A DNA stretch of 59,764 nt, counting the filler, from Circinaria calcarea (taxonomy: Eukaryota), in NCBI GenBank assembly GCA_051942165.1. It is 10 parts of 10 records of this genome, joined end to end, with 100 filler letters (N's around TTAATTAATTAA, not from the genome) between each part and the next. Parts side by side here need not be neighbours in the genome. Positions count along the whole stretch, not along the records: positions 17,985 to 23,877 come from JAVECS010001753.1; 9 more parts are not named here. One strand, given 5' to 3'. The translations under genes and the position numbers were made by a program. This document shows positions 1 through 59,764 of this stretch, piece after piece (position 1 is the stretch's first letter; every line of letters begins with the position of its first letter). The notes under the pieces were generated by a model, which made no database searches, was not told the origin of the DNA, and was given only the letters and a program-made list of their open reading frames with translations.

Positions 1-7
1 GCAGGCA

Positions 8-688
8 ATGGCCAGACTACACAGATTACAATACAAAGCAGTATCAAAGCGACACAGCATGGAGGAAGATTTATCTCAAAGACTCGTAGACATACAGTCT
101 AGGGAAGCAGCAATCCAAGGACAGATCTCACAAGAAATAGCCAAAATGAGACAGGAAATTGAGAAGACAATTCAAGAGATTCAGCAAGTTTTTACAAGGC
201 AGATCCTTGATACCGCCGCCAGACATAGAAATGAATCAGAGAAACAATCCGAGATACTCGCCTTATTTTATGACGGTCGGCCTGATAACGAAACTACGAA
301 AGCGTCTTTGATGTGGGAACTAGAGTACATGCAACAAGCAGAGCTAAACGCTCTCCGAACTCAGCTGGACAACGACACGGGAAAGTTGCGAAGGCGAGCC
401 GCAGCACCACAGCTACCCGAGACGCTTTTGGAAAGTCACGCAGCTCTTCAAAAAGAGAAGTCCGACATTCGCACGGCGAAGCTCGAGATCGCAAGGCGCC
501 ATTGGGCGGAGGTGAAATGGATGGATGCTGTGATTGTAGAGCGTGGGTCGATGCTGTTCGAGGATGAGCAGCGTGTAGTCGATTCTGGAGCAGAGGCTCG
601 TGGGACACCGTCCACATCTTGGGACGGGAACAGGGACCTATGCGCAGCAGTCTTTCTGCCTGAGGAGATTGGTATTGTCATCGCCTAG
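8..688 (+). CDS. Coiled-coil hypothetical protein, probably the 3' part of a gene truncated at the window start
   Basis: 226-aa ORF rich in E/Q/R/K/L with heptad-like character; no recognisable catalytic motif. Confidence 0.55.
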   Translation: MARLHRLQYKAVSKRHSMEEDLSQRLVDIQSREAAIQGQISQEIAKMRQEIEKTIQEIQQVFTRQILDTAARHRNESEKQSEILALFYDGRPDNETTKASLMWELEYMQQAELNALRTQLDNDTGKLRRRAAAPQLPETLLESHAALQKEKSDIRTAKLEIARRHWAEVKWMDAVIVERGSMLFEDEQRVVDSGAEARGTPSTSWDGNRDLCAAVFLPEEIGIVIA

Positions 689-1093
689 TCGGAGATGGGC
701 TGTGCTGTCAAAGCCAGGTGCATAATTCGCTTAAATCCGGACCACACTTGATGATTGCAGATTCCATGACAGCAGACTCTGCCTGAAAAACTGATGAAAG
801 AGTTAGGTCTCACTAACTTGCATATTTAGCAATGAATTGCGCAGTATGATTTCCGCGATTCGCTTCCGCAAGGATCATGGGTGATAACTCATATGCAGTA
901 GTTGATTGATGCCGCCGTTCTGGTGGAAGGCTCAGATTCCCTTGCTTTATTCTCAAGACATGTTTTTCGCCGTGGCTCAGTACTCTCTCAAAGATGTCAC
1001 TTAGATTAGAACATCAGTGTTACCCGCTTTTTGATAAGTACTCCTACCCCATCTCAGCCGCCCCTTAGATTGCATCTTCATACAATTTTTGTC

Positions 1094-1768
1094 ATGGCAC
1101 GGAACAGCTTCAATCTCAGAAAGCATCGTCCGTCACCAAAGTTTGATTTTGAATCCACCAGGGAGCCTATTGTCTCTTCCAGCTTCTACGGCCTTGAGGC
1201 TCGAATTCCACCCACCTATTTGCAAAGGGATGGCCCTCACCGCCACGTCAATGATGGAGAGCCACCACCATACACACTACAAGCAACACGGAATACCTTA
1301 GGTAACGAGTCGACGTCGATCATATCGCCTGTGGTGTCTATCGAAAGAGACTATCCTCCGTCTCGATCATCTACTCCTCATGGTGATGCTCGAGTTCCAA
1401 TTCTCTTCAACACATGGAATGAACAAGTTTCAATCCCTTCGGTGGAAAGTCTAGCGGTTCCCGAGAGCATTCATGAATCCCGACGCAGTTCTTACGAAGC
1501 CATCCTTGTCGATCCCTACGCAATAAGCTTTTCTCAACTTAAGACAATGATTACAGACGTTATTGTTTCCAACAGACCTTCGCAGCCCTACGACTGGGGT
1601 AACTGGAGCGGCGGTAGCGGCCCCATGGAAGTGATTGTGGATAGCCTTGCAGTTGACTGGAGGCGCCTGGGCGTTCGCACAAAAGTACATGATGGTAACT
1701 TGCAAGCTATATTGGTACTTTTGGGAAGGGTAGCAGGTGAGGAGGTGCTAAACGTAACATTTAGATGA
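1094..1768 (+). CDS. Hypothetical protein, paralog 1 of a tandem trio (disordered N-terminus + conserved C-terminal domain)
   Basis: ATG at 1094; C-terminus VPIL...YEAILVDP...LAVDW...TKVHDGNLQAILVLLG...GEEVLNV aligns with the next two ORFs. Confidence 0.75.
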   Translation: MARNSFNLRKHRPSPKFDFESTREPIVSSSFYGLEARIPPTYLQRDGPHRHVNDGEPPPYTLQATRNTLGNESTSIISPVVSIERDYPPSRSSTPHGDARVPILFNTWNEQVSIPSVESLAVPESIHESRRSSYEAILVDPYAISFSQLKTMITDVIVSNRPSQPYDWGNWSGGSGPMEVIVDSLAVDWRRLGVRTKVHDGNLQAILVLLGRVAGEEVLNVTFR

Positions 1769-2139
1769 GTAGGGGCCGGTAATGATAGAGGGCTATTCGG
1801 TACTATCGGATTCCACATGTGCTTACGTCGCAACCTTCGTTCAATCATTCTGTTTTCTCTGCTCCGAAGACTGAGCTGCGGTTCAGCGTTATCGTACTTC
1901 AATGCTTGCTTCATTGGTGTACCTTAAGACTATTATGTTTTTCTGGCACTTTGGCTATGGATGCTGGAAATCTGATTGCTCTTCTTCCACTCTGATTACT
2001 TGCACATGCCATATCCCGATGATACAAGGCATGATCTACCACAAGTAACTACAAACAATCTTTAAATGACCTCTTCCTCACTCCTTTCTGTTCCGTACGG
2101 TTTGTCTTCCACTTTGAGTTTTTGTCATATTGAATTACT

Positions 2140-3297
2140 ATGATGGCTCAAGACAAGCACAAGCACAGACAAATGCTTACTGTGCCAAATCCAGATGCCT
2201 TATCTGATTCTCAAATTGCTAACTGTAAGTATGCTAACAATACCAGACCTACCATCAACAACGGAACTTCCACAGAGTCAAAATTTATCATTGGTCGTAA
2301 AGTCGACGGCAATTCCGGTAGAGGCATTAACAATAGGTCCACTTTATTTACGAAACCTACCATCCCGGGTATGAGGGATATTGCCAGCCCCGGATCCCGT
2401 AGCGCGCCTAGAAGACCAGATTGGACCACCTCTTCACAAGGATCTGATGATTCGCACCGTACCAAGGTCTCTCTGGCACCACCAGTATCACAACATCCAG
2501 TTGGAACACGTTCTCGTCTGTGTCAAGAATACATACCCAATCAGACGGCTCATGTGGCCCCGCCATTTCCTATGCCCCGACTTCCTCTCAACACAGAGCC
2601 AACTTCTGAAAGTCTTAACGAGAACAAACTAAGACTACCCCTTTCTATTCCGGTCTCTACGATACTCATTCCCGATTTTACAGAATGCCGCAAAGCGAGT
2701 CTTACGGAAGATGCTCATTCACCCGCTGCTGGTCCAACAGATACAAAGTCCGAATCCGATTGTATTACTGAGCGTGAGCTCTTCCGTAGGCTCAATGCAT
2801 CAGATCCCGTCCCTTCGTCTTCCAGAACCATTACCAAGCATACAATCAATCCCGAGAAAACCGAAGTAAGGAGGGGAGGATCCTCACCTACTCCGTTACC
2901 CTTTAGCAGCCTTGCCCATCCAGAAATCACCGACCCACACGTCCCAATTATCCTGACCACCAACGCAGACTCAAAGTCCATGGATGACCATCTCTCCCAC
3001 GAGATCCTCCTTCTCGACCCATTTACCACAACCTTATCTAAACTAAGGTCCACCATCCTCAGCTTCACTTTCTCTAGTGAAACACAGAGGAACCTTAAGC
3101 TATACGGCAAGTTACTCGATCCAAACTCCATTTCCGTTGCCTGGAGAAGCGGGATCTTGCAGGACACAGTGACGGTGGTTCACGAAGGAAATGTTAAAGC
3201 GGTGTTGGTGTTGCTGGGGAAGAGCATAGGCAAGGAGGCTTTGAGTGTCAAGATCGAAAAAGGGAGGACGAGGACGAGAAAGCTTTTCTATAGGTAA
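2140..3297 (+). CDS. Hypothetical protein, paralog 2 of the tandem trio
   Basis: 385-aa ORF; VPII...HEILLLDP...ISVAW...TVVHEGNVKAVLVLLG...GKEALSV. Confidence 0.8.
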   Translation: MMAQDKHKHRQMLTVPNPDALSDSQIANCKYANNTRPTINNGTSTESKFIIGRKVDGNSGRGINNRSTLFTKPTIPGMRDIASPGSRSAPRRPDWTTSSQGSDDSHRTKVSLAPPVSQHPVGTRSRLCQEYIPNQTAHVAPPFPMPRLPLNTEPTSESLNENKLRLPLSIPVSTILIPDFTECRKASLTEDAHSPAAGPTDTKSESDCITERELFRRLNASDPVPSSSRTITKHTINPEKTEVRRGGSSPTPLPFSSLAHPEITDPHVPIILTTNADSKSMDDHLSHEILLLDPFTTTLSKLRSTILSFTFSSETQRNLKLYGKLLDPNSISVAWRSGILQDTVTVVHEGNVKAVLVLLGKSIGKEALSVKIEKGRTRTRKLFYR

Positions 3298-3760
3298 GTG
3301 TTTTTCGGCGTTGGGTTGAATGCAGCGCATTGTAAGACATGCTTACTGCGGGTCTCGTCGGAAGGGAGATGCCGTTTGTGATATACGATTAGGGGTGAGA
3401 TGCCAGTGGTAAAGTATCATTTGATTCTGTTGGAACATATGGACATATGTAGATGTTTGTTTCTCTTACCACTGATGATTCAATCATACATGCTTCTTGC
3501 AACCCGGCTCTTTCCCTGCAGTCCTATGTCTAGGATTGACATGAAAGGAAGCTCAATGACTTCTGCACATGTCCGACGTATATCATACATTTCTATACGT
3601 CTTACAAACAAAGCTTTTTCCATAGTTTTTGAAGCTCACTTATCCACCGGTCTGTGCACATACAAAGCTCTTTCAGCAGCAAGGGCATATAGACTTCTCA
3701 TATTCCTTCTCCTTTCCACCCTTTTTTTCCTTCTATTCAATCCGAATCAGAGCGCCCACC

Positions 3761-4480
3761 ATGAGAAGTAGTCAGCCTACAGGTAGAAAGCCACCATCCG
3801 AAACCGATTCTAACTTGGATAACGCTAGCGACAATGAGTCTGCCATTGACGCACGATATGCCTCCAGTCCACAGTTTCCCAGTTATCATGGGCCTGACCC
3901 AACTGCGCCAGCTTTTCGTTGCCATCCTCGTCATCCGGTCGGGGGGCTACCGCCCCTGGCTGCCCCCCAAGAAAACTTGCAAGAGGATCATGGTGAATCA
4001 CCGATAGAATTTGAATCTAAGGGACAGGAAGAGGTTTCCACTACTCCTCCCACTCCGGCCGCTGGACTATCCATTTCCAGCGCCGGTCAGGCTGGCTCTT
4101 CCACTGTAACGCCAGCTCTCGCCCCTACCATTCTGAATCGCAGTCTCGCAGTCTCCAGCACCCGGGTTCCCATCATCATCAAGATCCAAGGCGCTTTCAA
4201 GTGCCACGAGATCATCCTCGTCAACCCGGAGACCATTACCCTACCTGTTCTGGAAAACTGCGTCGTCGAGACCGTGAGGGCTAACAGAAACCTCTACCGG
4301 AGAGGAAATATCCGCCCCGGGGGTAGTCTGAACAGGGTGAGATTATGTGTGGCTTGGGAGGAGGGGTATTTGGGGGGAAACTCTATCAAGACGAATGTGC
4401 ACGAGGAAAATGTCAAGGCTGTGATGGCGCTGTTGGGGGAAATGGGGGGAAGGGAGGCGCTATTGGTAGGGTTTGGTTAG
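3761..4480 (+). CDS. Hypothetical protein, paralog 3 of the tandem trio
   Basis: ATG at 3761 in CCACCATG context; VPII...HEIILVNP...LCVAW...TNVHEENVKAVMALLG...GREALLV. Confidence 0.8.
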   Translation: MRSSQPTGRKPPSETDSNLDNASDNESAIDARYASSPQFPSYHGPDPTAPAFRCHPRHPVGGLPPLAAPQENLQEDHGESPIEFESKGQEEVSTTPPTPAAGLSISSAGQAGSSTVTPALAPTILNRSLAVSSTRVPIIIKIQGAFKCHEIILVNPETITLPVLENCVVETVRANRNLYRRGNIRPGGSLNRVRLCVAWEEGYLGGNSIKTNVHEENVKAVMALLGEMGGREALLVGFG

Positions 4481-4989
4481 GAAGGAGGGTGCGTAGGGGA
4501 CTGTTGCTTCTCAGCTCGTGAGAGTCGCGTTTTAATGGATTATTGGGAAGTACCTTTTACCGGTCCAGATCTGCGTAATATCCGTTCGGCGAGAGCAATG
4601 CTGTCAGGTGGGATCAGGGTGATATGCTATATGAGGAGGGCATTTTGACCATGTGATGCTGTGAACATGCAACCCATCGTTACTGGTACCCAATGTACTA
4701 ATCTTGCGGTTATTTCTAAGGGCAGAATTCCCCGAGCATTGTTATTCGTTGAACATCCCTGTCTTTTCCAGACGTTTATTCTGCCCTACTGGTAGAGTGC
4801 CAAGCTCTAAGCTTAGCGTCCGATCGCGATAAGGTTTCCAAGCGTTGACGTATCGATAAGCGATAGAAGCTGGCGACGCAAGCAGCCACAAGGCAGCTGT
4901 CAGATGATAGCGAGCAAGCTCGTCCTTACTCTCAGCATCCTTATATACACTCGATAGTAGGAGTACTTGCTATACTCAACTCTTGCAAC

Positions 4990-5895
4990 ATGTTTGACGT
5001 CCTCCCTAACCTCGTTTCGTAAGTCCCGCCCACGCCGCCCCTCTTAGCAACAGCTTTCTAATCAAAGCTCTGACCTCTTTATCCATCTTCCTTCCTTCTA
5101 TAAATGGTAATACGGTACAGCTAACAATCCCTCACAGTTCTCTTCTTACTGTTCTCTTCCCAATATTCGCCTCCTACAAAGCCCTCCGAACCTCCGACCC
5201 CGCCCAACTAACCCCATGGCTTATGTACTGGGTCGTATTCTCCTGCTTCACCCTTTTTGAATCCTGGACCTGGTTCATCCTTTCATGGTACATATCCCTT
5301 TCCCTTCAAAATCTCAAGCCTCACTAATGATCCGTCTCTCACGCATAGGCTCCCTTTCTACGCCTACTTCCGCCTCATTCTCCTCTCCTACCTCGTCCTC
5401 CCTCAAACCCAAGGCGCCCGCCTCCTCTACCAATCTCACATCCACCCCTTCCTCGCCCACTACGAAGCTGACATTGACAATCTCATCAGCAACGCGCACG
5501 ATCGTGCCCGCTCAGCCGGGCTGCAGTACCTCAAGCGCGCGATCGATTTCGTCCGAGAGAATATTTTTGGTATCCAGCCGAAGAAGCAGAGTCATGTATC
5601 TGCTGCAGGCGAAGGGAGCGGGAGTTATGCGCAAAATTTACTCTCCCGCTTTAATCTCCCTTCCGCGCGTGAAGGACTGGCCGCCCCCGCAGGCGATTTC
5701 TACGGCTTGCTGAGCGCGGCCCTGGGTCAAGCCAGCACCAAAACCGCCGGAAACAACAGCACCACCCAGGAAGCCCAACTCGACCACCTCTTCGCCACAA
5801 TTCCCCCCATCCCCCAAACCATCACTTCCCCCACTGAAAAACTCACATTCCTAACGACTCAGCGTGAGAAACTGCGCCTCCTGCTCTCGGCTCTG
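4990..5895 (+). CDS. HVA22/TB2/DP1 (YOP1/REEP-like) membrane protein, multi-exon, 3' truncated
   Basis: Exons about 4990-5018, 5138-5288, 5349-end; PIFASYKAL...WLMYWVV...LPFYAYFRL...LVLPQTQGARLLY motifs. Confidence 0.85.
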
Positions 5896-5995
5896 NNNNN
5901 NNNNNNNNNNNNNNNNNNNNNNNNNNNNNNNNNNNNNNNTTAATTAATTAANNNNNNNNNNNNNNNNNNNNNNNNNNNNNNNNNNNNNNNNNNNN
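5896..5995. other. Artificial contig spacer (N-TTAATTAATTAA-N); same at 11891, 17885, 23878, 29867, 35856, 41837, 47816, 53791
   Basis: Nine 100-bp spacers with stops in all six frames; genes are cut at them and contig lengths never increase along the window. Confidence 0.98.
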
Positions 5996-6560
5996 CTCAA
6001 TGTACGGGAGTACTGGAAAGAGGCGCTCCCTTTCCTCTTGGACAAATTACGGACTAACTTTGATTAAAATAGATATTAGATACCGATAATCTTTCCCGGT
6101 TCACCCTCGCTTTACCACGGCTTTATCTATCCAGCACACTCCGTACCAAATTTGTATCATTCCATTCTAATAAATGCTATGCCGAATCCTCCGCCTGTCG
6201 CACAAGTGCCGAGTGACAAAGTTAAAGTCCAAGAAACCCCGCATCTACTGCAAAGTACATGGCGAAAAACAGCAAGAGGCAATCAGCTTCTCCATCAATG
6301 ACACCACGCGTAGGAGTGTGCGATTATTTGCAGCATCCATTCTCCTTGCCAAACCGTACCTCTTGCGGTAGGGCAAACATAGGCTACTGCTTTGTAAACG
6401 CGTGTCGGGGCGAGCAACTAGTTAATCTTTTACATGAATTGGTATACCATGGCTTGATATACGGTAATAGCATTAACTGCTTTGAGGATGGCTCTTACAG
6501 ACCTACTAACCACGCCCTTCAGAAAGCTAACCTTGTTCAATCTGGAGATATCTAATCGTT

Positions 6561-8573
6561 ATGTCGACTCCAAAGGATAAATACGATGTCGTGATCATTG
6601 GTGCTGGACCGGCCGGATTGCTCTTTTCTGTATGTCTAGCAAGATGGGGTTACAATATCAAACATATCGATAACAGACCAGAGCCAACACCTACTGGTCG
6701 CGCTGATGGTATTCAACCAAGGTCGCTTGATATTCTCCGCAACATGAATCTTAAGCGACAGATTATGGCCCATGAGCCTGCCAAAGTCTATGAAGTTGCC
6801 TTCTGGGATCCATTACAAGGGGGCAACGGTATACAGAGGACGGGTACATGGCCAAGCTGTCCGAAGTTCATTGACTCAAGACATCCATTTACGACTCTCC
6901 TACATCAGGGATTAATTGAAAGGGTTTTAATCGGAGACCTGCAGAGAAACGGGGCAGACGTGCAAAGACCGTGGACGATTACTGGGTTCAAGAACAATGG
7001 AAAAGATCAAGAGTACCCGATTGAGGTCAGCTTAAGACATGTAAATACAAACCAGGAAGAAATTGTTAGGGCAAAGTATCTGTTCAGCGGTGAGGGTGCG
7101 AGGAGCTTTGTCCGGGAGCAAGTGGGCGTAAAGATACACCATATGGATCCTATTGCGCATGTTTGGGGAGTTATGGATGGCGTTGTGCGAACCGACTTTC
7201 CCGATATCAAGGTTGTAAACGAGAATCTGTTCAGCGAATAAGTATTGACGGATGCAGATGAAATGTACCATTCACTCGGACCATGGTTCAATCATGGTCA
7301 TCCCTCGGGAAAACAACATGGTTCGTTTGTACATTCAATTGGCGTCTTCGACCGACAAAGACTGGGATCCACGTAAGAAAGTCTCCGAGGCGGAAGTACA
7401 GGCATCGGCTAAGAAAATTCTACAACCATATCGAATTGAGTGGGACAGAATCGAGTGGTACTCAGTCTACCCTATCAGGCAAGGCATTGCAGAGAAATAT
7501 ACACTTGACTATCGAGTATTCTTGGGAGGAGACTGCTGCCATACCCATAGTGTAAGCGCCTTGACCTGGCTGAAGATTCGGGAAGCGATCTGACTATATA
7601 TGAGCAGCCAAAAGCAGGTCAAGGTATGAATGCCGCCTTCCATGATGCCATAAATCTGGCCTGGAAAATCCATCATGTCGAAGGAAGGTTTGCAGATCGT
7701 TCCATCCTCACATCCTATGAATCCGAACGCAAGCTCATAGCAGAGAATCTTCTGAACTTTGACGCAAAGTATGCTTCTTTGTTCTCCCAGCGTCAGACCT
7801 CGGCCGGGGAAGTAAAAGCTACCTTGGGGTTAGAAGAGGAGAAAGGCGAAAAGGATAACCCGTTTATTGAGGTCTTCAAGTCGAGCTGCGAGTTCACCAC
7901 CGGTTACGGCATCGCATACAATCCAAATGTATTTAATTGGTCCTCGAACCACCCAGCCCAGTCTGCCCTGTTTCAGCGTAAAGGAGGTTCACTTGGCACT
8001 GGCCGTGTCATGCCCCCAGCGAACGTAACACGTGTCTCTGATGCGAACGTCGTGCAACTAGAACAGGAGGTTCCTTTCAACGGCTCTTTTCGGGTCTTCC
8101 TTTTCGCTGGGATGCCTTCAACCACCCGACGCGCCGTGATAGATTTTGCGTCAAATCTCATGAAAGATAAGAGTTTCTACAAACTCTACGAAAGGCAAGA
8201 CATCGCCCGTGTTAGTTGCCACGAACGTCACAACCCGCACTCGCACTTCTTCACAATTTGTACTACATTTACTGCATCGAGGCCTACAATTGAGATCCCG
8301 AAGCTCCTTCCGGCTGTCCTTGCGCGATACAGCGATCATGTATACGCAGATGACATCTGGGACTCTAGGGTTCCTGGTGCCAAGGCAGCCGCTCATGCAA
8401 AGATGGGACTTGATCAAGAGAAAGGCGGGGTCGTGATAGTCAGGCCAGATGGATATGTGGGCTGCGTGGTCGAATTAGTGGAGGGAAGCGGAACGGTTGA
8501 TGCCCTGAATCAATACTTTGGTGCTTTCTCATCGAAGCCGATCGGCAAGGCGGAGTCACGACCCCAGCTGTAG
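6561..8573 (+). CDS. FAD-dependent phenol 2-monooxygenase family, 3 exons (introns 7212-7257, 7552-7607)
   Basis: GAGPAG Rossmann motif, [32 protein letters not shown]-terminal VRPDGYV. Confidence 0.93.
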
Positions 8574-8952
8574 GCGCAAAGGGGACTTTGTCTGGCAGAA
8601 GTAATCACGTATAAAATCACAATAATTATGTATGGTGGATGCATTATTATTGCCTTCGCAGTTCAAAGATTCAAGGTCCTCGGGCATTAGCAAGACTGCG
8701 GTAGAAATAAAGTATCCTCTAGCGGAAGAATGTTCTCACGCCCCGTGGTAGCGCTAGACTATTTCGGTGTAAACATCGTGAGATGAATGAAGGTTTTCAT
8801 TGTTACAGCGGGGGCATAGTATCCTGCGCTTTGACGTTTGTTGGTTGTCATGTTGATACTATGTTTTGCCCTCACCAATCACTCTGTCAACCATAACCTC
8901 AAACTCAACACAAGAGCACAATCATACTGATCAGTTCAACACTGCACTCACT

Positions 8953-11709
8953 ATGGCTTCGAACGATTCGAGCGGTTTGATGGACTGGAAATACAACACA
9001 CCACCTCAAGACCTACAGCAAACTCACAATACTCAGCTTACCACCTACCCAAAGGTTCCCGTTGCCAATCGGAGCATCCGCTTGGTCGATGATGGTCTAA
9101 TACCAGCTCCACAACCACTCGAGCGTACTCTGCGGGCTAGCTGTCCTACCGCTACATTCAACACGGGTGGCCAACTGCTCGACGACCCATTTCAAATCTC
9201 ATACAAAACCCCGAAGAATCCTTTCTACACCTGTCCAACCACTACTACTACAGCAAGGAGGCGAATGTTTGACGAGTTTGCAGAGGATGAGCAAGTAGCA
9301 ACACAAGCTGACCAACGAATCGCCTCGTCACTCACCAACACCCAACATCAATACGTTCCTACACCTTTCGGGGACCTTCCTTACACGCAGCCGTTTAGTG
9401 CTCCAGTAGTTCAGCCAGATAGGGCGGACGAAGAAGCTCTGTTGAAGCTAATCGGCATTGCCTGTCTTGTCGCGATTGTCTGGGCATTTAAGACCACAGT
9501 GCACACTTCTTTGGCTGTAAGTCGAATTGCTTGTAACGGTGTATACGCGACAGGCCGATACGTCCACCAGAATCGTCATCATGTAGTGGATACCTATCGC
9601 GCAACTACCCAAGTGGGCGGACGCTTCGCACGGCATAACCAGCAGATTGTTCTCAAAACGTATCGAGCAACAGCACAAGTTGCGCAATCCTACAAACGCC
9701 GCCTCATGGAAATCACAACCCGACAGAATATTGATGTACCCAACGCTCCACTCGAGGTCTTACCAAGTAGTCCACCCGCCTCTACATTACGCTCGATACC
9801 AGAACCGGCCCTTAGTGCCCAATTCAGTCACTCCCTACATGGCTCACCACATACACCTTCCAGAAATTCCCCTCATATCTCTGTACATTCATCACCGGGT
9901 TCTTACCCACGGCTGTCTTCGCGCCGTCGATCTCCAGCAGGAGCTACAAGTGCACGAGTGGCATGGGATGCAGAGATTGAGCAACGGCGTACGATCAGGG
10001 CATCGATTATAAACAAGGATAATGCACAATGTGCCTCTGTAAACCAACTCGCGAACCTTATGATGGAAGACGAAGTGGTCGCAATGCACTTGGATGAGGA
10101 GACGTCTGTGATCAAGAAGGGATCCCCGTTATCGGAGGTTAGCGATGGTAACACTAGAAGTTATGGTCATGATATGTCAATAGTGAGCCTCGGGAAGGAT
10201 AGTAGCGTTGGCGCAGAAGCTAATGGATATTCGGATGACAAGGAAGAAGACGAAATCGACATTTCAGGTCACTACCATCTTGTATCATCGCCGGCCTTCA
10301 TAAAGGACGACGACGCTGACATCAAGGCTGGTGGATGTCAAGATTTTAAGCAAGAAGATGGTACGAAAAACCTAGTGCATAGCATCGTACAAGATGTCAA
10401 AGAAGACGGAAGCGATAGAGAAGGTCTTTTCGAAGGCACTGAGGAATATGACTCTGATAATTCTGATTATTCCCTTACAACCTCACAAGATGGCGAGCAA
10501 GAAGATGGATCACACGATGCAGGTCATTCTGATGTCGCATCGCAGGATGTCAAGGAAGAAGACGAGGGCGATAAGGCAGATCTCAACCGTAGCACGTTGC
10601 AAGATGTCAAGGAAGATGAGGAAATCTTAGAAATTAAGAATGAAGACTCGAAGATGACTTCTAATCCTACTGCTACCCCCAGCAAGATGGGTATTCCCAG
10701 TACTCCTAGTCCTCCTTCTCTTGAGCGTCTATATATATCAGGTCGACGAACATCAAACCGTCAACGAGCTCGAGAGCGCGAGCTGGAGATCCAACGGGCC
10801 GAGCAAGCAAGACTTAGGGCCGAGGAACAAGCTCGCAAAGACGCTGAAGCAGCCGCGGCTCAAGCCCGACGGGAGGCAGCAGCAGCCTTGGAGAGAGAGC
10901 GACGAGAAGATCTGCTCCGGCAAAAGCGAGGCTCTAGACGTGCACCCAAGGCTAAGCTAATTCAACCGCTACCTCCGGAATGGAGTATCAAGGTCGACGC
11001 AGCTATGGCCTCGGCGTCCGTCAATCGCGAGTTAGCAACCACATCCAACGGCACAAAGCTTACGCGAAAAGACTTTGGCACCCTTCTACCGCAAGCAGGT
11101 CGCGATAGTATCAGTGCCTGGTTGAATGATGAAATTGTTGCTGCATACCTCCAGATGACTGTTGATTACGGTCTTGAGAAGACCGGTCATAAGCGCGGTC
11201 AGACCCCTAGGCATCACACGTTCAATACTTTTTTCTATAAGAACCTGCGCGACAAGGGACCGGATAGTATCCGTCGCTGGGCCAGCAAAGCCAAAATCGG
11301 TGGCAAGAATCTTCTTGATGCCGAATATGTTTTCATTCCCGTCCATGAAGGTGCCCATTGGACTTTACTCGTCGTCTGCCCCATGCGAAGAACGATTGAG
11401 TACTTTGACTCGTATCACGGAAACGGCAAACGTCACACCGACCGCGTCAAGACGTGGTTGAAGCAAGAACTCGGGTCTGAGTACAATGCCAACGAATGGA
11501 CGGTGTGGGATGACGCAGGGAGTCCAACTCAGGCTAATGCCAAGGACTGTGGAGTCTTTGTTGCCACGACTGCGAAGATGATCATGCTTGGATATGACCC
11601 CAAGAAAGCGTACGACATGGATGATTTGCCGTGTCAGAGAATGCGGATGGCGGCGGAATTGATTAATGGGGGTTTCACTGGTGATTTCGAGCCGGTCATG
11701 GAGGAATGA
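8953..11709 (+). CDS. ULP1: Ulp1-family (C48) SUMO protease with long disordered N-terminal region
   Basis: WLNDEIV, FNTFFY, HW (GAHWTL), YFDS, QANAKDCGVF catalytic motifs. Confidence 0.88.
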   Translation: MASNDSSGLMDWKYNTPPQDLQQTHNTQLTTYPKVPVANRSIRLVDDGLIPAPQPLERTLRASCPTATFNTGGQLLDDPFQISYKTPKNPFYTCPTTTTTARRRMFDEFAEDEQVATQADQRIASSLTNTQHQYVPTPFGDLPYTQPFSAPVVQPDRADEEALLKLIGIACLVAIVWAFKTTVHTSLAVSRIACNGVYATGRYVHQNRHHVVDTYRATTQVGGRFARHNQQIVLKTYRATAQVAQSYKRRLMEITTRQNIDVPNAPLEVLPSSPPASTLRSIPEPALSAQFSHSLHGSPHTPSRNSPHISVHSSPGSYPRLSSRRRSPAGATSARVAWDAEIEQRRTIRASIINKDNAQCASVNQLANLMMEDEVVAMHLDEETSVIKKGSPLSEVSDGNTRSYGHDMSIVSLGKDSSVGAEANGYSDDKEEDEIDISGHYHLVSSPAFIKDDDADIKAGGCQDFKQEDGTKNLVHSIVQDVKEDGSDREGLFEGTEEYDSDNSDYSLTTSQDGEQEDGSHDAGHSDVASQDVKEEDEGDKADLNRSTLQDVKEDEEILEIKNEDSKMTSNPTATPSKMGIPSTPSPPSLERLYISGRRTSNRQRARERELEIQRAEQARLRAEEQARKDAEAAAAQARREAAAALERERREDLLRQKRGSRRAPKAKLIQPLPPEWSIKVDAAMASASVNRELATTSNGTKLTRKDFGTLLPQAGRDSISAWLNDEIVAAYLQMTVDYGLEKTGHKRGQTPRHHTFNTFFYKNLRDKGPDSIRRWASKAKIGGKNLLDAEYVFIPVHEGAHWTLLVVCPMRRTIEYFDSYHGNGKRHTDRVKTWLKQELGSEYNANEWTVWDDAGSPTQANAKDCGVFVATTAKMIMLGYDPKKAYDMDDLPCQRMRMAAELINGGFTGDFEPVMEE

Positions 11710-12633
11710 CTGATTCTGGCGGGCAGAGGCCTTGGTGGATGCACGATACTATGCGATGCGATGCTTATGGGTTCACGATTCCTACGGAAGGCTTTTCAAC
11801 TGTCTGTTCCGATACGGTGTACGATATTTCACGACGACGAAGCTCTCCAGCACTATATCCAAAGGTGTTTTGCACGAATCGATTGCTAGTNNNNNNNNNN
11901 NNNNNNNNNNNNNNNNNNNNNNNNNNNNNNNNNNTTAATTAATTAANNNNNNNNNNNNNNNNNNNNNNNNNNNNNNNNNNNNNNNNNNNNGTAGGTGTAG
12001 GATTGGCATGGTAATTGTGGGATATGAGATGTTATGGGGTTGGTATTGGAATGCGGGCAATATTTCTTTTGGGCACACGGTTTGAATAAAACAGGACTAC
12101 CTAGGTATCTAACTGAACAGCGCACGAAAAGAACGGGGGGGCTCTCTTCCCTTCTAGGAGATGAAAATGGCATCCCCTCCAATCCAACTCCCACCCACCC
12201 CCAAAATCCACAAGTACCATCCCCATACTCAGCGGAAGAATTCCGCGCAGCACGGCGCACAACAAGTATTCCCGCACGGATCGCAATTGATGTCAACTTT
12301 CCAGCAGATAAAGAGTCATTATTGCGAAAAACGCCACGGGGATCCCGACCGGTAAAGCGATGATCCCTAGGTGTTGCTAGAAATAGTTTCTTTTGTTTGG
12401 TGCTATCAGTTATGGGGGGTGCCATGGAGCTGCTGGGCATGTAAAAGTGGTTTATTTGGCGAGGCACGAGTGTAGCTCCGCGGCTGGATAGCGTTTGTGA
12501 GATGCGCAAGTAAGTTCATGGCAGAGGGTAGCGTTCCGAAATAGTTGTGGATAGAAACAGTAGTAAGGGCATATGTCTTTGTTGTGGTGGTGTAGGTAGT
12601 GCTGAAGGTGGTGATGCTTTGAGCTAGGCTATC

Positions 12634-13197
12634 TCATTGTTCGTTTCTCAACGGGGCCCACCTGGCAAAATTTATTAGAACACCGTCCTGCAAGTCCCCC
12701 TCAGCTTTGGCTTCGGCCTGCTTATAGTATCCGGCAACTTGTTGGGCTGTGGTTTTGCTCTGCCGCTTCCTGGTAGTTTGTGCAGAGGAGTCGAAATTAG
12801 GACTTCGTAATCTTGAGTCGCTGATGATGGTGTTGACCAGGTAACGGTCTTCTGGTTTGACATCAGTACACGCCCAAGCATAGTCCGACATAGCGAACAA
12901 GACCAGTGGTAAAATGTTCGTCTGGCGCAGCAAGCTTATTGTCAACGCGGTATTGACAAGTACCCATGTGGACGAGGAGATGCTTCTCTGGTGAAGAGCA
13001 GTGCTGGTGGTGTTAGAAGATCTGCCTCCTCTACCACCTCCCCTGCGGCCTCCTCTCCCGCCTTTGTGATTTAAAAAGTATGTATCATTATTGAGGGGTG
13101 TAGCAGTAACACCACGGACGTATGCAGCGGAAGGAATGATTTGCGAGAAGCTTCCAGCAGCAAACGCTAGGAAGATCCAAATGTATTCTCGACGCAT
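12634..13197 (-). CDS. Putative secreted/membrane hypothetical protein with GGR-rich stretch, possibly degenerate
   Basis: Signal-peptide-like N-terminus, KGGRGGRRGGGRGGR, second hydrophobic segment; Thr-rich frame continues after the TGA. Confidence 0.45.
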   Translation of the reverse strand: MRREYIWIFLAFAAGSFSQIIPSAAYVRGVTATPLNNDTYFLNHKGGRGGRRGGGRGGRSSNTTSTALHQRSISSSTWVLVNTALTISLLRQTNILPLVLFAMSDYAWACTDVKPEDRYLVNTIISDSRLRSPNFDSSAQTTRKRQSKTTAQQVAGYYKQAEAKAEGDLQDGVLINFARWAPLRNEQ

Positions 13198-13553
13198 TTA
13201 ATCGGTTCTAACGGAGGCAAAGGTAGCTCGAGCTATGGTACTATGGAAAGCGAATAAAGAAGCCAACGGTAGTGACCTGTAAGACTGTTAGATGATGATA
13301 CAAGGAGTAATAAGATTTCAGTAAATATCCGGATTTCTGAGTAGATATAACCAGGAATACAGAACAAAGAAAAGCAAGCTAGTAGAGACAAACAAAGGAG
13401 GTTTAAAGGTGTGGTGTCTGACCTATTTGTCATGAGCACGTCAGTGAATCTGAACGCGACTGAGTGCTCTGGCTTCGCTTTGAGGCTAGCAGGCTCTAGG
13501 TATCATAACCATGTGAATGTTTGATAGCGGTACAAGTCGAATTTTAGATGCTG

Positions 13554-14909
13554 TCACGCATCAAGCGTCCAGACCTTTACAACACCGTCGTCTCCCGTAC
13601 TGATAATCACCTCTTCATCATCGCTTCTCTTCTTTCGGTCTGCTCTCCGCGCCCAACAAACATGATTCACTTCGAAAACTCCATGGGCACCTTCAATCTC
13701 TGCGGCGGCATACCATTCAGTAGCTTCTTCTTCACTTTGGCGCACCTCCATTCCAGCCTCGTGAATGGAATTGTCGCCAACCCCATCGTTACTGCCGCTT
13801 TGCGTACTGACTAAGTTGTTCTTCGAAGGTCTCCATCGCTCTGCATAGACAACAATTTTACCATCCCCACCAGTGCTGACTATCCTCCCTGTCGTCTTAC
13901 TCCAAGCCACAGAGTACACAGCCCTTTCATGATTTTTTGGTAATCTTGCTTCCTCGACCCAATCTTCCTCATTACTTCCGGACTTAATTATGCTAAGCTT
14001 GGATTGCTGCGGGCCCTTTTCCCTCGGTCTCCGCCTCCATATCCTGATAGACATGTCATCTGAGCAGCTGAGCAGTCTTGGGCCTGAAGCCTCTCTTCTT
14101 TTGATCCATGTATCTTGCTCAGGAGTCCTTTGTGCCCCTTCTGGCCCTAGTAATGGTAGGTGTACGCCCTCCCACTCAACTGCCCAAACAGTGGCCTCGT
14201 GTCCTCGCAATACGCTCACGCAGCCCCAGTCATCAACATCCTCCCTCCACAGCCGTATGTCGTCATCGTAACTTGCACTCGCTAGCAGCTCCTCCTCCGC
14301 ATGCCAAGCTACACACTTGACGTCTCCTTGGTGTTCCTGGAGAACGGCAACCGTCTCAAAGTCATCTTCCCCAACCTCCTCCCATATCCAAACGCTCTTA
14401 TCCCGAGAGCAGGTAGCTAGGAAATTCCCACCCGTGGACCATGCCACTGACTTTACTTCGGAATCATGACCGTCCAGGACAAGTGCGAAGCGCCATTCCT
14501 CGTCTTCCTCGGTGTTGTCATTCTCCCCGCCTTCGATGCCACCCCATCCGTCGCTGTGTGATGCCACTTCCGTAAAGTCTACCTCGGCCGTCTCAGGTCT
14601 AGGATTCATGTCCCCTTGGTCCCATCTTTTCCAGACGCCCACGCTGGCATCGAAACTCCCTGTCGCAAGCACGCTCTCTCCCTTTACCCCGGGTTTCCAA
14701 GCACATGATCGCACACTTCTCTTGTGGCCACCAGTGATTGTAGATAGCAGAGTAAAAGATGTCAAACTATAGATACGCACGGACTTGTCAGAGGAGCAAG
14801 TTGCGACGAAAGGAAGATTTGGGTGCGGAGCGGAGAGCCAGGCACGGGATAGCGAGGGCGGTGTTAGGGGCGAGAGGAGGGAGAGTGTCCCTATTTGAGT
14901 GGATGACAT
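13554..14909 (-). CDS. CIA1: Cytosolic iron-sulfur assembly WD40 protein CIA1
   Basis: GHKRSVRSCAW, GHDSEVKSVAWS, LATCSRDKSVWIWE, HQGDVKCVAWH, AHGVFEVNHVCW. Confidence 0.95.
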   Translation of the reverse strand: MSSTQIGTLSLLSPLTPPSLSRAWLSAPHPNLPFVATCSSDKSVRIYSLTSFTLLSTITGGHKRSVRSCAWKPGVKGESVLATGSFDASVGVWKRWDQGDMNPRPETAEVDFTEVASHSDGWGGIEGGENDNTEEDEEWRFALVLDGHDSEVKSVAWSTGGNFLATCSRDKSVWIWEEVGEDDFETVAVLQEHQGDVKCVAWHAEEELLASASYDDDIRLWREDVDDWGCVSVLRGHEATVWAVEWEGVHLPLLGPEGAQRTPEQDTWIKRREASGPRLLSCSDDMSIRIWRRRPREKGPQQSKLSIIKSGSNEEDWVEEARLPKNHERAVYSVAWSKTTGRIVSTGGDGKIVVYAERWRPSKNNLVSTQSGSNDGVGDNSIHEAGMEVRQSEEEATEWYAAAEIEGAHGVFEVNHVCWARRADRKKRSDDEEVIISTGDDGVVKVWTLDA

Positions 14910-15154
14910 TTCGGCGTCGGTGCTGACTGCTAGCTACCTAGGCAGCTGATATCCTAAAGCGTCCTCCGCCCACGTGCATACCCGGAGAGTAGATCTTTGG
15001 TGCCTCTTCTGGTTAACTTTGCCATGTATTAAGGTATTCTTCCACAGTCTGATAACCATGCTAAAGGTTTGTTCTATGACCTTCTAATAGTAGGATAAAG
15101 TCAAATCGGACCATACTCCGTACCTCTACCATGGCATTAGTTCTAGGGAGATAT

Positions 15155-17018
15155 CGTAGCAGCGGAAAGTCTGGAGCAATACCCAAATTTGCCGAAATTT
15201 CTTAGTCATGCCCACCAAAATTTCGGCCGGGGTGGGGTCAAACAGTAGAAAATCAGATATGTAGTATTGAATGCTATTGCTATTCAGATAGTGTCTAATT
15301 AAAGCTATACGAATATTTAGCCTTGCTATAGCCATTGTCATTCATACTGCCTCCAACCCACTGACGCTGCCACCCCTCGCCGTCGCTGTTTTTAGAGCTA
15401 TTAGGCCTATTATACCTGCGCCTGCTACATTTATCACGCCTTTTATATCTTCCACGCTTACTATACTTATTATACCTGCTGTGCTTAGCACAGAGCATGG
15501 CATGGAGCATGGAGCATGGCATGGAGCATGGCATAGAGCATGGCATATAACGGAGCATAAAGCATAGTATATGGCATAGAATAAAGCATTGTATATGGCA
15601 TAGGATAGGGCATAGCATAGCATAGGGCATAGCATAGCATAAGGCATAGCATGGAGTATGGCACAGGGTATATAGCATATAGTAGCATAGAGTACGGTGT
15701 AGGGCACGGTATAAAGCACGGTATAACGTACGGCATAGAGTACGGTATAGAATACGGCATAGAGCGTAGCATAAAGCTGCTGCTATTACAGCTATTAATG
15801 CTATACCCTATACCATATACCCTATACCATATGCCATATTTTATGCTATGCTATATACCCTATGCCATGCTCCATGCTCCATGCTAAGCATGGCAGGTAT
15901 AGAAGGTGTGGTAAACGTGCGTAATAGGCGTGATAGACGTGGCAGGTATAGCGGGCGTGGTAAACGTGGCAGGTATAGTAGGCGTAGCAGGCGTGGCAGG
16001 CGTGCATAATAAATATAGCAGGCGTAATAGGCTATAAAAATAGCGACGGCGAGGGGTGGCAGTGACAGTGGGTTGGAGGCAGTATGAATGGCAATGGCTA
16101 TAGCAAGGCTAAATATTCGTATAGCTTTTAATTAGACACTATCTGAATAGCAATAGCATTCAATTGGGGGGGTTTTTTTTTTTGTTATGCTCGGAAGTTG
16201 TTAGGTAGGCCTGGAATAACAATGCTCCCAGCCAATCGATATCTCGTCTGCAGGGCCACCCCCGCCTGACTTTACACAGCTCTATTATACATCCACAACG
16301 GAGCTATGTTATGCTAGTGGAGCCTTCTCGCCAATATACCGGCTCAAATTCTGCGCCAACAAGATAGGCCTGCCACCTGGGCTTTACAACATCTGGCTTA
16401 GAGTATCCGTGCCGGGCTACCGTGCATAACATTATTCTTACTAGAAAAAACAAAACCTCCCAAATACTTAAGGGTTTTAGCAAAACTTGTTATGCTCGAA
16501 GAATATTAAATAGGGGCGGAATAATTATATTCCCAGCCAATCTATACCCTGCTTTGGAAAGAACCCTAATCTAGCTTTATATAGCTCTAATATTATTAAC
16601 AACAGAGCTATATTATGTTAAAGGGATTAACACGGAGGCGTAGATTTTAGGCCAGCATGGTATGCCTGTTATTTAAATCTTCCCACATCAGGCTTAAAAT
16701 GTCGGTGCCGGCCTTCCGTACATAACACACCTCCTACAGAATTTTGCTAAACCTCCCAATTAGTGAACGTTTCTGACCAATACCAGGGCGCAGATTCTGT
16801 GCCAGCATGATAGACCTGCCACCTGGACCTTACTATATCAGGCTTAAGGTCTCGGCGCCGGGCTCCCGTACATAACATACCTCTTACAAAATTCTGTTAA
16901 AAGACCCAACTACATATCTGATTTTCTACTATCTAATCCCCCCCGGCCGAAATTTTGGTGGGTATGACTAAGAAATTTCGGCAAATTTGGGTATTGCTTC
17001 AGACTTTCCGCTGCTCCG
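15155..17018. mobile_element. Non-autonomous TIR DNA transposon with ~110-bp TIRs and internal subrepeats
   Basis: Left cgtagcagcggaaagtctggagcaatacccaaatttgccgaaatttcttagtcat... is the reverse complement of ...atgactaagaaatttcggcaaatttgggtattgcttcagactttccgctgctccg (ends 17018, followed by TA); no transposase ORF. Confidence 0.88.
15266..16164. mobile_element. Nested foldback element: long inverted arms around pentamer (GCATG/GCATA) satellite
   Basis: attgaatgctattgctattcagatagtgtctaatt... at 15266 mirrors ...aattagacactatctgaatagcaatagcattcaat ending 16164; the satellite flips orientation near 15790. Confidence 0.85.
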
Positions 17019-17611
17019 TAAAGCACTACAAACGGTATTTATATGAAACGCTCAAAGATTTATAAACTGGGTTAACCTATTTGGCTTTTCCGCCACCCAT
17101 TCTCCTTTTTTGCGTCTTGACGGGTCTTCTAGAGGTTGCCAAACCTGCACAACAATGCTCTATCATCCATCCCTTGCGCCTTCGCCGCCACCAATGTTAG
17201 TCTCGGAACAATGTGCCTCTTAGCTGTCCCTATTTCCTCGGTCTGTACCTGTACCTCCTGAACGGCCCATTTTGGCCGGAAAATACAAGTCATGAGTCTG
17301 ATTACACTTATCGTAAGGCAAACATCGTGTCATAGGTTACTCCAAGATAGATTCCGTGAAAGGCTATGTTAAAGCTAAAAGATGGGACATCACAGAGGGG
17401 CGGAATGGCACTTCAAACCGGAGACATCTCCGTGCATCCTGTGTTCGCAGTGATGGGAAATTCTCAACACGATATTAGATGGCGAGGTAAGGTGCATCTG
17501 CATGCATTATTTGATAGGTTTATTAGCGGCTAGGTAAATATGGCTGTACATGTTGGGCGTCAACGTTTCCGCTCGGAATGGAATATGATCGTCATTCAAA
17601 GGAAATCCAAC

Positions 17612-17884
17612 TCATCTCTGTCGCCGCTTCTCCCTAATGGTCAGGCTCATCAGCTCATCAATAAAGGACTCCCGCTCCACAGGCGCTACCGCTGCCTCGC
17701 TGTGCACTCCGAGGTTGCACATTTCGACATCGGGGCTACGGTCACCATTCCGAAGCTCATTAACGTCAACAGTGATCTCTTTAGATACATGAATACCGCC
17801 GAAAGGATTACCGTTGGAAACGTCTACGAGATGCTCCTCGGAAAATGAATCACTTCTGGTTGCGCCTTCGTTCACATCTCGCTT
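17612..17884 (-). CDS. C-terminal fragment of a fungal protein, 5' truncated by spacer
   Basis: Open frame from the contig edge to a stop; protein-like tail GGIHVSKEITVDV...ESFIDELMSLTI. Confidence 0.45.
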   Translation of the reverse strand, partial: KRDVNEGATRSDSFSEEHLVDVSNGNPFGGIHVSKEITVDVNELRNGDRSPDVEMCNLGVHSEAAVAPVERESFIDELMSLTIREKRRQR

Positions 17885-17984
17885 NNNNNNNNNNNNNNNN
17901 NNNNNNNNNNNNNNNNNNNNNNNNNNNNTTAATTAATTAANNNNNNNNNNNNNNNNNNNNNNNNNNNNNNNNNNNNNNNNNNNN

Positions 17985-18067
17985 GCGAAATTGTAGAAAT
18001 CATCGGGCATGTCGAGCTCGTCCATAACATACTTGAGAAGCTCATTGGGAAGATTGAGGAGAGGCAT
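17985..18067 (-). CDS. N-terminus of an F-box protein, truncated
   Basis: Minus-strand translation MPLLNLPNELLKYVMDELDMPDDFYNF fits the F-box start LxxLPxELL. Confidence 0.65.
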
Positions 18068-18419
18068 GATGGTACTGCTGCTTTAGCTTTCTGATTAGTG
18101 AGACGTCTCTGTTATCCTATACATTTTGCACCTACTGGTAATCAAGGGATCGAGTTTGTAAAGTATCGACTCGCACGAGTGGTGAAATATATCTACTGAT
18201 TAATTTGACGCGTAAAGTAATCCTTGTCAAATCGCGGCTAGTATTAGCGTTGGGTTAGAAGCGAATTTACCCAATTTACTCAATCCAGCTCATCGTATAA
18301 TCACCAGCCCCCAGCCTTTCAAATTCCCTATCAAAGAAAAAAACCCCGACTTGAATTCTCCTTACACGGCCTATATGAATTTTGATAAATAAAAAAAAAA
18401 CTCCAAAAAAAATGTTATC

Positions 18420-18553
18420 CGCCCGAGGAGGGGCTCGAACCCTATCTAATGTTAAATTTTGAAATGAAAATGAAGTAATGATGACTAACCTCAACCTTGA
18501 GATTTGCTCTTTTGCTAAAAGTCTCACGCGCTAGCCAATTGTGCCACCCGGGC
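18420..18553 (-). tRNA. tRNA-Lys(UUU) with two introns (12 nt at 37/38, 18504-18515; 48-nt GT-AG in T-stem, 18442-18489)
   Basis: Spliced sequence GCCCGGG TG GCAC AATTGGCTA GCGC G TGAGA CTTTTAA TCTCA AGGTT GAGGG TTCGAGC CCCTC CTCGGGC G folds into a cloverleaf; TATA-rich upstream region and downstream oligo-T terminator. Confidence 0.9.
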
Positions 18554-21500
18554 TTCTCGTTTTTTCCTTATTATAATATATAATTAAACCTCACACAAGC
18601 CTACGATACTCTTCTCTTCTTCCATGCTACAAATACTCCTCCACAAATCAGCTAGATCAAAGTAATCCATCGCGCGAGTTCTCCCCAATTACAAAACCAA
18701 AGCCGTAGAATAACCCAGGTGCTGGAATGGAACATGGCGGCTTCGCTAATCTACCAGCGATCCTAAGCTTCAACAATCTTCTTTACATTTACAGCGGCGG
18801 GAATGCTTTAGTTCTTTGAAATGGACAATGGACGTGGTTTTTGACCCGAGCCTCGAAGGGATGAATGGACACCATAATAGCATCGATTTGCGGGGCACAA
18901 TGTTGAGTTATCTTGCAGTGTCCTGGCGATTCAACAGCACAAGTTGACCGGACTCCCTGCCCACACGGGGGATCGTGGGAGAACACCACTCTACTGTGAT
19001 GATCAATCGCATACAGTCATTTCTACAGTACATACCAAACACGGCAATACCAGAGTCAATTACAGATCACAAGCAGCACCAGAAGGTATTCTATCTCACA
19101 CCACCCCCTCATGCACGCTTGTTATGTAGCTTGCTTTCTTTTCTCCAGAGATTCAACTCATAGCGTGCCTGCCCAGAGGAAGGTTTGCGGAAAGCGGATT
19201 GATATGTGCTCTTAGATTCGCAACCACAGCAATATTCCAACGCCAGTCGAGAAACCCCCTTTCTCTCCCGTATTTTCACTGGGTATCCTACCTAATCTGG
19301 GCCGTGCCGGGAGCGCGGCCGAGACTTCTCAGGTCTGGATGAATTGATCGTGCGGGAGACGGGGGGTTTGGATGTTGAGCATTGGGAGAGGAGGAACCCC
19401 CTCTGGAGCACCGACGACGTTTTTGCGGATTGAGGCCGGGAATGCTACAAGTACCCCGTACAGAGTAGAATACAGATGAACCCGGGCAGGAAGTCCACAA
19501 GGGGACTGTATCATGAAAAGTAATGCAGAGCTACGGAGTATGATCACTATCTTCTATACTAAAGCTGTGGGGGTATAATAGAATTACCCTGCTTATTGTA
19601 TTTCTCGCCCGAGTTGTCCGTACTCTGTGGGAAATGGGTGGGACTCTGATGGGAAAAGTGTCAAGGACGGGCATAGTCTCCAGTTCAGAGAGATATCGAT
19701 ATGACATGAAAGGGCTACTGCATGCGGGTCTATGGCTCATATCTAGGGGAATTACGATCGGCTGTAGATCCGAGTGCCCAGAGCAAGGGAACCTAGCTAG
19801 AAGTACAAGACATAGAACTGGGTACTGCCCATCGTCCAGATGGTTAGCTAGGATACTACTCGTATGGAATGATCCCGATTCGCATTTGCGTCAAGCTCGT
19901 CTGAGCTAGCATTGCAGATTGGTACTCTACCGAAATGCGTGGCTGACGGTTGTGTAAGACTCGTAATAGGTTTCTCGCTGGCCGGTGCTTGCATATGCTT
20001 CTGTCAGGGCCACGGCCAAGCCCGCCAGGATCTGCTGTATTGGTAAGAAGCTCAATCAAGTGTGCGCCGGCAACCTCCCCTAAAGCTCCTTGGAAGAATT
20101 CAATGACCTACGCTCCCCCTAGATCTGCAAGTAGAAAGCTACGAGTGCAACCCCGTTTGAATGCACCGAATAGGTTGGATGCTCATATCATCATGGAGTA
20201 AGCTCATGTCGGGTTGAATAGGTTGATTTTCAAACGTATGTCTTATTCCTGCTATAGTTGGTATTGGGTTTTTTTTTGGCCTCCTCGCCTTCGCTAGGTA
20301 AACGTTAATAGATGAAGACAATGATTGTCTCTCTGAAAGGCTAGTTAGTCTTGCCACCTGAACCAACCTTCTTTAGCTTCTGATGGCAGTTGTACATCGA
20401 CCTGATAGGTTGATTGCAAATAAGCCTGCAAGGAACAGAACCTTGGGTAGCATTCAAGATCGTATCTATGATAGCAGTAGATAGCCGGCTGGTTGGAGCA
20501 TGTATCTCAGAGCAGTACAGAATCGACAAGAAAACTGCAAGGATCCTTCAAGTGAGTTCACAGGACTAGTACTCGTAAACTTATGCCCGGCTCCACAACA
20601 CTGCCGAGCTCTCACACTAAAGTAATCAAATCGACAATTGGAGCTGTGGGGACAGAGCTGACTGCATATGCAACATGGATCTACCCTCGCAACCAAGCTC
20701 CCAAGCAATCGATGTGCTCTAAGAAAGTCGGAGATATCCGATCGTCTTCCGGCATAGAGAGGCTAGAAACTCGCTAACAAGGATGCCGAGCATCGGATAC
20801 TCTCAAACTCGAGAAACCGAGCATGCCAAGTCACAAGGTAGCCAAGCTGCTTGAACTAGGGAACAGTATCGAAGTACGAGAACAAGAAAGTATACAAAGG
20901 CCTGGAAAGAAGCTTTGTTTACCTTTTACCTGGGCTCTCAGGGTAACTGAGCACATGAATAACCAACGTGTCTGTAGTACAAGCCCGCTCGCTTCACGTC
21001 TTCTAAATGCATCGCATTCACAGCATCATTGCTCTGGGACTTTCACTCCATAAGAGCCAAACGTCATGATCATAACTCACCACACCCAGATAAGAAGGTC
21101 CCGAGGTAAGGCTTCCAGGTTTTTGTGTCGGTCCCAACATGTGCCTTGCCAGCCTCCCATATCCTCAATAGGAAGATCCAAATGGCCGACCAGCCCGATT
21201 AAATCCTGACTATTAGGTATTCTGCGTGTTCGTTCCTGTTGTTGATTATGCAAAGCAATGGATCGTGCTATTTAAATCCTCGTACTTGCAGTCGAAGGCT
21301 TATGGGAACTGAATTTTCGATCGGCCAACGCGAGCGATGAATGGGTTAGGCCGAAGTATGATGGATGCAACCTCAAGCAACGGGTTTCATCTAAGAGCTT
21401 ACTAAGAAAAGCCAGCGATGGTTGGATCGGCAATGGGAGGGTGGGTGTGGCTTGATGTTCGGAGGATCAGTAGCGAAACTGCGAACACAGAGTACGGCGG

Positions 21501-22970
21501 ATTTTTAGAGAGGGCTCGATAAAGATTGGCAACCTTAAGTTAAATGAGCCAATACGTTTACAAGAGTGCCTTTGATGTGGAAGTGCTTTGGAAGCTTCCT
21601 GGATCGATCTCCGGCCCTGCGCAACGTTGCAGAATGACTGATATCGACTGACTGGACCTGGACGAATGCCTTCCGCTTGATGCTCATGCTCGGGATGCTT
21701 AAGTTCGGCATCATGAATGTATTATTATCGAACAAACGAACGTTGGCCGCCGAACTTGCATTGCCAACTATCAATCATGTGAAGAATATTGGCTGGTCGT
21801 CGATGAGGAGATCCTCGGAGGATGCATCCATCTCTTTCAACTCAATGCCCACGAGCAAGAGATTACAAAGATTGATCGACTTCCATCTTCCACATGGGAC
21901 AGGCAAGTGGGATAACAGGGTCGATAAACGATAGTTGGACTGAGGGGTCCCTCCTCTTCAGCTGCGGAGCTGGTCCAATAAGGATCCCAAAGCCTTATCA
22001 GAAGGCAATTCCTGCGATCCCGAGGTTGGGAGTCGGACACTTAACGGTGTGAATAGGAGATACCGCAGTGGATCTGTAGTGATGCTGTAGATTGGAAAAA
22101 GCGCCAAATGGGTCGACGGCCATGTGGAAGCCACTGATTCCCGGAAAATGTTGAGATTGAATCCGGCTTCATCTAAGCTTTGACTTTGTTAACAGTTAAT
22201 CAAATACCTAGCACCAAAATAAATTTCCCACGCCGCTTTATCGACTAGCCTTCACGCGGCTTGAAACCCTTGCTCGCGTTTGTCTGGCTCTGGCTGAGAC
22301 GGGGCCCTGACCATTTTAGCTTTGTGAGGTCGTGGCATCAGAGACACCGCATGCTGGCCCCTATCATTTCTCTCCCGGGCAAACACCCAAAGCCAATAAT
22401 CTACATCCATTTACTCCATACTCCGTACCGTGGCTAAAAATGGTGACACGGCATCCCCAAGGTCCGGATGCAAACAGGAATGACATGGGCGAACAGGGAA
22501 CAGCAGGCCTGACAGGACAGGGGCAAGGAGAAGATCTTCATTTGGCCCTAGTGCTTGCCACGTCCCGATGAGGATGCTCTCACCCAAAAAAGAAAGACAA
22601 TTCGATGATTGCCGTGCCACTAGGCCTTCGAAGCGTGGGAATCTCTGGCCTTGCATGGCTGGAAATATCCCCCAATCGCCCCGAGACGAGGGCATCCGGT
22701 CTGGATGGGGACCAAGTCCCAGGGCTGGCTGGAAGGGAAGGCTAATGCCTCGTCTCTCTTTCAAAACCATCCCTTCCCTTCCGTCCTCCTCAACTAAGAT
22801 TGTCGTCTACACGCTCGCTTCTAGGTAGGACTGCAGCCTGTCTACATAATTCTCTCCTTGTTCATCTGTCTGTCGTTTGCTCCGTCTACCTCTGCCTCTC
22901 CTGCCGTGTGAGGGATAGTACATATAAGCTTTTCTGTGTGACTGGATCAAGCTCCATCCATCCTCCCGCC

Positions 22971-23877
22971 ATGGCATACTCTCATCCTCAGACCGCTACG
23001 ACCTCCTACACCAACACAGCTGCCTCGACACCGATGCGGCCTTCGACCCCCGAGCAACAGCCGTATCACGACAATATCACCCCGCTTCCCCGAGCCAATC
23101 CATTCGGGACTCCTCTGACTTCGAGACCGGCATCGTTTCGAAACTCCTCGGCTCTAGATCTCTCATCGGCGGTAGATCTTCATCACAAGGGACTCAGTCA
23201 GCGGTACTTTCACTCGAGGAGGGTACGCAAGGGTGAAGTCGAAAGGCCATGGATGGACAAGAAGGATCCGAGGGAGAAGTGGGTGACGATCATTCCTTTG
23301 ATCGGTCTGTTCGTCGGCTTTGCTCTCGCCGGTTTCCTCGTTTGGGACGGACTACGGACTGTGACGAACCATGTGTACTGTCCGGTACTTGACGAAGATT
23401 GGTCAAATGGCTTCAACGAAGCAGTCTGGACAAAAGAGGCTGAAGTCGGTGGCTTTGGGTAAGCGTCCCTGCTGTTGCCGATTCTCGACAGAATCATCCA
23501 TTAACGTGCATTGTAGCAACGGTCAATTTGAACAAACCACCACCGATGAGGAGAATGTATTCGTCAAAGATGGGTCTCTATATATTAAGCCGAGCTTGCA
23601 GGATGCGAAGCTCATCGACACGAATAATGTCATTGAATTGGGAGACGCTTGCTCGTCGGATGTATTCTCCAACTGCAACGCTGCTACCAACACCACGAAC
23701 GGCACCATTGTGCCTCCCGTCAAGTCTGGTCGCATTAACACGAAGAAAGGAGCAACCATCAAGTATGGTCGTATCGAAGTTACCGCAAATCTCCCTGGCG
23801 GAGACTGGTTATGGCCTGGCATTTGGATGCTTCCTGTCGAGGAAACCTACGGACCTTGGCCGACGTCTGGTGAAATT
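22971..23877 (+). CDS. Membrane-anchored glycoside hydrolase family 16 (beta-1,3-glucan-binding type), intron 23459-23516, 3' truncated
   Basis: YFHSRRV, single TM helix, GGFG-NGQFE, PPVKSGRINTK, YGRIEV, GDWLWPGIWMLP, WPTSGEI. Confidence 0.9.
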
Positions 23878-23977
23878 NNNNNNNNNNNNNNNNNNNNNNN
23901 NNNNNNNNNNNNNNNNNNNNNTTAATTAATTAANNNNNNNNNNNNNNNNNNNNNNNNNNNNNNNNNNNNNNNNNNNN

Positions 23978-24455
23978 GTTGGCCAGCGATAAGGGTCTAG
24001 GACCGGAATCAAGAGCATGGATAGGCTGGGCAAATATACTGGGAGCGTGGACACTGTTTCCGTTGCTAAAAAGGGATGAACTCAGGATACCTTACGCTGT
24101 ACTCACACTATTATGGGCGTTCCTCCTCGGCTTACCCCCAACTTCCATAAATCTCTATATGCCAGGCCAACCAGGGCTGTTTGCGGCTACAAAGTTCCTA
24201 CACCTAGTCTTTTACGCCGCAATGCTGGTGTGGCACGGTCTAGAGGCTTTCATTCCTACACCAGCCGGAAAACCGGATTTGTGGGTTGTTGTCAATGTTC
24301 TTATTGGCGCCGCTGGATTCGGAATTTGCTGGCTTTGGTGTACGTGGCAGTTGATACTGAAGAGCGGGATTATGGAAGACTACTTTGGGGTGAGAATACG
24401 ACTAAACGCAGCCGCAAACCAAAACGGGAAGTTGAAGCAGAAGAAGATAGAATGA
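23978..24455 (+). CDS. ALG6: Dolichyl-P-Glc glucosyltransferase ALG6, C-terminal part
   Basis: WIGWANILGAWTLFPLLKRDELR and KPDLWVV motifs, multiple TM segments, KKxx ER-retrieval end (QKKIE). Confidence 0.82.
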
Positions 24456-26118
24456 GGTTCATATGAATGTTCATAGGATGATCATGGGGAGGATAATCCT
24501 CATTTCGCCCGCCAAATACCCATTCGCATTTGATCGTGTAGTATCTTTATTCAGCCAAATGTAAAATAGTGTTGGTAGGCGACGGTGTTTCAATTGTGGT
24601 AATAGAGGAGGAGGCGAGTCTCACTGTAATTAGAAAGAACATCTCAACCAATAAGTCTTCTCGCAGTTAAGGTAGATGATAGTGGCCCTTAAATTAGCCT
24701 ATCATTCCGCTTCACATGTGTAAGCAAATCTCGGTTTAGAACTTTGATGATGTTCTAACTAAGCCCGTACTACCAATGTGACGCTCGTCGAGTCAAATGG
24801 CTATACCCGAATAATTATTTACCATACGGTATACCCTAACCGCTTATGCACAGTAGACGCGCACACACGGTAGGCGATAACGGCCAAATTTCACACACAC
24901 ATTTTGATTAGCCGAGGTTGTCTCGGAGCAAACTCCCTTGCAAATCTTGTTTTGGTATACTCAACCCATCTTTAATGATGATATATAGACTAATCAATCT
25001 CTTAGTGGAGTACAGACGGATCATACAGCATTTTGGGATATTCGCGCGGCTGGCGCATAAGACGCTGGAGGTTTCAAGCTTCCTCCTGCATGCATTGAGT
25101 CTTGACCAGACATTGACTGGCTCCGGTCTAGACTACGTGATCTTAACCTTTCCTGCAGAATATGGAGTGGGGTGTCACTACGCTAAAGGGATTTAGCCAA
25201 TGGAGCACATAGGAGGAGGAAAGAGAAAGCGTTTCCCACTTTTGAAGTCCATAGATTCTTCTAAACAACGGGCCAACGTTTACAGCTCCGGAGACTGGAC
25301 ACATTGTTAACACTCTTCTCCTCGCGGGTCAATTTTATCAACGGGTTACTCTTCTATTCACTCTGTTATTTCTTGCAACAGAGCCGCATTGGTAACTCCT
25401 TTTATTGAGTTTTTCTTTCACGCTTCACGGCGCCGATGAAAAGAAGTGGGTAAGTTGATTGTATCATTTCCTTCCTTGACAACCACACTTTGAAATACTA
25501 TTTAACATGTAAACTTTGATATCAAGTCCAGGAGGCGAAAATGCAACAGGTGTAGCGATAATGATAATGTAACTTATGGATGAGGCTCCTAGTAATATGC
25601 TGGGTTGGATGGCCTGCAAGAGCCCTGATACTAATGACAAACGCGTAAGGAGATAGGTATTTTCCTTCGTCTCGTAGCGCCAATGACATGTACAACCCAA
25701 CTGACGTACGCAATCCGGTCCATATCAAGTAACATCAATTATCATATCAACAAAAGTAATTCCGCTATAACAGTGGGCTTGCTTTGCCACTAGTTCTTAC
25801 GAGACCGTCTCATCAACACTTTAAATGATTCAAGATTAAAAAGTATTTCTTAAATTACTAGGCTCATCAACCCAACACATCTACTGCTTCTAGCAATTCT
25901 TTTCTACGTACCCTGTTTTCTTAACGTCGTCCAACTCATCTACCACAGTCACATAACCGTGGCTCTTCGATTCTGCATTTACCAAGATAGTTTTTTACTA
26001 CTCGATCTGAGCATTGGCATCTATCTCCTGTTCTCAGATAGCGATAAACACTATCGTCTCACTTCTTGCGTGGCCAACGTCTCTTCTGTATCAAAACCTG
26101 CCCACTTGCTTACATTAC

Positions 26119-26476
26119 GATGCAACGCATTAGCGAATGGGTCCGTTGCCAATCAACGGCAAGGGAGAACAACATTCAGCACCGTCAAGGAAAGCAGACT
26201 GCTCCACATTTCTATGGTCCAGATGAAACTGCATCAGACAAAAGTCCCGAGCCCGTGAGACTCTCGAAGCGAAGACGATTACAATTATACACCGAGGCCG
26301 AACATCCCATCACCACATCCATCAAGCAGGATACGAAGCAAGATCTCACACAACTTGAGAGTGTTGATACTCAAGAAGGCAATAAATCCTATCGCCCTGC
26401 AAAAAGAAGACATACGGCGATGAAGACGAGTGAGGACAAAATTCTAGCCAGAGCGGACAATGCAACATTCGAGTAA
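26119..26476 (+). CDS. Small basic hypothetical protein
   Basis: ATG-initiated ORF with NLS-like KRRR and KRRH stretches; no known domain. Confidence 0.3.
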
Positions 26477-26936
26477 CATTGGAAACCAAAGAATAGAGTC
26501 AACCACCCGATAAGGCGGGTGGCAAGGGGCAATGACGGCAACCCAGATGTCGGAGTCGCAAGCTCAGGTAGCGCAGCTACTAGCACTAAGCATGTAGAGA
26601 ACAACAAATACAAGGTATAATGGAGGGCTTCCTTAATTGTGATCAACTTACTAATATATATTAGTATGACGCCGGTCACAAAGAGCGGAGCAGCGAGTTC
26701 CTTACGTCTGCGATCCCATCACAATCAACAAACCATACCTTTCAACTTCTTAGCAACGATAGCTGTGTTCATCCTCCACGTCCTCTTCTCATTGCCCAGC
26801 ATCTACGTCCACTCGCCCTAAAATCAAATTTCCCCAAACACTTTCAGAGATACCGCCAGAGCCGTCACCAGCATCGCAAGCAGCATCAAAGGCTCCTTCC
26901 AAGAGAAAGACCGACTCTTCTATCCACGCCTTAGGG

Positions 26937-27719
26937 ATGGAGCCTCCAACATGTTCCATTAGACGCCCGGGTGAGAATGCTCATACCTGTGCACCACCTA
27001 CCTGGCCGATCATGCAGTCAAAAACCTCTTCCAATCACCGCACAGCGGAGTTTCTTGGTGCCAATAAACCAACAGCCACGACTGAAGCTTGTCAACTTCG
27101 TCCAAAGTTGGCTCCTTTCTTTCTTCCTCGACGCCGCGGAGCGGATATTGTCGATGCTACTCCAGCTGCAACAGCATGCCCGGACGATCAGGTTTCTTCT
27201 CCAAATTGTGTTCCTTATCCCGGGCCGTCCCTGACGGGAGGGAACACTACTATACCCCAGCCGATCAAACCACAACTCAACTCCTCGTTCATTGCAGCTT
27301 CGGGTCAATTCTCCTTACAAACAACAGTCTCAGCTCCCACCCATCATGGCTTTCCTCAAACCAAGTCTTCTCTGTCGCAAACTAGGCCATATCCGCGGAT
27401 GCCAGTACGGCCAGCAGCCTCACCGTTTGTAAAGTATATGTCATTCGAACAGTACTCAAAGCAGGTACTCGGAGTTACAGCTGGTAATTCCACAGATCAG
27501 CGATCTCTGTCCGATGCAAATCATACTCCTGCTCAGAGTACCCCCGCGCCTTCTTTACCGGCCTTCAATGCAGCAAACTCAATTGTGACTAATCAAATCA
27601 TATCCCTTGGTGGACAAAGTCTCTATCCTCCGTTACAAACTCCATATCAACAGTTAAGCGCACGGGGAGGTAATTTGGATGAGGGGGAGGAGGAATTCGA
27701 CTTCTCCTGGGCTTCATGA
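26937..27719 (+). CDS. Pro/Ser/Thr-rich hypothetical protein
   Basis: 260-aa ORF, low complexity, acidic end DEGEEEFDFSW. Confidence 0.5.
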   Translation: MEPPTCSIRRPGENAHTCAPPTWPIMQSKTSSNHRTAEFLGANKPTATTEACQLRPKLAPFFLPRRRGADIVDATPAATACPDDQVSSPNCVPYPGPSLTGGNTTIPQPIKPQLNSSFIAASGQFSLQTTVSAPTHHGFPQTKSSLSQTRPYPRMPVRPAASPFVKYMSFEQYSKQVLGVTAGNSTDQRSLSDANHTPAQSTPAPSLPAFNAANSIVTNQIISLGGQSLYPPLQTPYQQLSARGGNLDEGEEEFDFSWAS

Positions 27720-28375
27720 AATGCCTCGGGATCTTATGAGAGCTCCTGATACCCATGGCTGTGGCCAGCATTTCTCCTTCGCAGCCCCAGAAGGGTAAAG
27801 GGAAATAGCGAGCGATGTCCTTTTTGTTGTCTGTTGTGCCGGATCTATTTGGTTTAGACTGGGAGGGAATGCTTTGTACGGGACCCATTATCCTCGTATC
27901 TATAAACATAAGAATGGTAGTCTTGGGCATTGCGACTGGAGGCTGCTCCCCTGGCGATGTGTTTGAATGGAAGAGTAGAATTGGTTAGTTCCCCGCATGC
28001 TACAACTTCTTAAAGTAGAACGCTCTAAGAAGCGCTGTACATGACTAATATCGAGAGCGGAATTGGGGTATTCGGAATAGATATAACTTTGAGAGTGGAG
28101 TGATCTCTGTTACACCCTCTTCTCTATCTAGAATAACCTACATTTAATTCATAATGCTATTTCTACTGGATCGACGCAGCATTGGTGCTGATCCCCTGTA
28201 GTTACTAAAGGATGAGGAAGTTGCTCTAACGTTCATGCGACTGCTGTAGTAGTTTATGGGCTAAGGTGAGAGGCACGCCTACAATGAGTCAGAGCCAGCC
28301 ATGGGCTACACGACTCCGATGTTGCCTGGGGTGAAGTGACAAAGTCGACCAGTCTTGGAGCTTAAGCCAGCAAAA

Positions 28376-29255
28376 ATGTATCCTACGCATCCACGAAGTA
28401 CGGTCAATCGATTGAAGAAGAGAGGTACGATATCGCCGCTCGCAGTTTCGTCTCCTCACTGTTTGTTTACAAGCTCGAAGGAATTTAGCTAACCATGCTC
28501 TGTCACTCCCTGTAGCTGTCTATGAATACTCCACAATCCACAGCATTGTCAACTCCGCATCTATTATCCATGTCTCCTTCGTCCCATCTCCAGACGACCC
28601 TTTCCCAACCACCCTCCCCATGCTCGGGCACATGGGTAACTTCTCATCCCCGGATGCAGATCCTGCCACAGAGCCTTTAGACCTTTACATTCACGGCTAT
28701 ATATCTTCCCGCCTGATGCGCTTGCCAGAGAATGCCCCTGAGCGGACAGACACCGAGGAGTCCGGCCTCCCAGTCTGCGTCTCAGCAGCCCATCTGGATG
28801 GCATTGTCCTCGCACTCACACCCTTCCACAATAGTATGAATTACCGCTCTGCAGTGCTCCACGGCTACGCCCAACCCGTTACAGGCGCAGAGGAGAAGCT
28901 ATGGGCTATGCAACTCATCACCGAGGGCATTCTTCCCGGAGGATGGAATAATGCCAGGATTCCGCCAACCCAAGCAGAGTTACAGTCGACCCAGATCCTT
29001 CGTGTAAGGGTTAAAAGCGCAAGTGCTAAGGTCAGGGCAGGAGGACCGAGTGAGGATAGGAAGGATTTGAAGGATGCGGAGTTGAGGAAAAGGGTGTGGA
29101 CGGGTGTTGTGCCGGTTTGGGAAATGTGGGGGGAGCCGATTAAGGCGGAGGAAAACGAAAAGGAAGGGGGGTTGCCGGAGTATATAAGGCGGGTTGAGGA
29201 AAGTGGGAACGAGGCAAGGAGATCGCATGCAGAGAGAGCTGTCAAGGAAAAGTAA
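28376..29255 (+). CDS. Pyridoxamine 5'-phosphate oxidase-like flavin-binding protein (NimA-like), one intron about 28425-28515
   Basis: TVNRLKKR-AVYEY, IHVSF, LYIHG, HLDGIVLALTPFHNSMNYRSAVLHG, SAKVRAGGP, VWTGVVP. Confidence 0.88.
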
Positions 29256-29673
29256 AGGGATGATTAGATGGAAGGCTACCTGGCTCGATCGATTCTTGGC
29301 AGGAGCTTTTGCTATAATATCTTCTCTATTTGAGATCATATGTTTATCACCTATGCATTATGCCTTCTTGTATTAACGAACATGCTCATTCTATTGGGCA
29401 CTGGAAGACTGGCCACTTCATTTACCGATCATGTACCTTGAATAATAGTACTAAGGCAATTTAATGATCATGTAAACAAATATTATACACACTCGTGAAT
29501 GAAGCCACTCTCAATCGATTTTCAAATAAGGTCGACATATTTAGATAGGGCTGCACTATCATAGCGCTCTCAGGCTATTTGGCGGATCGGTAAAACCAAA
29601 CCCCCGAGGTTGTGATATGCAAAAGGTACTCGCCTCGATCTTTGTACGTATCGTTCTTTCAACGTGGAACATT

Positions 29674-29866
29674 ATGGGCCACGACACGAAGAAACGATCG
29701 CATGAGCAATTTGCCCAGGAAGCCGAGCTTGATGCAGAAATAAATCAGAATTTTGGGATAGCATCGACCCTTGCCCATATCCGAAATCCTGAATCTCACC
29801 TGGGAGATGGTAGTATCGAAAACCCAAGCTCCGAGGAGTGGGTAACCGTAGACAGACGTTCGAAGA
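29674..29866 (+). CDS. N-terminus of a gene truncated by the spacer
   Basis: MGHDTKKRSHEQF... open to the contig end; function not assignable. Confidence 0.45.
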
Positions 29867-29966
29867 NNNNNNNNNNNNNNNNNNNNNNNNNNNNNNNNNN
29901 NNNNNNNNNNTTAATTAATTAANNNNNNNNNNNNNNNNNNNNNNNNNNNNNNNNNNNNNNNNNNNN

Positions 29967-32900
29967 TCCTCCAAGACTACCATGCTAAACAAATCATTGC
30001 ATCTCTCCAGGCCATAGCAGCACCCATCTGCAAAGTCATTCGTGACAACGGCAATCCTTTACGATCAAGGCTGAAGATCTTGTGCCTGGAGATATTGTCC
30101 AACTTGGTATTGGTGACATCGTGGCCGCTGATCTTCGTCTTGCTAGCGGTATCAACTTGTCCTGCGACGAAGCTTTATTGACCGGAGAATCAAGTCCCTC
30201 TGCAAAGAACGCCGATTTTATCTCGGACAAGCTCGCTACAGCAGTTGGCGATCGAGTCAACATTGCCTACTCGTCCACGACTGTGACCCGTGGCAGAGGT
30301 GCTGGTATCGTCGTGGCCACTGGCATGGACACAGATATTGGTAGGATTGCGCTTTTCCTCTATGACAAGAAGGGGCCTTCCGAAGTTCTATGGTACAGTC
30401 AAGTTGATAAGAGAGCTTCGCATGGAGTCAGGAATGCCCGGGGTCTCAAGGGCACTCCGTTACAGAACAATCTTCATGGTTTGCCTTGTTTCTTTTAGAT
30501 CTTGCTATCTTGCTAGCCATCATTGTCTTCTCCGTCAATCTGTGGGATATCGACGACCAGATGCTGATCTATGGCATTTGAGTGGCAGTGGCTGTCATTC
30601 CAGAATCTCTAATTGCCGTCCTAACAATCACTATGGCCGTAGGATCTAAGGCCATGGCAAAGAGCAATGTCATTGTTAGGAATATCGGCGCTCTCGAAGC
30701 TATTGGTGGCGTCACCAACATTTACTCTGACAAAACTGGCACCTTCACCCAGGGGAAGATGATGGCGAGAAGGGTTTTCTTCACCAGCGGGCGTCGCTTA
30801 CAAGTACACAATGAGTCCAATTCTCTTAATCCGACGACAGGTGATCTGAAATAAGAGGGGGATATAGTTCGAGCAGAGGATGTGGAGCATGATGAAATAA
30901 TCAAGCGTCTGTTCCAGATTATGGCTTTGTGTAATGTTTCCACCGTCTCTGGCAACGAGCCAAGTTGGACAACAACCGGCGAGCCAATTGAAATCGCTCT
31001 TCAAGTCATGGCAATGCGAGCGGGAGCCAGTAAATTCGATATTATAGCCAGGGATGACATGAAATTGCTGACAGAACATTCATTTGACTCCGCGGTGAAA
31101 CGCATGAGCGTTGTTTATCAAGTTGGCCAAGCAGCAGAAGTCATCTGCTGTACTAAAGGTGCCACGGAGGCTCTAATACCTCAGATGTTTATTGACAATG
31201 CTACCTCGAAGATGATTGTTGCCCAGGCAGATGCCATGGCCTCTGAAGGTCTTCGGGTACTTTGCTTAGCGCATCGCACGCTCGCACAAGACAGTGTCAA
31301 TTGCATTTCTGATCGCAAATACAATGAGCAGCAGCAGACATTCGCTGACTTGATTGGTATCTATGATCCGCCTCGTCAAGAAACGTCTGGCGCCATCAGA
31401 CAGTGTCAAGGAGCTGGGATCACTGTTCATATGCTCACCGGAGACCGCCTCAAGACGGCTACAAAAGTCGCCCGTGAAGTCGGTATCCTTACTCCATATG
31501 TGGCTGATTCAACCTCTTCAAACGCTGTCATGACTGCCTCGATCTTCGATAAGATGACAGATGCTCAGCTGGACGAGTTGAGATTCTTGCCTTTGGTTCT
31601 AGCTCGTTGCAGTCCGACCACCAAACTACGCATACTTGATGCTTTACACCGCAGGCGCAAGTAGCCTCATGACTGGTGATGGTGTCAATGATTCTCCGGC
31701 GCTGAAAGGTGCTGATGTCGGCGTTGTCATGGGATCGAACGGCAGCGATGTGAGCAAGGAGGCCGCCAACATCGTTCTCACCGATAACAATTTCGCCTCC
31801 ATCGTCTCCGCCATTCGCGAAGGACGGCGATTGTTTGACAACATTCGGAAGTTCCTTCTGCATCTACTGATCTCAAATATTGCACAGGTCGTTCTACTTC
31901 TGGTCGGCCTTGCCTTCGAGGACAGTAATGGCGTGTCGGTCTTCCCGCTATCACCATTAGAGATTCTCTTCCCAACCTCGTAAGCTCATCCTTCCTAGCA
32001 ATAGGTTCGGGTCTCGAGGAGCCTCCACGGACGTCATAAAGAGGTCACCACACTCTTTGAAAGCCGGTGTCTTACTAAAGAACTTATCATTGACAAACTC
32101 ATCTACGTTACCTTTTTGCCTCAGTGCCACCTCCGTAAACTCCGGAGGCCTCAGACTTCTTTCGTACTAGCTTCGCTAGAAAAGGTTTTTCCGATCCGAT
32201 ATTATGTAAACCTTTTTCGAGAGAAGTCTGAGAGCGTTGTCCAAAAAATATATGGAACAACGCGAGATTTGTTAGGGATTTACATACAAAACATCGCGAG
32301 ATCCCCGCGCTCCCAAAATATGATTTTTACCAACCACGTGATCACCACGTATGATTAATTAAATCCGCTCTGACAATTTATGCTAAATGCTCTACTCTAT
32401 TATATAACCCTTGAAGTAATTAATTCCACCCAGTGGTTGTTGACTAAAAAGCTAATAACCCAAGATCACGATTTAGTATAAACGCCTACAACTACCCATT
32501 ACACGACCCTGCTCGCAGTAAACTGCCATTGAATATCTTAGACCCACTATTAGAACCTCCATTCTTTATATAGCTTCTGTTTTCCATACAGAACCTCTGT
32601 ATATAGGGGGTAAAAATAGGAAAGGAGGGAGCTGAACCAGAACGGCGGCGTTTCTAGGGCCTTAACGCAGGCATAATAGAAGAAGCCGCTCTAACAATTT
32701 ATTCGAAAGGACGCCTAGAGCGAGTGTTATAAGCCATATTAAATTCTATTAATTAGTTGTTGATAAATTCGAAAAAATCACCTCTCACACAAAAATGTTG
32801 TTCCCCTCACCAAAAAGGCTGGACAATTCCCTCAGACTGCGCTTCGCGCGCACGCTATTTTTAGCATCTACTAACTATATACGGCCATTCCGAAAAATAC

Positions 32901-33455
32901 GCGGCAGCGAAGCGAAAGCAGTCTGAATTTCTAAGACAAGTTACCTTTATGGGAAGCCTCTGTTTAGTCAGCTTCTGCATCGTCGTTTATGGCGTTGGCA
33001 ACGGCAACTTAGGCGAGGGCTGAAACCAGAGTTACAATGACACTTGCAAAGTAGCTTATCGTGCCCGAGGCACCACATACAGTATCCTCACGGTACTGCT
33101 TTCTGTCATGGCTTGGGAAGTTAAGCACCTGGATCTGAGTCTGTTCAATATGTATACATTCGAGAAGTCTCGCCCTGGCCTGTCGGTAATTTCTACCATC
33201 ACGAGGAACCGCTTTCTCTTCTGGTCAGTCATTGCTGGCTTGGTGACTCCCTTCCCAGTCATCTCCATTCCGTTCGTTAATTGTGTGGTGTTCCGTCACT
33301 CGGCATTGACTTGGGAATGGGGCCTCGTCTTTGGTAGCATTGTCTGCTTTGTGTCCCTTGTAGAAAGCTGGAAGGCGATGAAGCGAAGACGCAAAGCAAA
33401 CGCTGCGACACTTGACACAGCTTGCCAAGGAAAGAGTCCTCGGGGCTCGATTTGA
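29967..33455 (+). pseudogene. ENA-type (P2D) Na+/K+ P-type ATPase pseudogene
   Basis: LVPGDIV, LTGES, AVIPESL, SDKTGT, KGATE, DPPR, MLTGD, TGDGVNDSPAL motifs split over many frames by in-frame stops (about 30579, 30852, 31662, 33021), frameshifts and a transposon insertion. Confidence 0.92.
32116..32939. mobile_element. Non-autonomous Mutator-like (MULE) element inserted in the ENA pseudogene
   Basis: 9-bp direct repeat gttaccttt at 32107-32115 and 32940-32948; degenerate TIR ttgcctcag...tcagacttctttcg vs ttgtcttag...tcagactgctttcg; AT-rich interior. Confidence 0.85.
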
Positions 33456-33793
33456 GGGGTTGGATTGGCCCCATTGGATGCTACAGCAGATATTCAACAC
33501 TTACTGCTGGAACCACCAGAGACTATTGAGCTGAGGGGCTAGCTAAGTTCGCCGTTGGCAGTGAATGTTCGTACTTCGACATGTATAAACATATACACTC
33601 ATTTAGATGAACATAAGACAGTATTCTATATATTACCTGCGTTGTGAACGCCGACAAGCTCCATTGAACATATTCTATATTCTGTTGAAGACAAACTAAT
33701 TGTGAAATCCACCAGATTAGGATGATAGAAACCAGGAAAAGAGTCGTAGATGAATCCAGTAGTCATAAGATGCTGGGTGTTATCCTACTCAGT

Positions 33794-34380
33794 CTAGAAG
33801 CAGGGAGTATGGGGTAAAACCTCTTGATCGCCAATCATGTTTTCAATCAGTGGTAGATTCGCATAAACAGCACAATCGCTCTCGCCATGAATGTAGACCT
33901 CACCAGTACAGCCTGCATTTCGAATCAGGGCACGAATGGCTTGCACCTCTTGGATCCTGTATGACTGGAGCACTGAGAGGACCCAGCCTTTCTTAGGCTG
34001 TCTGTTGCACTCTTTCGTTACATGCTTCGCCGCCAATCTCAAGAAGTCTTCGGGTATCTGCTGTATGTCCAAGAGGATCGGCAGCTGCAATCAAGAGGGA
34101 GTACGCAAAGCCATATATTTCGGGATTTGGGAGCAGGACGGTCTTGACGTTACGTACAGCGAGTCTCTCGTCGGCTTTTTCGCGGTATGGCATACCCAAA
34201 TGGAACAGGCTCTGCCGGTCTCACATCACTGAATTTGTATACAACTTTCGATGGTGCTTGGGGGACGAGAGAAGGAGTTCTCGCCTGTGCTTCTAGGTAT
34301 TGCCTATTTCTTCGTCGCCTTCATTGCTCCAATCAATCCTAAGACTGCCAGTCCCTAGATTGACGAAGATGTAGTCCACT
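33794..34380 (-). pseudogene. Degenerate Hsp70/actin-like ATPase fragment
   Basis: YIFVNLGTGSLRIDW (resembles IDxGT) and WVLSVLQSY...IRALIRNAG...VYIHGESDCAVY (resembles VP...AG...EPxAA), broken by stops and frameshifts. Confidence 0.4.
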
Positions 34381-34526
34381 AGACCACCGACCCCCCTTCG
34401 AACGGTTGACGGGAGCCAGATTTATCCATGGCGAGGATTGCCTATGCCTCGAGGACGTTGAGCCTCTGTGCTTTTATGTCCGAGCCAAGAGAAGATCGAT
34501 CGAGGTGATAAATAGAGCTTCGAGTC

Positions 34527-35160
34527 CCCCGTGTCTAGGGGGGGGGGTCGCCAAGCTTTCCGGGGGGGGTTCGTCTGGTATCTAAATTTCGCCCCGGTAT
34601 ATAATAAAAACTAGGCATATTCGCCCTGAGCCAGGCGCAATTCGCCCTGAGTATTAGGACTAGCTCGAATTAGTGCATGAATGGCATGAATTCGAAAGAG
34701 TATGCTGAATATGGAAGGCTAATTGGCTGGTTCGGCGCATTCTTCGGCGCATTCCGAAGGCATGGAAAGCACGAAAGGCATAAATTCTGGCTATGATACA
34801 CGGAGCGCGCACTACGATAAAAGATTATAGATTAGTTTGGTGGAAAAGGCGGAGTGTATTTAATACTACATAGTGCGGAATATGCCATATTAGGCCTGTT
34901 ATACCCCTGTTTCTGCCTCCGTCTTCACAAAATATATAAGTATTAAGCGAAGGCAGAGGCACGAGTATACCAATGTTTAGCGGAGGCCGGGGTACGAGGC
35001 GCGAGCGTTCGGCAGGCGTAGCCTCTGTGGATAAAAGGTATAAGCCTGGAGCAGTGAATTACGCTTAATTATAAATTCTGGTTTCGGGTAATACTCGGAT
35101 CGGTAAATTACCAGCCGACCCCCCCGGAGGTTAAGCGACGACCCCCCCCTAGACCCGGGG
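34527..35160. mobile_element. Mutator-like MITE (634 bp)
   Basis: 9-bp TSD cttcgagtc at 34518-34526 and 35161-35169; G/C-tract TIRs ccccgtgtctagggg... and ...cccctagacccgggg. Confidence 0.9.
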
Positions 35161-35955
35161 CTTCGAGTCTGCCCCTACATCGAGATGGCTGCGGAAATCA
35201 GGACTTTTTGCAATCACTTGAGCTAGATTATAGATTAATACATAAGAATGTACTCATTGCACAGTTTATCCGATCTCCATTTTACTGCAATGACATTGAG
35301 GGTGCATCGTTTGTGGGTAATTTCGTATGTGGAACACCACGCTCGAACTAGCCAACGCCTCTGGAGGCAAGGATATACATGTTCGATGTAATCATACATA
35401 GCTCTTTATGTTTTAAGGTTATCTTGATTCTGCTTTCTTCATATAAGATTCCTCAAGTGTTCCAACACGCCAGAAGCGTAATCAACTGAATCCTCATAGA
35501 AACGAGATATGCAGCATTAAAGACGCATTGACACGAACCACTTCCCATCATGTCGATCCACAAGCTGTCTACCACCAACTGTCTCTCTCAGTTCCTCCAC
35601 TGAGTGAGATGCTATAGTCACAACTCCCAATAATAGCAAATGACCGAGAGCCCCCTAAGCCAGGCTTCGCGCTTGACTGGAGTGACAGTACACCCGTCCT
35701 CCAAGGCCAGAAAGAGAGAAGAGTAAAATAACGCCGATTAGAAAAGGCCCAAGCAAATGTAGGCTAAGTCATTTCTCATCACCGCCCTGCTGACTTCCTT
35801 TCCGGATAGGGCCAGAACTGTCTTCACCCAAAGGAATCTGTCTGGAGATGTGATGNNNNNNNNNNNNNNNNNNNNNNNNNNNNNNNNNNNNNNNNNNNNT
35901 TAATTAATTAANNNNNNNNNNNNNNNNNNNNNNNNNNNNNNNNNNNNNNNNNNNN

Positions 35956-37017
35956 GATGAGTCAGTCGTTCGCCGTATCCTTCGTCACGCCATGGCAAAT
36001 CGTGTGTTCAAGGAGGTTCGAAAGGGAGTTGTTATTCACACAGTCATGTCAAAGCTGCTTGCAGAAGATCCGTTATTCCTAGAATACGTGGGTATAGGAA
36101 GCGAAGATATGTGGGCTGCAGCAGTGAATGTAGGTCATTGTTGCGGGTTAGGTTTATTCATTTTAATTATTCACAGACCGTCCCTGCGATGATCAAATGG
36201 CCAAACTCACAAGAGCCAACGCATACCGTAAGCTTGTCTCCCATCTTAATAGCTTTCTCCAGCTCACCAAGCTCTCAGGGATTTTCCTTTGCGAAAAACA
36301 CCGAAGACTCGATGTACCAGTACTTGGGGAAGCACCCGGACAAAGCAAAAAGGTTCGCTGCTGCAATGTCTGTGTCGATTACAGGCCATGGGTACGAGCT
36401 CGAGCACATCGTCAAGAACGGGCCGTGGGGTTCAATCGGAGCTGAAGGAGTTGTGGTCGACGTAGGGGGTTCCCACGGAGATGCGATGATTTCGATATCG
36501 AAAGCCTTTCCTACTCTCTGTTTCGTGGTCCAAGACCTTCCCTCCACAATTGAAGCTCATCCCGCTCTGCCTCCTGAGTTAGCCAATCGTATCACCTTCA
36601 TGGCCCACGATTTCTTCACCAGACAGCCAATTGAAAACGCCGATGTATTCTTCTTTCGCTGGATTTTCCACAACTGGCCGGACAAATACTGTCTGCTAAT
36701 CTTGCAAAATTTGATCCCGGCCCTGAAACCTGGGGCACGGATCGTCGTCAGCGAGTGGTGTTTGCCGGAGCCTCATACTATATCCAACAGGTTGGAGCGA
36801 AGAATGCGGTTCGAACTCCGATTTTTCTCCCTCGTTTTAAGATGCTAATTTTCCTCTCAGGGGGATGGACGTGTCTATGTTGACTATTCAGAATTCTCAA
36901 GAACGAGATCAAGATGACTGGATTAGTCTTTTCAGCCGCGCTGATAAAAGATTCAAATTCTTGGGTATTAAACACCCTAAAGGATCACACCTTTCGTTTA
37001 TTGAGTTCGGCTGGTAA
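35956..37017 (+). CDS. SAM-dependent O-methyltransferase (fungal secondary-metabolite type), multi-exon, 5' truncated
   Basis: RRILRHAM, VVDVGGSHG, VVQDLP, FMAHDFF, FFRWIFHNWPD, final exon MDVSMLTIQNSQERD...W; stop 37015-37017. Confidence 0.92.
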
Positions 37018-37246
37018 GATTTTCGGGGCAAAGCATCTATAGACGAATAGGTAGCTAAATAGGGCCCAAGGCCTTTTAATCTGTTTTCGGGCATAAATGG
37101 AAATGTAGTTTTTTAAACCTTGATTGAATATATCTACAACTCGCGTGGCAGCATTTCACCATTAAATGATTGATTACTATTTCACTATACGTTACATATA
37201 GAGGATGTAAGATGTCAAGTGTATAATAAGCTTAGAGAACAGAGCG

Positions 37247-40042
37247 TTATAATCCACGATCTAGTAAAGCACTCTTCAACTTCTTCTGAAACGCAAAAAC
37301 ATGGGTTGGACTAATCATGGTATAATGGGCGCCGTCGACCTCATGAAAGCGAGGCGGAGTTGCAGAAAAGTCGCGCCACTTGCTCAGATGTACCGCCAAC
37401 CACTGTTCTTTCGAACTCGCGACCGCAAGCAAAGGCACAGCGTAGAAGACATCGATATTCTGGACCGAACCCGAAGGTTCATATTCCCGAGCCATGCTCT
37501 GCAAGCTCAATGCCAGATCCGCCCATCTGGCCAACTTTCTTTCGTCCAGTCCTAGTTCCCTCATGCGATTGGGTGCTGCCACCTGAACCACATGTGCTAG
37601 GACTTGATCCCTGGTAGGCAACCGGTGCAGTTCCGGAGATAATGCCAGCGCATGTCTGTCGTTGATGAGGTCGAGAAAGTAAGACAGGTTGAGCAGGCAC
37701 TCAACCCAGTCGAGCTCTCGCATTCGGTGTTTGATGTGGGGCGGAAGGTTGAAGGAGCCTAGGAATTTGATTTCGTCATGGTTTCTGGATTCCATGATCT
37801 TTGCAATCTCGAATGCCAGCATCGATCCATACGAATATCCTGCGATAGCATAAGGACCGTTTGGCTGTTTCGTCTTGATTACCTCGTGATAGGCTTCCAC
37901 AGCGTCCTCTATACTGTGAAAGAACGGCTCTCCGTCAAATCCCCGGGCTCTCAAGGCATATACCGGCCGGTCGGTCATGAACTTAGCGAGTGCCAAGAAG
38001 ACAAGGATTTCTCCAACTCCGGGGTGGATAAGCCACAGGGGCGTTCTGGACCCATGACTTTGGAGAATCACGACCGGATCGTATCGGTGAGGCTTCTGGA
38101 TTTCTCCTAAAGCAAGTGCAAGAGATCGTACCGTAGGGTGAGTCAGAATTGTAACAATCGGTATATCAGCCTGCTTCAGGTGCATTTGAAGACGCTTTTT
38201 GAGCTTGATGAGATCAACAGAGGTCACGCCCATGTCAAAGATATTATGGTTGACCCCTAACTCATGTTTGGGAAAGTCAAAAACGCTTTCACATTCTTCG
38301 AGAATTGTTGCTTCCGTCTTATTTGCAGGTCCTTCGTGACGAGCCGCTTTATACAGAGCAACAGCCTTGTTGTTGAGTTCTTGATAGGATAAATAATCGC
38401 CTCGCTCAAAGGATGTCCGAATCTTAGCCCGAGAAAGCTTCCCTAGAGTGGATTTCTGTAACATGGAACCGTCCAACGGAAGTATATATGGTCTAACGCC
38501 CATCTGTAGCAAAGTCACCTTACAAATAGCATCATTAGTTTGGACTCGAGCCATGGCATCGTCGGTCTTGTAGGTTGGAAGATAAACCACGCATATATGC
38601 TCTGTTTGAGATGCATAAGGACGATATGAAAAGACAGCAATATAGCCCGACTGGGTTCCAACCAATGAGGCTTCTTCAAGGGAAACCTCGAGCTCGTGAG
38701 GGCTATAGTTGATTCCATTGATAATCATGGTGTCTTTTGCTCGACCGACAAGGTTTAACTGGCCGGACGCGTCGATAAATGCTTGATCACCCGTTCTAAA
38801 CCAACCATCACGAGTGAAGGCATCTGCAGTCGCAGATGGGTTGTTGTAATATTCCTTGAATACAATCGGGCCACTGACTTCGAGATCGCCACGCTCATTC
38901 GGCTCGGCTAGTTCTCCATTCTTCGTTGGCACCGTCACCCGCATCGTGATCCCAGGTATGCAGGAACCCAGAGCAGCAAACTCCCGTTGTTCTGCAAGAT
39001 CGTCCCGAGGGCAACCTTTATTGAAGATGGAACCAGCGCAGGTCTCTGTCATACCGAAACCAGGGCTGATGAAGCCGTCGCCGGCACCATAAGTTGCGAG
39101 AAATTTAGTCAAGGCATCACATGTCTCGACGAGATTAGCTTCACCCCCGGAAGTCAATGCTCGCAGGCAGGTAAGGTCCAGCTGATTCTGGACAGGGTCC
39201 ACACCCGGATTCCTTTTTATCGCTTCAAGAGCCTGCCTCAATTTTCCCAAGAAGAAATTAGGAGCAAAGGAAAATGCCACCCCGTGTTTGCTGAGAAGTT
39301 TGAGAAACGTGAGGGGTTCTGAAAGCAAATCTGCAGCATGGACATGGACTTGGTCTGCTCCAAGATACATTGCATGCAAGTGTCCTTCCACCAGACCCGC
39401 TACGTGATCAAGTGCGATCCAGTTGAGCAAAGTATCGCTACTTTGGGTACGGTGGCAATGGATTTTCCCGACGATAGCTTGGAGGATTTGGCCATGAGTC
39501 AGGCAGACCGCTTTTGCATTCCCTGTACTTCCGGAAGTAAGTATGAGGACAGCTAAGTCATGAGGTTTTAGGGCTTTTGAGTGGAGAGGTTTCGGGCAGG
39601 ACCATTTCTTGGCCAAACTGAGGCTTTCAACAGTGCTAGTCCTCAGTACATCCTGTCCAGCGAACTCAACCAGCAATTCTTGCCGAGTGATACACACAGG
39701 GTTTTTTAGGAGCGTGTTGAGATGGAAAATATGTTTCCTTCGCTGGTCGATACTGTTTGCCAGAGGGTTCGAGATCGTAGGAATGTATCCAGCAATTAGA
39801 ACAGACCAGAACCATTCAATGTTATCCAGATGATTTTTAAAGTGAATGAGCATATTCGAGCCAGGTGCCACACCGTCTATCTGGTGTAAAAGACGCGAGT
39901 TTTGCCGTGCTTTATGCAATAGTTCAGTATAAGTAACATGGTACGGGTTTTCGACGTTCCCGGGGGGATAAATCTGAAGGCCGCTATCTCCATTTTCGAT
40001 AGCTGCTAGGTTCAAAAGGTCCAATAAATTTTGAGGCTGCAT
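37247..40042 (-). CDS. NRPS-like A-T-TE enzyme (alpha-keto-acid-condensing family: AtrA/TdiA/MelA/ApvA/MicA type)
   Basis: LTSGSTGNAKAV, WIALDHVAG, FGMTETCAG, WFRTGD, PCP GVTSVD, TE GYSYG and GAHYTM; no C domain; intronless 931 aa. Confidence 0.95.
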   Translation of the reverse strand: MQPQNLLDLLNLAAIENGDSGLQIYPPGNVENPYHVTYTELLHKARQNSRLLHQIDGVAPGSNMLIHFKNHLDNIEWFWSVLIAGYIPTISNPLANSIDQRRKHIFHLNTLLKNPVCITRQELLVEFAGQDVLRTSTVESLSLAKKWSCPKPLHSKALKPHDLAVLILTSGSTGNAKAVCLTHGQILQAIVGKIHCHRTQSSDTLLNWIALDHVAGLVEGHLHAMYLGADQVHVHAADLLSEPLTFLKLLSKHGVAFSFAPNFFLGKLRQALEAIKRNPGVDPVQNQLDLTCLRALTSGGEANLVETCDALTKFLATYGAGDGFISPGFGMTETCAGSIFNKGCPRDDLAEQREFAALGSCIPGITMRVTVPTKNGELAEPNERGDLEVSGPIVFKEYYNNPSATADAFTRDGWFRTGDQAFIDASGQLNLVGRAKDTMIINGINYSPHELEVSLEEASLVGTQSGYIAVFSYRPYASQTEHICVVYLPTYKTDDAMARVQTNDAICKVTLLQMGVRPYILPLDGSMLQKSTLGKLSRAKIRTSFERGDYLSYQELNNKAVALYKAARHEGPANKTEATILEECESVFDFPKHELGVNHNIFDMGVTSVDLIKLKKRLQMHLKQADIPIVTILTHPTVRSLALALGEIQKPHRYDPVVILQSHGSRTPLWLIHPGVGEILVFLALAKFMTDRPVYALRARGFDGEPFFHSIEDAVEAYHEVIKTKQPNGPYAIAGYSYGSMLAFEIAKIMESRNHDEIKFLGSFNLPPHIKHRMRELDWVECLLNLSYFLDLINDRHALALSPELHRLPTRDQVLAHVVQVAAPNRMRELGLDERKLARWADLALSLQSMAREYEPSGSVQNIDVFYAVPLLAVASSKEQWLAVHLSKWRDFSATPPRFHEVDGAHYTMISPTHVFAFQKKLKSALLDRGL

Positions 40043-40499
40043 GTTCGGTGAGAAGCTCCCAGCAACTCAGCATAGAATGAAGCGGCGGTCTGAAGTCGCT
40101 TTCACAGATATGAAGAATGCAACAAACGAAGCTTAGATACTAAGTTGCAATCACAAAAAGAGCACCTACCTTTTCCACGAGCTTGAGGAGGCACTGTCTC
40201 AATGGGTAAATGGGATCCCAGCGGAGTGATGCGTCTTAGAAAGCGGTAGGGGCTGAGAATCCACTAGCTGTACCAGTACGGCGTTGGTCATCCTCTCTGT
40301 AGGCTCCCTATACGGTGTTGCCGCTGCACTCTCGTCTTTTTCCACGGTTCGATCACCATTTTGCGGTGCAGGTTCCTCCAAGGCTCTGAGAGATGCACAT
40401 TCAAAACCATGCAGCAAGGATTAAAGGCTAGGGCGAGGACTTCGAAGAGGCCGAGTTAGCGTTAGATGCCGGTTCACTGCATGATGGTCACAGAAACTA

Positions 40500-40690
40500 C
40501 TACGGTGGCAGGCAAAATAGTTCGTAGCGCTGCAGATCCCGTAGGGGTTAATTTCTTGCCATAATATCTATATCGCCATATCAATTTGTATGTGAAGCTA
40601 GACAGACAATAGTGTAATTTTATTAGCTAAATAAAAGCAGCATTGCCAAGCTTGCCAAGACGCTACGAATTATTTTGCCTGCCACCGTAG
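40500..40690. mobile_element. Tc1/mariner-type MITE (~190 bp) with TA TSD
   Basis: TA|ctacggtggcaggcaaaatagttcgtagcg ... cgctacgaattattttgcctgccaccgtag|TA. Confidence 0.85.
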
Positions 40691-41623
40691 TAGATAATAG
40701 GTAGGTAGGTTGACGCTATCTTTGAAAACGTACGCTGCAGACATTTAGATATTGCGGCGTGCTGTGCACACCGACAGCCTTATTATACCTGTCTTGAACC
40801 AATCGTATACCAGGTCCGGAGCTATGAGGGAATTTCCAACCAATTACTATATATCCCGTTTCTAGTTCCGCTTTCCTCCCGGCCCAACATAGTTCTCGAT
40901 ATGTCTGACGTTGTACACGGCGTCGATCCAGTAAGCTACGTAAGCTACCACGACTTGATCAGTTTTTTAGGGGGAAAAAGTCACCCGTGCTTCACTGATC
41001 CAGCGAGCTCCGCAGCCCTCCGCAACCCAAGAGCCAATCATGAAAGCCCATATTGGCACTTAGTCGTCGGCTTCTCCGCCCGCAAAGTGATCTGATAGGC
41101 TGTCACCCAATGCCAACCTGCATGCTTTGCCTTAGGATCATGCACTGTCCGTCTTGCTCCTGGGTGAAATCCGACCAACTCGGGACCCATCTGGAATGTT
41201 TGACCAAAGGAGGGCTTCCAAATAATGCGCGTAACAACAGTGTGCCGAGGTGTGTAGAGACTGAAGCATCTCGGTGTTCTGGAACCTGTGGACTGCACTT
41301 TGTCTTCTTTGAATGGCAAATTCCCATCCTCGCCGGCATTTCGTTAAGGATTTCGGGTACGCTGTTAGTTGCTAGGTAGTCTGTATCCCAGCCTTAGGCA
41401 TATGCATGATAAGCTTGCCTACCTATGTAAGTTTTCACGATTGCTTATACCACTTGTTTGAGAAGCAAGCACGAAATTCAACAAAACTGATTCAATATAT
41501 AGGCGTTTGTGCTCTAAACAACAGTCGCTGTTTCTATTCATCACCGTTTACATTATCCGAAACCCATTCCTTCATCTAAATCACCTCTCAAGAATTGTGG
41601 TGCGTGAACACGTGAGTTTCGGA

Positions 41624-41836
41624 ATGGATCCTCAACTGGCATTTCTGGGAATGGGCAATATGGGTCGGGTATGTGTAGATTCAGGAGATAACTGGCGTAG
41701 CTAACAATTGCTAACTCGACCAACCCCAGGCTATGAGCAAGAACCTAATAGCCAAGGGAGACCTAAAAAAGCCGCTTATCCTTTGGAACAGGACATACAG
41801 CCGTGCTACCGACCATAGCGTCAGAGTCGGGTACTC
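41624..41836 (+). CDS. 6-phosphogluconate/3-hydroxyisobutyrate dehydrogenase-like NAD(P)-binding protein, 5' part
   Basis: MDPQLAFLGMGNMGR, GT-AG intron, then AMSKNLIAKG...LILWNRT. Confidence 0.75.
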
Positions 41837-42365
41837 NNNNNNNNNNNNNNNNNNNNNNNNNNNNNNNNNNNNNNNNNNNNTTAATTAATTAANNNNNNNN
41901 NNNNNNNNNNNNNNNNNNNNNNNNNNNNNNNNNNNNCTTCCCCCCAAATGTCTTGCCGCCCTCGGAATGCGCCGTATCAACCAGTATTAACCTTTTATAT
42001 TCGGTTTATTTTTCCGAGTTCACAGCATGCACGCACTAATTCGCCTCAGTCTTATAAATGAACGTCGATTATTTTAAAAAAATTGAACACCAGCACAGGG
42101 CGAATGCGTTTGGTTACTCCAGGGCAAATTGTCAAACCTTTTCGGTTAGCTCCTCGGGCCTATATTATCCCGAGCGCCCACACACATATAGATAGATTCT
42201 CTTATTGCATAATATATATAGTAAAGCATAGCAGACATACACACAATTAAAATAAAAATTATTTTCTTATTTATTCATCGATATTATATAGTGACGCCGT
42301 AGCTAAACACAATACTAATTAATTAATATTTAATATAAATAAAATTTCGTTAACTATTAATAAAC

Positions 42366-42585
42366 TGTAAGGATCCTTTACGAATAGTATAATAATCTTA
42401 CGATAAGGGTCGGTAAATTGTGTGATAATGAGCTCAATGAGTTCGCGTAAGCGTATGAATTATTGCTAAAGAATTCTGGTGTAACGCTTCGCGAAGAAAA
42501 CCATTTTCGCTAAGCCAACACCTCGTGACCTCGGTGTATAGTTCCCCCGTAGGGTTCGTAGGGGTTCTCGGGTAGAGCCCTTACA
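42366..42585. mobile_element. Solo LTR copy 1 inside an AT-rich repeat relic (about 41937-42900)
   Basis: TGTAAGG...CCTTACA termini; highly similar to 48016-48237. Confidence 0.85.
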
Positions 42586-42974
42586 TTAATTCAGGTAATA
42601 TTTTTAAGTTTTTAAAAAAAATTAATTAAATTTAGGTAGTAATTATTAATTAACGTTTTTAAAAGGTTATTAGGTAATTATAACCGAGCTAAGGAGCCGT
42701 AATAGGCCGCCCCCCTTATTAAGCCGTATTCAGCTGCTTTTACTCCCTCTCCGCTCCCCCCGTGCTCCCTTATGCTCCTTCTTTACTCCCCCGCTGCTTT
42801 CTTACTGCTCCCTCTTAAAGCAGCCTTGCTCCCTTTCCACACTGAAAACAGATCAGGCTCACCCCATCTCGGGGAATATATAATATATAAATATATATAC
42901 GTCCTGTCAATCTAGTCGCACTGCTTGGGTATTGGTTTGTTTTCTTACCATACAGTAGATATATCGCTATACTA

Positions 42975-44298
42975 TCAATCCTCATTGGCTAGTATATAGC
43001 GATACCTGGCTTTCCCTTCTCCCATCTCCCTTAAGACCTCGTTGACATCCTTCATTTTTCTAACTTCAACCCATGGTTGGATATCCTCCTTCACAGCGAG
43101 TCGTAGCATATCCTCCACCTCCTTGACTGTACCAATATCGTTGAATCCGATCGAAATGCCCCGTTCGATCAGCCCGGCGACCTCAAGAGGCGGCATGGGG
43201 TCGTCTGGCATGCCAATCTGGCAGAACCGACCTTTGGTCCGTAGCAACTTCAGATAATCGTTGAGTGGCATATCTGCTGAGGACACCGTACTCACAATCA
43301 GATCGAGCGAATGGGCGTGCTTGACTGCCCAGTCTGGTTCGTCAGCTGTCGCAACGTAGAGGTCCGCTCCTAGTTTGAGCGCATCGGCCCGTTTGCTTGC
43401 GCGCCGTGATATAGCAACCACGCGGTCACACTTCAAGGCCCGAGCAAAGAGGACTGCAAAGTGTCCGAGACCACCAACCCCGATAATACCGACACGCTTC
43501 CCGGGGCCCGCTCCGTGCTCAGATAGGGGGACAAATGCGGTGATGCCCGCGCAGAGCATAGGAGCGGCCGCTTCGCTAGCAAGCCCATCAGGAATCCGAA
43601 TAGTTGAATCGCCGGGCACTCGACAATAGTTTGCAAAGCCGCCGTTGCTTTTACAGCCACTAGGGAAGGTCCCATTATATGCTGGAATACGGCGAGGACA
43701 GTAGTTCTCCATGCCGCTCGAACATTCGTCGCAGTCTGGTCGCCTGCACACGTAGACTACAGGGCCAACACCGAGTCGATCACCGACCCTTGGTCACCTG
43801 TCAGTAGCGGGGGAGAAAGCAGTCTGGGCGAGAGATACGAACTTGATATCCTTTTCAACCTTCCTTCCGACCCGCACAGCTTCGCCAACGATTTCGTGAC
43901 CCACACAGCATGGGTACTCGGTTGGGCCCTGAAGCAAAGTCAACGACACGAGGTGGGCGTCTGTTCCATAGGGAACGTACCCATCCACTCCTTAGAACAT
44001 GCAGGTCCGAGCCACATACACCGCAGCAAGTGATCTTGATATCGACATCCGTCTCCTCCCATTTCTTTGGCTGGAACGACTGGAGCTTCAAAGCGCTATC
44101 CACCGACTTCTCGTCGAGTGCCATCCAGCCAATGAACCGGGAATATAACCCATCCTCCCCGTCGCGTTCCCCGTCCACATCGGAGGGTGTTGGTGCAGCT
44201 CTTTTCCCTTTACCATCGTCGCCGCAATCCAGCGAGGGTTTCTCGAGTGTCTCGAGGTCGGGAACAGTCGTTGGCAGGGAGGGAGTGGAGAGTGCCAT
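42975..44298 (-). CDS. Zn-dependent NADP(H) alcohol dehydrogenase (ADH6/cinnamyl-ADH-like), 3 exons
   Basis: CGVCGSD, GHEIVG, structural Zn C..C..C...C, APMLCAGIT, GVGGLGH, GKARYRY. Confidence 0.92.
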
Positions 44299-45264
44299 GT
44301 GGTGGGGGATGCCTTTAGATCAGATATTAGTCATTAGCGCGCTACTGCTCTGCTCCAAGAAGATATTTGGGTTGGAGTTGCAGTATTACTCTAACATCAG
44401 GTAACTTGGGGACTCTTAAGTGTGCTGGTATCACAGCCTGGCGTATTGTACCTCTCGTTCCAACCTCCTCTAGCCACCTAAGCTGACCGACCGGAAGATT
44501 ACGGCCATTGTCCGATACCAGGTTACGAGCATGCAGACAAGCATGGAGACACTGTGCATGTTGGGATCGTGGCCGGCTGAAGTCCAGCTTGGGCCGTGCA
44601 TAAGAGGAAGACCGGCATACACTGGGACCTGCATGCACGGAGATCAAGGAGGGGAAGAAAAGCCAACGAGTGGAGTTGATAATCGGAACCATGGCTTTGC
44701 ATTACTCGACAAAGATCTCGGCGCCTAGGCGAGTAGCGGACATGATCGGTATGCCTCGATTGAAGCTCGCATGCTTTTGCAAATATTCATTGGCGCCCCA
44801 TACGCCTTCGACTTCTTCATGTGTACGGAATCGACAGGGGTGGGCAGTCTTCGCAATGGCGAGCTTCCACCTTGTGAGCTGGACTTTGCCAGAATCGCGC
44901 AATGTGGCCTACTTCGGGCCAAGGTGGACAGCTGAGCATGGCATGAAGCAACGTCTCTTAAGGGCAGTCACTACTGCCGCTGCCATACTGGGTTGCACTA
45001 CCTCGTACCCATGGCTGCCTCAGATACGCTGGCGTAAACTGTGCAGAAAGCTAGCTCTGCCGCAGCAAGCTTAGAGTGATGATCTCAAAGTGAGGTGCTT
45101 GCTGCGCGTCCATGCCGTCCGAGATTCTGGTCTGAGTGGGACGTCAACGGTGCTACTCCAAGATGGTAGCTCAAAGAAAATAAAAGGAAAAGCCCAGAGG
45201 AAGGCTTTCTTTATGCTGTCTCTAACTACTTGAAATTTCTCGACCGTGGCACGGACGGTCAGAC

Positions 45265-47494
45265 ATGACCCAAGTCATGCATCCCACGTCTTTCAAGCAA
45301 CAATGGGCCCGCTGCCTAGTTCGAGAGAACCTCTACCGCGAGCTGACTTGTCACAATGCAAAGGAATCAAGCTCTGGTACTCGACGCCTAAGGGACCTTG
45401 CGGTGCTTGATATTAGTAGGAAGGCTCCAATAAGCCCTGTCCAGCTGCCACTGGCACCGTCTCCTGAAAATTGTCAGAGGTCGGGACTGAGGGCTGTAAA
45501 GCTTAAGGTGTGCATCGTTGGTGCTGGTATCGCGGGGCTTTACACTGCAATGCTCTTGGATAGCCTTAATCTTCCAGGAGTATCATATGAATTGCTCGAA
45601 GCGTCGGAACGGCCTGGTGGCAGGGTCAAGACCCATCACTTTTCCCCCACCCTTCACGACTATTGTGACACAGGGGCCATGAGATATCCCAGAATCCCAT
45701 TCATGGAAAGGTGATGCATTTGCAAACGCCCTGCATGGAGTGCTGAGTTACTCATCTTTCTTATATAACAGAGCGTTTCGGCTGTTTCATCTAACCGGGG
45801 TTCCTTTAACTCCATATCACTTCCACGGACCCAACTGCCCGACCCTCTATAACGATATCTTGCAAGGGGACCAGCAACCCAACGAATTGGATGTTTTCAG
45901 ATTCGGTGTAACTAACGGAGGTTTAGTCCCAGACAGGTTCGGAATCTTCGTTCATATACCCTCACCGTTCATTGCAGCAGGATGTGTCGTTCCCCACACT
46001 GACTCCGACCCGCACCCTCTAAAAAAATAAACCGGAGAACGTCATCTTTTTCAACTTGCCGCTAATGATAATGACCTAGCAGTTATGTGGCAAAAGGCGC
46101 TAGCCAGATGCTCGAGGAGGCGTTCAAGCCATACAAAGACGCGCTGGCGATTGACTTTGACGGGAATTTTGATCTTCTATTGCAACAAGACGAGCATTCT
46201 ACCAGAGATTATTTGCGCCATAGAATGTAGGTGTCACCGTCCAAGACCTCTAGTTAACGGAAGAGCTGCTGGGTTAACCAAAATCCATCCTATAGGAAAT
46301 ATGACTACCATACTATTCAATGGTTGGAGACTATGGGCAGGTGAGGGTGTTACGCTTCCTTAGTAAATTGTTAGCATTCACAAGCTGATACCCGATGGTT
46401 TACTTGTATAAAGTGCGACGGGCCTCTTTGACGAGGCTTTTACAGAGAGCGTCATTGACTCCCTGGATTTTGACTATTCTGTAGAGCCAGTCAAATGGCA
46501 TTGCATCGATGGAGGTACTTCCTTACTCGTGGACAGAATGCTCAAGCTCATCAAGGGCAAAGTATCATTCAGAAAGCGCGTCATATCCATAGCTATCGAT
46601 AGGACGGTTACGAGCGAGTCGAACATGGTGGTGAAGGTCAACTCTGAAGAACTGCCGCGACGCTACGCCACAGTTTTCAACACGACAAGTCTAGCCTGCA
46701 TGCAGCGTATGGACCTTGGAAAGGCAGAACTACACCCAGCACAGAAAGATGCCATTCGAACCCTTCACTATGATACATCTGCAAAGGTCGCCATTAAATT
46801 CAGCTACCCATGGTGGGTCACCAAATGCGGTATCACCCGGGCCGGTGTGGCTTCGACGGACCTGCCCCTGCGGAATTGTGTGTATCCATCATACAGTCTC
46901 TCCGATAGCACCACCGAACCAGCAGTACTTCTCTGCTCGTATACTTGGGCTCAGGATGCACAACGAATAGGCTCATTGATCATGGACAACTCCCCCGAGG
47001 GCGAAGAAGAGCTAGTGGACTTGATACTCCGGAACCTGGCTCGACTGCATGCAAGGAGCATAAGTTATGACGAGATCAAAAAGGCTTACATGACGCATTA
47101 CTCATGGGACTGGTCCAAAGATCAGTACACATCCGGCGCTTTCGCATTGTTTGGTCCTGGCCAATTCGCCAATTTGTATCCATATCTCGTTAGACCGGCG
47201 GCCGACGCAAAGCTGCATATCCTTGGCGAAGCTGCCAGTGCACATCATGCTTGGTTGGTCGGCTCGTTGGATAGTGCTTACCGAGCCGTCCATCACTTCC
47301 TTCACAGGTTTGAGCTTTATGATGGTATCGATCAGTTGCAGCGCCAATGGGGCGCTGTCGGTGAGCTGGAAACCGGTAGCAGCGGGACTGCGCATCTCCA
47401 GGTAGCTCTGGGAAGACTTCGACCGGAGGAGCACATTCAGGTTGCAGGGGCGAACGATCTTGACGATTATGTGTTTGTACCGCGTGGCGGTTAG
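45265..47494 (+). CDS. Flavin amine oxidase / L-amino-acid oxidase-like protein, multi-exon
   Basis: VCIVGAGIAGL, EASERPGGRVKT, GAMRYP, TDLPLRNCVYPSY, YTWAQDAQR, GAFALFGPGQF, GEAASAHHAWLVGSLDSA. Confidence 0.9.
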
Positions 47495-48015
47495 AATATT
47501 ATATACTTGCAACCATAGAAAAAAAAATCCAACCAGGAGGCTAAGGGTTATCATATCGGATCTTTTTCGACTTTTGCCCCTCCTAGCTGAATAAGAGTTT
47601 ATTTTACAAACCTCAATAGATTTTCACTAGAGATATGAATAGCTTGTTTTTTCCACCTACATTCAGATGTGATACCAGCAGCATGCCCATTCATTCATTC
47701 CACCCTGTTTTATCTGCATCATTTCTTTCTTTCTTTCCCCACTCTCGAACCCATGAGAGCCTAACTCGTATGGTAATCCCCCATATCCCATGTCCCATGT
47801 CCAACGCTAAAAACGNNNNNNNNNNNNNNNNNNNNNNNNNNNNNNNNNNNNNNNNNNNNTTAATTAATTAANNNNNNNNNNNNNNNNNNNNNNNNNNNNN
47901 NNNNNNNNNNNNNNNTTTTACAAAAAAAAAAAAAAAAAAACTTCCCGGAACTCGGTTTCCCCGTTCCGCTTACTCCGTACCATACCCGTCCCCGGATCTA
48001 AAACCGACTTTTTTC

Positions 48016-48237
48016 TGTAAGGATCCTCTACGAAATAGTATGATGATCTTACGAAATAAGGGTCGGTAAATTGTGTGAGAATGAGCTCGATGGGTTCGCA
48101 TAGCGTATGCAGTATTGCTAAAGAGTTCTGGTGTAACGCTTCGCGAGGAAAACCCCTCTCGCTAAGCTAACACCTCGGGACCTCGGTGTATAGTTCACCC
48201 GTAGGGTTTGTAGGGGTTCTCGGGTAGAGCTCTTACA
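48016..48237. mobile_element. Solo LTR copy 2 with 5-bp TSD
   Basis: ttttc|TGTAAG...CTTACA|ttttc. Confidence 0.9.
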
Positions 48238-48448
48238 TTTTCGTTACAATGTGTGGATTTTCTTTTTTGCTTTTTCAATGACTACGGCTATTGTGGGGAA
48301 GAACATACAAAGATAGGGGGAGCCGGGGGGGGGGACTCTTGCAATTTTCCAAATCGACAAGTTTCAATTAATACTCCCGATCGACAAAGTTTTTCCATTT
48401 TTTGGTCAACAACACCCATTGCAGTTTCTTTCTTTTTTCGCCGTTCTG

Positions 48449-48497
48449 TACCCAACCCAACCCAACCCAACCCAAACCGAACCGAACCAAACCAAAC
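48449..48497. repeat. Compound pentanucleotide microsatellite (ACCCA/ACCGA/ACCAA)
   Basis: cccaacccaacccaacccaacccaaaccgaaccgaaccaaaccaaac. Confidence 0.8.
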
Positions 48498-48981
48498 AAA
48501 CGAGTTCCCCCGAACAATCTCATGAAGAAACAAACAAACTACTCAAAAAGGGTACCAGACAATTACATAAAAAGTGGCCATTCATAGCTACATGGTAATT
48601 CGGTAAGCAACATGCCAAAAAGCCAAAAAAAACAGGGATCGACAAGGGAAACGCCAGATGAATATTAAGAGTACTTTGCTCCTGAAACATACAATCCCGT
48701 CTGTGAGGAGGGTTGAACGACTAGAGGCAGGTGCAAGGAAGGATTGACAGGGAAGAAACCGTATGCTGGGAGTTCGCTGTGAGTCGGGAGTTGGTATAAA
48801 TGCGATCGAAGACCATATCCAAAGAGTGAGAAGGAGGAAACGAATCATAAATATGAGTATACATAAGTGGTTTGGATGAGAAGGAGTCGACGGTTTTAAG
48901 TGAGCTTACTCTGAGAGATCCACGGCAGAGATTAGAGTTGGAAAGTAGAGACTTAGGACAGGGTTGGTGGGCGGTATAGAT

Positions 48982-51560
48982 CTAGGCATCGCCAGTGGCA
49001 GTTTCAATGCCATTGTAGTCCCCAAAAGGCATTGTAGCGTCAAAGCTGAGGTCGTGATCGCCGCCCTCCTGTAGGAAAGAGTCGAAATCAAATTGGTCTA
49101 GTACGTCTCCAGTGTCCATGGCACTGAAGCTCATGTCAAGATTCGACTACATCCATTAGTGAGCACAAGTCATAAAATGGTGACTCGTGTAGCTTACGTC
49201 AACTTGGAGATCAGGGAAGTGAGGGACACCATTGACATCCGGCTGCTGCGGCTGCATATTTGAGACTGGCGCAGGTATAGAGGTTGCAGCTTGCATATTG
49301 CTGGTTTGGTTTTGTCCATTGACATTCTTTCCACCCTTGAAGGATTCAGTGTGCTGCGGGGTGATAGGCGTTGGAGGGGTAGGGGTCGGTGGTTGGTTGT
49401 CTGCTTCAGACGATGGAGTGGCAGCTGCCATAGAGTTCTTCTTTTGAGGCGGCTAATAACGAGGGTTAGCATAAAGTGTACCTACCGATAATCTTACATG
49501 ACCTACCTTGCGATCTTTTTTGTCCTTTTTGCCCTTCGGGTTTTGTTTATTGGCAGGTTGGGGTGTTGGAGGAGCTGCCGCTTGCGACGGCGGGCTAGAG
49601 CGACCATTGGTAACGACAGCTGTTGGCGGTGCCTGTGGAGGTGGCATCGTAGTAGTACGTTGCTGGGGCGTTCCCATCTGAGAGGGTTGCTGGGCTTGAG
49701 GAGGCTGCGGCATCATCGGCGCTTGACCTTGCGGCCAATTAGCGTTCGGCATCCTCACCCCATTTTGCCCTTGTACTCGCGCCAGGGCATCCATTTGCTG
49801 AAACTGCCCAGTGAATTGAGGATGAGAGCTTGGCGGTCGCATCCCATTCGGTACAACAGGGCCCATACCATCAGTCATGCCATTCATCGCTTTAAACATT
49901 TCCTGTGACATGGGATTGAAGTTCATCGCTGCAGGAGAACCTCTTGTCGGTGGCATCGTTCCGTCAGGCATTGGGGATCCTGATCCGGGTAGGCCAGCCT
50001 GCCCCATTTTAGGGGTTCCGCGTTTCATCTGATCGTTGGGATTTGGAGAAGGACCGGAGCGACTACCTTGAGGCGACATGCCGGGTGCGAAGCCAGGCTG
50101 GCCGACCATGACACTGCCGTCGGGCCGCTGCTCCTGCTCTTGCCTGGCCATGAGAAGCCGCTTCTTATTCTGCTGTTCTAACAACATTAATTGCATCTGA
50201 TAGTCTTGCAAGGCATGGTTGCCACCGGCGCCGTTAGGTTGCATCTGTCCCATTCGCATCTGTCCGGCGTTGGCACCATATAGATCGCCCATCCCAGCTC
50301 CGACTTCCATACCCGCCTGCATCATGGGTGAACCCTGGTTTGGGATACCCTGAGGCATAGTATTACGGTGTTGCGTAGCCATGTTCTGCGCATACACTTG
50401 GATCGACTTTTTTTGTACCTGTGGATTCTGCGCATGGAACGACTCGAGCTGCGTTGCCGATAGAAAGCTAGGATTGATCCCAGCTTGCATTAAAAGAGTA
50501 TTGGCCTGAGCCGCATTAGGGGTGGCCATCATCTGTGGACCCTGCATCCCTTGAGAGACTCGGCCGTTGGGCATCATTTGACCGTTGAACTGCGGGCCAT
50601 CGAGTCGAGCTCGTTTCGAGGGCGAAGGGGCGTTGTCGCCTGACGACGGTGTACGTGGTCGTTGGCCATTCATATCTCCGTCGGATCCGTCTCTTTGCAT
50701 CACTTGTTGCTGCAGCATCTGTTGATTCCTCGCCATTTGGTTCATTTGCTGGGGAATTCTATAAATGTAATCGTTAGTCAAGACTCTGGCGTGTGACATA
50801 ACTTTCAATGAACCAGGAAGCGCAGAGTTCTGGGTGCTTTTATTATGCCGCCTGCACATACACATTACGATTGTTATTCAGCGAAGCCCTTTGTCGCAGT
50901 TCATTCGAGTTCATTGGCATTCCGCCAGCTTGTTGCAAACGTAGCATGTTCTGGTAATTCGCCATTCCAGGCATCATACCTGGTTGCTGTAGAAAACGTT
51001 GTTGCTGCTCTTGGCGCATTCGTGATTGCTGCTGTACCGAGTGATATTAGCCTCAGGGCTACATGGAGCGCTTCGTTTCGCCATACCTGTGTATGTTGTA
51101 CATATTGCATTGCCTGTCCGCTTGCCTTGGTGTCCTTTCGTTGTGCAAGGAACATGTCCCAGAACAACGAGAACCAGTCGAGCAGAAAAGATGTACTTTG
51201 ATTTAACCCACCGATTTCAGGACTAGGGAGATCTCGGGGCCTTTTCGAATCCAGGTTATCCTTTGAATCAGTATCCATGGAATTCTCGTCGATACCGTTA
51301 ACATCTCGATTCCGATTCGGACTTTTCGTACTACAATTAACCTTGAGTTCGCTCTGTAGAAGGGCCCTAGCACAGTCAAACTGCTCGTGCTTCAAGAAGT
51401 AATCATAGATGTAGGTATTCATCTTCGCCTCGCAGTCGGCATCCCTATCTTGATCGTTGCCCGTCCTCGAGCCCGTACCGTTTGTGACATGGTTCATCAT
51501 CGGCATCCCTCCAGCTGCACCATTCACGCCATTCAGGCCGTTCATGTTCATGTGGTTCAT
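48982..51560 (-). CDS. som1: LisH-domain transcriptional regulator Som1/SomA (Flo8-like), multi-exon
   Basis: MNTYIYDYFLK (LisH), SFLLDWFSLFWDMF, ALQDYQMQLMLLEQQNKKRLLMARQEQ, C-terminal DVLDQFDFDSFL. Confidence 0.92.
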
Positions 51561-52866
51561 GTCGCTCGGGGACCCAGAAAAAGTCTAGGTCCAGTTCGAT
51601 GATGCCGTCGTGTTGGGCTTCTGGTGACCTTGCTGATGGTGGGCGGAAGTTGTGCGCTCAGGACCTCAAAGTGCAGGCATGAGGCACGACACGATAATGA
51701 AAGCTGTCAAGAGAGCGCAAGTGCCACAGAGCGAGCGGACGTGGCGAATCAAAGGGGACTTTTCGAAGAGCCTGAAACGTTCTGCGATAAAGTGAACGCG
51801 ATCGAGGATGGAGGGCGGTGGGAGAGTGTCTTTGGGGGATGTATCAGCCAGAAGGAGTTTCGCCTCGCAATGCGACCGGCTGCCTTTCTTGCACAATCCG
51901 ACAGCACCGTGCCGGGCAGGAAACGTAGCTACTTGTCGATAGAGGCCTGGTGAGTACTAACGAGCGTCGACCACTCGATCCTGAAGAGATCCGATAGAGT
52001 ATCGTGCTGGACCTGGACCAGGGACAAGCTTGCGGTGGAAACTTGAAGATGCGGGACTTGGGGACGAAATTGGCTCTGGAGTGTGGATTTGGGCCGCAGT
52101 TTGTAGCACGGGGGGGAATTTCAGGAACTATGAACCTGCCCGATACCTCCTCGCCGGGGCCAAAACAGATATTCAAAGTGTTTCTCTCGGTACGCATGCA
52201 ACGGCAACCTAGGAGTAGCGAAGGCGAGTAGTGAAGCTGGGGAGGAAATTGGTAGAGAATCAAGTGTCGTGGATGAAGTGTTTTAAGAGTTTGATTACGG
52301 ATCTGTGGGGAAGATCCATCTGTCAGTCATAATCGCAATCGTGACTACACTACTCCGTACTTGACTACGGCGGCGGCCGTCAACACAAATGGATAGACCC
52401 ATTTGTCATAAATCATGCCATGTGAAAAACAATGGTCAGATCGCTGCCTGCTAAAACCAGACTTTCGGAGTCATTGAAAATCTTAGGCCGCATTGAATTC
52501 GCATGCCTTGAGAGGGTTTCAAATACTCGTTCGACTCGGCCGAGAGAGTAATGATGGATCTATCATAGTCACGTAGACCGCCGTACTTGACGACGATTTG
52601 AACCGTGAAGCTGAGAAAGCGCTGAGGTCATGGCAGGTGAAACATCGCCCTTGATCGTGAGGTATCAGATCCAGACCCTTCCCATTCATGTTTGTCCCGA
52701 CATAAGACTTCCCACATCTAGCCTTGGAGTAGGTCGGTCAATGCTTAACAGATGGTCGAGCTCCAAAGTAATGGGAAACAGGTTCTGAGAGTATAGAGCG
52801 CAATCCATTCCACTATCAATGGATACCGCAATGCCATAGTGACTGCTGCTCACTAAGCCAGCTACT

Positions 52867-53790
52867 TTACTCGTCGTCTGGTGGCAGCTCATCCTCGAGG
52901 TATCTGAGTAGTGTTATCCTCATCTCGGTATTTTCATCGCCTCGGAGGACGTCGTTGACAAAATGTGCTTCCACTTGGACTTGCACCTAACAGACCGTCA
53001 ATGTTAGTAGCTTCACCAGAGACAACAGCTTAGTTGGGCAGTTGCTGCTAGGCAGTTGAGGAATTTATTACAGATGGAGGTTTGAAATGCAGAAGCGGAC
53101 ATGAATAGTTCAGTACGAGGTCTGGTTGCGTTGAATATGAGAGAAATTGGATCATCACTCACCATCTCCAAAGCGCCTCGTAGGACTCCGCAGAGGATGT
53201 TTGAGAACCACAGCTCGTCCTGCGCTCGCCCATCGTCTGGGAGCTCAACAAAGTCGGCTAGCGGGTTATCTTCAAATATCAAAGAGAATTGCTTGCTATC
53301 ATTGGTCCAGTTGGTCACAACGGGGGTAATATTTAAGAAGATTTTGAATCCAATCTGTATGTTTCATCAGCATGAATATATATACACGTAAATGGAGATC
53401 TCTATGCTCCAAGCCTCCATGAAGCAACAGATTGACGAGCGGATAGAGTTATGTCAACAACATACTTTAGATATTGTTTCTGCTGTCTCCCTAAAATTGG
53501 CGCACCTCTGAGTGCCGGACTTGGCGAAGAAATCCTCGACAAGACGCATGCCGATGTTGTATCCCATTTTGTCCAACTGTTTGTTGACTTCCGCATAGTT
53601 GCTGTCATAATCGCTACAAAGTTGAGCAACGATAGTGCCATAGGTAAGTGTGACGAGCTCAGCGTTAACCTTGTCAACTCGATTCCTGGAGAACCCCTCA
53701 GGTCAGCCTGCATAGCAAGGGTAGAAAACTTATGCTCAAGCACCTCAACTGACAGAGAAAAGGAAGTCCAAATGACTTACTTCCATACTC
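52867..53790 (-). CDS. BET3: TRAPP complex subunit BET3, multi-exon, 5' truncated
   Basis: [63 protein letters not shown], final exon ...[11 protein letters not shown]. Confidence 0.93.
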
Positions 53791-53890
53791 NNNNNNNNNN
53801 NNNNNNNNNNNNNNNNNNNNNNNNNNNNNNNNNNTTAATTAATTAANNNNNNNNNNNNNNNNNNNNNNNNNNNNNNNNNNNNNNNNNNNN

Positions 53891-54128
53891 GTCATCGATA
53901 TTATCTATTTTATTATGTATTTCATCGTGTTTCTTAGCGCAAAATCGATTTCGAAAATCTCGATAAATAGGTCCCGACCTATTTATGCCAAGGCACTAAA
54001 TTTGGGTGTATTGGCGAAATCGATTTTGAAACAAAATTGCGTTGCCGAACGCTCACTTGGCAGATTTTCAGGGTCCAAAATCGATTTTCGAAATCGATTT
54101 CGAAAATCAGGTGTTGCCGAACAGGCCC
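53891..54128. mobile_element. One end of a PIF/Harbinger (Tourist-like) non-autonomous element
   Basis: Ends gccgaacaggccc|TAA (reverse complement GGGCCTGTTCGGC); repeated aaatcgatttcgaaaatc subterminal motifs; other end lost in the spacer. Confidence 0.55.
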
Positions 54129-54719
54129 TAAGGTTTGGCGAGGGGTTTAGAATTCTTTCGACCACGGAGTTTATGCCTCCATACCACGACAAGCTAGTCT
54201 TGTTGAACGATTGCTTTACCATCGAGGCCACAGCAAGGTTGAATCACTCACGATGATCTCTCGAGTTGTATGCAATATTCATGAGATCTCGCTACGAAAA
54301 GGGGTATCTGCGCTATGTCGCTAATATCACTGGACAACAAGCCAGACGCCCCGATTCAAACGCTGCACCTGAAAAAAAGACGTCCACCCTTAATCTCCAG
54401 TCAAGCGTGTGCAAGCTCCGGAATCTAAGACAGGTGGAGAAACGCCCTAGGCGATGGTGAGTTGACGCCAATAACCAGAACGATGGATGCTAAAGATAAT
54501 GTAAAACCAAACCGTTGCAACGCCGTGTGCGAGGTAGTATGTGCCCCGCTTACAGCTGAGGAGGAATGAACAGGTGAAATAACACCCCGAAATAACCCTG
54601 ATCTGGCTAGGATCAGGTGCTTAATATCAAGATGGAGGGCGCCATGCCAATATTCTCCGAGATTCCTGATTTGGCAATACCAAAATCGCTCGGATCACCA
54701 AAATATGCGGCCGGTCAGT

Positions 54720-57700
54720 CTACTTGAAAAGACTCCGAAGCTCCTCGAGCCTTCTCTTAGTAGCCTCAGCTTTATCGAGCTTGCCACGATTCATGCTAAG
54801 GTCAGCCAGATTTTGCTTCTTACGTTGCAGTGCCAGCATCTTTTCTTCGAAACTGTCAGCCATTATGAACCTCACGGCGGTGACTTCCCGCTTCTGGCCA
54901 AGACGGTGGACACGGTCGATAGCCTGAGCTTCTGCCGCAGGGTTAAATTGCGGCTCCATTACATAGACTTTGGAAGCAGTAGTAAGGTTGAGACCTAGAC
55001 CACCCGCCATGATCGATACTAGAATGATTGGTATTTCTGGATCTTCGCGGAAAGCGGTGAGTGAAGCATTGCGTTGCGAACGAGTCATTTTACCATCAAG
55101 ACGGACATACTTGATCGAATTATCCTCGAGGGCGATTTGAATCAAATCAAGGTGCGCCGTCCAGCCGGAGAATACGACGCTCTTAATAGGTGGCTCATCC
55201 GGCATCGCCTCACTCTCAAACCTCGACTGCCGTAGTGCCTCTATCAAGGCTGTAGTTTTGGTATGAGGTCCGCCGTACCTACCCATGATCTTGGCATGCC
55301 TTGGGTTCTCTCTTGCCATTGCCTTTGCATCTTCGGCAGCCTCGATCCCGCCTTGAGTAAGCTCCAGAAGCGAAAGTTGTAGATACCTCTCACAATAAGG
55401 ACATATGAAGTGATTGTCCATCGCATTTTCCTGAATAGTTCGCTGGAGTTCCACGCTGCAATCTTTGCAAACGACCTGATAGCATGGTAGCATGTAGCCA
55501 ATGATCTCGTCTCTGCCACTAACAACGTCTTCGGTACCGTTCTCCTTTGACTCGATTTTACGAGCACACTGTATACAAGTATCAGAACCTGATTCTTTGA
55601 ACAGCATCAGCATGTCATAAGCTTGACGTGGAGTCATTGTCTGCTGATTGGAAGATTCATCTTCTAGGTCGATTGCGTTCCTCGAGGTCAAGCCTTCTGT
55701 GAGTTTGAGATCTTCCTCCCCCAGCAATTCCTTGCCATGCGCGCAGAGCAGTCGGAGTCGCAAGATAGCTTGCAAGATATGGACATATGTTTTACCACCA
55801 AGACTTTTCTTCTGTTCTCCCGCAATAATTTTCATCTTATTGTCTGAATCTCTCGCAAACCAGTCATAAAGCCATCTCTCTTCCTCACTGAACTGAAGTC
55901 GGACTAGCTCATCGTGTCGAGGCGGTAAATCGATTCTATCTTTCAACCGACGAAGTGTTATGCTGTCGACAAGCAGACGCAGTTTAGGTAAAATTTCTGG
56001 GTCGGCATTCTTGAAAGGGCTAAGGATGAACTGAGTAAATCCTCCCTTTTCATCGAAAGGCTTGATACGGAGGAACTTGATCAAGGCACCCAAGTCGTCA
56101 AGACGGTTCTGAACAGGTGTTCCAGTCACCGCCCATCGTCTTTGTGCGGAAAGGGTACACACTGCTTGAGATTGTCTAGTCGACTGTTCCCGAATCATAT
56201 GTGCTTCGTCGAGAACAATGCGGAAGAAGTTGGTCTCTAACAAAGGACTTCCGTTACGCTTTTTGCTCCGTCGATTGATGTCACTGGAGATGATACTATA
56301 CGTGGTAATCACCATGTCGTATTTAGCGAGCTCCTCGATGTCGTGACATCTGTTAGGTCCGTGATAGATGTGGTAACTTAGCGTGCCTGGTCGAATGTGC
56401 ATATTGATTTGTTCTTCCCAATTCGCAATAGTACTCAGTGGCGAAACAAGAAGTGTCGTCTTGGAATTGCGAACAAGGGAGACATCATCACTAGACTGTG
56501 GCCGTGGAGGTTCTTGCTTCGCCCACTCCTTCGCATCGTCAAGGCTTCCAACAACCAATGCAAGGATGCTCAAAGTCTTTCCAAGACCCATCATGTCTGC
56601 CAGTATACCTCCAAGTACCTTTGGGGGTCTGGATCGCTCCTCGCTTCCGGTGATTACATTGACATACATCCTTTGGCCGTTTGGTCTAAGCTTCACACGC
56701 CATAGTGATTTGTCGTCTACCTCCGTGTCACTAAGAACTTGGGCCTTCTCCTTATTCGTCATAAAGTAGAGCCCTTGTCTCTGATGACTAAGTAATGGGG
56801 TGGTAACGCGAGCGTCTTGTTCCAATTCAGGTAGGTTTTCTGATTTCTCCAAAGAATCAAACATTCCAAGAACGTCACTTCGTATCTCTTCAACCGTCCT
56901 TGTGACATAACTGGAACTGCTGCCTCCACCGGTGGAGGTTCCGGGTAGGCTTGTCCTAGGTAATGTCGGGTTTTGCACGGCATGAGGGTTGCAAAGTTCG
57001 ACGCCTTTGTCAACATAGTATGGTGTCCTTAGGTAAAGTTGTTTCTGACTCAGGAACTTCCCAACATTCACGACGCTACGCTTGGGACCATACAAGTTAA
57101 TGGTCATATCGAGGTACTCAGAAATTGGTGCTCCTGGCACCTCCCCATTTTTCTTCTTCCTAGGAGCCAGACGAGCCTGAACCCGAATCTTCGGACGTAT
57201 TGAGTCCATCACCGGAACTAGACCTAGCGACGTCTTGACGTCAACATTACCAAAGTCCTTTCCAGCGGGATCCAAAACGCGAATTATATAGTTTTCTCCT
57301 GGATATCGACGCAGTTGTAGCCTCATGGTAGGCCAGTCGGTTTTGCTCGCGTAGAAAGCCTTGGGATCTGGAGTGGGTATCAAGTGGGCTAATACTTTCG
57401 TTTTATCGATTCGGCCATAGCAGACCTCCTTGTCACCACTGTCACTGACAATCACAATATCGTCATCGTCTGTGAGTCGGTCTAGTTAGTATATGGGAAG
57501 GCCGAGCGAGCTTCAAGAAGTAACCGACCTGCAGTAAGGTCCACGACAGTAGAAGTTGGGCCTGGTTCCTGCTGACCCTCCTTGCGTTTCTTCCTTATAT
57601 ATTCCCCAATCTCGCTTCCCTTTCCTCCACCAGCGAAAGTCGCCTTGGCTTTGTTCTCTTCCTCGTCCTCGATAATTTGCTCCTTCTTCTGTCTCTTATG

Positions 57701-58303
57701 CGGACGATCCTCCCGCTTCTCGATGTTGTGGACTCTCTCGATTAGGCTTCCCATCCCCGAGCCTTCTGCTTCTGGTGAAGTGGATTCGGCAGAGACATCC
57801 CCTGCTGAGGTAAAGACAAATTGGGGCTCCGAGGGTACGTTCGTAGCGGTTGACTCGGTGGAAGTAGCTACATCTAGTGCTTCATCCCTTTGCCGCTTGG
57901 TCCAGTCGAACGCTTTGGGGCTCAGCGTTTGCTTGGGATCAAACTTTGCCACTAGCTTTTGCGCGTTATTAGTCGTAGGTAGGCTCTTCTTAGGGCGACC
58001 TTGATCCGCAAGTACCAAGTAAGTATCATCCTTTGACGTGCTTAAAGCAGGTAGAGGTGAAAGCTGAGAAGGAAGAATACAGAGTGGCTCGCTACCGAGG
58101 CGAAAAGACGAATATGAAGTGTTGGCAAAAGGAAAAAACTGAGATTCACCATTCTGGTTGTGTTTTTTGAAGGACTTTGGGTTGAGGAGTGCAGCAGCTG
58201 ATACAGGGTAGCCGTTTACACCAGTGGGTGGAGACATGTTGCGCCTATCCTGGTTTGCTCCAGTTACTGAGTATCCATTGGTTGTATACATGCTGTCAGC
58301 CAT
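54720..58303 (-). CDS. SNF2-family helicase/ATPase of RAD5/RAD16 type with RING-like insert, multi-exon
   Basis: GGILADMMGLGKT, RIVLDEAH, RWAVTGTPVQN, SVVFSGW, GGLGLNLT, QAIDRVHRLGQ; CIQC...CKDC...CPYC between the lobes; probable start MADSMY at 58303. Confidence 0.92.
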
Positions 58304-58978
58304 GCTTTGCGCCTTCACGACCATGCAAAGGTGTTGATGGGCAGTACATGAGAGGAGGATGAATGTGATTGTGTCGGTGGAAAGTGAGGTCAAGCGATGT
58401 TGTCGAGTTGTGTGAATGACACTATGAGTAACGCGTGAGGCTTGGGTCTTGGTGAATGAGATGATGGTCTGGCGTTTGCTGAACGAAGTATATAGCAATG
58501 CGATAAGGCTCCAAGTAACTTCGCTACGGGTAAGGCTGGATCTGATGATGTGCATGTGCCATGCCGCTAGTGAGATAAGGTTTACCACAGTTGGAGGATA
58601 GTTTGATGTCCGCTTATCAGCCTGACTTGAGTTGACAGACGATGACAAGATAGAGAAGCGACGATGCCACGGTTAATTGGTTTTCAAACGAAGAAACCAG
58701 CGGCGGCTAAAGAATTCACTTGCATAACGGTTCTCAGAACTGCAACCTGGCTCCCGAAAAGATTCAGGTTTTCTCAAGGGTAATTCATTCTAGACTCGAG
58801 TACGTAGATGAGATTTTCCCTCGAGCTACGAAGTACTCGTAAAGTACAAGAGTTTTAAAGGGAGTACCCAGGGCCAAAATATTCCTTTGCGTATGTATGA
58901 CACAAACCCATTTCCAGCATCCACCCAAAGCGCCGGTGCTATGCGCAGTCATCTCTTTGCATGATGTCCCAAACCCAA

Positions 58979-59764
58979 TTAACACCATGTAAAAACCGGA
59001 TTCTGGCTTTTCACCGTTTCCAGGCGTTCGATGATGACCTTCCGTTGACTACGTTCCATGCCCTCTGCCGCAGCGTAACCCAAATCACCTTCGAGGTCGT
59101 CACCATCATAGAGGAAAGGAGCACTACCCCGCCGCGAGAAAGAGAACGTCTTGCGATGGTTGCCAACACTATTTCGGCGTCGATGGCCTTCGAAACTAAG
59201 TCGAGACTTAGATCGTATGGGTCCCGGACGGAGAGCTTGGCCATTGAGACCACCCTTCGCTTGGAAGACATCGTCACTGAACTTGACCGTGGCACCGTCG
59301 ACCACAGCTGGTGATCCGGACTTGTGATAAGTTTGACCTAGATCCGAAGAACTAGGGTTCCGCGACAGATCAAAGCGATTGGGATTCGGCAATTCGGGGT
59401 TGGACAAGGATAATTCAATGAGATCATGATCATTGGTAGAGGCGGAATTGTTGGCAGCGCTAATGTCCATCTCTTCTTCCTCCTCGGTATGTCCTAAGCC
59501 AGCGTCTGTTCGCCGACGCAATTCTGCGGATGGCACGCGAAGTGGAATTGCAACTGGAATTTCGACAACATCATCCCAAACACAGACGCGAGTCCGTCGG
59601 GTCAGCTCCAACGGTCCGTGGTCTGGAGTTTTCAACGTTTCCACCACATTCCATGCTTGACCTTTCATGACAGCAATTTGTCGCGCAAACATGCTCTCCT
59701 TGAAATCGGAGTCTTGGCTGAAGACCCGTCGGAGAGCCATTTGAGTCTCACTCCACCAGTATGT
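58979..59764 (-). CDS. LSB6: Type II phosphatidylinositol 4-kinase LSB6, C-terminal part
   Basis: MFARQIAVMKGQAWNVVETLK...GPLELTRR and terminal KVIIERLETVKSQNPVFTWC. Confidence 0.88.
   Translation of the reverse strand, partial: TYWWSETQMALRRVFSQDSDFKESMFARQIAVMKGQAWNVVETLKTPDHGPLELTRRTRVCVWDDVVEIPVAIPLRVPSAELRRRTDAGLGHTEEEEEMDISAANNSASTNDHDLIELSLSNPELPNPNRFDLSRNPSSSDLGQTYHKSGSPAVVDGATVKFSDDVFQAKGGLNGQALRPGPIRSKSRLSFEGHRRRNSVGNHRKTFSFSRRGSAPFLYDGDDLEGDLGYAAAEGMERSQRKVIIERLETVKSQNPVFTWC

Follow-up and report, generated by a model that had tools for sequence, protein, structure and literature searches.

How could a tRNA gene that is interrupted twice, once in the anticodon loop and once in the T stem, still give rise to a tRNA, and which machinery would take out the second interruption? 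A tRNA-Lys(UUU) gene with inserts of 12 and 48 nt at these two sites lies in the stretch of Circinaria calcarea DNA analyzed here (59,764 nt, filler included; hereafter the window). We favor the reading, to which we give a probability of roughly 0.55 on the strength of sequence comparisons, that this is a working nuclear ascomycete gene carrying a tRNA-type intron of 12 nt and a U2-type GT-AG spliceosomal intron of 48 nt. The original prediction had gone one step further. The identity of the tRNA, the canonical intron and a second insert of spliceosomal form on the same strand all stood, whereas its claim that maturation needs the spliceosome did not reach the same footing and is treated below as part of the graded reading.

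The covariance model RF00005 recovered the gene over the whole model (positions 1-71), scoring it at 30.1 bits where 29 is the gathering score, and placed extra bases at two sites, 13 nt in the anticodon loop and about 50 nt 5′ of the T arm; relatives free of inserts score 55-71 bits with the same model. ARAGORN at its default settings called no tRNA gene in the entire window. When both inserts were sliced out in silico, however, it called a 74-nt tRNA-Lys(ttt) with a 7-bp acceptor stem (one G-U), anticodon and T stems of 5 bp each and a variable loop of 5 nt, so that the T stem is restored by removal of the 48 nt just as had been foreseen. The only non-pair of this cloverleaf is A12-C23 in the D stem. 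This mismatch, raised earlier as a caveat, is indeed present, but it cannot be taken as a sign of decay; all four close homologues described below share it, and we therefore regard it as a feature of the lineage. The three exon pieces account for the whole molecule (Table 1). The first spans the 5′ strand of the acceptor stem, the D arm with A12-C23, the 5′ strand of the anticodon stem and the loop with UUU; the second comprises position 38, the 3′ strand of the anticodon stem, the 5-nt variable loop and bases 1-3 of the T stem (GAG); and the third holds the final two bases of the T-stem 5′ strand, the T loop, the 3′ strands of the T and acceptor stems and the discriminator G. Rfam at E≤10 found no second tRNA in the 59.8-kb window, and a script searching for a T arm with matching acceptor strands and a terminator returned this gene alone. 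The coordinates and sequence claims originally made for the gene and its two inserts were all reproduced by RF00005, ARAGORN and the script.

Table 1. Positions of the tRNA-Lys(UUU) gene, its parts and signals, and of other genes in the window
Feature	Positions	Strand	Basis
Whole tRNA-Lys(UUU) gene, three exon pieces and two inserts, 134 nt	18420..18553	-	RF00005, ARAGORN
Exon piece 1 (1-37 in tRNA numbering, 1-38 along the gene)	18516..18553	-	sequence, script
Canonical-position tRNA intron, 12 nt, after position 37	18504..18515	-	sequence, script
Exon piece 2 (14 bases)	18490..18503	-	script; L003, L005, L009, L015
Spliceosome-type insert, 48 nt, between T-stem positions 51 and 52	18442..18489	-	script, composite motif
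Putative 5′ splice site GTTAGT, directly after GAG of the exon	18484..18489	-	sequence, script
Putative branch site TTAAC, with the branch A 10 nt from insert 3′ end	18451..18455	-	motif search
Putative 3′ splice site TAG, followed by exon G	18442..18444	-	sequence, script
Exon piece 3 (22 nt)	18420..18441	-	sequence, script
A-box region, tRNA positions 8-19, uninterrupted	18535..18546	-	read from sequence
B-box region, tRNA positions 52-62, intact	18431-18441	-	read from sequence
T8 run resembling a Pol III terminator, 8 nt past the gene	18405..18412	-	sequence
T10 run after T8	18391-18400	-	sequence
TA-rich block, 15-34 nt upstream of position 1; possible TATA-like element	18568..18587	-	sequence
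O-methyltransferase	35961-36845	+	
Adenylation/carrier/thioesterase enzyme	37250-40066	-	
Zinc alcohol dehydrogenase	42978-43793	-	
Flavin amine oxidase	45226-47491	+	
Phenol hydroxylase	6531-8570		
CIA1-like WD40 protein, ascomycete affinity	13557-14909	-	

The 12-nt insert (gene positions 39-50) presents little difficulty. Eukaryotic tRNA introns are described, in the available text of one review, as short and located at a canonical site after position 37 (PMC10275265), and the insert agrees with this type in its position, its shortness and its pairing with the anticodon loop. Specifically, its AAAAG can pair with the CTTTT of the loop, and a 4-bp anticodon-intron helix is possible; the script bore out the earlier description of this insert as a normal tRNA intron that pairs in this way. 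The 12-nt insert thus lies at 37/38, as the rule for eukaryotic tRNA introns has it, whereas the 48-nt insert, at 51/52, does not.

The boundaries of the 48-nt insert (gene positions 65-112) can be drawn in four equivalent registers that leave an identical product, and one of the four is GT...AG. In this register the GTTAGT donor, TTAAC branch motif, TAG acceptor and GAG|G exon context of the original prediction were all found again on rereading, on the tRNA's own strand. TTAAC is the sole YTRAY motif within the insert, and its spacing to the 3′ end is the same as that of the CTAAC in the insert of a homologue (L003, see below). The insert is 77% A+T (37 of 48 bases) in a window of about 47% G+C, and it is unstructured, with a predicted folding energy of -0.1 kcal/mol. 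The T at +3 of the donor is a minority form; GTAAGC and GTAGGT are the commonest donors among the heuristically assembled mRNA introns of the window. The insert therefore has the extended donor on the host strand, the branch motif with YAG, and the length and composition of a U2-type GT-AG intron, as judged against an mRNA set that is heuristic.

The coincidence of these signals is rare. Among all 48-mers of the window on both strands (n = 116,786), 406 have the form GT...AG and 4 combine GTNAGT with YAG; when a YTRAY motif 3-20 nt upstream of the YAG is required as well, a single 48-mer is left, namely the insert. Random DNA is thus a poor explanation of the insert. We also considered an origin from a transposon or repeat and rejected it within the window, where the best other match to the insert was 15 nt long (E = 0.44). 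The earlier remark that the insert has no T run above 4 is correct, the longest being T4, but it carries no weight: 72% of composition-preserving shuffles of the insert are likewise free of T5, and for this reason we do not accept T-run avoidance as a sign of Pol III constraint.

The size of the insert had been likened to that of mRNA introns in the same window. Candidate introns that join open reading frames are 44-61 nt long in 15 of 34 cases, in a heuristic set that is visibly mixed with false positives and not RNA-verified, and the junctions at which Pfam domains are split (HVA22, phenol hydroxylase) permit GT-AG introns of 46-61, 43-88 and 53-74 nt. The 48 nt do fall inside the 44-61 range, so the match in size stood, but with support of this heuristic kind only. 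A splice-site weight matrix was dropped because the candidates are impure and because several GT-AG pairs fit each of the Pfam-anchored junctions.

Relatives of the gene were then sought in metagenomes with a 21-mer from exon piece 3, which retrieved 15 loci. Two are chance matches in G+C-rich sequence (L012, L013), two are other tRNAs (L006, L010), two are tRNA-Lys(CUU) genes without interruption (L011, L014), and five represent a different tRNA-Lys(UUU) with a 14-nt canonical intron only (L001, L002, L004, L007 and L008). The remaining four (L003, L005, L009 and L015, each at 293-422) agree with the window gene at 74 of 74 exon bases, A12-C23 included, and hence throughout exon piece 1. Their canonical intron is 7 nt long, against 12 nt in the window gene. 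They also carry a second insert, of 49 nt, between positions 12 and 13 in the D stem, which reads GTACGT...CTAAC...CAG with the putative branch A 10 nt from its end; here the GT-AG boundaries are unambiguous, no shift being possible. By the box positions that we assume, this insert splits the A-box region in all four loci. No tRNA was found by Rfam at E≤1 in any of the four, which, together with the empty default ARAGORN result for the window, upholds the earlier expectation that scanners overlook such genes. In the five loci of the second type (for example L002:335-422) the last 21 bases are common and the D stem is normal; their contigs belong to the same accession series as those of the interrupted type and presumably derive from another eukaryote in those samples.

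The homologues bear on a quite different way of reading the locus. With introns allowed, ARAGORN returns an 84-nt tRNA-Lys(ttt) from the unspliced sequence, in which a single long canonical intron (50 nt after position 37) is combined with a 15-nt variable arm and a 4-bp T stem. We find this barely credible. It counts as intron the 14 bases of exon piece 2, and these are contiguous exon, at 14 of 14 positions, in L003, L005, L009 and L015; we therefore reject it, and note that in this call a stretch of the insert can serve as the 3′ strand of the anticodon stem. Furthermore, it needs a G-U in the anticodon stem and a mismatched T stem, whereas two inserts leave a perfect class I cloverleaf. 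We know of no tRNA-Lys with a long variable arm.

The four homologous loci also allow a measure of constraint. L003 and L005 are identical and L009 is close to them, while L015 represents the same locus in diverged form. When L009 is compared with L015, 24 of 327 aligned flanking bases differ (7.3%), in addition to a 64-nt indel, and the D-stem insert drifts at the rate of the flanks, with 4 of its 49 bases changed. None of these changes falls within GTACGT, CTCTAAC or CAG, but by chance four changes would spare all 16 signal bases in about 21% of cases, so that this is not significant. The exons together with the canonical intron, in contrast, show 0 differences in 81 bases (0 in 74 for the exons). 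At 7.3% divergence, 74 unchanged bases are expected with a probability of about 0.4%, and we conclude that the D-stem-insert gene is under purifying selection. This comparison shows that this tRNA tolerates, and in one lineage maintains, what appears to be an intron of the spliceosomal type. In each of the four assemblies with a D-stem-insert gene, the 21-mer found one gene per assembly, which hints that no uninterrupted twin exists in those assemblies. The argument from selection covers the D-stem insert of the other lineage and does not extend directly to the T-stem insert, because the flanks of the two share nothing: blastn and tblastx of the window against the 15 loci aligned the tRNA exons alone.

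What the relatives do not share is the T-stem insert. It is in none of the 15 loci retrieved with the 21-mer; a metagenome scan anchored at both acceptor ends (5′ and 3′) and at the anticodon loop, which called for 41-71 additional bases in the 3′ half, returned 0 loci; and scans of genome-contig and viral-contig collections gave 0 matches each. The comparison with relatives that had been called for thus turned up the same tRNA with a spliceosome-type insert in four loci, but none at the T-stem site. Since 0 of 15 loci carry it, the T-stem insert may be young. These observations agree with an alternative in which the gene is one member, dead or dispensable, of a tRNA-Lys(UUU) family with several copies, recently hit by an intron-like insertion while other copies do the work. 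The closest homologues lack the T-stem insert, the spacing of the A box to the B box has doubled with the insert, to about 105 nt against about 57 nt, and had a young insert struck a dead gene, its exons would look just as intact. Nevertheless we hold this to be unlikely, if a serious contender. All 74 exon bases have been kept relative to the homologues although neither the flanks nor the canonical intron, 12 nt here and 7 nt there, can still be aligned, and nothing of the decay of exons, promoter or terminator that marks a pseudogene is seen: both box regions are unbroken and the T8 run is in place. Moreover, the exons of the related D-stem-insert gene are invariant, so interrupted copies are maintained, and a random insertion would fit the intron pattern only about once in 100,000.

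If the gene does work and the 48 nt are removed, removal need not be by the spliceosome; the tRNA splicing endonuclease, or another nuclease with a ligase, could be the agent. Such a route is not without parallel, as the available portion of a paper on disrupted tRNA genes describes bulge-helix-bulge (BHB) introns in the D arm, T arm and acceptor of tRNAs from Crenarchaeota and Cyanidioschyzon merolae (PMC3978253). We searched for this motif around the insert in all 4 registers with 16 bulge offsets each, and found no 4-bp helix with 3-nt bulges at its ends and both flanking helices of at least 2 bp; the best cases had H=4 with h=0, or H=3. By the same strict definition, 109 of 19,314 random site pairs carry the motif. 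The 48-nt insert is not a BHB-type tRNA intron, and it is, as noted, unstructured. Furthermore, removal by a nuclease would turn the GT, branch motif and YAG into an unexplained coincidence, and one that is seen again in the homologues' insert. To our knowledge, the eukaryotic tRNA endonuclease does not cut at 51/52 in the T stem. We therefore rate this route as very improbable.

The signals around the gene are those of a Pol III unit. On consensus sequences that we take to define the promoter boxes of a tRNA-Lys(UUU) gene, both the A-box and the B-box region can be assigned (Table 1); the intact B box, the TA-rich block upstream and the oligo-T downstream were seen as earlier described. The longest T runs within the gene are two of T4, one in the insert and the other in the anticodon loop. 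The latter is present in every tRNA-Lys(UUU) gene. Within about 1 kb of the gene there is no ORF of at least 85 aa and no Pfam domain. Pairs of 44-N filler runs recur about every 6 kb in the window (5896-5995, 11891-11990, 17885-17984 and so on), where they interrupt several ORFs, and the tRNA gene has one such pair about 440 nt downstream.

These signals weigh on the question of whether the spliced RNA might be a Pol II transcript instead, either a non-coding host or the UTR of a neighbor, from which the tRNA would be freed by RNase P and RNase Z, or never. The spliceosome normally works with Pol II, no recognizable coding gene was found across 15.9-22.4 kb, and the split A box of the homologues speaks against simple Pol III promotion there, which raises the question of how the D-stem-insert gene is transcribed. 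We nonetheless consider a Pol II host improbable, given that T8 and T10 follow directly after the window gene and that its intact A and B boxes and the TA-rich block at about -30 are Pol III-like. Splicing of a Pol III RNA also has a precedent in the U6 RNA of fission yeast, according to the accessible part of a survey of U6 introns (PMC5855946).

Based on these observations we propose an order of events for a working gene. Pol III would transcribe it from the two intact boxes, despite their wide spacing, and stop at T8. The spliceosome would act first and take out the 48 nt, since the T arm has no way to form while they are in place. RNase P, RNase Z and the tRNA endonuclease all require a folded tRNA body; once the T arm had folded, these enzymes could act, the 12-nt intron being cut by the tRNA splicing endonuclease and the exons sealed by tRNA ligase. 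Two features sit less easily with a spliceosomal intron. The 3′ exon is short (22 nt plus the trailer), and stable tRNA helices could compete with assembly of the spliceosome. As to origin, the 48-nt insert probably arrived by an intron-gain event, into either the tRNA or its gene, and a different intron, between positions 12 and 13, would have been gained by the same tRNA in a related lineage. Whether tRNA-Lys(UUU) genes of one ascomycete lineage have in this way repeatedly gained true spliceosomal introns, here in the T stem and there in the D stem and A box, we regard as an evenly balanced proposition.

The closest known parallel is the mRNA-type intron that interrupts the gene for U6 snRNA in Schizosaccharomyces pombe and in further fungi (Tani and Ohshima 1989, 1991, and Canzler et al. 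2016, all cited in PMC5855946). As far as the available sections of the citing paper go, the resemblance is that the gene of a small, structured non-coding RNA made by Pol III contains a GT-AG intron and its branch site, and the U6 introns occupy lineage-specific positions that are taken as independent insertions, with reverse splicing as a proposed origin. Unlike U6, however, the host here is a tRNA, which also needs RNase P, RNase Z and a further splicing system unrelated to the spliceosome, the tRNA endonuclease with its ligase; and since a tRNA is no component of the spliceosome, nearness to the catalytic center cannot explain the gain. In the parts of the literature at hand, spliceosomal introns are also recorded in ascomycete rDNA (Bhattacharya et al. 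2000, cited in PMC5855946) and in U1, U2, U5 snRNA and U3 snoRNA genes (PMC5855946; PMC5832005). These are similar in that fungal non-coding RNA genes are the hosts, the splice sites are canonical and presence varies among related species, but they differ in that the hosts are transcribed by Pol I or Pol II or are long RNAs, and a tRNA is not named among them in those passages. The non-canonical BHB introns of Crenarchaeota and of the red alga C. merolae's nuclear genome resemble the present case, in the excerpts available, in that extra introns lie in the D arm, T arm and acceptor and standard scanners miss the genes (PMC3978253); those introns, however, are defined by RNA structure and cut by the tRNA endonuclease, whereas the 48-nt insert has GT, branch motif and AG and no BHB.

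The portions of recent reviews that we could draw on describe tRNA splicing as independent of the spliceosome and carried out by a protein endonuclease at one fixed position, and assign to the spliceosome the Pol II transcripts together with a few RNAs of the small nuclear, small nucleolar and ribosomal classes (PMC12530127; PMC10275265). A search of full-text literature, a corpus largely outside the subscription journals, yielded no description of a spliceosomal intron in any tRNA gene, nor is one mentioned in the available text of reviews that treat the processing and introns of tRNAs, U6, or disrupted tRNA genes (PMC12530127; PMC10275265; PMC5855946; PMC3978253). We accordingly class spliceosomal introns in non-coding RNA genes as known, and a tRNA, a host with a splicing system of its own, as what would be the new class of host.

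If the favored reading is correct, this gene would join U6 as the second natural example of a Pol III-type RNA spliced by the spliceosome, and a single small RNA would pass through both the spliceosome and the tRNA endonuclease. tRNA-Lys(UUU) is needed for AAA codons, and its supply would be tied to spliceosome activity. Counts of tRNA genes made with standard scanners would be too low in such fungi, genes overlooked by annotation pipelines would find an explanation, and the gene would offer a compact substrate for studies of intron gain.

Several other genes were noted in the window (Table 1). The CIA1-like WD40 protein assigns the window to Ascomycota. The enzyme genes at 35961-47491, in the order O-methyltransferase, adenylation/carrier/thioesterase enzyme, zinc alcohol dehydrogenase and flavin amine oxidase, resemble a secondary-metabolite cluster. 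Three overlapping open frames on the minus strand at 15298-15850 have highly repetitive translations rich in Tyr, Cys, Leu, Ala and Met, a pattern that points to short, tandemly repeated DNA and not to a gene.
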